Shown here: positions 1 through 64,000 of the stretch, one piece after another | Layout of the letters: every line of letters begins with the position of its first letter | Numbering within the stretch: position 1 is the stretch's first letter | Origin: an uncultured delta proteobacterium | Lineage (GTDB): Bacteria > Myxococcota > Myxococcia > SLRQ01 | DNA length: 64,000 bases | Direction: 5' to 3' | Assembly: GCA_963727485.1 (NCBI GenBank) | Contig: CAVSGM010000009.1 | Span: 96,001 to 160,000 of the forward strand | Program-made: the position numbers and the translations under genes | The notes under the pieces: generated by a model | What the model was told of the DNA's origin: nothing | The model's database searches: none | The model's input: the letters and a program-made list of their open reading frames with translations, nothing else

Positions 1-779
1 TCGTACCAGGCGTTGAGGTCGGGGTCGCTGGTGGCCTCCTCGAACTCGTGGGCGATGATCGAGGCCATGCCGTCGGCGCCGGCGTTGCCGTTGGGGCCGG
101 TGGTCTGGGCGGCGCAGGACGAGGGGCACTGGTCGGGGTTGCCGATGAAGGCGTACTTGATGTCCGAGCCCGAGATGGTGCCGTGGGTGTGCCAGCCGCA
201 GTACTTGCTGCAGAAGCCGCTGGTCTCGGTCACGTCGGCCGAGGTCAGGACCATGTAGAGGCCGCTGGTGTCCATGGGCAGGGCGCCGCTGGAGATGGCG
301 CTGGAGACGATGGTCTGGATGTTGGCATCCGACAGCGCGGTGCCCTGGGAGTAGCTGTCCGTGGTGGACCCGGCCAGGGTGGCGGCGTTCGAGATGTGGT
401 CGCTCGAGCCGTCGTAGTAGGTGGTGTTGATGTTGTAGTACGGCGACCCGCCGATGTTGTTGGCGAGGTTGTCGAGGATGGTCGGGGCGCTGTTGCCGGA
501 CCAGTTGCCGTACCAGATGTAGTAGATGTGGGTGGTCCCGAGCATCACCGGGCCGCCGTGGTAGTCGATGCCGTTGCTGGCGGTGTGGTGGCCACCGCCA
601 CCGCCGCCGCCGCCGTGGGCGCCGCCCTTCTGCCAACCGCGGACGTGGTCCTTGCCGTTGGGGGCGAGCTCGCTGTGGATGGCCTGACCATTGGTGCCGA
701 GCTGGGCGGGCATCTCGGCGGTCCCGCCGCAGGCTGCGACGAGGGCGCCGGCGGCGACGATGAGGAGGGTATTGCGCAT
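1..779 (-). CDS. Lipoprotein with a PHI-1/EXORDIUM-like (phosphate-induced protein 1) domain; 3' end runs off the window
   Basis: Absent from the ORF track because there is no stop in the window. Manual translation from ATG 779 (GGAG RBS upstream): MRNTLLIVAAGALVAAC (lipobox)...IDYHGGPVM...YYIWYGNW...GFCSKYCGWH...YAFIGNPDQCPSSCA...PNGNAGADGMASIIAHEFEEATSDPDLNAWY. These motifs match the PHI-1/EXO family. Confidence 0.8.
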   Translation of the reverse strand, partial: MRNTLLIVAAGALVAACGGTAEMPAQLGTNGQAIHSELAPNGKDHVRGWQKGGAHGGGGGGGGHHTASNGIDYHGGPVMLGTTHIYYIWYGNWSGNSAPTILDNLANNIGGSPYYNINTTYYDGSSDHISNAATLAGSTTDSYSQGTALSDANIQTIVSSAISSGALPMDTSGLYMVLTSADVTETSGFCSKYCGWHTHGTISGSDIKYAFIGNPDQCPSSCAAQTTGPNGNAGADGMASIIAHEFEEATSDPDLNAWY

Positions 780-996
780 AGGTTGCTCCCGGTGAGTGGG
801 TAGATAGGTCGACACGTGGCTTGTAGCCAAGCTTCGGGTCACTCGGCAACGCAAGACGGCCCCGAAGCCCCGGAATTACATCCCTGTAAGGTGACCTGAT
901 TCAGGACAGGGTGAGCGGACATGCACACGCCACACCCCAACCCCCGGCAGCTTTTTGGGGGTGGTCCCTCCCCGGGGGATGCCTAGCATGGGTTCC

Positions 997-1350
997 ATGA
1001 ACCGACGCCAATTCCTCTTGCGGGCCGGGGGTCTGCTGGTGACCCTGCCCGCCGCCAGCGCCCTCGCCCAGGGCTCCGGCCGGGGCCAGAGCGCGCCCCG
1101 GCTCCTCGTCTTCACCTCCACCGTCACCGGGGACCACGACCACACCGTGAGCCTCGGCCGCTGGACCCTGGCGCACCCGCCTGCGATGGGGGTCTCCGGG
1201 AAGACCTCCGAGAACAGCCACCATCAGCACGAGGTCTTCCTCAGCGCCGACGACCTGGCCGGGCTCAGGGCCGGGAAGACGGTGATCCGCCAGACCACCA
1301 CGGTGGTCGGCCACCACCACGAGTTCCTGTTCCGCCTCCCGGCGGCCTAG
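997..1350 (+). CDS. Small Tat-exported His-rich protein, putative metal binder
   Basis: MNRRQFLL twin-arginine signal with an ALA-Q cleavage site; three His clusters (DHDH, SHHQH, GHHH). Confidence 0.65.
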   Translation: MNRRQFLLRAGGLLVTLPAASALAQGSGRGQSAPRLLVFTSTVTGDHDHTVSLGRWTLAHPPAMGVSGKTSENSHHQHEVFLSADDLAGLRAGKTVIRQTTTVVGHHHEFLFRLPAA

Positions 1351-1351
1351 A

Positions 1352-3574
1352 CTAGAGCGACGCGATCCAGTCGGCGAGGGCCGCCGCCCCGGCGGGCGGG
1401 GGCACCCCGGCGCCGAGGGCGTCGAGGGCCCCGGCCGCGGGCCCGGGATCGGCCCCGGCCTCGGCCCAGGCGAGGATCCGGCCCACGTCCGGGCGCGCGT
1501 CCGCCGGCGGCGGCGTCGCCACCCGGAGGGCGTCGGCACCGGCGACCAGCACCACGGCCCGGCGATCCACCACCCGGGCCCGGGTGGGACGCAGGGGCCC
1601 CGGGTGGTCCACCAGGGCCCGGGCCACGTCGGCGGCGAGGCGCAGGGCCAGGGGCCTCGGTGGCCTCGCCCCGAGGACCTCGGCGAGGGGGCGACCCTCG
1701 ACGAAGGCCCAGACCACCAGGTCCCCGTCGGCCTCGAGGTCGAGGAGCGCCTGGAGGTTGGGGTTCCCCGCCCGGGCCAGGGCGCCGAGGCGGGCCCGGT
1801 AGGCCTCGGGATCGGCGTCGGGGATCCGCTCGAGGACCACGTGCCGGGGAATCAGCGTGTCCCGGGCCAGGGCCACCCGGTCGCCGAGGGGGCGCACCAC
1901 CGACCACCGCCCCGAGGGCGCCGAGCGCGGCGCCCCGGGGCCCACCGGCACCGCGCCCTCCCCCATCGCCGACGCCGAGGCGACCCCGGTCGGCGAGGGG
2001 CCCGTGGCCGCCGCCGACGGCCCCGCGGGCAGGGGCAGGGCCTCGAGGGCGGCGGCGAAGGCGTCGGCGTCGGGGAAGCGGCCGGCCGGGTCCACCGCCA
2101 GGGCCCGGGCGAAGAAGGCGTCGACCTCGGCGCCGAGGCCCGGGACCCGGGCCGACGGAGGCGCCGCCCCCCGGGCCTGGGCGGCGATCACGTCGGGCCC
2201 GGCGAAGGGCAGCTCGCCCACCGCCGCCCGGTAGAGGGTGGCGGCGAGGCCGAAGAGATCCGACGGCCCCCCGAGGGCGTCCCCGGCGAGCTGCTCCGGG
2301 GACATGTAGGCCATGGTCCCGAGGAGGGCCCCGGTGACCGTCTGCTGGAACGAGAGGAGGTGGGCGGCCCCGAAGTCGCAGAGGTGGGCCCGGTCGGCGC
2401 CGTCGAAGAGGATGTTCTCGGGCTTCACGTCCCGGTGGAGGATCCCCCGGCGGTGGGCGGCGCCGAGGGCCCCGGCGATGGCCACCCCCAGGGCCCGGAC
2501 CTCGGCGAAGGGCAGGCGCCGGCCCCCGCGCACCCGCTGTGCCAGGGTGCCGCCGGGGAGGAAGGCCATGGCCAGGTAGCCCCGGGCCGGGTCGGCGTCG
2601 ACGATGCGCACCAGGCTGGGGTGGGACAGGGCCCGGGCGATCCGCGCCTCCCGGAAGAACCGGTCCACCGCGTCGCCGGTGGCCGAGCCCCGGGCGAGGA
2701 GCTTGAGGGCCACCCGGTCCCCGGTGGCGAGCTCGGTGGCGAGGTAGACCTGTCCGGCCCCGCCGGCGCCGAGGAGCCGCTCGAGGCGGTAGCGCCCGGC
2801 CACCGTGCGCCCGGCCTCGGTCTCCTCGCCGGTCTCCTGGAGGTCCTGGGCCAGGCGCGCCAGGAAGGTGCGGTGGTCCGCCGGGGGATCCGGGAGGGTC
2901 GGCGCCAGCTCGGCCCACACCGCCTCGCACGCCGCCGGGTAGCCGAGGGCGGCGAAGGCCTGGAGACGGAGGACCTGGGCCGCCTGGCCCCGGGCCCCGC
3001 CCCGCCGGGCCACCGCCTGGGCGAGGCGGCCGGCGTCCTCGGGGCGGCCGAGGCGCAGCTCGACCCGGGCCAGGGCCAACGCCGCCGCGTCCACCTCCGC
3101 CACCGGGGCCACGCCCCGGATCCCCGCGAGGTGGGCCTCGAGGGCCTCGGCGGCCTCCCGGGGCCGGCCGAGGAAGGTGAGCAGCCTCGCCGCCGCGCGG
3201 CGGTCCCCGGCCCGGGCGTAGGCGGCGGCGGCGCCGGCCAGATCCCCGGCGAGCTCCAGGAGGCCCGCGGCGGCGGCGTCCCGGCCCGCGGCGACGCAGT
3301 CGGCGGCGAGCCGGCGCCGCACCGCCCGTCCGTCGGGGGCGCCGTCGAGGGCGCGGCGCCGGTCCTCGGCGGCCGCCTCGAAGTCCCGGGCCAGGAGGTG
3401 GGCCCGGTGGGCCCGGAGCAGGTCGCCGCCGTGGCGGGCGCAGGTGGCCTCCCGCCCGGGCAGGGACAGGCGGGCATAGAGATCGGCGGCCTCGCCGTGG
3501 CGCCCCTCGGCGCAGAGGGCCTCGGCGGCCGGGAGGAGCTCGCCCCGGGCGACGAGCGCGCTCACGTCCGCCAC
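1352..3574 (-). CDS. Cytoplasmic Ser/Thr protein kinase with an N-terminal TPR-like region and a C-terminal degenerate kinase-like domain
   Basis: GTG start at 3574 after GGAGG. Motifs GAGGAG, VALK, HRDVKPEN, DFG, YMSPE. No TM segment seen. Confidence 0.85.
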   Translation of the reverse strand: MADVSALVARGELLPAAEALCAEGRHGEAADLYARLSLPGREATCARHGGDLLRAHRAHLLARDFEAAAEDRRRALDGAPDGRAVRRRLAADCVAAGRDAAAAGLLELAGDLAGAAAAYARAGDRRAAARLLTFLGRPREAAEALEAHLAGIRGVAPVAEVDAAALALARVELRLGRPEDAGRLAQAVARRGGARGQAAQVLRLQAFAALGYPAACEAVWAELAPTLPDPPADHRTFLARLAQDLQETGEETEAGRTVAGRYRLERLLGAGGAGQVYLATELATGDRVALKLLARGSATGDAVDRFFREARIARALSHPSLVRIVDADPARGYLAMAFLPGGTLAQRVRGGRRLPFAEVRALGVAIAGALGAAHRRGILHRDVKPENILFDGADRAHLCDFGAAHLLSFQQTVTGALLGTMAYMSPEQLAGDALGGPSDLFGLAATLYRAAVGELPFAGPDVIAAQARGAAPPSARVPGLGAEVDAFFARALAVDPAGRFPDADAFAAALEALPLPAGPSAAATGPSPTGVASASAMGEGAVPVGPGAPRSAPSGRWSVVRPLGDRVALARDTLIPRHVVLERIPDADPEAYRARLGALARAGNPNLQALLDLEADGDLVVWAFVEGRPLAEVLGARPPRPLALRLAADVARALVDHPGPLRPTRARVVDRRAVVLVAGADALRVATPPPADARPDVGRILAWAEAGADPGPAAGALDALGAGVPPPAGAAALADWIASL

Positions 3575-5421
3575 GTCGGCCCTCCGAGGTTCCGGGCCAC
3601 CCGCCGGGCCTCCAGGCGCGTGGCCACCCGCTCGAGGAAGCGGTGCACCGGCCCCGGGGGCTCGGCGGCGAGGTGGCGCTCGAGGACCGGCAGGCCCGGC
3701 TCCGAGACGTTGGCCGAGATGGCGACCCCCAGGTCGTCGGCGAGGGCCGGGTCCACCCCCTCCCGGAGGGTGTGGAGGAGGAAGTCGAGGGCGTCGCGGC
3801 TGGGGCCGGCGCGGTCCATGCCCACCACCCGGCCCAGGGCGAGGAGGGCCTCCCGGCGCACCGCCAGGTCGGCGTGGTCGCGGTAGAGCCGGACCAGGGG
3901 CCCGAAGGCCCCGGGGAAGGCGAGGTAGCGCAGCGCCCCCACCGCCGCCTCCCGGACCTCCGGCGACGGGTCCTCCACCGCCCGGTCCACCAGCTCCAGG
4001 CTCCCCCGGAAGGGCAGGAAGCGCAGGGACCTGGCCACCGCCGCCCGGAGCGCCGGGTCCGGGTCGTCGAAGGCCCGGGCGAGGGGTGGCAGGGCCAGCG
4101 GCGTCCCGAGGCGGCCGAGCTCGGCGATGCGGTCCGCCCGGCCATCGGGCCCCTCGTCGCCCCCCGCCGCCCGCCCCAGGCAGATGACCAGGCACCGCCG
4201 CCGGACCACGTCCCAGTGGCGCGGATCGCCCACGGCGTCGGGGACCGGGCTCAAGGGGTCGGCGGCGGCGTCGGCGGCGGTGGCGTCGGTGCGCCAGGTG
4301 TCCGGGTAGGCGGTGTCGTCGGTGAAGTACCCATTGAACGCCCAGACCGCCGGGCGGGCCGGGCCGTCGGGGGCCCGCTCGGCGAGGCGGGCGTAGCGTT
4401 CACGCCGACCCTCGCCCAGGGGCAGGGCCGCCAGCCGGGCGTAGGTGGCCTTCACGGCCCCGGCGTCCCCCCGGCGGTTGTGGCAGTCGAGGGCGGCGAG
4501 GTGGGCGTTCTCGGCGAGCTCGGTGGCCCCGAGGGCCAGGTGCCCCTCGGCGGTGGCGGTGAAGGCGTCGGCGGCCCGGGCGAGGAAGGCGTCGGCGTAG
4601 AGCATCCCGCCCTGCCGGCACCAGCCGCTGGCCTCCCGGAGGACCTCGGCCGCCGCCTGGGTCTCGCCCATCTCCAGGGAGGCCTCGGCCAGGTCGTGGA
4701 AGTACTGGAGGGCGAGGAACCGGTGCCCCCGGTCCCGCATGTAGCGGATGCAGTTGAGGAAGCCCTCGGCGAGGTTCTCGTGGGAGCCGGTCTTGCGGCC
4801 CACGTGGATGAGGGCGTGGTAGCAGGAGAGCGCCCGCTGCCCCTCCCCGGCGCGCTCGGCCCGGTCGGCCTCCTCCTCGAGGAGGACGATGGCCCGGGAC
4901 AGGCGCCGGGCGTCCACCCGGCCACCGGCGTCGTCGGCGCCGGAGAGGGCCTCGTTGAGGAGGGCCAGGGCGGTGAGGTAGGCGTCGCCGGCGGCCTCGA
5001 AGCCCTCGGCGGCCCGGTGCCACGCCTGCCCCGCCCTCCCCGCCTCCCCGGCGGCCTCCCAGGCGGCGGCGGCCCGGGCGTAGGCGCCCACCGCCTCGAA
5101 GGCCTCGGCGGCCGAGCCGTGGCGCCCCGCCCGGGCCAGACACCGGGCGGCGTCGGCGCCGCGCCCGGCCTGCACCCAGGCGGCGTGGGCCCCCACGGGA
5201 TCGAGGAGGTACTCCCGCGCCACGGCGGCCATCGCCGGGTGGCCCGAGGCCTCGGCGGCGTCGGCGAGGGCCAGGAGCCACCCGTCGTAGACCGGGTCGG
5301 CGTGGTGGAGGTCCGCGAGGAGGCTGCGCCAGGCGGCGATGGCGGCGTCGAGGTCGCCGGCCTCGAGGGCGGTGGTGGCGGTGGCCTCCAGGCGTCGGGT
5401 GTCCTCGAGGCTCGGGATCAC
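3562..5421 (-). CDS. TPR/SNAP-like helical repeat protein with C-terminal HEAT repeats
   Basis: GTG start overlaps the vWA stop (GTGA). Repeated A..A..E.AG helices; HEAT-like motifs DDPDPALRAAVARSL, EDPSPEVREAAVGAL, DLAVRREALLALG. Confidence 0.75.
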   Translation of the reverse strand: MIPSLEDTRRLEATATTALEAGDLDAAIAAWRSLLADLHHADPVYDGWLLALADAAEASGHPAMAAVAREYLLDPVGAHAAWVQAGRGADAARCLARAGRHGSAAEAFEAVGAYARAAAAWEAAGEAGRAGQAWHRAAEGFEAAGDAYLTALALLNEALSGADDAGGRVDARRLSRAIVLLEEEADRAERAGEGQRALSCYHALIHVGRKTGSHENLAEGFLNCIRYMRDRGHRFLALQYFHDLAEASLEMGETQAAAEVLREASGWCRQGGMLYADAFLARAADAFTATAEGHLALGATELAENAHLAALDCHNRRGDAGAVKATYARLAALPLGEGRRERYARLAERAPDGPARPAVWAFNGYFTDDTAYPDTWRTDATAADAAADPLSPVPDAVGDPRHWDVVRRRCLVICLGRAAGGDEGPDGRADRIAELGRLGTPLALPPLARAFDDPDPALRAAVARSLRFLPFRGSLELVDRAVEDPSPEVREAAVGALRYLAFPGAFGPLVRLYRDHADLAVRREALLALGRVVGMDRAGPSRDALDFLLHTLREGVDPALADDLGVAISANVSEPGLPVLERHLAAEPPGPVHRFLERVATRLEARRVARNLGGPTWRT

Positions 5422-6902
5422 CGCCCCGCCTCCCGGGCCCTCGACGCCGGAAAGCGGACCCCGTCCCCGCCGGCCAGGGCGCCGACGATGCGCAGGGCCG
5501 CCTGCCGGCGCTGGTGCGCCTCGGCGAGCTCCTCCCGGGTCACCGCCCAGTGGTGGTGGAGCTCCGGGAGGTAGTCGAGGGCCAGGGGCCCGTCGACCAG
5601 GACGTAGATCCCCGAGAGGGTCGCCACCGACGCCAGCTCGGCCACCAGGGACACCGGCAGGTGGCACTGGCCGTGGGTGATGAAGGTGATGCTCGCCTGG
5701 CGCCCGGCGTCCCGGCGCAGGCGCCCGACCTCGTGGAGGAGCGCCTGGAACACCCGCGCGTAGCTGCGCCCGCGCTCCGGGCGGTGGGCCAGGAGGTAGG
5801 GGAGCCGGTGGTCGTGGCCGGTGATGCGCATGGCCTCGTGGAGGCGCGAGTCGAAGAACCGCAGCTGCACCTCCTCGCCGGTGGCGGTGAGCCGGCGGAT
5901 GAGGCCGAGCGCCAGGCCCCGGGCGAAGATGGCCCGGGCCCCGCGCATGGAGGCGCTGCCGTCCACCAGCACCAGGTGGACCCTCCGCTCGTGGTCGGGC
6001 TTGGCCTCCCGGCCGTAGTAGAGGAGCTGGCTCTCGGCGTACTTGTGGGCGAAGACCTCGTCGGGATAGGCGAGCTCGGTGGGCACCAGGTGGTCCGGGT
6101 TCCCCCGCCGGCTCACCCCGGCGACCCCGTCCACCGAGAGCTGCTGGATCCCGCGGCGCCGCCGGGTCTCGTCGAGCTGGGGCAGCAGCTCCAGGGAGAA
6201 GTGGATGACCTCGGCGGCCGCCGGGTCGTCGAGGAGGCGGTAGAGGTCCAGGGCCCCGAGGCCCCCGGCGAGGGACACGTCCCCGGCGAAGATCCCGGCG
6301 AGGCGCAGGGTGTCCACGTCGATGCGCTCGGCGCTGGTGACCACCTGGAAGTGCCGGTCCATGGCGGTGCGCAGGAAGCGGACCCAGGCCTCGGTCCCGG
6401 CCTCGGCGAAGCGGCCCGGGAGATCGTCGAGGTCGTAGGCCCGGGCGTCCACCGGGAGGTCCTGGCCCAGGTGCCCCCGGGCGGCCTGGGGGCCGAGGGC
6501 GTCGAGGACCGGCTCGAGGATCCGGGCCACCAGGGCGGCGACGGCCTCGGGGCCGAGGTCGAGGAACGGCGCCCGGTGGCAGAGCTCGGACCCGGCGAGC
6601 TCCTCGAGGAGCGCCTTCCAGCCCATCACCAGGGGCAGGAGCGGGTGTCCCGGCCCCACCCCGGCGGCCCGGAGGACCTCGGGGTCGGGGCCCAGGCGCG
6701 GGGGCCGCCCGTCGGCGAGGAGGCGGCCGAGGTCGTGGACGAAGACCAGGGGCACGTGGTGGCCGATGCGGTGGACCAGGTTGTGCCACAGGGCGGCCCG
6801 GGCCACCGCGTCGGCGCCGCCCCGCGCCGGGAGCACCGAGAGGACCAGGCCCACCGCGGCCCGCTCCGCCGGGATCGCCGGGGTCGCCGGGGTCGACGCC
6901 AC
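5418..6902 (-). CDS. vWA (MIDAS) domain protein, ViaA-like partner of the MoxR ATPase
   Basis: MIDAS motif LVLVDGSASM (DxSxS), RFFDS and FITHG. Upstream RRGNPDHLVPTELAY...YAESQLLYY segment is typical of ViaA-type proteins. Confidence 0.8.
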   Translation of the reverse strand: MASTPATPAIPAERAAVGLVLSVLPARGGADAVARAALWHNLVHRIGHHVPLVFVHDLGRLLADGRPPRLGPDPEVLRAAGVGPGHPLLPLVMGWKALLEELAGSELCHRAPFLDLGPEAVAALVARILEPVLDALGPQAARGHLGQDLPVDARAYDLDDLPGRFAEAGTEAWVRFLRTAMDRHFQVVTSAERIDVDTLRLAGIFAGDVSLAGGLGALDLYRLLDDPAAAEVIHFSLELLPQLDETRRRRGIQQLSVDGVAGVSRRGNPDHLVPTELAYPDEVFAHKYAESQLLYYGREAKPDHERRVHLVLVDGSASMRGARAIFARGLALGLIRRLTATGEEVQLRFFDSRLHEAMRITGHDHRLPYLLAHRPERGRSYARVFQALLHEVGRLRRDAGRQASITFITHGQCHLPVSLVAELASVATLSGIYVLVDGPLALDYLPELHHHWAVTREELAEAHQRRQAALRIVGALAGGDGVRFPASRAREAGR

Positions 6903-6905
6903 CGC

Positions 6906-8090
<1,185 letters not shown>

Positions 8091-8097
8091 CGGTTCC

Positions 8098-9237
8098 TCA
8101 CTCTAGCGCGGGCCGGCCTTCGGGGTAGCCCATGAGGTGGAGGCCCGCCCCGAGGGTCTCGGTGACGACCGACTCCTCGCTCGCCGTGTCCACGGCCCCC
8201 GCCGCGGCGAGCCACCCGTCGAGGCGCGCCGCCAGGGGGACCCCGAGCTCGTCGGCGGTGGGGAGGCCGAAGACGTCGCCGCCCCGGTGGAGCACCTTGT
8301 AGAGGGCCAGGTACCACCGCCCCTCGCCGTGGCCCGGCTCGGCGACGGTCTCGGGCTCGCCCCGGGTCAGGGCCGCGTGCTGGCCCAGGAGGTGGAGGTG
8401 GTAGAGGGCCTGGAGGAGCCGGACGACCTCGGCCCGGGGGGCGCCGGCGCGGACCCGGACCAGGAGCGCCCGGGTGAGGACGCCGCCGAGGTGGCTCGGG
8501 TCCGGGGCCTGGAGCCAGCGGTAGAGGATGCCCCGGGCGAGGTCCGGGTCGGCGAGCCACCGGGCGGTGGCGCCGAAGGTGAACCTTGGCGCCGGGCGGC
8601 CGGCGGTGAGCAGATCGGTGACGGGGCTGGCGAGGAGGAGCCGGGCCAGGAGGCCCCGCCGGTCGGGGACGCCGAAGGTCTGGACCAGGGGCACCCCGAA
8701 CCGGTGGACCGCCACCTGGCGCAGGCGCGGGAGGCGGGTCATGCGCTTCGGAGGGGTCCGGCCGGGGTAGTGCCGGCGCCCGAGCCAGTAGATGACCTCG
8801 GCGTCCATGCGCTCGGCGTCGAAGAGGGGGCCGATGAGGGTGTGGGCGGCCAGGGCGTCGTCGACGGTGTCCGGCAGGCGCAGGCGGGTGGCGAGCTCCA
8901 GGGTGTAGCCCAGCGCCGCCTCCAGGCCCCCGGGGCGGGCGTCGGCGCGACCGAGCGCCGGGTGACCGAGGGCCACCAGGTTGTGGAGGACCGCCACCCG
9001 GAGGACGTCGGTGGGGCCGAGGGGGAGCGGCGTCGCGAGGGGGACCAGCTCGCCGGCGAGGCGACCCCGGGCCTGGGCGAGGCCGTCGGGGGCCCGGTTG
9101 CGGAGGATGAGGCGCCCGAGGGCCTCGACCTCGTCGGCACCGAGGGGCAGGCCCACCCGCACCCGGCCCCCGGCGAGCCACGCCGGGAGGAAGCCGTCGA
9201 GGACCGCCTGGGCGGCGCCGGTGGCCTCCCGGATCAC
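8098..9237 (-). CDS. Hypothetical protein in the MoxR-vWA operon
   Basis: High-GC3 coding frame; GTGA overlap with the upstream gene; 7 nt gap to the MoxR start. Confidence 0.7.
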   Translation of the reverse strand: MIREATGAAQAVLDGFLPAWLAGGRVRVGLPLGADEVEALGRLILRNRAPDGLAQARGRLAGELVPLATPLPLGPTDVLRVAVLHNLVALGHPALGRADARPGGLEAALGYTLELATRLRLPDTVDDALAAHTLIGPLFDAERMDAEVIYWLGRRHYPGRTPPKRMTRLPRLRQVAVHRFGVPLVQTFGVPDRRGLLARLLLASPVTDLLTAGRPAPRFTFGATARWLADPDLARGILYRWLQAPDPSHLGGVLTRALLVRVRAGAPRAEVVRLLQALYHLHLLGQHAALTRGEPETVAEPGHGEGRWYLALYKVLHRGGDVFGLPTADELGVPLAARLDGWLAAAGAVDTASEESVVTETLGAGLHLMGYPEGRPALE

Positions 9238-10700
9238 CCGCCGCCTCCGGTGGGGAACCGGCGTCCCCAGAGGGGAAAGGGCCCGGCGTCGTCGAAGACC
9301 ACCTTGGGCGCCCCGGCCACCTCGCCGGTCTCGGCGACCGCCGCCGGGGGCACCTCCACCTGGGCCACCAGCCGGCGCGAGAGGGGCATGAGGGCCGACT
9401 CGGCGACGGTGAAGGGCGCCGCGTCGCCGCCGGGGAGGACCGCCAGCTCGCCCTGCCCCACCCCCAGGGCCTCGGCGACCAGCGCCGGGGGCAGGCGGGG
9501 GACCACGACCTGTCCCAGGGGCACCAGGACCTGGGCTCCCACCCGGCGCAGCGGCAGGCCCAGGGGCAGCTCCTCCACGGCGCCCTCGCCCACCACCAGG
9601 AGGCCCCGGTCGAGGCTCACCGCCCGGTAGCGCTCGAGGGTCGCCGGCGGGAGGGCGTAGACCAGGTGGCGGAAGGCCGAGAGCTGCCGCGGGGGGATGA
9701 GGAGGGCCTCCGGGGGCCCGAGGCCCCGGTGGTCCGGGGCGAGGCGCAGGGGCACGTCCACCGGCTCACCGGGGTCGGCGGCGGTGGCCCCCGCGGCCTC
9801 GGCGCCCAGGTCGGGCCGCACGCCCCGGCGCAGGGGGAGCCAGCCGAGCTCGCCGTGGATCACCCGGGCCCCCGGGCGGTTGCCCAGGAAGAGCCAGAGG
9901 GCGTCGTCCCCGAGGGCGTCGGCGCAGGCGGCGAGGTCGAAGGGGTGGCGGAAGCCCTGCTCCACCGCGGCCCGGGTGCCCTCGGGGACCAGGAGCCGCA
10001 CTCCCGGGGTGGCGCCCAGCCGATGGCGCACCCGGGGCGGGAGATCCCGGGCCCGGTAGAGGAAGAGCTCGCCGTCGTCGACCTCGGCCCGGACGACCTC
10101 GGCGTCGACGCCGCAGCGCCAGAGGTAGGCCTCGAGGTCGGCCCGGAGCCCCGGGGGCGCGAGGACCAGGAGGGTCTCGGGGTCGAGGCCCCGGCGCCGG
10201 ACGGGCTCGGGGGCGAGGCGGAGGAGGAGGCTGCGCAGGGGCAGGCCCTCGACCACGGCGTAGGGACCCTCGGCGACGCGGCCGTAGAGGACGACGTCGG
10301 CCTCGCCCTCGACCAGGCGGTCCACGTCGTAGCCCAGGGGGCTCTTCCGGTCCCGGTAGCGCACCAGGTGCCGGGCCTCCCCGGTGAACAGCTCCCCGCC
10401 CCCGAGGCCGGCGACCCGGGCCAGGCGGTCGAGGCGCGGGGTGTCCCCGGCGTCGAAGCGGAGGAGGAACTCCACGGTGCCGAGGGCCGAGCGGACCCGG
10501 TCGACGACCAGGGCCGCGTAGAGCTCGGGCTGGGCGAGCTCGCCGGTGAGGGTCGAGAGGGCGGCGACCACCCGGTCCAGGGACGGCAGGAGCATCGCCG
10601 CCACCCGGCCCGTGGCCACCCCCCGGGCGTCCGTCTTCAGCCCGGGCGCCACGAACCGCGTCTGGTGCTGTGCGACGGGGACCAGCAAGACGACGGTCAT
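9234..10700 (-). CDS. Hypothetical protein, first gene of the MoxR-vWA operon; possibly a ternary-system accessory domain
   Basis: Coding-like frame. Motifs VEQGFRHP and VPLRLAP...LVYALP...ELPLG...LVPLG recall MoxR-vWA ternary-system accessory domains (from memory, unverified). Confidence 0.7.
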   Translation of the reverse strand: MTVVLLVPVAQHQTRFVAPGLKTDARGVATGRVAAMLLPSLDRVVAALSTLTGELAQPELYAALVVDRVRSALGTVEFLLRFDAGDTPRLDRLARVAGLGGGELFTGEARHLVRYRDRKSPLGYDVDRLVEGEADVVLYGRVAEGPYAVVEGLPLRSLLLRLAPEPVRRRGLDPETLLVLAPPGLRADLEAYLWRCGVDAEVVRAEVDDGELFLYRARDLPPRVRHRLGATPGVRLLVPEGTRAAVEQGFRHPFDLAACADALGDDALWLFLGNRPGARVIHGELGWLPLRRGVRPDLGAEAAGATAADPGEPVDVPLRLAPDHRGLGPPEALLIPPRQLSAFRHLVYALPPATLERYRAVSLDRGLLVVGEGAVEELPLGLPLRRVGAQVLVPLGQVVVPRLPPALVAEALGVGQGELAVLPGGDAAPFTVAESALMPLSRRLVAQVEVPPAAVAETGEVAGAPKVVFDDAGPFPLWGRRFPTGGGG

Positions 10701-10747
10701 TGTAACCTGCCTTTGCCCCGGGGCGAGGCTCTGCCAAACTTGGGGGC

Positions 10748-11908
10748 GTGTCCCTCTGGGCCCGGTTCCGCTCCGCCGACTACCGCGAGGCCCTCGCCGC
10801 CGAGGCGGCGGGGGACCTCGAGCGGGCCGCCACCGCCTTCTCCCGGGCCGGGCGCCCCGGGGAGGTGATCCGCCTCCGCCGGCACCTCGCCACCGGCGCC
10901 GCCGAGCCCGCCGAGCGCGTCCGCCACCTCCGCGCCGCCCTCGCCGTCGCCGAGGGCGCCTACGTCGAGGACGCGCTCCGGACGTCCCTGCGCCAGTCGT
11001 TGGCCCGGGCCCTCGTCGCCACCCGGGACAGCGGCTCCCTGGTCCAGGCGGTGGCCCTCTACCGCGCCGAGGGCGATCACCACGGCGCCGCCGAGGCCCT
11101 CCTGGCCCTGGGGCAGGAGCCCGAGGCCCGGGCGGAGCTCGCCGCCGGGCACCTCTTCGAGCGCCTCGAGCGCCTGGACCGGGCCACCGCCCGCCGCGAG
11201 GCGTCCGAGGCCGCCCGGGACGCCGCCGCCTCCGCCGCCGAGGCCCGGGCCGACGCCGGGGACCGGGCCGGGGCCCTCCACGCCCTCGAGGCCCTCGACC
11301 CGGCGGCGGTCACCGGCGCCGCCCGGGCCCTCCGGGCGCGCCTGGTCGCCGCCCGCCCCGAGGGGCGCCTGGCTCTCGCCGCCGCCGGGACCGGGGCCGC
11401 GGTCACCATCGTGGGGACCCTCCCGGTGGTCCTCGGCCGGGGCCCGGACAGCGCCCTGCCCTTGGCCGACGCCGGGATCTCCCGGCACCACGCCCGCCTC
11501 GACGGCGCCGGGGGCGGCTTCCGCCTCGCGGACCTCGAGAGCCGCAACGGCACCTGGATCGACGGGCTCCCGGTGGGCGCGGGCTTCGAGCTCCCGGAGG
11601 CCGGACGCTTCACCCTCGGGGAGCGGTGCCGGGTGGTCTTCCGGCGCCTGGGCGAGGGGGCCCTGCTGCTGGAGGTGGAGCGGGGGCTCGCCGCCGGGGC
11701 CCGGGCGGTGGTCCTCGGGGGGCCGGCGGAGCTCGCCGGGGTGCTCCCGGGGCTGGCGCCGGTGCGCCTCGCCCTCGAGGGGGGCTGGTTCCGCCTCGCC
11801 GGCGACGGGCTGCGCCTCCAGGGGCGCCCCGTCGCCGGGCCCGTCGACCTCCTGGTGGGGGACCGGGTCGAGGTCGCGGGCTGCGACCTGGAGGTCCGGC
11901 GGCGATGA
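10748..11908 (+). CDS. TPR-like + FHA domain protein
   Basis: FHA signature VVLGRG...GISRHHARL...LADLESRNGTWIDG; helical N-terminus; ATGA overlap with the next gene. Confidence 0.82.
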   Translation: MSLWARFRSADYREALAAEAAGDLERAATAFSRAGRPGEVIRLRRHLATGAAEPAERVRHLRAALAVAEGAYVEDALRTSLRQSLARALVATRDSGSLVQAVALYRAEGDHHGAAEALLALGQEPEARAELAAGHLFERLERLDRATARREASEAARDAAASAAEARADAGDRAGALHALEALDPAAVTGAARALRARLVAARPEGRLALAAAGTGAAVTIVGTLPVVLGRGPDSALPLADAGISRHHARLDGAGGGFRLADLESRNGTWIDGLPVGAGFELPEAGRFTLGERCRVVFRRLGEGALLLEVERGLAAGARAVVLGGPAELAGVLPGLAPVRLALEGGWFRLAGDGLRLQGRPVAGPVDLLVGDRVEVAGCDLEVRRR

Positions 11909-13299
11909 CCGGGGCCACCGGGGCCGACCGGGGCTGGATCCGGGCGCTGTGGGCGTGGCTCACCGAGGCGGCCGATCCCCCCGCCGGCCCGGGCCCCGCC
12001 GGCGGGGCCCTCACGGCCCCCCGGGATCCGGCCGCGCCGCCGCTCCCCGCCCGCCCCGTGGGCCCCGGCCCCGGGCCGAGCCTCCCCCCGGGGCCGGTGG
12101 GGCGCCTCGCCACCGCCGCCGACACCGGGGACGCCGCCGGGGCCCGCCGGGCCCTCGACGCCGCCGTCGACGCCGGCCTCGCCCCCGAGGCCCGGCGCTG
12201 CCTCGCGGCCCGGGACGCCGCCGACGCCCCGGTGTGGCTCCGCCTCCTCGCCGCCGACGCCGCCCTCGCCGACGACCCCGACGCCGGCCGCCGGGTCCTC
12301 GAGGCCCTCGCCGACGCCGGGACCCCGGACCTCGCCGCCGAGGCCCGGCTGCGCCTCGGCGATCTCCTCAGGGACGCCGGGGACCTCGCCGGGGCAAGGA
12401 TGCACTACGAGCGGGCCCTCGCCGTGGACCTGGACCTCCCCCGGGCCCGGGCCCTGGCCGACGCCCTGGGCACCGGCGCCGACGCCGAGGCCGCGGGCGG
12501 CCGCCCCACCCTGGTCCTGCCCCGGGCGCGGCTGGGCCCGGCGGCGGATCGCTACGTCCTCCTCCGGGAGCTCGGCCGTGGCGGCGCCGGCACGGTGTAT
12601 CTCGCCGAGGACGCGCGCCTGGGCCGGCGGGTCGCCGTGAAGGTGCTCCACCCGCGGCCCGGCGAGGCCCCTCCGGCGCGGCTCCTCGCCGAGGTCCAGG
12701 CGGCGGTGGCGGTCGCCCACCCGGGGATCGTCCGGATCTTCGACGTGGATCCCGAGCGGGGGGTGGTGGTCATGGAGCACCTCGCGGGGGGCTCCCTCCG
12801 GGACCGCCTGGTGCCCGGCGAGCCGGTGCCCCCGGCGGCGGCGGCGGGCCTGGCCCGGGGCCTCGCCGAGGCCCTGGCGGTCCTCCACCGCCGGGGCGTG
12901 ATCCATGGGGACCTGAAGGCGGGCAACGTCCTGTTCCGGGGCGGGGCCGGCCTCTCGGAGCCGGTGATCGCGGACTTCGGCCTCGCCCGGGAGGCCGGCG
13001 GCGGCCGGCGGCCCGCGGGGACCCTCGCCGCCATGGCCCCCGAGGTCCGCGCCGGCGCCGCCCCCACCCCCGCCGCCGACGTCTGGGCCCTCGGCGTCCT
13101 CCTCCACGAGGTCCTGGCCGGGCGCCCCCCGATCGCCCCCGGGGACATCCTCCAGGGGCGCCTGACCCCGTCGGCCCTCCCGGAGGCGGTCCCCGAGCCC
13201 CTCCGGCGCCTGGTCGCCGCCCTCCTCGCCGCCGATCCCGAGGCCCGCCCGGCGGACGCCGACGCGGTCCTCGCCCGCCTGGAGGCCCTCGCCGGTTGA
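11905..13299 (+). CDS. TPR + Ser/Thr protein kinase (non-RD, cytoplasmic)
   Basis: ATG 11905. TPR-like ARLRLGDLLRDAGDLAGARMHYERALAVD; GRGGAG, VAVK, HGDLKAGN, DFG, MAPE, DVWALG. Confidence 0.85.
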   Translation: MTGATGADRGWIRALWAWLTEAADPPAGPGPAGGALTAPRDPAAPPLPARPVGPGPGPSLPPGPVGRLATAADTGDAAGARRALDAAVDAGLAPEARRCLAARDAADAPVWLRLLAADAALADDPDAGRRVLEALADAGTPDLAAEARLRLGDLLRDAGDLAGARMHYERALAVDLDLPRARALADALGTGADAEAAGGRPTLVLPRARLGPAADRYVLLRELGRGGAGTVYLAEDARLGRRVAVKVLHPRPGEAPPARLLAEVQAAVAVAHPGIVRIFDVDPERGVVVMEHLAGGSLRDRLVPGEPVPPAAAAGLARGLAEALAVLHRRGVIHGDLKAGNVLFRGGAGLSEPVIADFGLAREAGGGRRPAGTLAAMAPEVRAGAAPTPAADVWALGVLLHEVLAGRPPIAPGDILQGRLTPSALPEAVPEPLRRLVAALLAADPEARPADADAVLARLEALAG

Positions 13300-13316
13300 A
13301 CCGGGAGTTCGTCCCG

Positions 13317-13332
13317 TGGCACGGCTGTTGCT
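13317..13332 (+). promoter_or_regulatory. Sigma54 (-24/-12) promoter
   Basis: TGGCACGGCTGTTGCT matches TGGCACG-N4-TTGCW exactly; ATG at 13345. Confidence 0.75.
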
Positions 13333-13344
13333 GAACTACCGCCC

Positions 13345-14169
13345 ATGCCCCCCCGCCCCCACCCCGACCCCGACAGCGCTGTCGCACCGCGCCGCGTCCT
13401 CACCACGGTCCTCGCCGTGCTGGTGGGGGCGCTGGCGGCGCCGGTGCCGGCCCGGGGCGCCCCGGCGGCGCCCCCCCACGCCTTCGGGCCCGGGGAGGTC
13501 CTGGTCTACGACGTCCACTACGGCCCGGTCCATACGGGGAAGGCGCGGATCGCCGTGGGCGCCGACCGGCCCATGGGCGGGAAGCAGGTGTGGCCCATCG
13601 TGGTCCAGGCCCGGACCAACGACGTGTTCAGCCACGTGTTCCCGGTGCGGGACCAGTTCGTGACCCTGTGGCAGCCCAAGGCCGCCGGGAGCCTGGGCTT
13701 CGACTTCCACGCCGACGAGAACGGGCGCCGGCGCTTCACCCGCATGCGCCTCTACCCGGCGAAGGGCCGGGCGGTGGTCGAGCGGCAGGTGCCGGGCAAG
13801 GCGCCCCACCGGGCCCACTACCAGACCGGGCGGGCCGATCACGACGTGGCCTCGGCGGTGTTCTGGCTGCGCACCCGGCCCCTCCACGTGGGCGACCGGG
13901 ACCAGGTGCGGGTGTTCACCGGGTACCGGACCTGGGACCTGGTGGCCCACGTCGAGGGCAAGGAGACGGTGAAGACCGCCGCGGGCACCTGGCACACGGT
14001 GCGCGTCCGCCTCGAGACCCACTTCCACGGCAGGCTTGCGGCGCGGCACGACATCGTGCTGTGGATGACCGATGACCGAGCGCACGTACCGGTGCGGGCC
14101 GAGGCGGAGCTGGTCCTCGGCTCGGTGCAGGCCGACCTCTCGACCTACCTCCCCGGGCTCACCGAGTAG
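13345..14169 (+). CDS. Exported DUF3108-like protein
   Basis: Signal peptide; FGPGEVLVYDVHYG, GKETVKTAAGTW, LWMTDDRAHVPVR motifs. Confidence 0.75.
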   Translation: MPPRPHPDPDSAVAPRRVLTTVLAVLVGALAAPVPARGAPAAPPHAFGPGEVLVYDVHYGPVHTGKARIAVGADRPMGGKQVWPIVVQARTNDVFSHVFPVRDQFVTLWQPKAAGSLGFDFHADENGRRRFTRMRLYPAKGRAVVERQVPGKAPHRAHYQTGRADHDVASAVFWLRTRPLHVGDRDQVRVFTGYRTWDLVAHVEGKETVKTAAGTWHTVRVRLETHFHGRLAARHDIVLWMTDDRAHVPVRAEAELVLGSVQADLSTYLPGLTE

Positions 14170-15508
14170 GGCCCTGGGCACGGCCCTGGTGGCCGCGGTG
14201 CTCCTCGCCGGGTGCCACGGCGGCCAGGCGGCCACCGGCGCCACGTCCAAGGGCGGGAGCGCCGCGCACCCCCACAAGGCGGCGAGCGACCTGGCGACCG
14301 GGGGCGGCCCCTCCGCCGACGGCGGCACCGCCGACGCCGGCACCCCCGACGCGGGCGTCCTCCCGGGCGACCGGGCGACGCGGCGCCGGGCCGCCCGAAA
14401 CCTGTTGCGCCAGGGACACCTGAAGGCCGCCGAGGCCACCCTGGAGGCGCTCTGGCGCACCGGGAGCGACGAGGCCTCGCGCACCGACGGCCTCCTCGCC
14501 GCCGCGGCCCACGCCCGCCGCGGCGACGACGACGGGGCCCTGGCCCTCCTCGCCGAGGCCGAGCACCGGGGGCTCCCCGACGGGCACCTCGAGGACCTCG
14601 CCGCCGCCATCGCCAGCGACGTCCCCAACCCCGGGGCCCTCGCCCACCGCCTCGCCGGCGACCCGGCGGGCATCCGCACCCATGTCCGCGCCGCCCTCGA
14701 GGGGGCCCTCTACCAGCGGGCGGGGAAGCCGCGCCTCGCCATCCCCTACTGGGAGCAGGCGGCGCACCTGGCCCCGGACCAGGTGGTCTACTGGCGCCAG
14801 CTCATGCGCCTCTACGCGGTCACCGGGCACCCCCACCGCCTGGAGACGGCCCTGCGCAAGGTCGTCACCCTCGAGCCCCGGTACGTCCCGGCGCGGGTCG
14901 ACCTGGTGCGCATGCTCACCCGCCAGGGCCACGACCCCGAGGCCCGGGCGGTGGCGCTGCCTCCGAAGGGCGCCTACTCGGCCCTCGACCGGAAGGTGAC
15001 CGAGGCCGAGGTCCTCCAGCGGGCCGGCCGCGATCGCGACGCGGTGACCGCCTACCGCCGGATCCTCGCCGGTCACCCCGACGACTGCCGGGCCCGCCTC
15101 GGGCTCGGGCGCGCGCGCCTCGACGCCGGCGAGGTGAAGGCCGGGGCCCGAGCCCTCTACGACCTGGTGGCCCACCGGGTCGGGGGGCGCCCCTGCGACG
15201 TCGCCGAGGCGGCCCGCACCCTCCTCTCGGATCCCCGCACCAAGGCCGGGATGGGCAAGCGCCTCGCCCACCTCGCCGCCCACGGCGGGGGCGCCGAATC
15301 CGGCGACCCTCCGGGCCATGGTGAAGGCGTCCCGGCCGACCGGCCGGTGAATAGTCGGCCGGGCGCTGCGTACCAACGGGCGTGCCGCGCCTGGCCCGAG
15401 CCGGCAGGGGATGGTCCCCTGGGGCGGGCGCGGCACAACTCCTCGTTTGCACCGGGCGCTCGCCGTGGGCGAGCATGGGTGCCCTGGACGGTTCCCCGAT
15501 GCGCCTGA
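14072..15508 (+). CDS. TPR-repeat lipoprotein; start uncertain, true end probably 15350 after a G-run frameshift
   Basis: Lipobox VLLAGC and several TPR-like helices (LAPDQVVYWRQL, HPDDCRARLGLG). The tail after ~15290 looks non-coding in this frame. Confidence 0.65.
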   Translation: MTERTYRCGPRRSWSSARCRPTSRPTSPGSPSRALGTALVAAVLLAGCHGGQAATGATSKGGSAAHPHKAASDLATGGGPSADGGTADAGTPDAGVLPGDRATRRRAARNLLRQGHLKAAEATLEALWRTGSDEASRTDGLLAAAAHARRGDDDGALALLAEAEHRGLPDGHLEDLAAAIASDVPNPGALAHRLAGDPAGIRTHVRAALEGALYQRAGKPRLAIPYWEQAAHLAPDQVVYWRQLMRLYAVTGHPHRLETALRKVVTLEPRYVPARVDLVRMLTRQGHDPEARAVALPPKGAYSALDRKVTEAEVLQRAGRDRDAVTAYRRILAGHPDDCRARLGLGRARLDAGEVKAGARALYDLVAHRVGGRPCDVAEAARTLLSDPRTKAGMGKRLAHLAAHGGGAESGDPPGHGEGVPADRPVNSRPGAAYQRACRAWPEPAGDGPLGRARHNSSFAPGARRGRAWVPWTVPRCA

Positions 15509-16515
15509 CCCTCGTCGTCGCCCTCGTGGCCCTGTGCGCCAGCGGCTCCCGCGCGGCCCGCGCCGCTGCGGGGGACGGCGGCGTGGCGACGCAGGCCGCG
15601 GCAGGGCCCGCCGATGGGGGCGCGAGGGCGCCGGACACGGCGGCGCCGGCCCGCACCTCCCACCCGGCCCAGGCCTCCCACCCGGCCCAGGCCTCCCATC
15701 CGGCCCCCGCCTCCCAGGTGTCGCACGCCTCCCATCCGGCCCCCGCGAGCCCGGGTCCCCGGGGCGTCGCCCCCTGCGGCGGGCCCCCGCCGGCGGCGGG
15801 CCCGGCGCCCTTCGCCCCCGGCGAGCTCCTCCACTACGACCTCGACGTCCTCGGGGTCCGCGCCGGCACCCTGGACCTCGACGTCGCCCGGGACCCGGCC
15901 GGGGGCTACGACTTCGGCGCCCTCGCCCGGTCCAACACCTTCTTCGAGAACATCCGCAAGGTGCGCGGCCAGGCCACCTCCTACGCCTCGGCACGGACCC
16001 TCGAGCCGCGGCGCTACCGCGAGGACGCCACCGAGGACGGGGTGAAGAAGTGGGCCGAGGTCCACTTCAATCCCAAGGACCACCAGGTGGACATCGCCTA
16101 CGCCATCGGCAGCCACCGGCGCCGGGTGCGCTACCCCCTGCGCTACGGCCCCTTCGACGTGCTCTCGGTGGTCTACTACGTGCGCACCCTGCCGATGAAG
16201 GTCGGGGAGCACCTCTGCGTGGACCTCTACGGCAACCGGAAGGTCTGGCGGCTCCGGGGCCACGTCGACGGCGAGGAGTGGATCGACACCCCGGCGGGGA
16301 AGTTCAAGACCTGGCGGCTGGTGGGCGAGGCCTGGCGCCTGGACATGCCCAAGTACCACCGGCCCATCCACCTCTGGATCAGCCAGGACGCCCGGAGGCT
16401 CCCGGTGGCGGTGGTGGGCGAGATCGACCTGGGGCCGGTCCGCGCCCAGCTCTCGCGCATCGGCCCGGCGACCGCCGAGTCCCGCCCGCCCGACTACGGC
16501 GGCGGAACCTGGTAG
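15499..16515 (+). CDS. Second exported DUF3108-like protein with an N-terminal repeat linker
   Basis: Signal peptide MRLTLVVALVAL; FAPGELLHYD, GEEWIDTPAGKF, LWISQDARRLPV. Confidence 0.75.
   Translation: MRLTLVVALVALCASGSRAARAAAGDGGVATQAAAGPADGGARAPDTAAPARTSHPAQASHPAQASHPAPASQVSHASHPAPASPGPRGVAPCGGPPPAAGPAPFAPGELLHYDLDVLGVRAGTLDLDVARDPAGGYDFGALARSNTFFENIRKVRGQATSYASARTLEPRRYREDATEDGVKKWAEVHFNPKDHQVDIAYAIGSHRRRVRYPLRYGPFDVLSVVYYVRTLPMKVGEHLCVDLYGNRKVWRLRGHVDGEEWIDTPAGKFKTWRLVGEAWRLDMPKYHRPIHLWISQDARRLPVAVVGEIDLGPVRAQLSRIGPATAESRPPDYGGGTW
15656..15745 (+). repeat. Five imperfect 18-bp in-frame tandem repeats (SHPAQA-like)
   Basis: cctcccacccggcccagg x2, cctcccatccggcccccg, cctcccaggtgtcgcacg, cctcccatccggcccccg. 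Confidence 0.85.
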
Positions 16516-16545
16516 CGCCGGCGGGCTTCGGCCCCGCGACGGGCG

Positions 16546-17016
16546 TCAGCGCCGGCGGACGCCGGCGGCGACCTGCACCAGGCGGCGGCGCAGCCCGGAG
16601 AGCACCAGGTGGAGGTGGTCGACCCGCTCGAGGATGGCGGCGTCGGAGGCGTGGGCCATGAGCACGCCGGGGGCGGCCCGTCCCAGGGCCTCGAGGCTCT
16701 CCTGGAAGAAGGCCTCGATGTCCGAGAGGGCCTCGGTGGCCTCGCGGAGATCGTCCTCGACGAAGTGGCAGACGTTGGCGTCGACGCCCCGGGCCCGGAG
16801 CCGGCTGGCGACGGTGCCGCTGGCGTCCCACCGCTGGTCCCGGAGGACGCCGAGGAGGGCCGCCGCGAACTCGGTGTCCTCGTCGGGCCGCGGCGGCGGG
16901 GGGGCGAGGACGGTCTCGGGGGCCTGGGCAGCCGGGCGGCGCGGGGCCGGGCGAACCGGGGCCTCGAGGAAGTCGGGCACCTCGGTATCGACGACGGCTG
17001 CGAGCGCGTTGGCCAT
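16546..17016 (-). CDS. Hypothetical helical protein
   Basis: GGAGG RBS before the ATG; coding-like frame; own promoter-like element. Confidence 0.7.
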   Translation of the reverse strand: MANALAAVVDTEVPDFLEAPVRPAPRRPAAQAPETVLAPPPPRPDEDTEFAAALLGVLRDQRWDASGTVASRLRARGVDANVCHFVEDDLREATEALSDIEAFFQESLEALGRAAPGVLMAHASDAAILERVDHLHLVLSGLRRRLVQVAAGVRRR

Positions 17017-17057
17017 GTTTCCTCCAGCGGATGCGGTGACGGCGGGACGTCACGGCC

Positions 17058-17085
17058 ATCGTAGAGGGGGGTCGGCGATCGTCAA
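17058..17085 (-). promoter_or_regulatory. Sigma70-like promoter
   Basis: TTGACG-N16-TACGAT on the minus strand upstream of 17016. Confidence 0.5.
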
Positions 17086-17112
17086 CTTTTCGGGCGCGGG
17101 TGGGTCGGGTGC

Positions 17113-17547
17113 CTACTGCACCGCCGCCATGCCCACGACCACGATCACCTTGTTGCCCGCGGTCACCGTCCCGGTGCCGCAGCCGTCGGCGACGAGGTTG
17201 CCGGTGCCGCCGGCGCCGTCGTACCCCAGGACCAGCAGCTCCATCCGCCCGAGGGGCAGGTTGTCGAAGGCCACGGTCTTCGAGGTGTCTCCGGAGGCGA
17301 CCTCGACGGTGACGCTCTTGGCCAGGGTCCCGAAGCCCGAGAGGTCCTGGTAGCTCGCCAGGAGGGCGCTGCAGTCGGTGCTCTTGCCGCTCTTGTCGCT
17401 GCCCCCGAAGGGCGTGGCCACCAGGCTGGCGACGTTCATCCCCTGGAGCGCCTGGGTGTCGACCCCGAAGCGCGCGCCCCCGGGGGCCGGCCCGCAGGCG
17501 GCGGCGAGGGCGAGGACGACCAGGGGGCCAAGGAGCCGGCGGGTCAT
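17113..17547 (-). CDS. Small lipoprotein, beta-rich/Ig-like
   Basis: MTRRLLGPLVVLALAAAC lipobox; ATGA overlap with the upstream gene. Confidence 0.7.
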   Translation of the reverse strand: MTRRLLGPLVVLALAAACGPAPGGARFGVDTQALQGMNVASLVATPFGGSDKSGKSTDCSALLASYQDLSGFGTLAKSVTVEVASGDTSKTVAFDNLPLGRMELLVLGYDGAGGTGNLVADGCGTGTVTAGNKVIVVVGMAAVQ

Positions 17548-18449
17548 CGGATCACCCCGATGGCCCCGCCGTGGTCGGGCAAAGGCGGCCCCGGACGCGT
17601 CGCCAGGTAGACCCCACCTCCGGCCGCGCCGACGACCACCGCCAGCCCGGTCCAGAACCACCACTGGGAGGCGATCCCGGGCTTGGCCTTGGGCTGGTAG
17701 ACCCCGGAGACGTGGACCACGAAGCTCTGGGGCTGCTGGGGCCGGCCGGCGGTGGCGAGCCACTGACCGTCGGCCCCGAGGGCGGCGATGTAGTACTGCA
17801 CCCGGAAGGTCTCCGCCTCCCGCCCGAAGACGTAGGGGATGATGCCGATGTACCGGGTGGGGTCGTTGGGGTCGGGGGTCATGGTGACCGAGGAGTAGTC
17901 CTGGGTCTCGCCCTGCTTGCGGTAGTAGATGTTCACCCGGTCGAGGCGGTGACCCCGGTCGACGACATAGGCGGTGAGCTCCATGGCCTGCCCGGCGTCG
18001 AACCCCGCCGGGCTGTCGTGCTTGATGATGACCTGGGTCGCCGCCCGGAGCGCCACCTTCACCTTGTTGAAGGCGGCGATGAACTTCGGGGGCGTCATCA
18101 GGGGGTTGAGCTTGTAGTCCGGCGCGTGCTTGAGGAGCAGCCGGAACGACGCGTCGGCAAAGCTGCGCTCGCCCTTGATGAGGTAGATGAACCCCATGTA
18201 CTTGTAGCACTCGATGAGCTCGTGCTTGTGCAGGCCGCGGTGCTTCAGGGCGGCCTTGAGCTTCCCGAGGGCCTTGTCGTACTGCAGGTCGTCGTAGAGG
18301 ATCTTCGCCTGGGCGAGGAGATCGGTGGCGACGCTCCCCAGGGTGGCCGGCTGGTCGGGACCTGAGGCCAACGCCCGGGCGCCTGGTGCGGACACCAGGG
18401 CCACGACGAGCACCAAGGCCAGGCGGCGTGCGGTCCGAGGGGACACCAA
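17544..18449 (-). CDS. Exported TPR-like + beta-sandwich protein with a C-terminal membrane anchor
   Basis: Signal peptide; TPR-like YDKALGKL...YKYMGFIY; C-terminal WWFWTGLAVVVGAAGGGVYLA hydrophobic segment. Confidence 0.7.
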   Translation of the reverse strand: MVSPRTARRLALVLVVALVSAPGARALASGPDQPATLGSVATDLLAQAKILYDDLQYDKALGKLKAALKHRGLHKHELIECYKYMGFIYLIKGERSFADASFRLLLKHAPDYKLNPLMTPPKFIAAFNKVKVALRAATQVIIKHDSPAGFDAGQAMELTAYVVDRGHRLDRVNIYYRKQGETQDYSSVTMTPDPNDPTRYIGIIPYVFGREAETFRVQYYIAALGADGQWLATAGRPQQPQSFVVHVSGVYQPKAKPGIASQWWFWTGLAVVVGAAGGGVYLATRPGPPLPDHGGAIGVIR

Positions 18450-18458
18450 GACTTGACG

Positions 18459-18550
18459 AGCCTAGCGGGCCCTCCGGCGCGGTGTCAACAAAAGCCGTGT
18501 CTCAGCGCAGGGTTGAAGGTTTGACACCCCAGCGGGAACCGCCCTAGCAT
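18459..18550. promoter_or_regulatory. Back-to-back divergent sigma70-like promoters
   Basis: Minus strand: TTGACA(18488-18483)-N18-TAGGCT. Plus strand: TTGACA(18521)-N18-TAGCAT. Confidence 0.6.
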
Positions 18551-18565
18551 CCCCGGGGGGAAACG

Positions 18566-20881
18566 GTGAGCGAGCGCCTCGGAAAGTACCGACTGCTCAA
18601 GCGCCTCGCCGCCGGCGGGATGGCCGAGATCTGGCTGGCCAAGCAGCACGGCGTCGAGGGTTTCGAGAAGCTCGTCGTCATCAAGCGCATCCTCCCGAAC
18701 CTCGCCGACAACGACGAGTTCGTGCAGATGTTCCTCGACGAGGCGCGCCTCGCCGCCCAGCTCTCCCACCCGAACATCGTCCAGATCTTCGAGCTCGGGC
18801 GGTCCGAGGGCAGCTACTTCATCGCCATGGAGTTCATCCACGGCGAGAACCTCCGGTCGGTGATGAAGGCCGCCGCCCGCGCCGGGCAGCCGATGCCCGT
18901 GAACTACGTGGCCAAGGTCGTCTCCATGGCCTGCGAGGCCCTCTACTACGCCCACACCAAGGCGGACTTCTCGGGGCGGCCGCTCGGCATCGTCCACCGG
19001 GACGTGAGCCCCCAGAACCTCCTGCTCTCCTTCGAGGGGCAGGTGAAGGTGGTGGACTTCGGGATCGCCAAGGCGGCGACCCAGGTCCAGGAGACGCGCA
19101 CCGGCGTCCTCAAGGGCAAGTACGCCTACATGTCGCCGGAGCAGTGCCGGGGCCAGAAGCTCGACGCCCGCTCCGACATCTTCGCCCTGGGCATCGTCCT
19201 CTGGGAGCTCGCCACCGGGACCCGGCTCTACAAGCACAAGAGCGAGCTGATGATCCTCAAGGCCATCACCGAGGAGCCGACGCCGGCGCCCACCGAGGTG
19301 CGCCGCGCCATCCCCGCGGAGCTCGAGGCCATCATCCTCAAGGCCCTGGCCAAGCGCCGGGAGGATCGCTTCCAGACCTGCCACGAGATGCACATGGCCC
19401 TCGAGGGCTTCCTCCACGGCCAGGGCCAGCCCCTCTCGCCGGTGCACCTGGCCCAGTACGTGTCGGGCCTCTTCCCGGACAAGCTCGCCGGGTGGCAGCG
19501 CATCGTCGCCGCCCAGGACGAGGGCGACGGCCTCGAGTCCGAGCTCTTCGACGACCTCGGAGACCTCTTCGACGGCGGGACCCCCTCGAGCCGGGTCTCC
19601 ACCCCGAGCCAGGTCTCCCGGCGCACCGGCGGCGCCGGCGCCCGGCCCCTGGTCGCCGTCACCGGCGACACCGGCACCCAGGCCACCGTCTCGGCGCGCC
19701 CCGGCACCGGGGCGGACCTCGCCGGCGCCCGCACCGGGGTCCGCCCCGCCGGCCCGGGCCACACCCGTTCCCGGTGGCCGGTGGCGGTGCTCTCCGTGCT
19801 CCTGGTCGCCGTCGGCGGAGGCTGGCTCTACCAGTCGGTCCTCGCCCCGAGGCTCAACCGGGCGCCCCCCGTCGACACCCGCACCGCCGACGCCGGGCCG
19901 CCAGGGAAGGCGGGCGGGGTGGCGAGCCTGCTCATCGACACCGAGCCACCCGACGCGCGGGTGGTGGTGGACGGCGTCGCCCGGGCGAGCACCACCCCGG
20001 CCCGGATCCCCGACCTCGCCGTGGGCGCGCACCACCGGATCCTGGTCGAGGCCGCCGGCTACCGCCCCTGGCAGACCGAGATCGTCCTCGACCACGCCGG
20101 GGACGAGCGGCACCTCTCGGCACACCTCGAGAAGGCGCGGCCGAACCTCCCGGCGCCCCACCTCTCGGTGAGCACCGAGCCCGAGGGGGCCACCGTCTTC
20201 GTCGACGGTATCAAGCTCCCCCAGCCGACGCCCCTCGATCTGGACGTCGACGTCGGCCACGCCGGGAGCCTGGTGCGCATCGAGAAGGACGGCTACCAGA
20301 CCGAGGCCCACACGGTGGATCTCGAGCCCGGGACCCGGCCGTCGATCCTGGTCTCCCTGAGGCCCACCAAGGCCGCCCCCGGCCGAGCACCCGCCGGCCC
20401 ACGGCGCGCACCACAATCGGCGCCGCCCCCCCACCACCGCCACCACCCGGCGGGCCCCAGCGCCGCGAGCGGGACCCTGGCGGTGAACGCCCGGCCCTGG
20501 TGCAACATCCGCATCGACGGGAAGCTGGTGGGCCAGACCCCGCTGGTCGGCTACAGCCTCCCCGCGGGCCACCACCAGCTGGTCTGCCACAACCCCGACT
20601 TCGGGGTCAGCAAGACCCGCAGCATCGACATCGAGCCCCACGCCAACGACCGCGAGACCATCGTCTTCGGCTTCGGGAAGCTGGTGGTCAACGTGAAGCC
20701 GTGGGTGCGGGTCACGGTGAACGGCAAGGTCCTCGGCACCACCCCGATGGCGCCGCCGTCCCTCCCCGAGGGGAGCTACCGGGTGGTCCTGGACAACAAG
20801 AACTTCTCGTTCCACAAGACGTACCAGGTGCGGATCGTGGCCGGGAAGGCGCACACCATCAGCGGCAATCTCCTCAAGTAG
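18566..20881 (+). CDS. Transmembrane Ser/Thr kinase with PEGA-like extracytoplasmic domains
   Basis: AAGGMAEI, VVIK, HRDVSPQN, DFG, GKYAYMSPE; TM WPVAVLSVLLVAVGGGWL; repeated TEPxGAxVxVDG and RPWxxVxIDG motifs. Confidence 0.92.
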   Translation: MSERLGKYRLLKRLAAGGMAEIWLAKQHGVEGFEKLVVIKRILPNLADNDEFVQMFLDEARLAAQLSHPNIVQIFELGRSEGSYFIAMEFIHGENLRSVMKAAARAGQPMPVNYVAKVVSMACEALYYAHTKADFSGRPLGIVHRDVSPQNLLLSFEGQVKVVDFGIAKAATQVQETRTGVLKGKYAYMSPEQCRGQKLDARSDIFALGIVLWELATGTRLYKHKSELMILKAITEEPTPAPTEVRRAIPAELEAIILKALAKRREDRFQTCHEMHMALEGFLHGQGQPLSPVHLAQYVSGLFPDKLAGWQRIVAAQDEGDGLESELFDDLGDLFDGGTPSSRVSTPSQVSRRTGGAGARPLVAVTGDTGTQATVSARPGTGADLAGARTGVRPAGPGHTRSRWPVAVLSVLLVAVGGGWLYQSVLAPRLNRAPPVDTRTADAGPPGKAGGVASLLIDTEPPDARVVVDGVARASTTPARIPDLAVGAHHRILVEAAGYRPWQTEIVLDHAGDERHLSAHLEKARPNLPAPHLSVSTEPEGATVFVDGIKLPQPTPLDLDVDVGHAGSLVRIEKDGYQTEAHTVDLEPGTRPSILVSLRPTKAAPGRAPAGPRRAPQSAPPPHHRHHPAGPSAASGTLAVNARPWCNIRIDGKLVGQTPLVGYSLPAGHHQLVCHNPDFGVSKTRSIDIEPHANDRETIVFGFGKLVVNVKPWVRVTVNGKVLGTTPMAPPSLPEGSYRVVLDNKNFSFHKTYQVRIVAGKAHTISGNLLK

Positions 20882-20896
20882 ACGGGGGGGGTGCGC

Positions 20897-22692
20897 GTGA
20901 GCGACCGCTTCGGCAGATACCAGCTCCTGAAACGGCTCGCCGCCGGTGGCATGGCGGAGATCTGGCTGGCGCGCCAGTCGGGGGTCGAGGGGTTCGAGAA
21001 GCTCGTGGTCGTCAAGCGGATCCTGCCGCACCTCGCGGCGGATCCACACTTCGTGACCATGCTCCTCGACGAGGCGCGCCTCGCCGCCCGGTTCGCCCAC
21101 TCGAACGTCGTCCAAATCTTCGACCTCGGCCAGGCCGAGGGGACCTACTTCATCGCCATGGAGCTGGTCGCCGGAGAGAACCTCGCCACCTTCGTCCGGG
21201 CGGCCAGCCGCGCCCGCCGCCCGATGCCGGTGACCCTCGCGGCGCGCGTCGTCTCCTGGGCGGCCCAGGGGCTGCACTACGCCCACACGCGCACCGACGG
21301 CGAGGGGCGGCCCCTCGGCGTCATCCACCGGGACGTCAGCCCCCAGAACATCCTCGTCTCCTTCGAAGGACAGGTGAAGGTCGTCGACTTCGGCATCGCC
21401 AAGGCCCGCAGCCAGGTGGAGCAGACGGCGAGCGGCGTGCTCAAGGGCAAGCACGCCTACATGTCCCCCGAGCAGTGCCGCAACCAGCCCCTCGACGCCC
21501 GCAGCGACCTCTTCTCCCTGGGCATCGTCCTCTGGGAGCTCCTCACCGGTGCCCGGCTCTTCAAGCGGGAGAGCGCCCTGGCCACCCTCGCCGCCATCGC
21601 CCAGGAGCCCGTGCCCGCGGTGCGGTCGCGGCGGCCGGAGGTCCCCCTGGCCCTCGAGGGGATCGTGGACAGGGTCCTGCAGCGGGATCGGGAGGCGCGC
21701 TTCGCGACCGCCGACGAGCTCCACCGGGCCCTGGAAGGCTTCCTCCACACCTCCGGCGCCCCGGTGACCTCTGGGGACCTCGCCGCCTACGCCGGCGAGC
21801 TCCTCCCCGAAGCCCGCGTCCGATGGCGTCGGCTCCTCGAGGCCCGTGATCGCGGGGAGGACCTGGGGACCCACCTCCTGGCGGGTCTGGGCCACGCCGG
21901 TGAGTCGGCCCCACCGCCGCCGCTCCGGGCAGAGGGCGGAATCCCGGCGGCCGGGGACGGGGATGGGCAGCCGGGACCTGGAGCTGGCGGACCTCGGCGA
22001 GGCGGGACCGGCGCTCGAGCTCGATGCCCCGCCCGCGCCCGCGCCCGACGCCGACGCGAGCGCGGACGCCGGCGCCGAAGACCCGGCGCCGGGGGTCGCC
22101 ACCCCATCCCCGCGCCCTCGGCGTGTCGGCCGGTGGGTGCGCCTGGCGGGGGCAGCCGCGGTGGTTCTGGCGTCGAATCCTCACCGTCACCGGCTACGTC
22201 CTCGCCCACCGCCCTCGGGGCACCGGGGTGCTGGTCGTCCGGGCCCCCGCCTCGGCGGCACGGGTCCTGGTGGACGGGACCCGGCGAGCGAGCGCCACCC
22301 CGACCGAGATCCACGGCCTCACGGTGGGGGTCCGCCACCGGGTGACGCTGGTGGCGCCCGGGTGCCTCCCCTGGTCCACGGTGGTCACCCTCCACCACGC
22401 CCGGGATCGGGTCACCGTGGACGCCACCCTCGTGCCCCGCTCCCCGCATCCTCGCCCGGCGGAGGTGAAGCTGGTCTCCAAGCCCCCGGGGGCCTCCGTG
22501 AACGTCGACGGCCTCCGGCTCCCGGGCCAGACACCCATGACCGTGGAGCTGACCACCGGCCACACCGGCAGCCTCGTCCGCCTCTCCAAGAAGGGCTTCG
22601 CCGATGGGGTGTGGCGCGCGGATTTGTCCCCCGGCCGGCACGTGGTGGTCGGGGGGAAGCTTCGTCCGGCCCACTGGACCTGGCCGTGGTAA
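20897..22692 (+). pseudogene. Paralogous TM Ser/Thr kinase-PEGA gene with two frameshifts (~21930, ~22180); pseudogene or assembly error
   Basis: The intact kinase domain is very similar to 18566-20881. The linker/TM lies in a second frame (RWVRLAGAAAVVLA) and the PEGA-like domains in a third (SKPPGASVNVDG), ending at TAA 22692. Confidence 0.75.
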
Positions 22693-22704
22693 GGATCGGG
22701 CCCC

Positions 22705-24693
22705 ATGAAGATCCCGCCCAAGACCACCCTGGCCCGCTGGATCCTCGGGGGCGGGCTGCTCCTGGCCGCGGTGCTCTGGCTCCCACGCCTCGACCCCCAG
22801 GCCCGGTCGGCCACCGAGATGGCCTTGATGGACCGGGGCGTGGCCCGGCTCGAAGTGGCGCTCCCCAAGCAGCGCCCGGGCTACGACCGCTACCACTCGG
22901 TCCTCATCTATCGGGGCGACGCGCCCCGGTACGTGGCGCGGATCCGTGAGCGCCTCGGCACCTCGGGGCGCCTGAAGGTCGGCGACACCGGGCAGCCCCT
23001 GGTGGTCGACCTCGACCTCGCCGCCTCGCCGCCCAGGCTCACCCTCGCCTACGCCCCGGAGAGCCGGATCCCGGTGACGGTCTCGGTGACCCACCGCTTC
23101 ATCCCGGCGTGGTCGGTGCTCCCGCCCCTGGTGGCCATCGTCCTGGCCTTCGTGACCTTGCGCCTGGTCTTCTCCCTGCTCACCGCGATCCTCCTCGGGG
23201 GGCTCTTGGCCGTGGGCCCGAACCCCATCGCCTTCGTGGGCCACAGCCTCAAGGTCTACCTGTGGCAGGCGACCTTCTCCGACCCCTTCAAGCTGTGGAT
23301 CCTCGCCTTCACCTGCGCCCTCATCGGCATGGTGCAGGTGTCGACCCGCGCCGGCGGGGTCCAGGGGATCGTCGACCGCATCGCGACCCTGGCCCGGAGC
23401 GCCCGGTCCACGCAGATCGCCACCGCCCTGATGGGCGTGGCCATCTTCTTCGACGACTACGCCAACACCATCCTGGTCGGCAGCACCATGCGTCCGCTCA
23501 CCGACGCCATGCGCGTGTCCCGGGAGAAGCTCTCCTACCTGGTCGACTCCACCAGCGCCCCGGTGGCCGGGGTCGCCATCATCTCCACCTGGATCGGCTA
23601 CGAGGTCGGGCTCTTCACCGACATCGCCCACAGCCTGGGGCTCCACCAGGACGGCTACCAGCTCTTCTTCTCCGCCCTGCCCTACCGGTTCTACTGCCTG
23701 TTCACCCTGGTCTTCCTCGGCATCCTCCTGGGGATGGGCCGGGACTACGGCCCCATGCTCCGGGCCGAGCGCCGGGCCCACCGCACAGGTGAGGTCATCC
23801 GCGCCGGCGCGGTGCCGCTGGCGAGCCGCACCTTCACCGTCCCCGGCCCCCGGGAAGGCGTCCGCCCCCTCGCCCGGGTGGCGGTGGTGCCCATCGCGGT
23901 GGTGCTGGTGGGGACGGTGGTGGGCCTGCTCTGGGACGGCGGCGCCTTCGCCACCCTGGCGGCCCACCCGACGGCCCTGTTCACCGTGGCCCTCTGGCGC
24001 GGCGCCTTCGGGAGCGCCTCCGACTCCACCATGGTGCTCTTCCTGGCGTCGGCCGCCGGGTCGGTGGCGGTCTTCGCCCTGGCCCTGGGGCACCGGCTCC
24101 TCTCGCCGAAGGACGCCGCGGTCGCCTACGGCCGCGGGGTGGCGTCGATGTACCTCGCCATCGTCATCCTGCTTCTGGCCTGGGGCATCAAGGCCACCTG
24201 CGACGACCTCGGGACCAGCTACTTCCTGGTGGCGGGCCTGGAGCACGTGGTGAACCCGGCGCTCTTGCCGATGATCATCTTCCTCCTCGCGGCCCTGGTG
24301 AGCTTCGCCACCGGGACCAGCTGGGGGACCATGGGCATCCTCATCCCCACCGCGGTGCCGCTGGCCTACCACCTGGGCGGGCTGCCGGAGATGTACATCT
24401 CCATGGCCGCGGTCCTCGACGGCGCCATCTTCGGCGACCACTGCTCGCCCATCTCCGACACCACGGTGATGTCGTCCATCGCCTCGGGGTCCGACCACCT
24501 GGACCACGTGCGCACCCAGATCCCCTACGCCCTGACCGCCATGGGCTTCGCCGCGGTCTTCGGCTACCTCTGGGACGCCACCGGGCTGCCCTACTGGGCC
24601 GGGTGGCTGATCGGCATCGCGGGGATGGCGGTGTTCATCCGCGTCGTCGGGCGCAAGGCCCGGGACGAGGCGGCCGCCCCCAGCGCGACCTAG
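22705..24693 (+). CDS. NhaC-family Na+/H+ antiporter-like membrane transporter
   Basis: IFFDDYAN, VSREKLSYLVDSTSAP, SFATGTSWGTM, GAIFGDHCSPISDTT...DHVRTQIPYA. Confidence 0.9.
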   Translation: MKIPPKTTLARWILGGGLLLAAVLWLPRLDPQARSATEMALMDRGVARLEVALPKQRPGYDRYHSVLIYRGDAPRYVARIRERLGTSGRLKVGDTGQPLVVDLDLAASPPRLTLAYAPESRIPVTVSVTHRFIPAWSVLPPLVAIVLAFVTLRLVFSLLTAILLGGLLAVGPNPIAFVGHSLKVYLWQATFSDPFKLWILAFTCALIGMVQVSTRAGGVQGIVDRIATLARSARSTQIATALMGVAIFFDDYANTILVGSTMRPLTDAMRVSREKLSYLVDSTSAPVAGVAIISTWIGYEVGLFTDIAHSLGLHQDGYQLFFSALPYRFYCLFTLVFLGILLGMGRDYGPMLRAERRAHRTGEVIRAGAVPLASRTFTVPGPREGVRPLARVAVVPIAVVLVGTVVGLLWDGGAFATLAAHPTALFTVALWRGAFGSASDSTMVLFLASAAGSVAVFALALGHRLLSPKDAAVAYGRGVASMYLAIVILLLAWGIKATCDDLGTSYFLVAGLEHVVNPALLPMIIFLLAALVSFATGTSWGTMGILIPTAVPLAYHLGGLPEMYISMAAVLDGAIFGDHCSPISDTTVMSSIASGSDHLDHVRTQIPYALTAMGFAAVFGYLWDATGLPYWAGWLIGIAGMAVFIRVVGRKARDEAAAPSAT

Positions 24694-25208
24694 ATGAGGC
24701 CCTTGAGGCGCTTGACCTGCTCGACCTGGCGCCGGTACTCGATCTCCCAGTCCGCGGTGCCCTCTTCGAGGTGCCGCAGCCGCGCCCGGACCTCGCGGTC
24801 GATGTCGTCCTCGACCTCGAGGTAGCGCTTGAAGACCCCGTGGAGCTTCTTGCGCATGGTGTGGTCCTCGGCGAACACCTCCTCGACGTTGCGCGAGATG
24901 AGGAGGAACTCGAGGATCTGGTTGATCATGTAGTCGACGCCCTCATCGCCGAGCTTGTGCCCGCGGACGTCGGCCATCTCCCGCTTGGTGCGGTTGAACT
25001 GCGAGTAGTCGTAGCCGCGCCGCTCCAGGGCCTCCTTGGTGGCCTGGTTCACCGCCTCCTCGTCGGAGAGGTACTGGCGCATGATGGCCGCGACGTCCTG
25101 CTCGGCGTCGGCGACCCGCATCGTCTCGACCTCGATGTCGCCGTCCTGCATGAGACGGGCGATCATGTCGCGGGCGATGGCGGGAATCACTTTGGGATAG
25201 AGGCGCAT
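24690..25208 (-). CDS. DUF507 family protein
   Basis: MRLYPKVIPAIAR...EDDIDREVRARLRHLEEGTADWEIEY; lies downstream of uvrC. Confidence 0.75.
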   Translation of the reverse strand: MRLYPKVIPAIARDMIARLMQDGDIEVETMRVADAEQDVAAIMRQYLSDEEAVNQATKEALERRGYDYSQFNRTKREMADVRGHKLGDEGVDYMINQILEFLLISRNVEEVFAEDHTMRKKLHGVFKRYLEVEDDIDREVRARLRHLEEGTADWEIEYRRQVEQVKRLKGLI

Positions 25209-25258
25209 GGGGTACCGGATATACGTCACCCCTCGGAGGTGCGGCAAGGGAAAAGCCC

Positions 25259-27139
25259 CTACCGTTTCGCCGCCCCGGTCCCGGGCTCCGGAGCCGCCCG
25301 GGGGGGCCCGTGGAGGCCCTCGTGGACCCGCTGGGCGAGGACCTCGGAGAAGCCCGGCACCGCGGCAATCTCCTCGAGCGAGGCGGCCCGGAGGCGCTTG
25401 AGGGACCCGAAGTGACGCAGGAGGATCTTGCGCCGCCCGGGCCCCACCCCGGCGATCCGGTCCAGGACCGAGCCCAGGGCCTGCTTCCCCCGGAGCTGCT
25501 TGTGGAAGGTGATGGCGAAACGGTGGGCCTCGTCCCGGAGACGGGTGAGGACGAAGAGCTCGGCGGAGTTCTGCCGGAGCACCACCGGGTCCTTGCGGTT
25601 CGGGAGGAAGACCCGCTCGGGACTCCGGACCACCTCGGCGCCGTCGTCGCCCTGCACCCGGCTCTTGGCGAGGCCCACCACGTCGAGGTCGTCGATGCCC
25701 ACGTCCGAGAGGACCGCCGAGGCGACCGAGAGCTGCCCCTTGCCCCCGTCGATGACCAGAAGGTCCGGGAGATCGCCCTCCTCGAGGCCCCGGAGGAGGC
25801 GCCGGGTCAGGACCTCGCGCATCATGGCGAAGTCGTCCTGGCCCTTCACGCCCTTGATCTTGTACCGGCGGTAGCGGGCCTTGTCGGCCTCGCCGTCGAG
25901 CATGGCCACCCGGCTGGCCACGGGGTTGGTGCCCTGGACCTGGCTGATGTCGTAGCCCTCGATGCGCCGGGGGAGCCGGCGCAGGTGCAGGGCCTGCTTC
26001 AGGCGCCCGAGGACCTCCTCCAGGTCCCGGTCCTTGTGGCGGCTCACCTCGAAGCTGGCCTGGGCGTTGGCCTCGGCGAGCTCCAGGAGCCGCCGCTTCT
26101 CCCCGCGCCTCGGCACCAGGAGGCGCACCCGCTTCCCCCGGCGCTCGGCCAGCCAGTCGGCCAGCGCCTCCGGGGCCTCGACCTCCACCGGGAGCAGGAC
26201 CTCGGCGGGGACGAAGGCCCCGGCCTCGTAGAACTGCTCCACGAACGACCGCACCAGCTCGGCGGTGGGAAACTCCTGGCCCGAGAAGCTGAAGGCGCGC
26301 CCCCCGGAGAGGCGCCCGCCCCGGACGAAGAGGAGCTGGAGCTCGAAGAGCGGCCCCTCCCGGTGGACGCCCACCACGTCCTGGTCCACCCGCTCCTCCA
26401 CCTGCACCACCCGCTGGCGCTCCAGGGTGCGCTCCACGGCGAAGAGCTGGTCGCGGATCCGCGCCGCCTCCTCGAAGCGCGTCGCCGCGCTCATCTCGGC
26501 CATCCGGGCCTTGAGCTTGGCGGCGAGATCGTCCTGGCGCCCCTCGAGGAAGAGGATGGCGTCCTGGACGTGCTCGCCGTAGTCGGGGACCTCGTAGACG
26601 CAGGGGGCCGGGCACCGGCCGATCTGGTACTGGAGGCAGGGGCGCTTGCGGCTCACGATCTCGGTGTCGGAGCAGGTGCGCAGGCCGAAGTGGCGGTTCA
26701 CCACCCGCAGGGTCTCCCGGACCGCCGCGGCGCTGGCGTAGGGCCCGAAGTAGCGCGCCCCGTCCGACTCCGGCCGCCGCCACACCTGGAGCCGCGGGTG
26801 GGGGTGGGCGAGGTCGAGGCGCAGGGTGATGTACGCCTTGTCGTCCCGGAGGAGGACGTTGAAGCGCGGCTTGTGCTTCTTGATGAGCTCGTTCTCGAGG
26901 AGCAGCGCCTCCTTCTCGGAGGTGACCAGCAGGACCTCGAGGTCCCCGAGGAGCTCCGGGAGGAACGGGATGAAGGCCCGCTCGTCGCCCCCGGCGGCGA
27001 AGTAGCTGCGCACCCGGCTGCGCAGGTTCACCGCCTTGCCCACGTAGACCACCGTCCCCCGGCGATCTCGCATCAGGTAGACCCCGGGCGCGGCAGGGAG
27101 CCGCTTGAGCTTTTCGGCGACGCGTTCGGACAGGGGCAT
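25259..27139 (-). CDS. uvrC: Excinuclease ABC subunit C
   Basis: GIY-YIG (PGVYLM...[16 protein letters not shown]), UVR domain, [23 protein letters not shown], HhH GVGPGRR. Confidence 0.97.
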
Positions 27140-27192
27140 GGGATCCGGTTATTACCGGAACCTCGGGGCCGTGGGGATCCCTTCCCGGGCCG

Positions 27193-28011
27193 CTAGTCCC
27201 GAGGGCCCAGGAGGCTGTCGAGGCGGCCCACGCGCTCACCGAGCATCTTCGCCATCACCGCCTGGACGTCGCGGCCGGTGCGCTGGGAGAGCAGGGTGAT
27301 GTCCAGGGCGATCTGGCTGGTCGCCACCTCGGCCGTCGGCGCCGTCTCGCTCACCACCCCCAGGTCGCGGTCGTCGTCGTCCTCGGCCGAGGCGATGAGG
27401 GTGCGCCGGTCGTCGGCCACGATCACCAGCCGGTGCTTCCAGAAGGCCTCGAGCTCGCCCTCGTCCAGCCCGTACGAGAAGACCTCGCCCGGCAGCTCCG
27501 GGAGCGCGGCGTGGGAGAAGATCACCAGGAGCACCTTGCGACGCGCCACCCGGCGCAGGGCGGGCGCCAGCAGCGCGAGCTCCCGGGGCCAGCCGCTGAT
27601 GACCAGGCGCGACCCGGCCCCCCGGATAAGCCGCTCCGCCTCCTCGATCACCCGCGCGTAGCCCCGCACGGTGAAGGCGTCGGGGGCGGCCGGCGAGGCG
27701 TCCAGCCTGGCGATGGCCTCCTCGAGCGCCCCGACCGAGTGCTCGAAGCGCTGGCGGAGGCGGACGACCACCTCCTCGGGCGGGGTGGGCGCGAAGCGCT
27801 CGGGCTTGCCGGCGATGGCCCGCGCCGCCCCCTCGGCCACCAGCTGGCGGAGCACCCGGTACACCGCCGAGCGGGGGATCCGGGCCCGGATGCTCACCTC
27901 GTAGCCGGTGGCGGGGCTGCCCAGGAGCAGCGCGCGGTAGGCGCGCGACGCGTTCAGGCTGAAGCCGAGCCGCACCAGCGCCTCGACGACCTCGGGCTCG
28001 GGCTCGCTCAT
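27193..28011 (-). CDS. TrmB-family transcriptional regulator
   Basis: wHTH LGFSLNASRAYRALL...TGYEVS...IPRSAVYRVLRQL; C-terminal effector-type domain (LVIVADD). Confidence 0.85.
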   Translation of the reverse strand: MSEPEPEVVEALVRLGFSLNASRAYRALLLGSPATGYEVSIRARIPRSAVYRVLRQLVAEGAARAIAGKPERFAPTPPEEVVVRLRQRFEHSVGALEEAIARLDASPAAPDAFTVRGYARVIEEAERLIRGAGSRLVISGWPRELALLAPALRRVARRKVLLVIFSHAALPELPGEVFSYGLDEGELEAFWKHRLVIVADDRRTLIASAEDDDDRDLGVVSETAPTAEVATSQIALDITLLSQRTGRDVQAVMAKMLGERVGRLDSLLGPRD

Positions 28012-28100
28012 GGTCCCTGTCTCCCACGAAAGCCGGCGCCGGTGGAGGGATCCGGGCTCCGGCGCCCCTGACCCAGGTCATTGACGGATCCCGGGTGCGA

Positions 28101-28124
28101 TAGTAACTCACCTCGGAGTTACTA
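28101..28124. promoter_or_regulatory. Palindromic operator candidate
   Basis: TAGTAACTC-N6-GAGTTACTA, a perfect 9-bp inverted repeat between the divergent TrmB gene and 28139; TTGACG at 28081. Confidence 0.6.
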
Positions 28125-28138
28125 ACGGAGGTCTCCCC

Positions 28139-29560
28139 ATGCGCCCCAGCCTCGCCCTCGCCGCCAGCTTCGCGGCCAGCCTCCTCGCCGCCTGCAGCGG
28201 GACCGGCCTCGGCACCACCACCGGCTCGGTCGCCACCGATGGATCGGTCGCCCTCGCCTCCACGCCCCTCGAGGCCACCACCCTCCCGGCCGGCGCCGAC
28301 CTCTCGACCCCGCCCGGCGCGACCCTCTACTTCGGCCCCGACTGGAAGCAGACCCTCTCGGACAGCCTCTACGGCGGCGCCACGATCCAGGTCGAGGCCG
28401 GCCCCTCGCGCTTCCCCCGGTGCGGCATCAGCGGCACCGTGACCGTGAGCGCGCGCCTCGACGACGGGCGCGTCCTCCAGGCGGTCCTGGACCAGCGGAC
28501 CACCTGGTGGGCCGCGGGCGCCCTGACGATCCCCACCGGCACCCACGCGATGGACCTCTGGCTCCGCTCCGAGCGCGCCGACGGCTGCGTGGAGTACGAC
28601 AGCGCCTTCGGGAAGAACTATCCGTTCGCGGTCCACACCTGGGCGCCGACCGAGGTCCACTTCAACGCCGACTGGTCCGAGCGCGCCGACGGCCCGCTGG
28701 TGGCCGGCGGCGCGCTGGTGGTGGACTACGCCATGGCGCGGCTGCCCACGTGCAGGGGCGTCTACCAGGACCTGCCGACCTGGGACATCCTCGCGCACCT
28801 GCGCTTCGACACCGGCGAGGAGCTGACCCAGACCGTCCTCGACTGGAACGCGCCCGGCGGCGTGCGCCGGACCGCCGCCCCCGGCCTCGCGGTGTTCCCC
28901 ATCCCCGAGGGTGCCCGCCACGTGTCGCTGTGGTTCGAGAACAGCGAGTGGACCCCGGGCTACCCGCTCCCCGCCGGCTGCCCCGGGTGGGACAGCAACT
29001 ACGGCAAGAACTACGGCTACGACGTCGCGCCCCCGGCCCCGAAGGTCGGGTGGGCCGGCAACTTCGACTTCGTGACCTTCCACCGCGCCCCCGCCACGGA
29101 GCTCGGCGACGTCGACCCGGCCTACTACTTCGACAGCTACGCCGGCAGCGAGCTGTCCACCTGGGTGGAGGCCCAGGTCTGGATCCCCGGCGTCACCGAC
29201 CGGTCCTACGGGTCCGCCGACGCCGCCGCCAAGGCCGCATCCAGCCTCATCCAGGCCCGCGCCGTCACCGACGCCCTGGCCGGGGAGGTGGGCGGCTGGG
29301 GCACCTTCCCGCTCCGGTTCGTGCGCCAGCAGGGCCACGACTTCGTCTACGCCTTCGACTTCTGGAAGCTGCGCTACGCCACCTACGTCGACGCCCCGAT
29401 CACCACGGGCCTCTACCACTACTACTTCCGGTTCTCGACGGACCACGGCGCCACCTGGACCTCCGCGGGCGACGACGCCGGCGGGGCGCGCCGGTTCGTG
29501 GTGGCGCCGGCCCTCGACTGCACGCTCTTCCCGGACCACGCCCCGCCGGGCTGCCCCTGA
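28139..29560 (+). CDS. Lipoprotein with tandem DUF6209-like domains
   Basis: GGAGG RBS; lipobox LLAAC; two repeats ending C..YDSAFGKNYPF and C.GWDSNYGKNYGY; FNADWSE...GPLVAGG...DY..ARLP.CRG. Confidence 0.7.
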   Translation: MRPSLALAASFAASLLAACSGTGLGTTTGSVATDGSVALASTPLEATTLPAGADLSTPPGATLYFGPDWKQTLSDSLYGGATIQVEAGPSRFPRCGISGTVTVSARLDDGRVLQAVLDQRTTWWAAGALTIPTGTHAMDLWLRSERADGCVEYDSAFGKNYPFAVHTWAPTEVHFNADWSERADGPLVAGGALVVDYAMARLPTCRGVYQDLPTWDILAHLRFDTGEELTQTVLDWNAPGGVRRTAAPGLAVFPIPEGARHVSLWFENSEWTPGYPLPAGCPGWDSNYGKNYGYDVAPPAPKVGWAGNFDFVTFHRAPATELGDVDPAYYFDSYAGSELSTWVEAQVWIPGVTDRSYGSADAAAKAASSLIQARAVTDALAGEVGGWGTFPLRFVRQQGHDFVYAFDFWKLRYATYVDAPITTGLYHYYFRFSTDHGATWTSAGDDAGGARRFVVAPALDCTLFPDHAPPGCP

Positions 29561-29652
29561 TCCGGCGACGCGCCCCCGACCGGGCGGGCGAAACCGGGTA
29601 TCATCCGGCCTCCGGCCCGGGGGCATCCATCCCACGGCCCGGGGGGAGGACC

Positions 29653-30692
29653 ATGAGCGAGCACACCACCGGGGGCGCCGGCTGCGCCCTCCACCCAGAG
29701 GCGGCGGCCCTCTCGGTCTGCGACCGGTGCGGCGCCTACATGTGCGACGCCTGCAGCGAAGGCGGCCAGCAGCGCCTCTGCCCCACCTGCCGGGCCCGGA
29801 CCGGCGACGCGGCCTTCCCCCTGCGGCGCGACGCCTGGAGCCTCGACGCCCTCTTCGGCATCGCCTGGCAGGGCTTCATCCGGAACATCGGGGCAGCTCA
29901 TCGCCGGCTTCGCCATCCTGGCGGGGGTCCTCATACGTGAGGCCTCGTCTATGTCCCCAGATGGTCTTGATACCGCAGCACCGTCCAGGACCCCAAGGTG
30001 CGGATCAGCCCATCATCGCCGTGGGCCTGATGCTGGTGACCGTGGTGGATCGTCATCGTGGCCATCGGCCTGTGCTGGGCTTGCTGGACATGGCCTTCGA
30101 CGCCGTCGACGGCCAGCCGGTGCGCGTCGAGACCGTCTTCTGGCACGTTCGACAAGCTGTGGAAGCTACGTGGTCCTTCCTCATCGCCTACCTCGGGGTG
30201 GTCTCCCTCGTCCCGGCCTGTGCTGCTTCGAGGGCCTGATGATCCTCGGGGCCGTCGCTCTCGCCACCCAAGGGCAGACGTCGCCGGCAGTCGTCGCCCG
30301 TCGCTGGGCGCCGTGGCCGCGTTCGTGGGCATCCTCTGGATCGCCCTGCCCCTCTACTTCGCCCCCTTCGAGCTGGCCCTCGACGACGACTGCGGCCCCT
30401 CGAGGTCTTCGGCCGCGTTTCACCCTGGCCCGGGGCAAGCGCTGGGCCACCCTGGGCGTGGGGCTTCCTCTCCGGGCGCAAAATGATCGCCGGCCTGTTC
30501 ACCTGCGGCGTCGGGCTCCTGGCCACCCTGCCCTTCGCGGCGGTCCTCTTCAGCGGCCTCTACCTCACCTTTCGCAACGGCTCGGGCCTCCCGCCCCCGG
30601 CGCGCCGGGGCAAGCGCGCCCGGGCCGAGGTCCCCCCGTCCCCACCGGGACCCATCGCCGCCCGCCCCGCGCCGCCGCCGGCCATCGAGTAG
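29653..30692 (+). pseudogene. Copy 1 of a Zn-finger (B-box-like) + multi-TM membrane protein, multiply frameshifted
   Basis: [15 protein letters not shown]...[12 protein letters not shown]...LCPTC. The frame is lost after ~29890. Homologous pieces continue in other frames ([26 protein letters not shown]). Confidence 0.7.
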
Positions 30693-30778
30693 CGCGCCCT
30701 GCCAGGGGCAGCGGAACCCGGTATCATCCGACCTCCGGCCCTGGGGGCATCCTACCCTCGGCGGCCGGGGGGAGGACC

Positions 30779-31765
30779 ATGAGCGAGCACACCACCGGGG
30801 GCGCCGGCTGCGCCTTCCACCCCAGAGGCGGCGGCCCGCGCGGTCTGCGATCGGTGCGGCGCCTACATGTGCGACGCCTGCACCGAAGGCGGCCAGAAGC
30901 GCCTCTGCCCCACCTGCCGGGCCCGGACCGGCGACGCGGCCTTCCCCCTGCGGCGCGACGCCTGGAGCCTCGACGCCCTCTTCGGGATCGCCTGGCGGGC
31001 CTTCACCCGGGGCGGCCTGCAGATCATCGTGGGGTTCCTCATCCTCGAGGCCGTCTACGTGGCCGTGGCCTTCATACCGCAGCTCCTCCTCCCCGCCCTG
31101 GTGCGGGGGCACCCCAGCTCGCCGTGGGCCTGATGCTCGCCGTCACCCTGGTCGACGTCATCGTGGTCATGGGCCTGTTGCTGGGCCTGCTGGACATGAC
31201 CTTCGACGCCCTCGACGGCCAGGCGGTGCGCGTCGAGACCCTCTTCTGGCACTTCGGGAAGCTCGGGCGGCTCCTGGTGCTCCTCCTGATCGTCGGGGTG
31301 GTCGCCATCCTCCCCATGGGCGCCTTCGAGGGCCTGGTGATCCTCGCCGTCTATCTCGGCACCCACGGGCAGACGGCCCTGGCGGTGGGCGCCGGCGTCG
31401 CCTCGGTCGCCGCCCTGGTGGGGAGCATGTGGCTCCTCCTGGCGGTGAGCTTCGCCCAGTTCGAGCTCGCCCTCGACGACGACGTGGGCGCGCTCGAGGC
31501 GCTGCAGCGCGCGTTCACCCTGGCCCGGGGCAAGCGCTGGACCATCCTCGGCGTCGGCTTCCTCGCCGGGCTCACGGGGATGGCGGGGATGCTCCTGTGT
31601 GGCATCGGGATGCTGGCGAGCATGCCCTTCGCCTACCTGGTGATGTCGGGGCTCTTCCTCACCCTGCGCAACGGCTCGGGCCTCCCGGACCCGGTGCGAC
31701 GCGGGAAGCGCGCCCGGGACGGGGTGGTGCCGACGCCGGTCCCGCCGCCCGCGCCGGGCCTCTAG
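30779..31765 (+). CDS. Copy 2 of the Zn-finger + multi-TM membrane protein, with two compensating frameshifts (~30820, ~31110)
   Basis: Same N-terminus. An extra C in the C-run at ~30820 relative to copy 1; the original frame resumes at ~31110; intact TM-rich C-terminus to TAG 31765. Confidence 0.7.
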
Positions 31766-33884
31766 GACTTCCCGCCCCGGTCGTGGCGCTGGGACCGCCT
31801 GCGGCCCCGGCCCTTCTTCTCCTTGCCGGCCACCGCGGCGCCCACCCGCAGCACCTCGTCCATCTCGCCGGTCTCGCCCAGGCCCATCTGGGTCTGCTTG
31901 AGGGCGTGGAGCCGGTCGCGGTACTCGGCCGCCTTCTCGAACTCGAGCTTCTCGGCGGCGGCGCGCATCTGCTTCTGCAGCCGCGACACCGCCTCGTCGA
32001 AGGCCTCCTCGGGCAGCGGCAGCAGCGCCTCGTCGGCCTCGACCCCCACCCCCCGGGGCATCCGCCGATCCGCCGACTGCATCGCCGCCTCGAGGGGCGA
32101 GAGATCGTGGATCGCCCGGCGCACCGACTCGGGGGTGATGCCGTGCTCGAGGTTGTACGCCGCCTGCTTCTCCCGGCGCCGGTCGGTCTCGTCGATGGCC
32201 TGGCGCATGGAGTCGGTGACCCGGTCGGCGTACATCAGCACCTTGCCCTCGACGTGCCGCGCCGCCCGGCCGGTGGTCTGGATGAGGCTGGTGGCGCTGC
32301 GCAGGTAGCCCTCCTTGTCGGCGTCGAGGATGGCCACCAGCGACACCTCCGGGAGGTCGAGGCCCTCGCGGAGCAGGTTGATGCCCACCAGCACGTCGAA
32401 CTCGCCCCGGCGCAGGTCCCGGAGGATGGCGGTGCGCTCGATGGTCTCGATGTCGGCGTGGAGGTAGCGGACCTTCACCCCCACCTCGGCGTAGTACTCG
32501 GTGAGATCCTCGGCCATGCGCTTGGTCAGGGTGGTCACCAGGACCCGCTCGTTCCGCGACGCCCGGACCCGGATCTCCTCGAGCAGGTCGTCGACCTGCT
32601 CGGCCACCGGCCTCACCTCGATCTGGGGATCGATGAGCCCGGTGGGCCGGATGACCTGCTCCACCACCACGCCCTCGCTGCGGTCGAGCTCGTACTTCGC
32701 CGGGGTCGCCGAGACGAAGACCACCTGGTTGATGATGGCCTCCCACTCGGCGAACTTCAGGGGCCGGTTGTCCAGGGCGGACGGCAGGCGGAAGCCGTAG
32801 TCGACCAGCGTCGTCTTCCGGGACCGGTCGCCCAGGTACATGGCGCCCACCTGGGGCACCGTCTGGTGCGACTCGTCGACGATGAGGAGGAAGTCCTTGG
32901 GGAAGTACTCCATCAGGGTCGGCGGCGGGTCCCCGGGGCGTCGGCCCGAGAGCCACCGGGAGTAGTTCTCGATGCCCGGGCAGTAGCCCATCTGCTCGAT
33001 CATCTCGAGGTCGAACATGGTGCGCTGCTCGAGGCGCTGGGCCTCGAGGAGCTTGCCCTCGTCGCGCAGCTGCCCGAGGCGCTCCCGGAGCTCGTCCTGG
33101 ATCCCCTTGACCGCGAGGCGCCGCCGCTCGGGCGCGGTGACGTAGTGCGAGCCCGGGAAGATGTGGACCTTGTCGAGCTCGGCGAGGACCTTGCCCCGGA
33201 GCGGGTCCACCTCGACGATCCGGTCGACCTCGTCCCCGAAGAACTCGATGCGCAGGGCCCGGTCCTCCTCGTACATGGGGAAGACCTCGACCACGTCGCC
33301 CCGGGCCCGGAAGGTGCCGCGGTGGAAATCCAGGTCGTTGCGCTCGTACTGGATCTCGACCAGGTCGCGCAGGAGCTGGTCCCGGCGGATCTCCTGGCCC
33401 CGGGCCACCTGCACCGCCATCCCGAAGTAGGCCTCGGCGGTGCCCAGGCCGTAGATGCAGGAGACGCTGGCGACGATGAGGACGTCGTTTCTGGTGAGCA
33501 GCGAGTGGGTCGCCGCGTGGCGCAGCCGGTCGATCTCGTCGTTGATGGACGCGTCCTTCTCGATATACGTGTCGCTCGAGGGGACGTAGGCCTCCGGCTG
33601 GTAGTAGTCGTAGTAGGAGACGAAGTACTCCACGGCGTTGTCGGGGAAGAGCTCCCTGAACTCGCCGTAGAGCTGGGCCGCCAGGGTCTTGTTGTGGGCC
33701 ATGACCAGGGTCGGCCGGTTCGTGGCGGCGACCACGTGGGCCATGGTGAAGGTCTTGCCGGTGCCGGTGGCCCCCAGGAGCACCTGGGCCCGGTCGCCCC
33801 GGCTCACCCCGGCGATGAGCTCCTGAATCGCCTGGGGCTGGTCGCCCCGGGGCGTGAACTCGCTGACCAGTCGGAAGTCGGGCA

Positions 33885-33885
<1 letters not shown>
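31762..33885 (-). CDS. uvrB: Excinuclease ABC subunit B
   Basis: GTG 33885; [53 protein letters not shown]. Confidence 0.97.
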
Positions 33886-35372
<1,487 letters not shown>

Positions 35373-35516
35373 GGTGGAGGGACTGTTAGCATGGGGGGTC
35401 GAGGGCCGAAAGGCCGGGCCGCTTCTCGCCACAACCTCGCGAAACCGCTACACTCACCGTGGTACCGGCGCGCCCGCGCGCCAGGGCCGCCCCACCCCAT
35501 CCCCGATGTCCCGACC

Positions 35517-37581
35517 ATGTCCTCGAAGCACGACGGCACGAGCCAGGCCCCGCACCTGAGGGTCATCCACGGGGGAGACGAGGGTGAGGACGAGGAGATC
35601 CTCGAGGACGGGTTCCACGTCATCGACGATGACGACGCGCCCATGTCGGACCCCTGGCTGAAGGCCGGCGGCGACCCGTCGGTCACCGATCCCCCGGGGG
35701 TCCTGGTCGACACCGATCCCACGGTCCTCGAGGACGACCTGTCCCTGCCCCCGCTCCGGGACCGGCACGAGGAGACCAAGCCCGAGATCCCGCAGCAGGC
35801 CCTCGACGCCCGCCGGCGCGGGGCGCGGCCCGCGCCCGAGGAGCTCGCCACCGAGCCCGGGCCCGAGGAGATGGCCACCGTCCCCCGGGCGCCCATGCCC
35901 GAACCCCGGGGCGCCGTCGCCGCCAGCAGCGCCCTGCCCAGCGCCCAGCTCCGGATCCTCGAGGGACCCGAGGTGGGGACCACCTTCGCGCTGACCGAGC
36001 CGGTGGTCACCGTGGGGCGCTCCAGCGAGTGCCAGGTGACCCTCCGGGACCTCTCCATGTCCCGGAAGCACGCGGAGATCCGCCGGGCCGGTCGCCGGGC
36101 CTTCGAGATCCGCGACCTCGACAGCCGGAACGGCACCACCGTCGACGGGCGGCCGGCCAGGACCTGGATCGCCGCCGCCCCCGGGGCGATCGTCCAGGTG
36201 GGCGACGTCCGCCTGCGCCTCGAGGTCGAGGACCTCTCCGAGCCCACCCTCCTGCGCCCCGGTGGCCTCGCCGCCGGGCCCCTCGAATCCGCCCCTGCCG
36301 CCGCCCCCGGCGCCGAGCCCCCGACCCCGGACGAGCGCCCCGGCGCCCCGGACCCCGGCGCCTCCCCGGCCGGCCCCGCGGGTCCCGGCCCCACGGACCC
36401 CGGCGCCCCGGTCGTCGCCTTCACCCCGGTCGCCGTCCCGGCCCCGGACCCCGGCTCACCCCGCCGCCGGCGCCTCCCGCGGCGGCCCCGCCGCGACCGC
36501 CACCCCGGCGGCCCTGGGGACCCTGGCCAAGGGGGCCCTCGCCGTGGCCCTCGGCGCCGGGATCTCCTGGCTGCTGGCCTGGCTGGTGTTCTTCGCCTCC
36601 TTCGCGCCCCTGCGCTCCGGGACCCCGGCGCCGGTGGCCACCGGCCCCTCGCCCACCGCGGCCCTCGCCGGCCACGGGGCCCACGCCCGGGCCACGCCCC
36701 CGACCCGGGCCACGCCCCCGACCCGGGCCGCGCCCCCCGCCGTGGCCCCCACCGCCGCCGCCAGCGCCCTCGCCGCGGCCCAGGCCGCCGTGTCCCGCCA
36801 GGACTGGGTGGTCGCGGTCCACGAGGCCCGCCTGGTCCCCCAGGCGGCCCCGGAGCACCCCGCCGCCGCGGAGATCCTCCACTCGGTGCGCGAGGACGTG
36901 GTCGACCCCCGCCTCGACAAGGCCCGGGGCCAGATCGCCGGCCACCACCCGGACGCCGCCGAGGAGACGCTCCTCTCGACCCTGGTCATCTGGCCCAACG
37001 AGAAGACCGCCGAGACCCTCCTGGCCAAGGCCCGGGCCGACGAGCGGGCGGCCCAGGCGCCCCCCCCCAAGCCCCACCCGGTGGCCCACCCGCGCACCCG
37101 GCACCACCGGGCCCGCCACCACCGCACCCGGCACGTGGCCCGCCAGGCGCCGCCCCCGGCCCCGGACGACGGTGGCCTGCTGCGCAAGGCCCGGGAGGCC
37201 TTCGCCACCAAGCACCTCCACAGCGCCATCGCCGCCGCCGACGCCGCCGCGGACCTCGGGGGCACCACGGCCCGGAAGCTCGACAGCGACCTCCACCACT
37301 TCGAGTCGAGCTGGAACACCGCCAGCCGCACCCGGGACATCAACACCGCCCTGGCCTCCTACACCGAGGCCCTCTACCGGGCGAAGCACATCGCCCCCCC
37401 GAGCGGCGGCGACTACGGCATCGCCATCCGCCGGGCCCTGGGCCAGGCCCACTACGTCGCCGGCCTCCAGGCCCAGAAGGCCGGGCGGAACCAGCTGGCG
37501 ATCAGCCACGCCCAGAAGGCCCTGGGCTACGACCCGAACAACCGGGGCGCCCGGTCCCTCCTCCACGCCCTGATGCGCTAG
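35517..37581 (+). pseudogene. FHA + TM + TPR-like protein with one frameshift near 36450; possibly intact in vivo
   Basis: Acidic N-terminus and FHA (TVGRS...SMSRKHA...DLDSRNGT) in one frame. TM (ALAVALGAGISWLLAWLVFF) and TPR-like helices continue in another frame to TAG 37581. Confidence 0.7.
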
Positions 37582-37603
37582 CCCCCGCCGGCGCGCCGGC
37601 CCC

Positions 37604-38299
37604 CTAGCGCTTGAGCACCAGGCGCCGGCCGAGGAGGAAGAGGTTGAAGAGCGCGATGAGCCCGAGGACCACCAGCACCGTCGGGTAGAGCCAGTGCTGC
37701 CGGGGCCGCTCGCCGGAGAGGACCATCCAGGTGGGCTCCCGGAAGTCGAAGCCGCGCTCGGCGTAGAAGTGCTTGATGTTGGCGTACTCGCGGCTCCGGT
37801 CGATGTCGACCAGCCGCCCGCTCCCGTCGAAGACCGACCAGACCCCGGTCGACCCCGCGTGCTTCTTGGCGAGCTTCTGGCGCACGAAGACCCGGCTCCC
37901 CAGGAGGTAGTAGACCTCGTACTGGTCGCCGAACTGCCGGTAGGTGACCTTGAGGACGCTGGGGATGCCCCGGACCTTCACGAAGGTGTTGGCGCGGGCC
38001 TGGGAGAGGTTGGCGGTCTCGGCCTTGCCCAGGTCGATGGGCGTGGTGGGCGCGAGGAAGTACCGGACGTCGGGCATCAGGCTCCAGGCGAGCCACCCGC
38101 AGGCGGCCACCAGGACCACCATCAATAGGGGGCTGCGCCAGGTGCTCGGCTGGCGCCGACCCACGCGGTTCACGTCGTCACTGAAGCTCGGCCCGGCGGG
38201 CCCCGGGTCGGCGCCGGGGGCGGACGGGCCGTCGGGCTTGCCGTCGAAGAAGTCCTGCTCCGGATCGGGGGCGGGCTTGGGTGTCTCGTCGGTGGTCAT
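37604..38299 (-). CDS. Hypothetical membrane protein (two TM segments)
   Basis: GAGG RBS; N- and C-terminal hydrophobic segments; coding-like frame downstream of cdnL. Confidence 0.7.
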   Translation of the reverse strand: MTTDETPKPAPDPEQDFFDGKPDGPSAPGADPGPAGPSFSDDVNRVGRRQPSTWRSPLLMVVLVAACGWLAWSLMPDVRYFLAPTTPIDLGKAETANLSQARANTFVKVRGIPSVLKVTYRQFGDQYEVYYLLGSRVFVRQKLAKKHAGSTGVWSVFDGSGRLVDIDRSREYANIKHFYAERGFDFREPTWMVLSGERPRQHWLYPTVLVVLGLIALFNLFLLGRRLVLKR

Positions 38300-38406
38300 C
38301 GGCTGGCCCTCCTCTGCCCGGTCGCTCGAAGGCCCGGACGCTCGAAAGCCGGAACCGCGCGGGGCGGTTCCGGCTTCCCTGGCGCGCCCCGGCGGGGGCG
38401 GATCCG

Positions 38407-38898
38407 TCAGGCGTGGGCGAAGATCTTCTCGAAGTCCTTCTCGATCTGCTCCTCGTCGCAGTTCTGGCTGATGGCCAGCTCCTTGATGAGGAGGGCGCGG
38501 GCGGTGTCGAACATCTTGCGCTCGCCGAAGGACAGGTCCTTGTCGAACTTGAGGACGTAGAGGTCGCGCAGCACCTCGGCGATCTCGAAGACGTCGCCGG
38601 TCTTGATCTTCTCCATGTACTCCCGGTACCGGCGGTTCCAGGTGGTGGCGTCGACGGAGACGTCGCGCTTCTTGAGGATCTTGTAGACCTGCTTCGCCTG
38701 GTCCTTGTCGATGACGTCCCGGAGGCCCACCGAGTTCACCTTGTTGATGGGGATCATGATGCGCATCCCGTTCTCGAGGATGCGGAGCACGTAGAAGCTC
38801 TGGCGCTGGCCCATGATCTCCTTGTGCTCGATGCCCATGACCTCGCCGACGCCCTGGCCCGGGTAGACGGCCTTGTCACCAACCTTGAAGGTCTGCAT
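38407..38898 (-). CDS. cdnL: CarD/CdnL-family RNA polymerase-binding transcription factor
   Basis: MQTFKVGDKAVYPGQGVGEV...WNRRYREYMEKIKTG...LSFGERKM; 163 aa with no HMGA tail, so CdnL type. Confidence 0.92.
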   Translation of the reverse strand: MQTFKVGDKAVYPGQGVGEVMGIEHKEIMGQRQSFYVLRILENGMRIMIPINKVNSVGLRDVIDKDQAKQVYKILKKRDVSVDATTWNRRYREYMEKIKTGDVFEIAEVLRDLYVLKFDKDLSFGERKMFDTARALLIKELAISQNCDEEQIEKDFEKIFAHA

Positions 38899-39050
38899 GG
38901 ATGGGTAGCTCCTCGCCGTGGGACGGTCGGGCCTCATGCGCGGCACCGACGACCGGACCTGTGCCCCCGGCCCCCCCACGCCGCGGGCGTTGGGACCTGG
39001 AACACGGAACGTCCGGTGTTGAAAACAAATACAATCGCCGTAGAAAAGCC

Positions 39051-39080
39051 AGGGTAGCACGAGGACTGGCAGGAAATCAA
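39051..39080 (-). promoter_or_regulatory. Sigma70-like promoter for cdnL
   Basis: TTGATT-N18-TACCCT with an extended -10 TG, in an AT-rich intergenic stretch. Confidence 0.45.
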
Positions 39081-39107
39081 GCCCCAATGTAGGCGTTGCA
39101 CACACCC

Positions 39108-39123
39108 CGGCACGGCTCCTGCA
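39108..39123 (+). promoter_or_regulatory. Sigma54-like promoter upstream of comEC
   Basis: CGGCACGGCTCCTGCA, GG-N10-GC spacing. Confidence 0.55.
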
Positions 39124-39139
39124 ACTCGGACGCGGCGAC

Positions 39140-41710
39140 GTGCATTCCCCCCGCCCCGCCCTCGCCGCCGCCCCCTGCCTGTGGCTGGGGATCCTCCTGG
39201 CCCGGGCCCTGGGTCCCCCCGCCGGAGCCGGGGGCGGCCTCTCGGGCGCGGGCCCGGACGCCCTGGTCCTCCTCGGCGTCGCGGGGGTCGCCGCCGCCGT
39301 CGTCGCCGCCCTCCGCCCGGCCCCACCGGTGGGCCTCGCGGGCCTCGCCGTCGCCGGGGCCCTCGCCGGGGTCGCCCTGGGCCTCCTCCGCCCGGCGCCC
39401 GGACCGGCCCGCCACATTCCGGACCGCCCGGGGGCGTGCACCTTCACCGGCCGGGTGAGGACGACGCGGGCCGCCGGCGACGGCACCTCGGTGGAGCTCG
39501 ACGTCGGGCGCCTCGACGGCCGGCCCGCGCGCTTCGGCGCCCGGGTCTGGGTGCCCCCTGGGGGCCCGGTGGTGGTCCCCGGGGACGTGGTCTGGGCCCA
39601 AGGCGCCCTCTGGGCCCCGGATCCGCCCCTGAACCCCGGCGCCCCGGACCTCCGCCCGCGCCTCGCCCGGGCCGGCGTCGGCCGCCTCGGCCGGGTCCGG
39701 GGCCTGGTGGTCCTCTCCGCCGGGCCCGCGGGGGTGGCCCGGCGCCTGGCCCTCGCCCGCCTCCGGGTCCGCGCCGCCTGCCGCCGGGTGACCCGGGACC
39801 CCGCGGTCGCCGGGGTCCTCCAGGCCCTGTCCCTCGGGGGGTCGTCGGCGGTGCCCTCCCCGGTCCGCGACGCCTTCGCCCGGGCGGGCCTCGCCCACCT
39901 CCTGGCGGTCTCGGGCCTCCACCTGGGGCTGGTGGCGGTGCTCCTCTTCGCCGGGATCCGCCGGGCGGTCCTGGGCCTCCCCTGGCGCCCCGTCGCCCGC
40001 CGGGCCAACGACGTCGCCGCCCTCGTCGCCGCCCCGGCGGTGGGCTTCCTGGTGGCCTGGGTGGGCCGCCCGCCCTCGGCGGCCCGGGCCGGGCTCATGG
40101 CCCTGGTCCTCCTCGGCGCCGTCGCCGCCGGCCGCCGGCGCGACGGGTGGACCGCCCTGGCCCTCGCCGCCCTGGCCCTGGCCGCCGCCGCCCCGGACCT
40201 CCTCTTCCGCCCGGGCTTCCAGCTCTCCTTCGCCGCGGTCGCCGGCCTCCTCGCCTACCTGCCCCACCTCCCGGTCCCGGCCCCGGGCGGCGGCTGGGCC
40301 CGGCGCCTCCTGCGATCCGTCGCGGGCACCGCCGGGGCCACCCTCGCCGCCTCCCTGGCCACCGCGCCGCTGTGCGCCCTCCACTTCGGACGGGTGGCCC
40401 TCACCGGCACCCTGGCCAACCTCGTCGCCGTGCCCCTGGCGGGCCTCCTGGTCCCGGCGGTGGCCGGCGCCGCCACCGCCACCGCCTGGCTCGGCGCCGC
40501 CGCGGATCCCCTGTGGGCGCCGGCCCGGTGGCTCGCCCGGGCCCTGGTCGAGGTGGCCCGCACCGGCGCCCACCTGCCCCTGGCGTCGGTGGCCGTGCCG
40601 CCGCCGGGGCCTCTGGCCCTCGCCGCCTGCGCGGTGCTCCTGGTCGCCCTCGCCCGCCCCGGCGCCCGGCGGGGGACGCGCCTCGCCCTCGCCGCCGGCC
40701 TCGCCGTGCTCCTGGTCGCCGCCCCGCACCTGGGCCGGCGCCGGCCGCCGCCGGCCCCCCTGGCCGCCTACTTCCTCGACGTGGGCCACGGCGACGCCAT
40801 CCTCCTGCGCAGCCGCGCCGGCGACGTCCTGGTCGACGCCGGGGGCGACCCCAGCGGGCGCTACGACGTCGGCGCGCGCATCGTGGTCCCGGCCCTCCGG
40901 GCCCTCGGGGTGCGCCGCCTCGCCGCGGTCTTCGTCACCCACCCCCACCCGGACCACTACCGGGGGGTCGCCGCGGTGGCCCGGGCCTTCCCGGTGGGCG
41001 CCCTCTACGTCACCGGCGAGGCCCTCGACGGCCGCGGCCCCTACGCCCGGATGGTCGCCGGCCTCCGGCGCCGGGGGATCCCGCTCCGCATCGCCTGCCG
41101 GGCCCCGCTCCCGGACCTCGCCCCGGCGCGCCTCACCTGCCTCCACCCCTTCTCCGACTGGCCCGCCGGCACCTGGGACCCCCTCGAGGAGCCCAACGAC
41201 AACAGCATCGTCCTCCGGGTGGCCCTCGGCAGGGTGTCGCTGCTGCTCACCGGCGACATCCAGCACCGCACCGAGGCCAGGCTCCTCCGGAGCCACCCGG
41301 CCGAGCTCGCGGCGACGGTGGTCAAGGCGCCCCACCACGGGAGCCGGACCTCGTCGACCCGGGCCTTCGTCGCCGCCACCGGGGCCCGCTACGTGGTCTT
41401 CACCGTCGCCCCCCGGTCCCACTTCCACTTCCCGGCGGCGGCGGTGGTCCGCAGGTGGCGCGCCGCCGGGGCCCGGACCTTCCGCACCGGCGTCGACGGT
41501 GCGGTGCGGGTGCTCACCGATGGCCGGCGGGTGCAGGTGGAGTCGATGCGGGCGGGGTGGCGGCCCTGGCCGGCGCCGGCGTCGCCTCCGGCCCCTGGAA
41601 CACCAGCCTCGCGAACCGCCGCACGTTGTGGAAGTCGGGGATCACCGGCGGCGAGTACGCCATCCCCAGCTCCGAGGTGCGCCCGGGGTGCTCGAGGCGG
41701 TAGAGGTTGA
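39140..41710 (+). CDS. comEC: DNA uptake protein ComEC/Rec2
   Basis: Competence domain GLAHLLAVSGLH, GFQLSF; metallo-beta-lactamase domain FLDVGHGD, THPHPDH, NDNSIV, LLTGD, KAPHHGS. Confidence 0.92.
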   Translation: MHSPRPALAAAPCLWLGILLARALGPPAGAGGGLSGAGPDALVLLGVAGVAAAVVAALRPAPPVGLAGLAVAGALAGVALGLLRPAPGPARHIPDRPGACTFTGRVRTTRAAGDGTSVELDVGRLDGRPARFGARVWVPPGGPVVVPGDVVWAQGALWAPDPPLNPGAPDLRPRLARAGVGRLGRVRGLVVLSAGPAGVARRLALARLRVRAACRRVTRDPAVAGVLQALSLGGSSAVPSPVRDAFARAGLAHLLAVSGLHLGLVAVLLFAGIRRAVLGLPWRPVARRANDVAALVAAPAVGFLVAWVGRPPSAARAGLMALVLLGAVAAGRRRDGWTALALAALALAAAAPDLLFRPGFQLSFAAVAGLLAYLPHLPVPAPGGGWARRLLRSVAGTAGATLAASLATAPLCALHFGRVALTGTLANLVAVPLAGLLVPAVAGAATATAWLGAAADPLWAPARWLARALVEVARTGAHLPLASVAVPPPGPLALAACAVLLVALARPGARRGTRLALAAGLAVLLVAAPHLGRRRPPPAPLAAYFLDVGHGDAILLRSRAGDVLVDAGGDPSGRYDVGARIVVPALRALGVRRLAAVFVTHPHPDHYRGVAAVARAFPVGALYVTGEALDGRGPYARMVAGLRRRGIPLRIACRAPLPDLAPARLTCLHPFSDWPAGTWDPLEEPNDNSIVLRVALGRVSLLLTGDIQHRTEARLLRSHPAELAATVVKAPHHGSRTSSTRAFVAATGARYVVFTVAPRSHFHFPAAAVVRRWRAAGARTFRTGVDGAVRVLTDGRRVQVESMRAGWRPWPAPASPPAPGTPASRTAARCGSRGSPAASTPSPAPRCARGARGGRG

Positions 41711-42830
41711 AGCGCCACAGGTCGCCCGGGTGCGGGGGCACGTGGCGGACGTCGTAGAGCGTGGCGATGGGGATGGCCATCTCGGCGGTGTAGCCCCGGT
41801 CGGTGTCCGACCTGTCGTTGAGGGTCCCCTCCACGTGGACCTTCGCCACCATCTTCGACGACCAGGCGAGGTCCATGCCCTGGCGCGGGCCCTCGAAGCG
41901 GGCGTCGAAGACGTGGCCGGTGGGGGCGAGCTCGATCTCGTTGTAGGTGCGCCCGTCGGCGTTCCCGTCGAGGAAGATCTCCACGGCCTCCTCCTTGTAG
42001 AGGGGGTCGTCGTCGTGGGTGTAGCTGGACCAGACGTCGGGGTCCTCGACGTCCCAGGCCACGTAGAGGTGGGCGTCGTCCCAGAGGAGGCGGGCGGTGG
42101 TGCGCAGGGCCGCCTTGCCCCGGCCGTCGCTGCGGACCAGGTCCACCGCCGGGGCCTGCTTCCACACCGGGTCGTCGATGCGGCCGTCGATCTTCGGGGG
42201 CGTCGCCGTGTAGGGCACCGTGTAGGTGGGCAGGGGCAGCGCGCCCCCGGCGATGGGGAGGGTGGCGGCGCGGATCCGGTTGGCGCCGTCGCCCGCGCCC
42301 CGGCGGTCCACGGGCATCCGCCCGGTGACCCGGTAGAGCCCCACGTGGATCTGGAGGCTGGGGTCGAGCCAGGTGCGCGGGAGGGCGAAGCGATGGACGT
42401 CGGCGTAGACCTTCCCGACCTGCCACCGCGAGGTGGGCCAGAGGCCGTCGACGGACCAGCCGTCGGCGCCGAGGGTGACCCGGCTGACCCCCGGCGGCGA
42501 CACGTGGACGAAGACCTTCCAGTCGTGGGCCACCTGGCGCAGGGCCTCCCAGTAGAAGGTCACCGACACCGCGGCGCCGCGGCGGGGCGGGCTCGGGTCC
42601 ACCGAGAGGCCCAGGTAGCGGATGCGCCCGCCGCCGAGGGTCACCGGGCCCCCCGGGGGCGTGACCAGGCCCGCCGGGGCGTGGGCCAGGGTGTGGGCGG
42701 CGACCTCGGCCTGCTGGGCCCGGGTGAGGTGCTCGGGCGGGGGCCTCGGGGCGCTCGGGTCCCGGCAGCCGGCGAGGGCGAAAAGGGCGGCGAGGGCCAG
42801 GGGGCCGAGGCGGCGGGCGCGGGTGGGCAT
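41514..42830 (-). CDS. Lipoprotein with a carbohydrate-binding family 9-like domain
   Basis: Lipobox ALAGC; PKIDGRIDDPVW, RLLWDDAHLYV, EAVEIFLD, YTAEMAIP, WRFNLYR. Confidence 0.78.
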   Translation of the reverse strand: MPTRARRLGPLALAALFALAGCRDPSAPRPPPEHLTRAQQAEVAAHTLAHAPAGLVTPPGGPVTLGGGRIRYLGLSVDPSPPRRGAAVSVTFYWEALRQVAHDWKVFVHVSPPGVSRVTLGADGWSVDGLWPTSRWQVGKVYADVHRFALPRTWLDPSLQIHVGLYRVTGRMPVDRRGAGDGANRIRAATLPIAGGALPLPTYTVPYTATPPKIDGRIDDPVWKQAPAVDLVRSDGRGKAALRTTARLLWDDAHLYVAWDVEDPDVWSSYTHDDDPLYKEEAVEIFLDGNADGRTYNEIELAPTGHVFDARFEGPRQGMDLAWSSKMVAKVHVEGTLNDRSDTDRGYTAEMAIPIATLYDVRHVPPHPGDLWRFNLYRLEHPGRTSELGMAYSPPVIPDFHNVRRFARLVFQGPEATPAPARAATPPASTPPAPAGHR

Positions 42831-42975
42831 GGCCCGCATGGAAGCGCGCCGGCGGCGTGGGCGCAAGGGGCCGGGCATCGTGGCCGGCCCGGCCCCTGGA
42901 CGGCCGGTCCGCGTGTCGGACCGCCGGAAGCCGGGGCCCTCGGCGGAGGCCCGGCCTCGACGGGCGTCCCGGCTC

Positions 42976-42990
42976 CGGCACGGCCCTTGC
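42976..42990 (+). promoter_or_regulatory. Sigma54 (-24/-12) promoter
   Basis: CGGCACGGCCCTTGC; ATG at 43004. Confidence 0.65.
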
Positions 42991-43003
42991 GACGCCCCGG
43001 ACC

Positions 43004-43753
43004 ATGGCCCGCACCCCCACCCTCGTCGCCGACCCCACCCCCGAGGGCCTCGCCCGCCTCCGCCGCGCCCTGGCCCTCGACGACGCCTACGGCCTCGACG
43101 GTGCCCTCGGCGACGTCCTCCTCACGGTGCCCCCGAGCCGGGCCGGGCGCCTCCGGGTCGACGGCCGGCGCCTCCCCGCCGGCACCCGGGCCCTCCTCGG
43201 CGGCGAGCGCCTGCGCCACGGCCGCCGCCGCCTCCACCTGCGGGCCCCGCCCCGGACCGCGGCCCCCTCGGGGACCCGGACCCTCGCCCGGGCGGCCCTG
43301 TCCCGGGGCTTCATCGGCGACGTGGTCCCCGGGCCCTGCCTCGCGGTCCTCGAGGGCCCGTCGGCCGGGCGGCGCTGGCCCCTGGCGCCGGGCGCCCACC
43401 GCCTGGGCCGGGGCCTCGACGCGGACATCGTGGTGGTCGACCCCGCCGTCTCCCGGCACCACGGCGTGGTGGAGGTCGACGCCGCCGGCCGGGTGCGCCT
43501 CCGGGACGCCGGGAGCCGCAACGGCGTCCGGGTGGGCCGCCGGCGCCTGCGCGGTTGGCGGGCGCTGAAGGGCGGCGAGGAGCTAATCCTCGGCCGGACG
43601 CGGCTGCGGTACCTGCCGGGGCCGGCGACCCGGGGGCCGGTCTCCGCGAAGGCAGGATCGCCCCGAGGACCCGGAGACGGCCTCTGGCTCGCCGCCGCCG
43701 CCGGCCTCCTGGTGGGCGGGGCCCTGGTTTCGGCGGCGGTCCTGGCCGGGTGA
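43004..43753 (+). CDS. FHA domain protein with a C-terminal TM segment
   Basis: LGRG...DPAVSRHH...DAGSRNG; degenerate FHA-like N-terminal half; hydrophobic C-terminus. Confidence 0.75.
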   Translation: MARTPTLVADPTPEGLARLRRALALDDAYGLDGALGDVLLTVPPSRAGRLRVDGRRLPAGTRALLGGERLRHGRRRLHLRAPPRTAAPSGTRTLARAALSRGFIGDVVPGPCLAVLEGPSAGRRWPLAPGAHRLGRGLDADIVVVDPAVSRHHGVVEVDAAGRVRLRDAGSRNGVRVGRRRLRGWRALKGGEELILGRTRLRYLPGPATRGPVSAKAGSPRGPGDGLWLAAAAGLLVGGALVSAAVLAG

Positions 43754-43909
43754 GCCAGGGCCGGCGCGCGCCCCATGCCGACGCGCCATCGGTGGCCCCG
43801 CGCCAGCGACGGGAGGGCAGGTGCCTCCGGGAAGCTTCGTCCCTACTGTCGGGATACGCTTGGGAACTGTCTGCCGGACGTCGAGATCCAGGCCAGGGGG
43901 GCCGCCGAG

Positions 43910-44635
43910 ATGAGCGAGGTCGAACAACCGGAAACCGGGGCGCTGCGGCCAGGACGCCAGCCTCTCGGCTACCCCAGACGTCCCATCTGGTGTCGGGTGT
44001 TGAACCTGCTGGTGCGCTTCGCGCCGCTGAGGAACAGGTTCTCCCACACGTCTCTGCTGATGCGAAAGGATCTCGGCGAAGCCAGGCAGCCGAGCGCTCT
44101 GCCTGGTGATCTGGAGTTCCAAGAGGCGGGCGCAGAAGACCTCGACGCGATCCTGCATCACCCCGAAGCGGTGCCGGAGGAGGTCTACCGAAGCAGATTG
44201 GCCGCGGGCGACCGCTGCTACTGCCTGAAGCGGTCCGGAGCGATAGTCGGCTACAGCTGGGTGAGAGGAGGCAGCTGCTGTGTCTTCTGCGGGTTTGAGA
44301 AGGGCATCGACTTCCTGCCCCTCGAAGCGCATCGGCGGTTCAGCTACGACCTCTACGTCTACGAGGACCATCGCCGATCAGGGTTGGGCACGGTGATCTA
44401 CGGGCAGCTCCTGTGGGCGCTGCGAGGCCAGGGCGCACGGGAGGCATACAGCCTGGTCATGCCCGACAACCCGGCCTCGCTGAAGGTTCACTTCTCGCTC
44501 GGATATGAAGCCGATCACCTGGTCCATGGATACCGGTTGGGCCCCTGGGTCTGGACGCACCTGGATCGCGACGGCGACAGGGCAGACCTGGACGCCTGGG
44601 TGGCGCGAGCCAGGCGACACCTGGGCATCCCCTGA
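43910..44635 (+). CDS. GNAT-family N-acetyltransferase, atypical codon usage
   Basis: YVYEDHRRSGLG (AcCoA-binding motif A); DNPASLKVHFSLGY. Confidence 0.72.
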   Translation: MSEVEQPETGALRPGRQPLGYPRRPIWCRVLNLLVRFAPLRNRFSHTSLLMRKDLGEARQPSALPGDLEFQEAGAEDLDAILHHPEAVPEEVYRSRLAAGDRCYCLKRSGAIVGYSWVRGGSCCVFCGFEKGIDFLPLEAHRRFSYDLYVYEDHRRSGLGTVIYGQLLWALRGQGAREAYSLVMPDNPASLKVHFSLGYEADHLVHGYRLGPWVWTHLDRDGDRADLDAWVARARRHLGIP

Positions 44636-44676
44636 CCTGAAGCTCGACGCGCCGCGGGCCCGGGCGCCGCCCGCTC

Positions 44677-45096
44677 CTACCGCCCCTCGAGCCCGGCCCG
44701 GGAGACGATGAGGTCCCGGAGCGCCTGGTGCCCCCGGATGAAGCTCGAGAACTGGAGCAGCCCCCGGCGGGTGATGACGTCGTAGGTCACCAGCCCGGAG
44801 AGCCCCGGGCGCACGTCGACCTTGAGGATGCTCTCATAGGGGTAGCTCTCGAAGGAGAGCAGGCCCCGGTAGGTCACCCCATAGCGGTCGGCGGTGATGG
44901 TCAGGCCGCTGTAGAAGGCCAGCACCGCCCCGAAGAGGATGATGAAGAAGAGCACCGAGATGTAGGTGTGGGTGGGAATGGGCTCCCGGAGCCAGAGCAT
45001 GATGAGCAGGATCAGCACCCAGGCGCCGATGGCCCCCCAGACCACGTACCGCAGCCACGGCTGGAGCCGGAACTCCTGCTTGTCCTCCGCCGACAC
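44677..45096 (-). CDS. Small membrane protein (2 TM + bacterial PH-like domain)
   Basis: GTG 45096 preceded by TTGCCG-N17-TATAAT (leaderless-like); two TM helices then a beta-rich domain. Confidence 0.65.
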   Translation of the reverse strand: MSAEDKQEFRLQPWLRYVVWGAIGAWVLILLIMLWLREPIPTHTYISVLFFIILFGAVLAFYSGLTITADRYGVTYRGLLSFESYPYESILKVDVRPGLSGLVTYDVITRRGLLQFSSFIRGHQALRDLIVSRAGLEGR

Positions 45097-45233
45097 CCGG
45101 GAATTATAGGGGCCCCCCGGCGGGGCGGCAAAGGCGGCCATCGGCCACTTGGCCCATTTGAGGCGACCCCCAGCCTTGGCTATCCTCACACCAGCGATCC
45201 CTGCCAACCCTGCCAAGTGAGGACGTCACCCGG

Positions 45234-46907
45234 GTGTCCGAGGCCAGGCCAGCCAAGGTCCTGTTCGTGAGCTTCGACGTGGTCCCCGACTTCACGGGGA
45301 CCAGCGCGCGGACGACCGAAATCCTCCGGGGCCTCACGCCCCGCTACGAGGTCCACGCCCTCACGGCGAAGACCCCGGAGCACGGGCACATCGAGCGCTA
45401 CGAGGGCGCCCGGCTGCTCCGGGTCCCGGTCGGCAGCGGCGACGTGCGCAGCCAGGGCGAGGCCTTCGAGCGCGCGGTCCGCCGCCAGCTCCAGAGCGAG
45501 GAGTACGACCTCGTCCACTTCACCAATCCCTTCGGGGGCTACGTGCTGGCCTCCCAGAAGGCCCAGCTCGGCTACCGGGTGGTCTACGAGGCGCGCAGCT
45601 TCCCCTCCATCGACCTCAAGTACACCGACCCCGACATCGAGACCGACCGGCGCTTCCTCACCAAGGTGAGGCGCCAGGAGCTCTACTGCCTCACCAACGC
45701 CGACGTGGTGATCGTCCCCAGCGGCCCGGCGCGGACCCACGTCGAGAGCCTGGGGGTCCCCGAGGAGCAGGTGCGGGTGGTCCCGCCCCCCGTCGACCTC
45801 GACGCCCTGGCCACCCCCGAGCGGCCCATCGGGGAGCCCTGCCGCTTCCTCTACCTGGGCAGCCACGTATCCTGGCAGGGGGTCCCCAGCCTCCTCTTCG
45901 CCCTGCGCCAGGCGGTCCAGGAGGTCGACCTCACCTGCCGCATCGTCGGCCCCACCCAGGGCGCCTGGCAGCGCCAGCTCCAGGAGATGGTCCGGGAGTT
46001 CTCCCTGCGCGAGAAGGTCCGCCTGGAGATGGCCGTGCCCCACGAGGACGTGCCCATCCTCCTCGCCGAGGCCGACGTGGGCGTCGCGCCCCTGCAGCCC
46101 GGGGAGCGCAACCAGGTCCAGGGGCCGGCGCCGATGAAGATCGCCGAGTACCTCGGGGCCGGCCGGCCGGTCATCGCCGCCGACCTCCCGGTGACCCGGA
46201 CCATGGTCGAGGACGGGGTCACCGGCCTCCTCTACCCCCCGAGCGACGAGGACGCCCTCGCCGAGCGGCTGGTGCGCCTCGCCCGGGACGTCGACGGCCG
46301 GGCCCGGATGGGCGCCGCCGCCCGGGAGTCCGCCAAGCAGCGCTTCGACGCCGAGGGGGCGCGGCGGACCGTCCAGCGCCTCTACGACGAGCTCCTCGAG
46401 GGGCGCAGCCGCGTGCCCGCCTCCCAGGACGGGGCCCCCGAGGTCGCCGCCGACGAGCCGACCCTCACCGGGGCCAGCTTCGGGCCCGGGCACGAGGAGG
46501 TCACCCAGCTCGCCACCAGCCGACCCGCGGGCGTCGACGGCCAGGGCGTACCGCCGGGGACCTCCCCGTGGGCCGACGAGCCGGCCGCCGAGGGGGAGCC
46601 CTTCGACGCCGAGGGGCCGACCCGGGCGGTGGACGCGTCGACCCTGCCGGGGTTCGCGGGTGAGGCGGGAAGTGAGACGGGGCCCGAGGCGACCGGGGAG
46701 CCGGACACGCACCCGCGGGTGGTGGTGGACCCTTCGATGGCGGCGCCGGAGGCGGTTGCCGAGGCCGACCCGGAGGCGCCCGGCGACGTAGAGCCGGAGG
46801 CCGGTCCTGAGCCCGAAGCGCCGGCGGAGCGCGTCGCCGCCGCGCCGGCCGGTACGTCGACCGGCGCCAGCCGCCGCGAGGACACCAGCCCGGGGTTCAA
46901 GGGCTGA
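45234..46907 (+). CDS. Glycosyltransferase family 4 with an acidic low-complexity C-terminal tail
   Basis: GT-B motifs PMKIAEYLGAGRPVIAADL, VEDGVTGLL; E/P/A-rich tail. Confidence 0.85.
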   Translation: MSEARPAKVLFVSFDVVPDFTGTSARTTEILRGLTPRYEVHALTAKTPEHGHIERYEGARLLRVPVGSGDVRSQGEAFERAVRRQLQSEEYDLVHFTNPFGGYVLASQKAQLGYRVVYEARSFPSIDLKYTDPDIETDRRFLTKVRRQELYCLTNADVVIVPSGPARTHVESLGVPEEQVRVVPPPVDLDALATPERPIGEPCRFLYLGSHVSWQGVPSLLFALRQAVQEVDLTCRIVGPTQGAWQRQLQEMVREFSLREKVRLEMAVPHEDVPILLAEADVGVAPLQPGERNQVQGPAPMKIAEYLGAGRPVIAADLPVTRTMVEDGVTGLLYPPSDEDALAERLVRLARDVDGRARMGAAARESAKQRFDAEGARRTVQRLYDELLEGRSRVPASQDGAPEVAADEPTLTGASFGPGHEEVTQLATSRPAGVDGQGVPPGTSPWADEPAAEGEPFDAEGPTRAVDASTLPGFAGEAGSETGPEATGEPDTHPRVVVDPSMAAPEAVAEADPEAPGDVEPEAGPEPEAPAERVAAAPAGTSTGASRREDTSPGFKG

Positions 46908-46919
46908 ACCTGGCCCCCG

Positions 46920-48356
46920 ATGGCCCGCCTCCTCCCCATCGCCATCGCCGGGCTCCTCGCCGCCGGCCTCCCGGGTGGCGCCAGCGCCCAGACGCGCCCC
47001 CCGGCCGCCCCCAAGCCCCCGCCCCGCGCGGCCCTGCGGCCCCCGGCGCCGGCGACCTCGGTCTTCGGCCCCCACCGCTACGTCCTGGAGCGGGTGGCCA
47101 TCCGAGGGAACCGACGCACCCGCGCCGACCTCATCCGCCACGCCCTCACCGTGACCCCGGGGCAGTTCCTCGACGAGGCCCAGGTCGCCCGCTCGCGCCT
47201 GCGCATCCTCGCCCTCGGCCTCTTCCGCCGGGTGGAGATGCGCCTGACCCGGGGGAGCCAGCGCGGCTGGGTGGTGCTGGTGGTCACGGTCACCGAGCGC
47301 CCGAGCCTCGCCATCTCCGACCTCTTCCTCGGGACCACCGACGTGAGCCCCTTCTACGGGGGCTTCGGCATCGCCGACGACAACCTCCTGGGCAGCGGCC
47401 TCCTCGGCTCGGCGGCCTTCGTGGTGGGCACCGACGGCAGGTGGGCCCTCAGGGCGAGCCTCCACGACCCGGGGCTCCTCGGCAGCGACGTCATCGCCGG
47501 GCTCACCGCCACCTGGGTGAGGGGCGTCGAGGTCAACTGCCCGCTGGGCCTCGGCCGGTGCGACACCGCGGGCCTCGACCGCCTGCGCTACCGCCGGGGC
47601 GGGGGCATCCTCTCGGTGGGCCTGCGCACCGGCCGGGAGTCCCGGGTCTACATCCACTACCGGGCCGAGGGCCTCACCTCGAGAATCCATCCGGGGGCCG
47701 TGCGTCTGACCACCCCCGGCCTGCCCCTGGACCTCCCGCCCATCGCCGCCGGCCGCTCCTTCCTCTCCACCGTCGCCGTGGCCTTCGAGACCGACACCCG
47801 GGACGACCCCTTCATCGCCACCAGGGGCACCCGGTTCCTGGTGAGCGCCGAGGTGTCGAGCAAGCTCCTGTTCTCCGACTACGACTACTCGCGCTACCGG
47901 GTGTCGGTGGCCCACTACTTCCGGGGGTTCGCGGACCACAGCATCCGCCTCCACCTCTTCGTCGGCCTGGTCCAGGGCGCCGCGCCCTTCTTCGACCGCT
48001 TCCAGGTCGCCGACCACAGCTTCTTCACCGTCGGCGCCAACACCGTGCCCCGGGCCCTGGAGCTGTCGTTCACCGAGATCTCCAAGTACGACGACGTCCT
48101 GGTCTCCGGCGACGCCACCTACCAGGTGCCGGTGTTCACCGAGGGCGGCCACTTCCTCTACCGGGGCTACCTCTACGCCGCCGTCGCCCTCACCCTCTCC
48201 GCCCACACCGTCGACCGCTCGCTCCTCGACCTCTCCTTCGACCCCCGCAACGAGGTGAGCCGCTTCCCGGTCTCCGGCGACCTGGGCATCCGCCTGGACA
48301 CCGCCGTCGGCGTGTTCTCCATCGGGCTCTCCTACCCCCTCGATCTCCTCTTCTAG
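46920..48356 (+). CDS. BamA/TamA (Omp85)-family outer membrane protein with a single POTRA domain
   Basis: Signal peptide; POTRA IRGNRRTR...LGLF...VTVTERP; DDNLLGSG, DTRDDPF. Confidence 0.75.
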   Translation: MARLLPIAIAGLLAAGLPGGASAQTRPPAAPKPPPRAALRPPAPATSVFGPHRYVLERVAIRGNRRTRADLIRHALTVTPGQFLDEAQVARSRLRILALGLFRRVEMRLTRGSQRGWVVLVVTVTERPSLAISDLFLGTTDVSPFYGGFGIADDNLLGSGLLGSAAFVVGTDGRWALRASLHDPGLLGSDVIAGLTATWVRGVEVNCPLGLGRCDTAGLDRLRYRRGGGILSVGLRTGRESRVYIHYRAEGLTSRIHPGAVRLTTPGLPLDLPPIAAGRSFLSTVAVAFETDTRDDPFIATRGTRFLVSAEVSSKLLFSDYDYSRYRVSVAHYFRGFADHSIRLHLFVGLVQGAAPFFDRFQVADHSFFTVGANTVPRALELSFTEISKYDDVLVSGDATYQVPVFTEGGHFLYRGYLYAAVALTLSAHTVDRSLLDLSFDPRNEVSRFPVSGDLGIRLDTAVGVFSIGLSYPLDLLF

Positions 48357-48364
48357 GGGAGGCC

Positions 48365-49077
48365 ATGCGTCACCTCGTCGTCATCGCCGCGCTCCTCGCC
48401 GCCGCCCTGGTGGCCGGCCCGGCGCGCGCCGGCGACGGGAAGAAGCCCCTCCCGGTGAAGCTCTCGGTCCACGAGGACGAGCTCTTCGCCACCGTCGACG
48501 TCTCCAGCGTCTTCACCCGGGCGGTGCAGGAGAAGCTCACCAGCGGGCTCACCAACCGCATCCGCATCACCGTGGAGCTCCGGCCCCTGGACCGGGACCT
48601 CGACGAGCTCAAGGCGCCGATCTCGGTGACCGTGCGCGAGTGCCGGATCGCCTACGACCTCTGGGGCGAGCGCTTCGGCGTCATCATCGACGACGGGGGC
48701 AAGCGGCGCCGGGAGGTGCTCCCCGACTATGGCGCCGTGGTCGCCGCCTGCGCCCGGATGACCGCCGTGGACCTGGCCCCGGTGGGCGCCGTGGACCTCC
48801 GCCGCCAGTACCGCCTGGAGGTGAAGGTCGAGGTGAACCCCGTCGACCCCAAGGACGCCGACGCCGGGCGCGCCTACCTCGGCGACCCCCTCGGCCACCG
48901 CCGCGCCGGCGACGACAACGGCGGCACCCTCTTCGGCGCCGTGGCCAACTTCTTCACCCGGGATCCCCCCGACGCCGGCAGCGGCGTCACCCGCTTCGAG
49001 AGCCCGGCCTTCGGCGAGTCGGCCATCCGCTCGGCGCTGGCCGGGGGGAGCCACCCGCACCCCCTGGGGGCCCAGAG

Positions 49078-49081
<4 letters not shown>
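48365..49081 (+). CDS. Exported DUF4390-like protein
   Basis: GGAGG RBS, signal peptide, IAYDLW motif; immediately upstream of an NtrY-like kinase. Confidence 0.65.
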
Positions 49082-50595
<1,514 letters not shown>

Positions 50596-50605
50596 GCTCG
50601 GGGCG

Positions 50606-51957
<1,352 letters not shown>

Positions 51958-51961
<4 letters not shown>

Positions 51962-54900
51962 CCTTGCCCACCGTGGCGTTCTTCGCCCCGGACGACGCGG
52001 CCCGCGTCCTCGACGCCGCCGCCGACCTCTTCCCCGAGGGCGCGCCCCGGGACGCCCTCCTCGCCGCCCTGGCCACCGTCGCCGACCCGGACCGGGGCCT
52101 GGCGGTGGCCACCGACCTCGCCCGGGCCCGGGCCCGGCGCAGCGCCGGCGACGCCCCCTGGCGGAGCCCGGCGTGGCTCGAGGTCGCCTGCACCCTCGGC
52201 GGCGGGAGCCGGGCGCTGGCCGGGCGTCTGCGCCGGCGGCCGCGCGCGGTGGACCGCCTCGCCGCCTCGAGGTGGCTCGACCGCCCGAAGTCCGAGCGGC
52301 GGATGCGCCGGGAGCTCGACCGGCGCCTGGCGGCCGTCGATCCCCTCACCGACGACGCGGTGGACCGGCTGATGCGGATCCTGCGCCGGTACCGCGCCCG
52401 GGAGATGGCGCGCATCGTCCTCCGGGACCTCACCGGCCGGGGGCGGCTGGTGGAGATCATGGGCGAGCTCTCGGCGCTGGCCGGCGCCGCCGTCCACGGG
52501 GCGCTCACCGTCCTCTCGCCGCGGATCGACGCCGAGCTCGGCGCCGCCCCGGACGGCGAGCACACCCACCGCGGCGCGGTGAGCCCGGGGTTCTGCGTCC
52601 TGGCCATGGGGAAGCTCGGGGGCCTCGAGCTCAACCTCTCCAGCGACATCGACGTCCTCTACGTCTACGACGCCGACGGCGAGACCGCCCGGGGCCGCAC
52701 CGCCTTCGAGCGCCACGCCCGCCTCGCCGAGGCCGTGGGCCGGGTCCTCTCCGAGCCCACCTCCGACGGCTTCGTGTTCCGGGTGGACACCGCGCTTCGC
52801 CCCGAGGGCCGCAGCGGCCCCCTGGTCAACGGTGTGCGCGCCTTCGAGGCCTACTACGAGACCTTCGGCCGCACCTGGGAGCGCCAGGCGCTGCTCAAGG
52901 CCCGGCCCCTCGCCGGGGACCTCGCCGTGGGCGAGGCGGCGCTGGCCGCGGTGCGCCCCTTCGTCTACCGGCGCAGCCTCGACCTCGACGCGGTGAGGCG
53001 CATCGTCGGCCTCAAGGACGAGCTCGACGCCCGCACCCGGGCCCGGGGCGACACCGAGACCAATCTCAAGCTCGGCCGGGGGGGCATCCGGACCATCGAG
53101 TTCCTGGTGCAGTCGCTCCAGCTCCTCCACGCGGGCAAGGACCCGAGCCTCCGGGACAGGAGCACCCTCGGGGCCCTCGAGCGCCTCCTCTTCGCCGGCC
53201 TCCTCGACGAGGCCGACGTCCGCGACCTCGCCGACGCCTACGCCTTCCTCCGCCGCGCCGAGCACCGGGTGCAGATGGTCGACGACCGCCAGACCCACCG
53301 CCTGCCGACCCCCGGACGCGAGCGGGCGGCCCTGGCCCGGGCGCTCGGCCTCTTCGCCGACGACCCCGAGGCGCGCCTCGGCGAGATCCTCGAGGTCCAC
53401 CGCCAGCGGGTGGAGGCGGTGATCGATCGGCGCTTCGGGCCCCCGGCCGCCGCCGCCGAGGTCCCGGGCGCGGTGCGGGTGCTCGCCGACCGGGAGGCCT
53501 CCGAGGCCGAGAAGACCGCGGCCCTCGAGGGCACGGCGGTCCGCGACGTCCCCGCGGCCCTCGCCGCCCTGCGGCGCATGGCCCGGCGCCCCCGGGGCGT
53601 CCTCGGCGCCGCCGCCACCGCCGCCGACCGGGGCCTCGCCCAGGCGCTCGTCCAGGAGGTCCTCCGGAGCCCCGACCCCGACCAGGCCCTGGCCCACCTC
53701 GCCTCGTTCTTCGACGCCATCCCCCCGGCCGCCCTGGCGAGCTACCAGGGGCTCCTCCGGGACAACCCGGCGGCCCGGGCGCTCCTGATCTCCCTCTTCG
53801 GCACCTCCGACTTCCTCTCCCGCTACTTCCTCCGCCACCCCGAGCTCCTCGACGTCCTCATCCTCCGGGGCCACGCGGTGCGGGAGAAGCGCCGCGCCCG
53901 CTTCGAGGCCGAGGCCGCCGCCCGCCTCGAGCGCCTCCCCGAGGACGACCTCGAGCGCCGCCTCTCGGAGCTGCGCCGCTACCGCCAGGAGGAGGTCCTG
54001 CGCCTCGGTCTCACCGACGTCGCCGGGGACCTCGACGTGTCCGAGGTCTGCGACCAGCTCTCGGACCTGGCGCAGGCCCTCCTCGAGCGCTGCGTGGTCC
54101 TCGCCGCGGAGTGGGCCCGGAGGCGCTGGGGGTGGCCTCTGGACGACGCCGGCGCCGAGGTGCCGATCGCGGTGCTGGGCCTGGGCAAGCTGGGGAGCCG
54201 GGAGATGGGCTACGGCTCGGACCTCGACCTGCTCTTCCTCTACGGCGGCCCCGGGGAGAGCACCGGCGGCACCCGGGGGGTCATCGGGGCCCAGGAGTTC
54301 TTCTCGCGCCTGGCCCAGCGGCTCATCTCCTACCTCACCATGCCCCTGAACGAGGGCGCGCTCTACCAGATCGACACCCGCCTGCGCCCCAGCGGCCGCC
54401 AGGGGATGCTGGTGACCCGCCTCGACGCCTTCCGCGACTACCACGCGACCCGGGGCCAGGTGTGGGAGCGCCAGGCGCTGACCCGGGCCCGGGCGGTGGC
54501 GGGGCCCCCGGCGTTCCGGGCCCGGGTCGACGCCGCCGCCGAGGCCGCCGCCTACGTGCCCGCCGGGGACACGGACCTCGCCGCCGCGGTCTCGGCGATG
54601 CGCCGGCGCCTCGAGGCCGAGGTCTCGGGCGAGCACGCCGGCGCCTACGCCCCCAAGACCGGGCGCGGGGGCCTGGTCGACATCGAGTTTTTGGTGCAGT
54701 ACCTGCTCCTGGTCCACGGGCCCGGGGACCCGGCGATCCGCCGGCGGGGCACCCGCGAGGCCCTCGAGGCCCTCCAGGCCGGCGGGTACCTCGCCCCCGG
54801 CGACGCCCGGCGCCTCCTCGAGGCCTGGCGCTTCCTCCGGCGCCTGGAGAACCGCCTGCGCATCGTCCACGACCGGCCCATCGGGCACCTGCCCCGGGGG

Positions 54901-55056
54901 CGCCGGGACCTGGATGCCCTGGCCCGGCGGATGGGGTATCACGGGGGATCGGTGGGCGCCCCGGGGCCCGGGGAGGACCTCCTTACCGTCTACCGTCGAC
55001 TCACCGGCGAAGTGCGGGCCATCTACCGAAGCGTGCTAGGAGTAGACGCACCATGA
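51958..55056 (+). CDS. glnE: Bifunctional glutamine synthetase adenylyltransferase/deadenylylase
   Basis: Two nucleotidyltransferase domains (MGKLGGLELNLSSDID; LGKLGSREMGYGSDLD), LRPEG/LRPSG, WERQAL x2, GGIRTIEF/GGLVDIEF. Confidence 0.92.
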
Positions 55057-57110
55057 GCAAGAGCATCCTCATCGTGGAGGACGACCGGGCGCTCGCCCGC
55101 ATGTGGACCGAGCTGCTCACCGCCGAGGGCTTCGACGTGGTCGCCGAGAAGGACGGCGAGTGGGCCCTCAAGGCCTTCGACAAGCGCTCCTTCGACGCGG
55201 TGATCCTCGACGTCCTGGTGCCGGTGAAGAACGGGTTCCAGCTCGCCGAGCGCATCCGCAAGATGCACGGCGGCGGCGACGTGGGCATCCTCCTGGTCTC
55301 GGGGATCTACCGGTCGGCGCACCACCGGGCCGAGGCCATCGCCAAGTACAAGGTCCTCGACTACCTCGACAAGCCGGTGAAGAACGAGACGCTGCTGGCG
55401 CGTCTGCGCCGGTTCTTCGGCGACGCCTACCCCAACCGGGCCGCCGCCGACCAGGAGCGGGCACGGGTCGACCGGGCGCCGGCGGACCAGTTCGCCACCC
55501 AGGAGAGCCGCCGCGAGGTCGAGGAGGTCGAGGAGGCCAGCCGCTCGGGCATCTTCCGGGGCCTCGGCGTCGGCCGCGGGGAGCTGCGCACCAAGCCCTT
55601 CCCCGAGCTCCTCGCCGAGCTCTACCGGTGGAAGGCCACCGGCGCCCTGCTCCTCAAGCGCGGGCGGGTGAAGAAGATCGTCTACTTCAAGGACGGCTAC
55701 CCGATCTTCGTGAAGTCGAACCTCCTCGGGGAGTGCCTGGGCAAGCTGATGGTCCGGGAGCGGATGCTCACCGAGTCCCAGGCCGAGGAGAGCCTCCAGC
55801 TGATGCGCTCCTCGGGGCGGATGCAGGGCACGGTGCTCATCGAGATGGGCCTCATCTCGCCCCACAACCTGGTCTTCGCCCTCGAGCTCCAGCTGCGCAC
55901 CAAGCTCTTGGAGATCTTCAAGTGGGAGGAGGGGCGCTACCAGTTCACCAGCCGCACCGACCTCCCGGCCAACACCGTGAGCCTCGACAGCACCCCGGCG
56001 ACCCTCATCCACGAGGGCATCCGGGAGTTCTGGTCGCTGTCGCGGGTGCGCGCGGCGATGGGCGACGCCGAGGACACCTACGTGGTCGCCGCCGACGACC
56101 CGCTCTACCGCTTCCAGGAGCTCGACCTGGCGCCGAGCGCCGAGAAGCTGGTGTCGCGGATCAACGGCCGGCGGACCCTGGGCGAGCTGGTCGACGGCGG
56201 TCCCCTCGATCGCGAGGAGGCCTACAAGCTGCTCTTCGCCCTGCGCTGCGCCCAGGTGGTGCGCCTCGACTCCAAGCGGGTCCGCCGGGCCGACACGGTG
56301 GCCCCGGCGCCGCCGAAGCTCCCCAAGCGTCCGCCGCCGATCCCGCCCAAGCCCAAGGGCGGCGCCCTGCTCCCCGAGGTCGCGGCGCTCGCCGGCGGCG
56401 GGGCCTCGGGCGAGGACGAGCGCGAGGTCAAGGCCACGCTCACCAAGCGCCTCAAGGAGATGCGCAAGCAGAACTTCTTCGAGATCCTCGGGGTGGCGCG
56501 GACCGCGTCCTCCTCGGAGATCCGCAAGGCCTACTTCGCCCTCGCCCGGGAGTACCACCCGGACAAGATCGCCCGCTCCATGGGCGACGAGGTGCGCCAC
56601 CTCGCCGGCGAGGTCTACGAGCTGGTGACCCGGGCCCACGACGTCCTCGCCGACGACGGCGAGCGCGAGGCCTACCTCAAGCAGATCGCGTCGGGGACCA
56701 AGAAGAAGGAGGGCCCCGACGAGGTCTCCAAGATCCTCGCCGCCGAGGGGAAGTTCCAGCGCGGGGAAGGCTACCTGCGCAAGGAGCGTTTCCACGATGC
56801 CTTCAAGGCCTTCCGCGAGGCGGTGGATCTCTACCCCGAAGAGGGTGAGTTCCACGCCTACCTGGGCTGGAGCCTGTTCCAGACCGCGCCGGACGACAGC
56901 ACGGTGACCGAGGAGGCGATGGACCACATCATGCGGGCGATCCAGCTCAACCCCAAGGTCGACAAGGCCTACCTCTTCCTCGGCTACATCTACAAGGCGT
57001 CGGGGCGGGCGGACAAGGCGGAGAAGCAGTTCGAGAAGGCCATCCAGGCGAACCCCGACTGCACCGAGGCCCTCCGGGAGCTGCGCCTCTACTCGGGTCG
57101 TCGCGCTTGA
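55053..57110 (+). CDS. Receiver + DUF4388-like + J-domain + TPR protein
   Basis: ILIVEDD...ILDV; ATGALLL...IVYFKDG...FKWEEGRYQF; NFFEILGV...YHPDK (HPD); C-terminal TPRs. Confidence 0.82.
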   Translation: MSKSILIVEDDRALARMWTELLTAEGFDVVAEKDGEWALKAFDKRSFDAVILDVLVPVKNGFQLAERIRKMHGGGDVGILLVSGIYRSAHHRAEAIAKYKVLDYLDKPVKNETLLARLRRFFGDAYPNRAAADQERARVDRAPADQFATQESRREVEEVEEASRSGIFRGLGVGRGELRTKPFPELLAELYRWKATGALLLKRGRVKKIVYFKDGYPIFVKSNLLGECLGKLMVRERMLTESQAEESLQLMRSSGRMQGTVLIEMGLISPHNLVFALELQLRTKLLEIFKWEEGRYQFTSRTDLPANTVSLDSTPATLIHEGIREFWSLSRVRAAMGDAEDTYVVAADDPLYRFQELDLAPSAEKLVSRINGRRTLGELVDGGPLDREEAYKLLFALRCAQVVRLDSKRVRRADTVAPAPPKLPKRPPPIPPKPKGGALLPEVAALAGGGASGEDEREVKATLTKRLKEMRKQNFFEILGVARTASSSEIRKAYFALAREYHPDKIARSMGDEVRHLAGEVYELVTRAHDVLADDGEREAYLKQIASGTKKKEGPDEVSKILAAEGKFQRGEGYLRKERFHDAFKAFREAVDLYPEEGEFHAYLGWSLFQTAPDDSTVTEEAMDHIMRAIQLNPKVDKAYLFLGYIYKASGRADKAEKQFEKAIQANPDCTEALRELRLYSGRRA

Positions 57111-58537
57111 AGGTAGGCAAGCATCTCGCCCGGCGGCACCAGCGGGTGCGGCCCCTCGAGGACATGGAGGTCGCGCTGGTGCGCGCGGCCATCGAGGCAC
57201 CCGGCTGGCTCGACGAGCTGGCCGAGGCGAAGCTGCGCTACGCGTTGTCGCTGGCGCGGCTCACCGAGGTGCGCACCTCCGACGGCCGGGACGTCGATCT
57301 CGCAGGCGAGGTCGACGCCTACCGCAGGCGCCTGGTCGACACCCTCTCGCCGCTCCTCCTCGACCGCCGCGGCCTGGTGGAGCGCCCGGAGATCGCGGCC
57401 CTGGCCCCGGTGGTCTGGGAGCTGGCCACCGAGCAGCGCGAGAAGCTCAAGGCCACGACCTCGAGCCGCATCGCCTGGGAGGACGTGGACCGGGAGATCC
57501 GCGAGAAGGTCCTGGTGCTCGCCTGCGGCGGCGGCGGGGGCACGGGCTACGTCTACCTCGGCGCCTTCCACGCCCTGGAGGAGCGGGGCCTCACCCCCGC
57601 CCTCATCTCCGGGACCAGCATCGGCGCCATCCTCGCCGCCTTCCGCGCCCGCTCCGAGCACTTCGAGACCTCCGAGGTCGCCGAGGTGGTCCGCGACCTC
57701 TCGTGGACCAGCCTCTTCCGCCCCATCAACCAGCGCACCCGCTACGGCCTCCCGGCGCCCCTGCGCCTCTACCTGCGCGAGGGCGTGGGCCGGCACTTCC
57801 GCGAGGACGGCCAGGTGATGCGCCTGGGCGACCTCGCCATCCCGCTTCTGGTCACCATCGCCGGCATCCGCCGGGGCGAGGTCCCCCACCAGCCCGAGTG
57901 GTACGAGAACCGTCTCGACGTCTCGGCCCAGACCCCGTCCCGCCTGGGCATCAACCGCACCCGCAAGGTCGTCACCGGGGTGGTGCGCACCATCGCCGAC
58001 CTGGTCCAGCGCCCGGAGATCCTCCGGCCGGTGGTCCTCGGGGGCGACAAGGTCACCCGCGAGGCCGACGTCATCGACGCCATCGGCTTCTCCAGCGCGG
58101 TCCCCGGCCTCATCCACTACGACGTGACGCGCGAGGACCCCCGGATGGAGGGCCTCCTCGACGACCTCCTCGATCACCACGAGGTCGGGTGGCTGGTCGA
58201 CGGCGGGCTGGTGGACAACGTCCCGGCGCGGGCGGCGTGGAAGGCGGTGCAGTCGGGGCAGGTGGGGCGGCGCAACGCCCTGGTGGTCGCCATGGACGCC
58301 TTCGCCCCGAGGCTGACCAACCCCCTGTGGGTGCCCATCCAGCGCCTGGCCCAGGCCAACGTGAAGCCGAACCTGCGCTACGCCCACGTGGTGCAGACGT
58401 TCATCCGGACGCTCTCGCCCCTGGAGCTGGTGCCGGGGGTGACGTCGATCCTCAAGGCGGTGAGGCAGGGGCGCGAGGAGTTCGGGTACGAGCTGCCGCT
58501 CATCGAGCGGCTCTTGCAGCCCCTGCCGGCGATCTAG
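57107..58537 (+). CDS. Patatin-like phospholipase
   Basis: GGGGGTG oxyanion loop, GTSIG nucleophile motif, DGG motif. Confidence 0.85.
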   Translation: MKVGKHLARRHQRVRPLEDMEVALVRAAIEAPGWLDELAEAKLRYALSLARLTEVRTSDGRDVDLAGEVDAYRRRLVDTLSPLLLDRRGLVERPEIAALAPVVWELATEQREKLKATTSSRIAWEDVDREIREKVLVLACGGGGGTGYVYLGAFHALEERGLTPALISGTSIGAILAAFRARSEHFETSEVAEVVRDLSWTSLFRPINQRTRYGLPAPLRLYLREGVGRHFREDGQVMRLGDLAIPLLVTIAGIRRGEVPHQPEWYENRLDVSAQTPSRLGINRTRKVVTGVVRTIADLVQRPEILRPVVLGGDKVTREADVIDAIGFSSAVPGLIHYDVTREDPRMEGLLDDLLDHHEVGWLVDGGLVDNVPARAAWKAVQSGQVGRRNALVVAMDAFAPRLTNPLWVPIQRLAQANVKPNLRYAHVVQTFIRTLSPLELVPGVTSILKAVRQGREEFGYELPLIERLLQPLPAI

Positions 58538-58658
58538 CCCCCCCGGGACATCCCGCCCGCCGACCCGCACCTTGCCCCGGTCCCCGGGCGGGTGGTAGCA
58601 GAATGCAGCCCGTCCCCTGGGACGCGGCGACCCGGTATCCCCCACCCTGGAGGCGCCC

Positions 58659-59579
58659 ATGACCATCAAGGCCGAGGTCATCTGGATGGATGGCGAGTAC
58701 GTGCCCTTCGAGGATGCGAAGGTCCACGTGCTCACCCACACTTTGCACTACGGGCTGGGGGTCTTCGAGGGCATCCGCGCCTACGAGACCCACGACGGGC
58801 GCATCGCCGTCTTCCGCCTCGACGAGCACCTCCGGCGCCTCTACGAGTCGGCGAAGATCTGCCTCATGGACATCCCCTACTCCATGGCGCAGCTCACCGA
58901 GGTCAGCATCGAGATGGTGCGGCGCAACGGGAACAAGGCCTGCTACCTGCGGCCGCTGGTCTTCGTGGGGCACGGGAAGATGGGCCTGGGCACCATGGAC
59001 AACCCGGTGCGCACCGCCATCGCCGCCTGGGAGTGGGGCGCCTACCTCGGCGACGAGGGGATGAAGAACGGCATCCGCGCCAAGGTCTCCACCTTCAGCC
59101 GGGCCCAGGTGAACGTAGCGATGGTCAAGGGGAAGATCATCGGCCAGTACGTCAACTCCATCCTCGCCAAGCGCGAGGCGCTCCTCCAGGGCTTCGACGA
59201 GGCCATCCTCCTCGACCCCCAGGGCTACGTCTCCGAGGCCTCGGGCGAGAACATCTTCGTGGTCCGCGACGGGGTCGTCTGGACCACCCCGGTCACCGGC
59301 ACCATCCTCGCCGGCATCACCCGGGACGCCCTCATCACCGTCGGCCGGGACCGGGGCCTGGAGATCCGCGAGGAGCGCTTCACCCGCGACTTCCTCTGGA
59401 CCGCCGACGAGGTGTTCCTCTCGGGCACCGCCGCCGAGGTGACCCCGGTCCGCGAGGTGGACAACCGCACCATCGGCGCCGGCAAGGCCGGGCCCGTGAC
59501 CCTCGCGCTCCAGGAGGCCTTCTTCGACGTGGTGCAGGGCCGGGACGACCGCTACCGGGAGTGGCTGACCTACGTGTAG
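58659..59579 (+). CDS. ilvE: Branched-chain amino acid aminotransferase
   Basis: LHYGLGVFEGIRAY, YLRP, EASGENIF, ILAGITR, GTAAEVTP. Confidence 0.95.
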   Translation: MTIKAEVIWMDGEYVPFEDAKVHVLTHTLHYGLGVFEGIRAYETHDGRIAVFRLDEHLRRLYESAKICLMDIPYSMAQLTEVSIEMVRRNGNKACYLRPLVFVGHGKMGLGTMDNPVRTAIAAWEWGAYLGDEGMKNGIRAKVSTFSRAQVNVAMVKGKIIGQYVNSILAKREALLQGFDEAILLDPQGYVSEASGENIFVVRDGVVWTTPVTGTILAGITRDALITVGRDRGLEIREERFTRDFLWTADEVFLSGTAAEVTPVREVDNRTIGAGKAGPVTLALQEAFFDVVQGRDDRYREWLTYV

Positions 59580-59588
59580 GATGGCGTC

Positions 59589-60902
59589 ATGGCAGACGCG
59601 AACCCCTACGGCCTCGAACGCCCCGACATCCTCCGGCTCGCGCCGCCCGAGCCCAAGAGCATCGTCGAGACCGGCCTCAACGTCGGCCTCCTCACCGACC
59701 TCGCCCTGCGGATGCTCTACTACGGGGGCGTGGTCACCGGCATCGAGCTCGCCGACCGCCTGCGGCTCCCCTGGGGCGGGGTGGTCAGCGACGTCATCGA
59801 CTTCCTGGTCCAGGAGCGGTGGGCCGACCTCCGCGGCGGCAAGGGCTTCGGCCGGGCGTCGGTGGAGTTCGTGCTCACCGACCGGGGCCGCGAGGCCGCC
59901 CGCGAGGCGGTGCAGCGTTCGAGCTACGTGGGCCCGGCCCCGGTGCCCATCGCCCAGTACAACGCCCTGGTCCAGACCCAGTCCACCGACGGCGCCTTCG
60001 TCACCCGCAGCCAGATCGTCGAGGCCTTCGACCACCTGGTCCTCGAGGACGGCCTCATCGAGCGCTTCGGCCCGGCGGTGAACGCCTCGCGCTCGCTCTT
60101 CCTCTACGGCCCCCCGGGCAACGGCAAGACCACCATCGCCGAGACCATCTCCGGCGTCCTCGGCGGCGAGGTCTACGTCCCCCACGCCCTCGAGGTCGAC
60201 GGCCAGGTGATCAAGGTCTACGACCCCCTGGTCCACATCGAGATCCCCCTCGAGTCGGACCCGGAGCTCGGCCGCCCCAAGGTGGAGATGGACCGCCGCT
60301 GGATCCTCTCGCGGCGCCCCACCGTCATCGTCGGCGGCGAGCTCACCCTCGAGACCCTCGACCTCATCTGGAACGCCGACGCCAAGTTCTACGAGGCGCC
60401 GTTCCAGGTGAAGGCCAACGGCGGCATGCTCCTCATCGACGACTTCGGCCGCCAGCGGGTCCACCCCACCGACCTGCTGAACCGGTGGATCGTCCCCCTG
60501 GAGAAGAACGTCGACTACCTCACCCTCCACACCGGCAAGAAGTTCGAGGTGCCCTTCGACGAGCTGGTCGTCTTCTCCACCAACCTCGACCCCAAGGAGC
60601 TGGTGGACGAGGCCTTCCTCCGGCGCATCAAGTACAAGATCGAGATCGGCAACCCCAACGAGGAGGCCTTCCGGGAGATCTTCCGGCGCCTCTGCACCGC
60701 CCAGGGCATCAAGTACAACGACGCCGCCCTCGACTACATCATCGACACCTACTACCGGGCCACGGGCATGGACCTGCGCGCCTGCCACCCCCGCGACATC
60801 CTCCAGCTCCTCCGCGACGCCGCGCGGTTCCTGGGCAAGCAGGCGGTGCTCTCCCAGGACCTCATCGACCAGGCCTGCCGCAGCTTCTTCGTGGTCCTCT
60901 AG
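59589..60902 (+). CDS. AAA+ ATPase with an N-terminal winged-helix-like region, function unknown
   Basis: Walker A GPPGNGKT, GGELTL, KANGG, Walker B LLIDDFGRQ, DEAFLRRI. Confidence 0.82.
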   Translation: MADANPYGLERPDILRLAPPEPKSIVETGLNVGLLTDLALRMLYYGGVVTGIELADRLRLPWGGVVSDVIDFLVQERWADLRGGKGFGRASVEFVLTDRGREAAREAVQRSSYVGPAPVPIAQYNALVQTQSTDGAFVTRSQIVEAFDHLVLEDGLIERFGPAVNASRSLFLYGPPGNGKTTIAETISGVLGGEVYVPHALEVDGQVIKVYDPLVHIEIPLESDPELGRPKVEMDRRWILSRRPTVIVGGELTLETLDLIWNADAKFYEAPFQVKANGGMLLIDDFGRQRVHPTDLLNRWIVPLEKNVDYLTLHTGKKFEVPFDELVVFSTNLDPKELVDEAFLRRIKYKIEIGNPNEEAFREIFRRLCTAQGIKYNDAALDYIIDTYYRATGMDLRACHPRDILQLLRDAARFLGKQAVLSQDLIDQACRSFFVVL

Positions 60903-60915
60903 CCCCCCGGGCGCC

Positions 60916-61479
60916 ATGCGGGTCCCCACCCTCCACACCGAGCGCCTCACCCTGACCGTCCCCGGGTCGGAGGCGGCGGGCGCCTACGCCGACTACCTCG
61001 AGCGCAACCGCGCCCACTTCGCCCCCTGGGTCCCCCGGCAGCCCGAGGGCAGCTACTCCGAGGTCCACTGCCGCCTGGCGCTCCTCCACGCCCGGGAGGA
61101 GTGGGCCGCCGGCCTCTCGGCGCGCTTCGTGTTCTTCCGCCGGGGCCAGGCGCACGGCGAGGTCGTGGGCAACGCCAGCCTCACCGAGATCGTCCGGGGC
61201 CCGCTCCTCGGGTGCAACCTCGGCTACAAGCTCGACGAGGCGGCCCAGGGCCAGGGCCTGATGTTCGAGGGGCTCACCGCGCTGGTCGCCTGGGGCTTCG
61301 ACGAGCTGGGCCTCCACCGCATCGCCGCCAACTACCGCCCCACCAACGAGCGCAGCGGAAGGGTCCTGCGCCGGCTGGGGTTCGTGGTGGAGGGGTACGC
61401 CCGTGACTACCTCTTCATCGACGGTGCCTGGCGCGACCACATCCTCACCGCGCTCACCAACCCCAAGGCGCGGCCCTAG
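60916..61479 (+). CDS. RimJ/RimL-family GNAT acetyltransferase
   Basis: LGYKLD...QGQGLM, LHRIAANY.P.NERS..VLRRLGF..EG.ARDYL.IDG.WRDH. Confidence 0.88.
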   Translation: MRVPTLHTERLTLTVPGSEAAGAYADYLERNRAHFAPWVPRQPEGSYSEVHCRLALLHAREEWAAGLSARFVFFRRGQAHGEVVGNASLTEIVRGPLLGCNLGYKLDEAAQGQGLMFEGLTALVAWGFDELGLHRIAANYRPTNERSGRVLRRLGFVVEGYARDYLFIDGAWRDHILTALTNPKARP

Positions 61480-61480
61480 G

Positions 61481-62206
61481 GTGTCCGGGGGCAAAAGGCC
61501 CCCCTGGCGCCCCGCGTCCGAGCGCCGGGCCCGGCGAGCGCTGGTCGTCACCCTGATCGCCACCGCGGTGGTCGGGATCCTCTTCTGGCGCTCGCCGCTC
61601 CTCTGGCCCCTGAAGATCCTGGCGGTGACCCTCCACGAGCTCGGCCACGCCACCGCCGGGTGGCTGGTCGGCGGCCACGTGGACCACATCGCCCTGAGCC
61701 CGAACCAGGCCGGGGTCACCTGGGTCGCCGCCGGCCGCGCCCTGTGGAAGCAGGTGCTCATCGACTCCGGGGGCTACCTCGGCTCCACCGTCTTCGGCTC
61801 GGCGCTCCTGGTCCTGGCCAGCGGCCGGGCCCGGTGGCGGCCCCGGGCGGTGCTCTGGCTCCTCGGGGGCGGGCTGGTGGTGCTGGCGGTGCTCCTCTTC
61901 CGCGACGCCTTCTCCTGGGCCTTCGCCCTGGGCACCTCGGCAGCGCTCCTCGCCCTGGCGCGCCTGGCCCCGGACAAGGTGGTGCGCCCGGCGGCGGTGG
62001 CCATCGGCGCCTTCATCTGCCTCTACGCCCTCTGGGACCTCCGGGCGGACCTCTGGCACCTCCCCTGGGACCCGGTGGTCACGGGCACCGACGCCGACGC
62101 CCTGGCCCGCCTCACCCACGTCCCGGCCCTGGTGTGGGCGCTCACCTGGAGCGCCCTGGCCGCCACCGCCGTGGGGCTCACCGTCCGGCACGTCCTCCGC
62201 CGTTGA
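61481..62206 (+). CDS. Peptidase M50B-like membrane metalloprotease
   Basis: LHELGH, GGYLG, TDADALA motifs; multiple TM segments. Confidence 0.8.
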   Translation: MSGGKRPPWRPASERRARRALVVTLIATAVVGILFWRSPLLWPLKILAVTLHELGHATAGWLVGGHVDHIALSPNQAGVTWVAAGRALWKQVLIDSGGYLGSTVFGSALLVLASGRARWRPRAVLWLLGGGLVVLAVLLFRDAFSWAFALGTSAALLALARLAPDKVVRPAAVAIGAFICLYALWDLRADLWHLPWDPVVTGTDADALARLTHVPALVWALTWSALAATAVGLTVRHVLRR

Positions 62207-62475
62207 GCCCGGGGCCGGCGACCCGGCCCGGGGGGGTGCGCCACCTGGGCACAGGGGGCCGTCGACTTTCTTGACAGGTCGGGTCGCGGTCCGCTACTAC
62301 CTTCCATCACCGGAAACCCTGGCGGTATCTACACTTACGCGGGAAATCCCCCCGCACCGAGTGGTTCTGGCCGCCGGGGAATGAAGGCCTTCTCGCCGGG
62401 CGTTCACACCCTGGACGTTTCCCCTGCCCCACAGCCCGCGGCGGCCGACCGCCGTCCTCGAGAGGTTGGAAGAAG

Positions 62476-63252
62476 ATGCAAACGCGGTACCTCGAGATCG
62501 ACGACCTCACCGACGAGCTTCGCGACGCCCTGGACGAGACCCCCGCCGACCGGGCGGAGCTCTTCCGCCGGCGCTTCGACTACACCTGGGTCCACCACGA
62601 GAACGCCCTCGAGGGCGTGGTGCTCTCCTTCGAGGAGATCCACGGCGCCATGACCCAGACGGTGGTCACGGACCTCGCCAACGTGACCCTGTTCAAGAAG
62701 ATCCGCGCCAACTTCACCGCCCTGGAGATGGCCCGGGCGGAGAACGACACCAAGCGCTTCAAGTTCTCGGTGCCGATGTTCCAGCAGTTCTACGAGACCC
62801 TCTTCCTCGGCCTCGATTGGGACAAGGGCAAGTTCCGGCGCGACATCCCGCTCCACCGGACCTACTTCCACGACCTGCTCGCGCCGGAGAAGATCCCGGC
62901 CCGCCTCGACGCCCTGGTCGAGTACGCCAACGGCGCCGACTTCCGGGCCCTGCACCCCATCAAGCAGGCGGCGGTCTTCGGGCACCAGTTCATGCAGGTC
63001 TTCCCCTGGTCCGAGGCCTCGGGTCCCGTGGGCCGGCTGATGAGCAACATCCTGCTCATGCGCGCCGGCTACTTCCCGGTGGTCATCCACGCCCACGACC
63101 GGGAGCGGTACTACAACGCCCTCAAGGGCACCTCGCCGTCGACCCTGCGTGATCTGGTCGTCGAGTCCATGGAGAACAGCCTCCGGGGCTCCCTCAAGCT
63201 CCTCCGGGACGCTGCCGAGGGCGACGAGGCCCAGCCCGGCCGCGCCGGCTGA
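62476..63252 (+). CDS. Fic/DOC-fold protein with a degenerate catalytic motif
   Basis: HENALEG N-terminal motif; Fic loop reads VFPWSEASGPVGR instead of HPFxDGNGRxxR; followed by RERYYNAL. Confidence 0.78.
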   Translation: MQTRYLEIDDLTDELRDALDETPADRAELFRRRFDYTWVHHENALEGVVLSFEEIHGAMTQTVVTDLANVTLFKKIRANFTALEMARAENDTKRFKFSVPMFQQFYETLFLGLDWDKGKFRRDIPLHRTYFHDLLAPEKIPARLDALVEYANGADFRALHPIKQAAVFGHQFMQVFPWSEASGPVGRLMSNILLMRAGYFPVVIHAHDRERYYNALKGTSPSTLRDLVVESMENSLRGSLKLLRDAAEGDEAQPGRAG

Positions 63253-63280
63253 CCGGCCGGCGAGCGCACCCCCGGCGCAG

Positions 63281-63308
63281 TTGATGCCGGGGGGCCGCGG
63301 CCTATGCT
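63281..63308 (+). promoter_or_regulatory. Sigma70-like promoter for ribA, overlapping a GC hairpin after the Fic-like gene
   Basis: TTGATG-N16-TATGCT; hairpin CCCCGGC-N9-GCCGGGG. Confidence 0.45.
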
Positions 63309-63350
63309 TGAGCCTTGGCCGTGCCCCGGGCGCGGCGGAGGAGAGCCATC

Positions 63351-63989
63351 ATGGAGTCAATCGCCGCTGCGACCCAGGACGAGGTCTACACCCTCTCCGA
63401 CGGGGCCCGGGTCTGGGTCCACGCCCGGGCCAGCCTGCCGACCATCCATGGCACCTTCGAGGTCGTCGCCTTCCGCAACGAGCGGGACGGCAAGGAGCAC
63501 CTGGCGCTCGTCAGCGGTCCCCTCGATCCCGAGGCGGTGACCCCGGTGCGCCTCCACAGCGAGTGCCTCACCGGCGACGCCCTCGGCTCCATCCGCTGCG
63601 ACTGCCGGGCCCAGCTCGAGTCCGCCGAGGCGTCACTCGCCGAGGCCCCGGGGGGCGTGCTCCTCTACATGCGCCAGGAGGGCCGGGGCATCGGGCTGGC
63701 CAACAAGATCGCCGCCTACGCCCTGCAGGACGAGGGCCTCGACACCGTCGACGCCAACCTCCACCTCGGCTTCGACACCGACCTGCGGACCTACGACGTC
63801 GCCGCGGGGATGCTCCACCTCCTCGGCGTGGGGCGGGTGGCGCTGTACACCAACAACCCGCGCAAGGTCTTCGGGCTCAAGTCCGAGGGCATCGAGGTGG
63901 TGGAGCGGGTGCCCCTGAAGGTCGGCCTGCGGCCGGAGAACGCCTTCTACCTCTCGACCAAGCGCGACCGCTGCGGCCACCTCCTCTAG
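63351..63989 (+). CDS. ribA: GTP cyclohydrolase II
   Basis: VRLHSECLTGDALGSIRCDC, QEGRGIGL.NK, TNNPRK, YL.TK; GGAGG RBS. Confidence 0.95.
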   Translation: MESIAAATQDEVYTLSDGARVWVHARASLPTIHGTFEVVAFRNERDGKEHLALVSGPLDPEAVTPVRLHSECLTGDALGSIRCDCRAQLESAEASLAEAPGGVLLYMRQEGRGIGLANKIAAYALQDEGLDTVDANLHLGFDTDLRTYDVAAGMLHLLGVGRVALYTNNPRKVFGLKSEGIEVVERVPLKVGLRPENAFYLSTKRDRCGHLL

Positions 63990-64000
63990 GGGCGGTCGAG

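Follow-up and report, generated by a model that had tools for sequence, protein, structure and literature searches.

An eight-gene MoxR–vWA locus from a myxobacterial lineage likely encodes an undescribed cytoplasmic remodeling switch controlled by phosphorylation

Little is known of the clients and triggers of MoxR ATPases and their vWA partners, which act as chaperones, and most of what is proposed for the ternary conflict systems built around them is prediction. Kaur et al. (2020, PMC7159879) treat the simple type of FtsH ternary system as a proposed conflict system and give capture by the vWA protein and remodeling by MoxR as the mechanism common to ternary systems. The same authors describe beta-propeller ternary systems, with bpMoxR and the families bpX0 to bpX6. 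Kinase–FHA signaling together with MoxR–vWA has been demonstrated experimentally in the Esr pathway, which acts against epibionts, involves threat-induced Thr phosphorylation of an FHA protein, and is lineage-wide in, and confined to, Actinomycetes (Wang et al. 2026, PMC13622651). In Escherichia coli, RavA–ViaA combines an AAA+ ATPase with a vWA adaptor. The theme of MoxR, vWA, kinase, and FHA is thus already known from Esr, a pathway unrelated to the one reported here, and the close relatives in print have all been proposed or shown to be conflict systems, which counts against our main reading. Literature searches found no description of the eight-gene system itself.

The locus lies in a window of 64,000 nucleotides from an uncultured delta proteobacterium, where eight ORFs were confirmed with GC3 values of 0.97 to 0.99 in the coding frame. 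Six genes run on the minus strand: gene A (9234–10700, 488 aa), gene B (8098–9237, 379 aa), MoxR (6906–8090, 394 aa), vWA (5418–6902, 494 aa), TPR/HEAT (3562–5421, 619 aa), and KIN1 (1352–3574, 740 aa, or 737 aa from an alternative GTG at 3565). On the plus strand are TPR-FHA (10748–11908, 386 aa) and KIN2 (11905–13299, 464 aa). The tight packing and divergent arrangement described in the earlier note were borne out, with 4-nt overlaps, a 7-nt gap, a 3-nt gap, a KIN1 overlap of 4 or 13 nt, and a 47-nt spacer (10701–10747) that separates the A start codon from that of TPR-FHA. No sigma-70 promoter consensus was found in this spacer, nor any terminator consensus; similar spacers of 25 to 43 nt occur at loci L011, L048, and L054.

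The MoxR, MIDAS, FHA, and kinase motifs of these genes are all intact. Pfam searches with the eight proteins returned bpMoxR, HEAT_2, Pkinase (twice), FHA, and a weak bpX2 match in A, and gave no match for the vWA protein or gene B. No membrane segment is evident, because hydropathy in a 19-residue window peaks at 1.77 across all eight proteins; as previously suggested, the whole module therefore appears to be cytoplasmic. No phosphatase, sensor, or output domain was found in the eight-gene locus.

Among described systems, the FtsH ternary class (Pfam families fvmX3, fvmX5, fvmX6, fvmX7, ivWA, and ivWA-helical_N) shares with this locus a MoxR with a GxxxTAKS P-loop, a protein with a helical N-terminal domain and a vWA domain, an fvmX7-like gene upstream of MoxR, and myxobacterial hosts. 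The MoxR protein is a MoxR/RavA-clade AAA+ ATPase with P-loop GPPGTAKS and Walker B residues D121-E122, and GPPGTAKS and LDE are retained in 68/68 homologs. The vWA protein, which carries no fused effector, was assigned on the basis of its DxSxS motif and profile homology, since it has no Pfam match. It aligns over residues 16–340 with the ivWA protein of the FtsH system (hhalign probability 98.2, E 6e-14), and among 50 homologs an ivWA match was present in 11 and an ivWA-helical_N match in 3 (E≤0.01). The MIDAS residues D314, S316, and S318 are invariant in all 50, and DxSxS is kept in 99 of a set of 103. Note that vWA homologs on genome contigs were matched with an alignment query, whereas a single-protein query gave no match.

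Genes A and B, both listed as unknowns in the earlier note, now differ in status. Residues 152–442 of A are homologous to fvmX7 of FtsH ternary systems (hhalign probability 97.9, E 5.8e-13), and its homologs match bpX2 in 28/53 cases and fvmX7 in 6/53 (E≤0.01). The predicted fold of A comprises two ferredoxin-like alpha/beta domains (model pLDDT 87.7), for which a fold search gave only generic ferredoxin-like matches and no clear one (best Z 5.8). Gene B still belongs to no known family (649 representatives; no Pfam family common to 35 members). Its product is predicted to be mostly helical with a small beta-sheet (model pLDDT 91.6); a fold search gave no match with Z≥8 (best Z 5.8). ESM Atlas searches gave nothing at or above 0.9. 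The two genes lie within 3 kb of one another in 81 of the 84 genomes that have both, and their products are likely partners. That B might supply the C-terminal portion that A lacks relative to the 1080-aa fvmX7 protein was rejected for now, as no profile match was found.

Despite this homology, the locus lacks the double-AAA FtsH, fvmX3, fvmX5, fvmX6, and radical SAM gene of FtsH ternary systems, and A corresponds to the N-terminal X7 domain only (488 versus 1080 aa). It adds B, TPR/HEAT, TPR-FHA, and two kinases, and its MIDAS is intact. A third component bearing a pair of FtsH-type AAA+ domains was absent from the locus and from its conserved neighbors. In genome G000 (93% complete), matches to the FtsH profile covered only positions 275–704 and lay elsewhere, and the fvmX5, fvmX6, long fvmX7, and ivWA profiles had none. 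Across 151 genomes of a neighboring Myxococcota class, fvmX5 occurs in 16, and 15 of those also have the present system. Among recurrent neighbor clusters (59 proteins) we found no NEFF1 or radical SAM effectors and no Ubl-conjugation set; the lone radical SAM cluster is RlmN. Genes inserted between MoxR and vWA were considered as variable effectors and rejected, being clade-specific genes of methyltransferase, receiver, DUF1993, or nuclease families.

The beta-propeller class shares with the locus the bpMoxR match, the weak bpX2 similarity in A, and the lack of a conventional effector. The MoxR score against PF20030 (bpMoxR) is 263.7 bits against a cut-off of 27, but this model is not specific: MoxR proteins of the FtsH system and elsewhere also reach about 203 bits. 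That class differs in having a propeller after the vWA domain, a membrane-anchored TPR/propeller third component, and hosts in other phyla. No propeller family was found in 50 vWA members, and the homologs, at 464 to 535 aa, end shortly past the vWA core by sequence comparison. A third component with TM, TPR, and beta-propeller segments was likewise not encountered; the TPR protein here ends in HEAT repeats and has a hydropathy maximum of 1.27. Because FtsH, beta-propeller, and variable effectors are missing despite the A and vWA homology, we regard the locus as a sister of the FtsH ternary systems and not a member, which agrees with the earlier proposal of a relative without the usual third components. 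Some of these neighborhoods may nevertheless be listed under the FtsH or beta-propeller class in Figure 1-source data 1 of PMC7159879.

The closest solved MoxR is RavA (3NBX, E 2.7e-49), which raises the question of a RavA–ViaA-like maintenance chaperone that serves one metabolic or membrane complex and is tuned by the kinases and the FHA protein. Such a role would suit the vertical, single-copy inheritance of the system and the predicted ACT/PII-like ferredoxin folds of A, which could bind metabolites (Z<6). However, the RavA match covers only the AAA+ core (residues 33–309), the protein has 394 rather than about 500 aa, and the locus holds six extra genes. The score against the RavA equivalog NF010054 is 191.5 bits, far below the cut-off of 681, no metabolic gene conserved beside the system was found across clades, and five of the eight parts are signaling or scaffold proteins. 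We consider this explanation improbable. The vWA profile retrieved no solved relative.

KIN1 consists of a TPR region, an RD-type Ser/Thr kinase domain (Pkinase, residues 262–461; catalytic H380-R381-D382; activation loop T412-x-T414), and a degenerate C-terminal second kinase domain recognized by alignment. Its orthologs have often lost the catalytic Asp, in several lineages, and kept the T-x-T loop. An FHA domain docks on the phosphorylated TQT loop of a kinase in the PknB–GarA pair, and, judged by its motif, the KIN1 loop is likely an FHA docking site. KIN2 has a TPR region, a linker with conserved T202, and a kinase domain (Pkinase, residues 217–450) with an HGD catalytic loop and a short, variable activation loop. 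T202, K246, D336, and D357 are invariant in 19/19 homologs. Across 58 orthologs, HxD is intact in all and the T-[LIV] linker is present in 48, the linker Thr being absent from nine. TPR-FHA carries its FHA domain at residues 227–291 (49.4 bits in Pfam) ahead of a beta-rich C-terminal domain, and G230-R231, S245, and H248 are invariant in 19/19 homologs. Counting against a phospho-switch reading, one clade has weakened signaling residues, with the FHA Asn substituted in many homologs and the alphaC Glu of KIN2 changed to Gly in 8/19 sequences; the nine KIN2 orthologs without the linker Thr count the same way. TPR/HEAT, with TPR/SNAP-like and HEAT repeats (HEAT_2 in 47/47 members, TPR_16 in 19/47, SNAP in 7/47), lies within 3 kb of vWA in 63/88 genomes and is likely a scaffold.

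On balance, we think it probable that the eight genes are inherited as a unit across Myxococcota and encode a cytoplasmic switch in which Thr phosphorylation would gate ATP-driven remodeling of a protein complex by MoxR–vWA. In a scheme drawn from motifs and linkage, an intracellular cue would be read through the TPR regions and activate KIN2, which, together with KIN1 where that kinase is active, would phosphorylate the T-x-T loop of KIN1 and T202 in the KIN2 linker. TPR-FHA would dock on these phosphothreonines, bringing the kinases together with TPR/HEAT as scaffold and with the A–B pair. Within that assembly, the vWA MIDAS could then hold a client by one of its acidic residues, and MoxR, as a hexamer, would pull the client apart or release it, thereby resetting or firing the switch.

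That the kinase and FHA genes belong with MoxR–vWA had been proposed from this locus, subject to their co-occurrence in other genomes. We searched 151 genomes of the neighboring Myxococcota class for seven parts; MoxR was looked for in three genomes, outside this count. The carriers numbered 88 for vWA, 89 for TPR/HEAT, 87 for A, 86 for B, 82 for FHA, 90 for KIN1, and 85 for KIN2, with a union of 90 genomes, all seven parts in 73, and none in 61, not counting three partial matches. The seven parts are all-or-none across the 151 genomes, and the proposed association therefore held. A KIN1 profile built from just three sequences of the source organism's family found 58 genomes, every one among the 90 carriers. 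The possibility that KIN1 is a family-specific add-on was ruled out by orthologs across the neighboring class, and a second kinase that follows KIN2 in one clade is not KIN1 but a different, kinase-STAND-TPR type protein.

The claim of a self-contained module stood in part: the parts are co-inherited, but they form a compact locus only in the source organism's family and are split over several loci elsewhere, with all eight genes at seven separate places in genome G110. KIN1 is never found within 15 kb of vWA (0/88 genomes), and since it co-occurs all the same, the window contains in compact form a pathway that is usually scattered. Such dispersal might suggest two independent modules, the five-gene MoxR–vWA core on one side and the kinase/FHA genes on the other, which would owe their shared distribution to lineage history and genome reduction. 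In many genomes FHA–KIN2 and KIN1 lie apart from the core, 60 of 80 vWA loci show no adjoining FHA–KIN2 pair (many are cut by contig ends), and non-carriers have smaller genomes (median 5.0 Mb, versus 7.25 Mb in carriers), so shared loss during genome reduction could explain part of the pattern. Against this, A and FHA are head-to-head in 39/79 genomes, KIN1 is joined to the core operon in this genome and in two others from its family, and about 15 joint losses include some in genomes of 8 to 10 Mb; 17 of the 61 non-carriers have at least 6 Mb. This explanation is already weakened, and we judge it very improbable.

Presence and absence required 15 parsimony changes on an RpoB tree, versus 37 with shuffled labels, and the genomes are therefore not independent, their presence pattern being phylogenetically clustered. 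That tree rests on a single gene, has some weak nodes, and includes G000 together with 110 of the 151 genomes; FastTree was used for tree building. Two near-sisters at an RpoB distance of 0.028 have none (G412) and all seven (G552) of the parts. Gene trees track RpoB (Spearman 0.64 to 0.90), the system is single copy in nearly all carriers, and descent is broadly vertical. A recent foreign origin of the locus is not supported, given its GC (0.789, versus 0.732 for the genome) and the branching of the source family outside the Polyangia clade (support 0.917).

These data also bear on whether the same phospho-switch is instead a conserved threat-sensing or immune pathway, directed at a phage, epibiont, or rival cell and ending in defense or cell death. 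In its favor, A, MoxR, and vWA are homologs of core components in FtsH ternary systems, a proposed conflict system; the whole system has been lost repeatedly, as is typical of conditionally useful defense; and its parts evolve 1.9 to 6.1 times faster than RpoB. Esr, which likewise unites MoxR, vWA, Ser/Thr kinase, and FHA in one Thr-phosphorylation pathway and is lineage-wide too, is a works-like precedent. However, Esr has a secreted Ig/beta-propeller sensor, transglutaminase, phosphatase, variable FHA fusions, and a link to Esx secretion, whereas the present system has parts that look cytoplasmic, a fixed architecture, and a kinase/pseudokinase pair; the secreted sensor, transglutaminase, and phosphatase were found neither among the eight genes nor among recurrent neighbors. 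The system also shows no effector domain or hypervariable part and is dispersed rather than kept in cassettes. Searches of 50,697 phages and 72,556 plasmids, as well as of viral contigs, gave no match to its vWA. With the PADLOC models (2023 library), six genes had no match and the two kinases matched kinase-domain models only (e.g., PD-T4-6 and mad6); 44 of 47 neighbor proteins were blank, the other three being generic (methylase, PLD, and sigma-54 activator folds). An immune output is possible but somewhat unlikely, and the anti-phage role suggested in the earlier note found no direct support.

Because the system is single copy, broadly vertical, and not found in phages or plasmids by its vWA gene, a stable regulatory switch fits better than mobile anti-phage defense, and the system most likely serves a stress or lifestyle response that is stable and host-encoded, rather than acting as a mobile anti-phage effector cassette. 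More tentatively, and short of probable in our view, it may be an ancient phylum-wide signaling machine that assembles a TPR/HEAT signalosome by means of a kinase/pseudokinase pair and an FHA adaptor, and takes it down again with its own MoxR–vWA motor to control a social, predatory, or immune decision; such a machine would have been missed so far because it was lost from the model myxobacteria.

We conclude that the eight genes likely constitute an undescribed cytoplasmic, phospho-controlled remodeling switch, a fixed eight-part version of the MoxR–vWA theme carried by about 60% of the sampled genomes in a large soil and aquatic class. In the window the eight genes come together as a single 12-kb cassette, which could be expressed in a myxobacterium without the system, with named residues to test: the MIDAS, Walker B, the catalytic Asp, three candidate phospho-Thr residues, and the FHA pocket. 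The system would also give a defined pathway to one FHA protein and to two kinases out of the dozens that myxobacteria have.

The tightly packed eight-gene layout with a 47-nt divergent spacer that the earlier note had described was borne out by the ORF coordinates, GC3 and gene junctions. Gene A (9234-10700), gene B (8098-9237), MoxR (6906-8090; Pfam bpMoxR, 263.7 bits), vWA (5418-6902), TPR/HEAT (3562-5421; Pfam HEAT) and the TPR-kinase KIN1 (1352-3574; Pfam kinase) occupy the minus strand, and TPR-FHA (10748-11908; Pfam FHA) and a second TPR-kinase, KIN2 (11905-13299; Pfam kinase), the plus strand. In-frame GC3 is 0.97-0.99 for every one of the eight genes, neighbouring genes on the same strand overlap by 4 nt or lie 3 or 7 nt apart, the start codons of A and TPR-FHA lie 47 nt apart, and the 19-residue hydropathy maximum over the eight proteins is 1.77. 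The genome (G000; 5.55 Mb, 93% complete; window at G000:C9:96001-160000) holds one full-length copy of each gene, and the closest named relative locus is L008, from an uncultured Myxococcia bacterium.

With a GC content of 0.789, the stretch 1352-13299 ranks at the 99.8th percentile of 12-kb stretches in the genome, in keeping with the Ala/Gly/Arg/Pro-rich proteins encoded there. A small protein rich in His, whose leader (RRQFL) is twin-arginine-like, is encoded at 955-1350 (plus strand), convergent on KIN1 with 1 base between the stops; it gave no match in a Pfam scan and has a paralog on contig C3 (37% identity). At 13345-16515 (plus strand), two DUF3108 genes enclose one for a TPR protein bearing a lipobox-like motif, an order that also flanks the system in G003, from the window's own family, but not in Polyangia loci.

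Seven parts, all except MoxR, were profiled across 151 genomes belonging to the same class as G401, which carries Sandaracinaceae locus L041; we take this class to be Polyangia. Cut-offs were chosen to keep generic domain matches out, and most of the profiles were built from carrier sequences. Matches were found to vWA in 88 genomes, TPR/HEAT in 89, A in 87, B in 86, TPR-FHA in 82 (three more fell just below the cut-off), the KIN1 N-terminus in 91 and the KIN2 N-terminus in 87, after which three partial matches were set aside (G407 for KIN1; G408 and G500 for KIN2). The proposed co-occurrence of the kinase and FHA genes with the MoxR-vWA genes, the central finding of the analysis, was supported by a near all-or-none pattern: 90 carriers hold seven parts (73), six (13), five (3) or three (1), and 61 of the 151 genomes hold none. 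The first KIN1 profile, built from three sequences all of the window's family, matched 58 genomes, every one a carrier, and ten inspected matches to the KIN1 profile were full TPR-kinase orthologs. Among three genomes examined for MoxR, carriers G110 and G484 have it at full length and non-carrier G412 gave a partial generic match.

On a single-gene RpoB tree (FastTree) of 110 of these genomes (55 carriers, 55 non-carriers) plus G000, presence and absence change 15 times versus a mean of 37 with shuffled labels, and G412, with no parts, differs from carrier G552 despite an RpoB distance of 0.028. Contigs absent from the assemblies would be an improbable explanation for the joint absence of at least three unlinked loci from 61 genomes. 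Median genome size is 7.25 Mb for carriers versus 5.0 Mb for non-carriers, 17 of the 61 non-carriers reaching at least 6 Mb; the larger carrier genomes, the non-independence of kin and the single-gene tree were counted against the co-occurrence signal. We consider it very probable that the eight genes form one functional unit, and highly improbable that they are two unrelated modules.

Among 80 loci retained out of 531 relatives from a GTDB scan, the order A-B-MoxR-(insert)-vWA-TPR/HEAT recurs in Polyangia, Kofleriaceae, Haliangiales, Sandaracinaceae and Myxococcales records, and in 20 the FHA and KIN2 genes are arranged head-to-head with A, many loci being truncated by contig ends. The claimed co-location with MoxR-vWA holds for all eight genes in the window and, in identical order, in G003, but in other classes of Myxococcota the parts are fully scattered (at seven places in G110). 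In the G401-class set, where fragmented assemblies lower the counts, A and B lie within 3 kb in 81/84, FHA and KIN2 in 74/78, and vWA and TPR/HEAT in 63/88, and KIN1 lies within 15 kb of vWA in 0/88 genomes. The sub-modules A-B, vWA-TPR/HEAT and FHA-KIN2 are linked, and the parts are inherited jointly.

The MoxR-vWA inserts are ordinary, clade-specific genes. A co-oriented DNA-methyltransferase-like gene occurs there in 23 of the 80 loci, all of one clade (e.g. L077:8618-9841), and a co-oriented lone receiver-domain gene in 10 Kofleriaceae/Haliangiales loci (e.g. L075:9545-9943). Inserts of 6-10 kb also separate MoxR from ivWA in FtsH ternary systems of family f2 (L146, L156, L157, L158), so the junction tolerates insertion in both sister systems.

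Strong vWA matches occur in 20 of 401 genomes of the phylum sample and, within the window's class, only in its family (G000 and two of four others); of the weak matches in family f2 (82/178), those inspected belong to the FtsH ternary system or are its ivWA gene. Gene trees correlate with RpoB (Spearman 0.64-0.90), each gene having 0-4 well-supported splits in conflict. In a tree built from three genes, the family of the window and the Polyangia sequences are sister groups (support 0.917), other classes falling outside. Searching phages, plasmids and viral contigs with the vWA protein gave no match, and PADLOC gave none for 44 of 47 neighbour proteins. Threat sensing is, in our judgment, a possible but less probable role than a stable regulatory switch.

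MoxR retains GPPGTAKS and the Walker B LDE in 68/68 homologs, and its nearest solved structure is RavA, the match being confined to the AAA+ core. For the eight-gene system as a whole, a role as a metabolic chaperone seems unlikely. The vWA protein, with DxSxS in 99/103 homologs, resembles, in profile comparison, the helical+vWA component of FtsH ternary systems from myxobacteria (probability 98.2), as gene A residues 152-442 resemble fvmX7 (probability 97.9, E 5.8e-13). The predicted model of A has two ferredoxin-like domains with generic fold matches only, and B, confidently predicted (pLDDT 91.6) and with 649 relatives at 50% clustering, gave no fold match with Z of at least 8.

The eight-gene system would work like MoxR-vWA ternary systems and has three homologous parts in common with the simple FtsH type, but G000 (93% complete) lacks that type's defining double-AAA FtsH, fvmX5 and fvmX6. 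fvmX5 forms a separate set, in 16/151 genomes, 15 of them also carriers. The system has neither the propeller nor the membrane parts seen in the beta-propeller type, and it differs from VMAP systems, in which kinases and FHA are fused, mostly inactive effectors. The Actinomycete Esr pathway is a tested precedent for MoxR-vWA-kinase-FHA signalling, but its parts list and phylum differ (PMC13622651). The eight-part system was not found in the literature searched, which included PMC7159879, PMC13622651, PMC8195603, 10.64898/2026.10.19.760177 and 10.1101/2023.09.22.558884 and a minority of subscription papers. The system is real and conserved and, as far as our searches reach, undescribed as such, though kin to MoxR-vWA systems.

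In the FHA domain of TPR-FHA, G230-R231, S245 and H248 are kept in 19/19 sequences; the beta-rich C-terminal ~90 residues of the protein (11650-11908), ending in an FHA-like LLxGD motif, are perhaps a degenerate second FHA. KIN2 has an intact HxD and catalytic loop in 58/58 orthologs (30 HGD, 23 HRD, 5 other) and a T-[LIV] linker motif in 48/58 (T202 in the window). KIN1 comprises TPR, kinase and degenerate kinase domains, with HRD in 30/32 sampled orthologs and a T-x-T loop, TQT or close to it, in 29/32; the TQT loop of PknB is an FHA docking site. The catalytic Asp is gone in six KIN1 proteins (G549, G457, G058, G110, G137, G070), whose activation loops all still carry T-x-T or T-x-S.

The KIN2 alphaC Glu is Gly in 8/19 sequences (L026, L028, L035, L036, L052, L056, L063, L067), and the FHA Asn is Ala in the seven of these loci that aligned; writer and reader may be jointly weakened in this clade. 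In the clade of G549 and G457 (L165, L167, L173, L177, L229, L230), KIN1 is catalytically dead by sequence, and KIN2 has HRD and a RGL[SA]LL[DE]G linker instead of T-[LIV]. A ~205-residue lipoprotein-like gene and then a large kinase-ATPase-TPR protein (~1200 residues) follow KIN2 in L167, L172, L173, L175, L177 and L181, and a large kinase follows directly in L021; these additions are a possible clade-specific input or output. Unlinked KIN1 orthologs in L203, L205, L207, L209, L210 and L211 stand head-to-head with genes whose N-terminal motifs suggest methylthioadenosine phosphorylase and a PfkB sugar kinase.

According to Kaur et al. (PMC7159879), vWA uses its MIDAS to grip a peptide, the bound protein being remodelled by MoxR; FHA domains are phosphothreonine binders (Wang et al., PMC13622651). 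KIN2 would be the constant writer, and KIN1 would serve as both substrate and scaffold, its T-x-T loop counting for more than its catalysis. TPR-FHA would read the phospho-marks and join the kinases to TPR/HEAT and the A-B core, and MoxR-vWA would remodel this assembly. On balance, we lean slightly toward the system being a stable regulatory switch.
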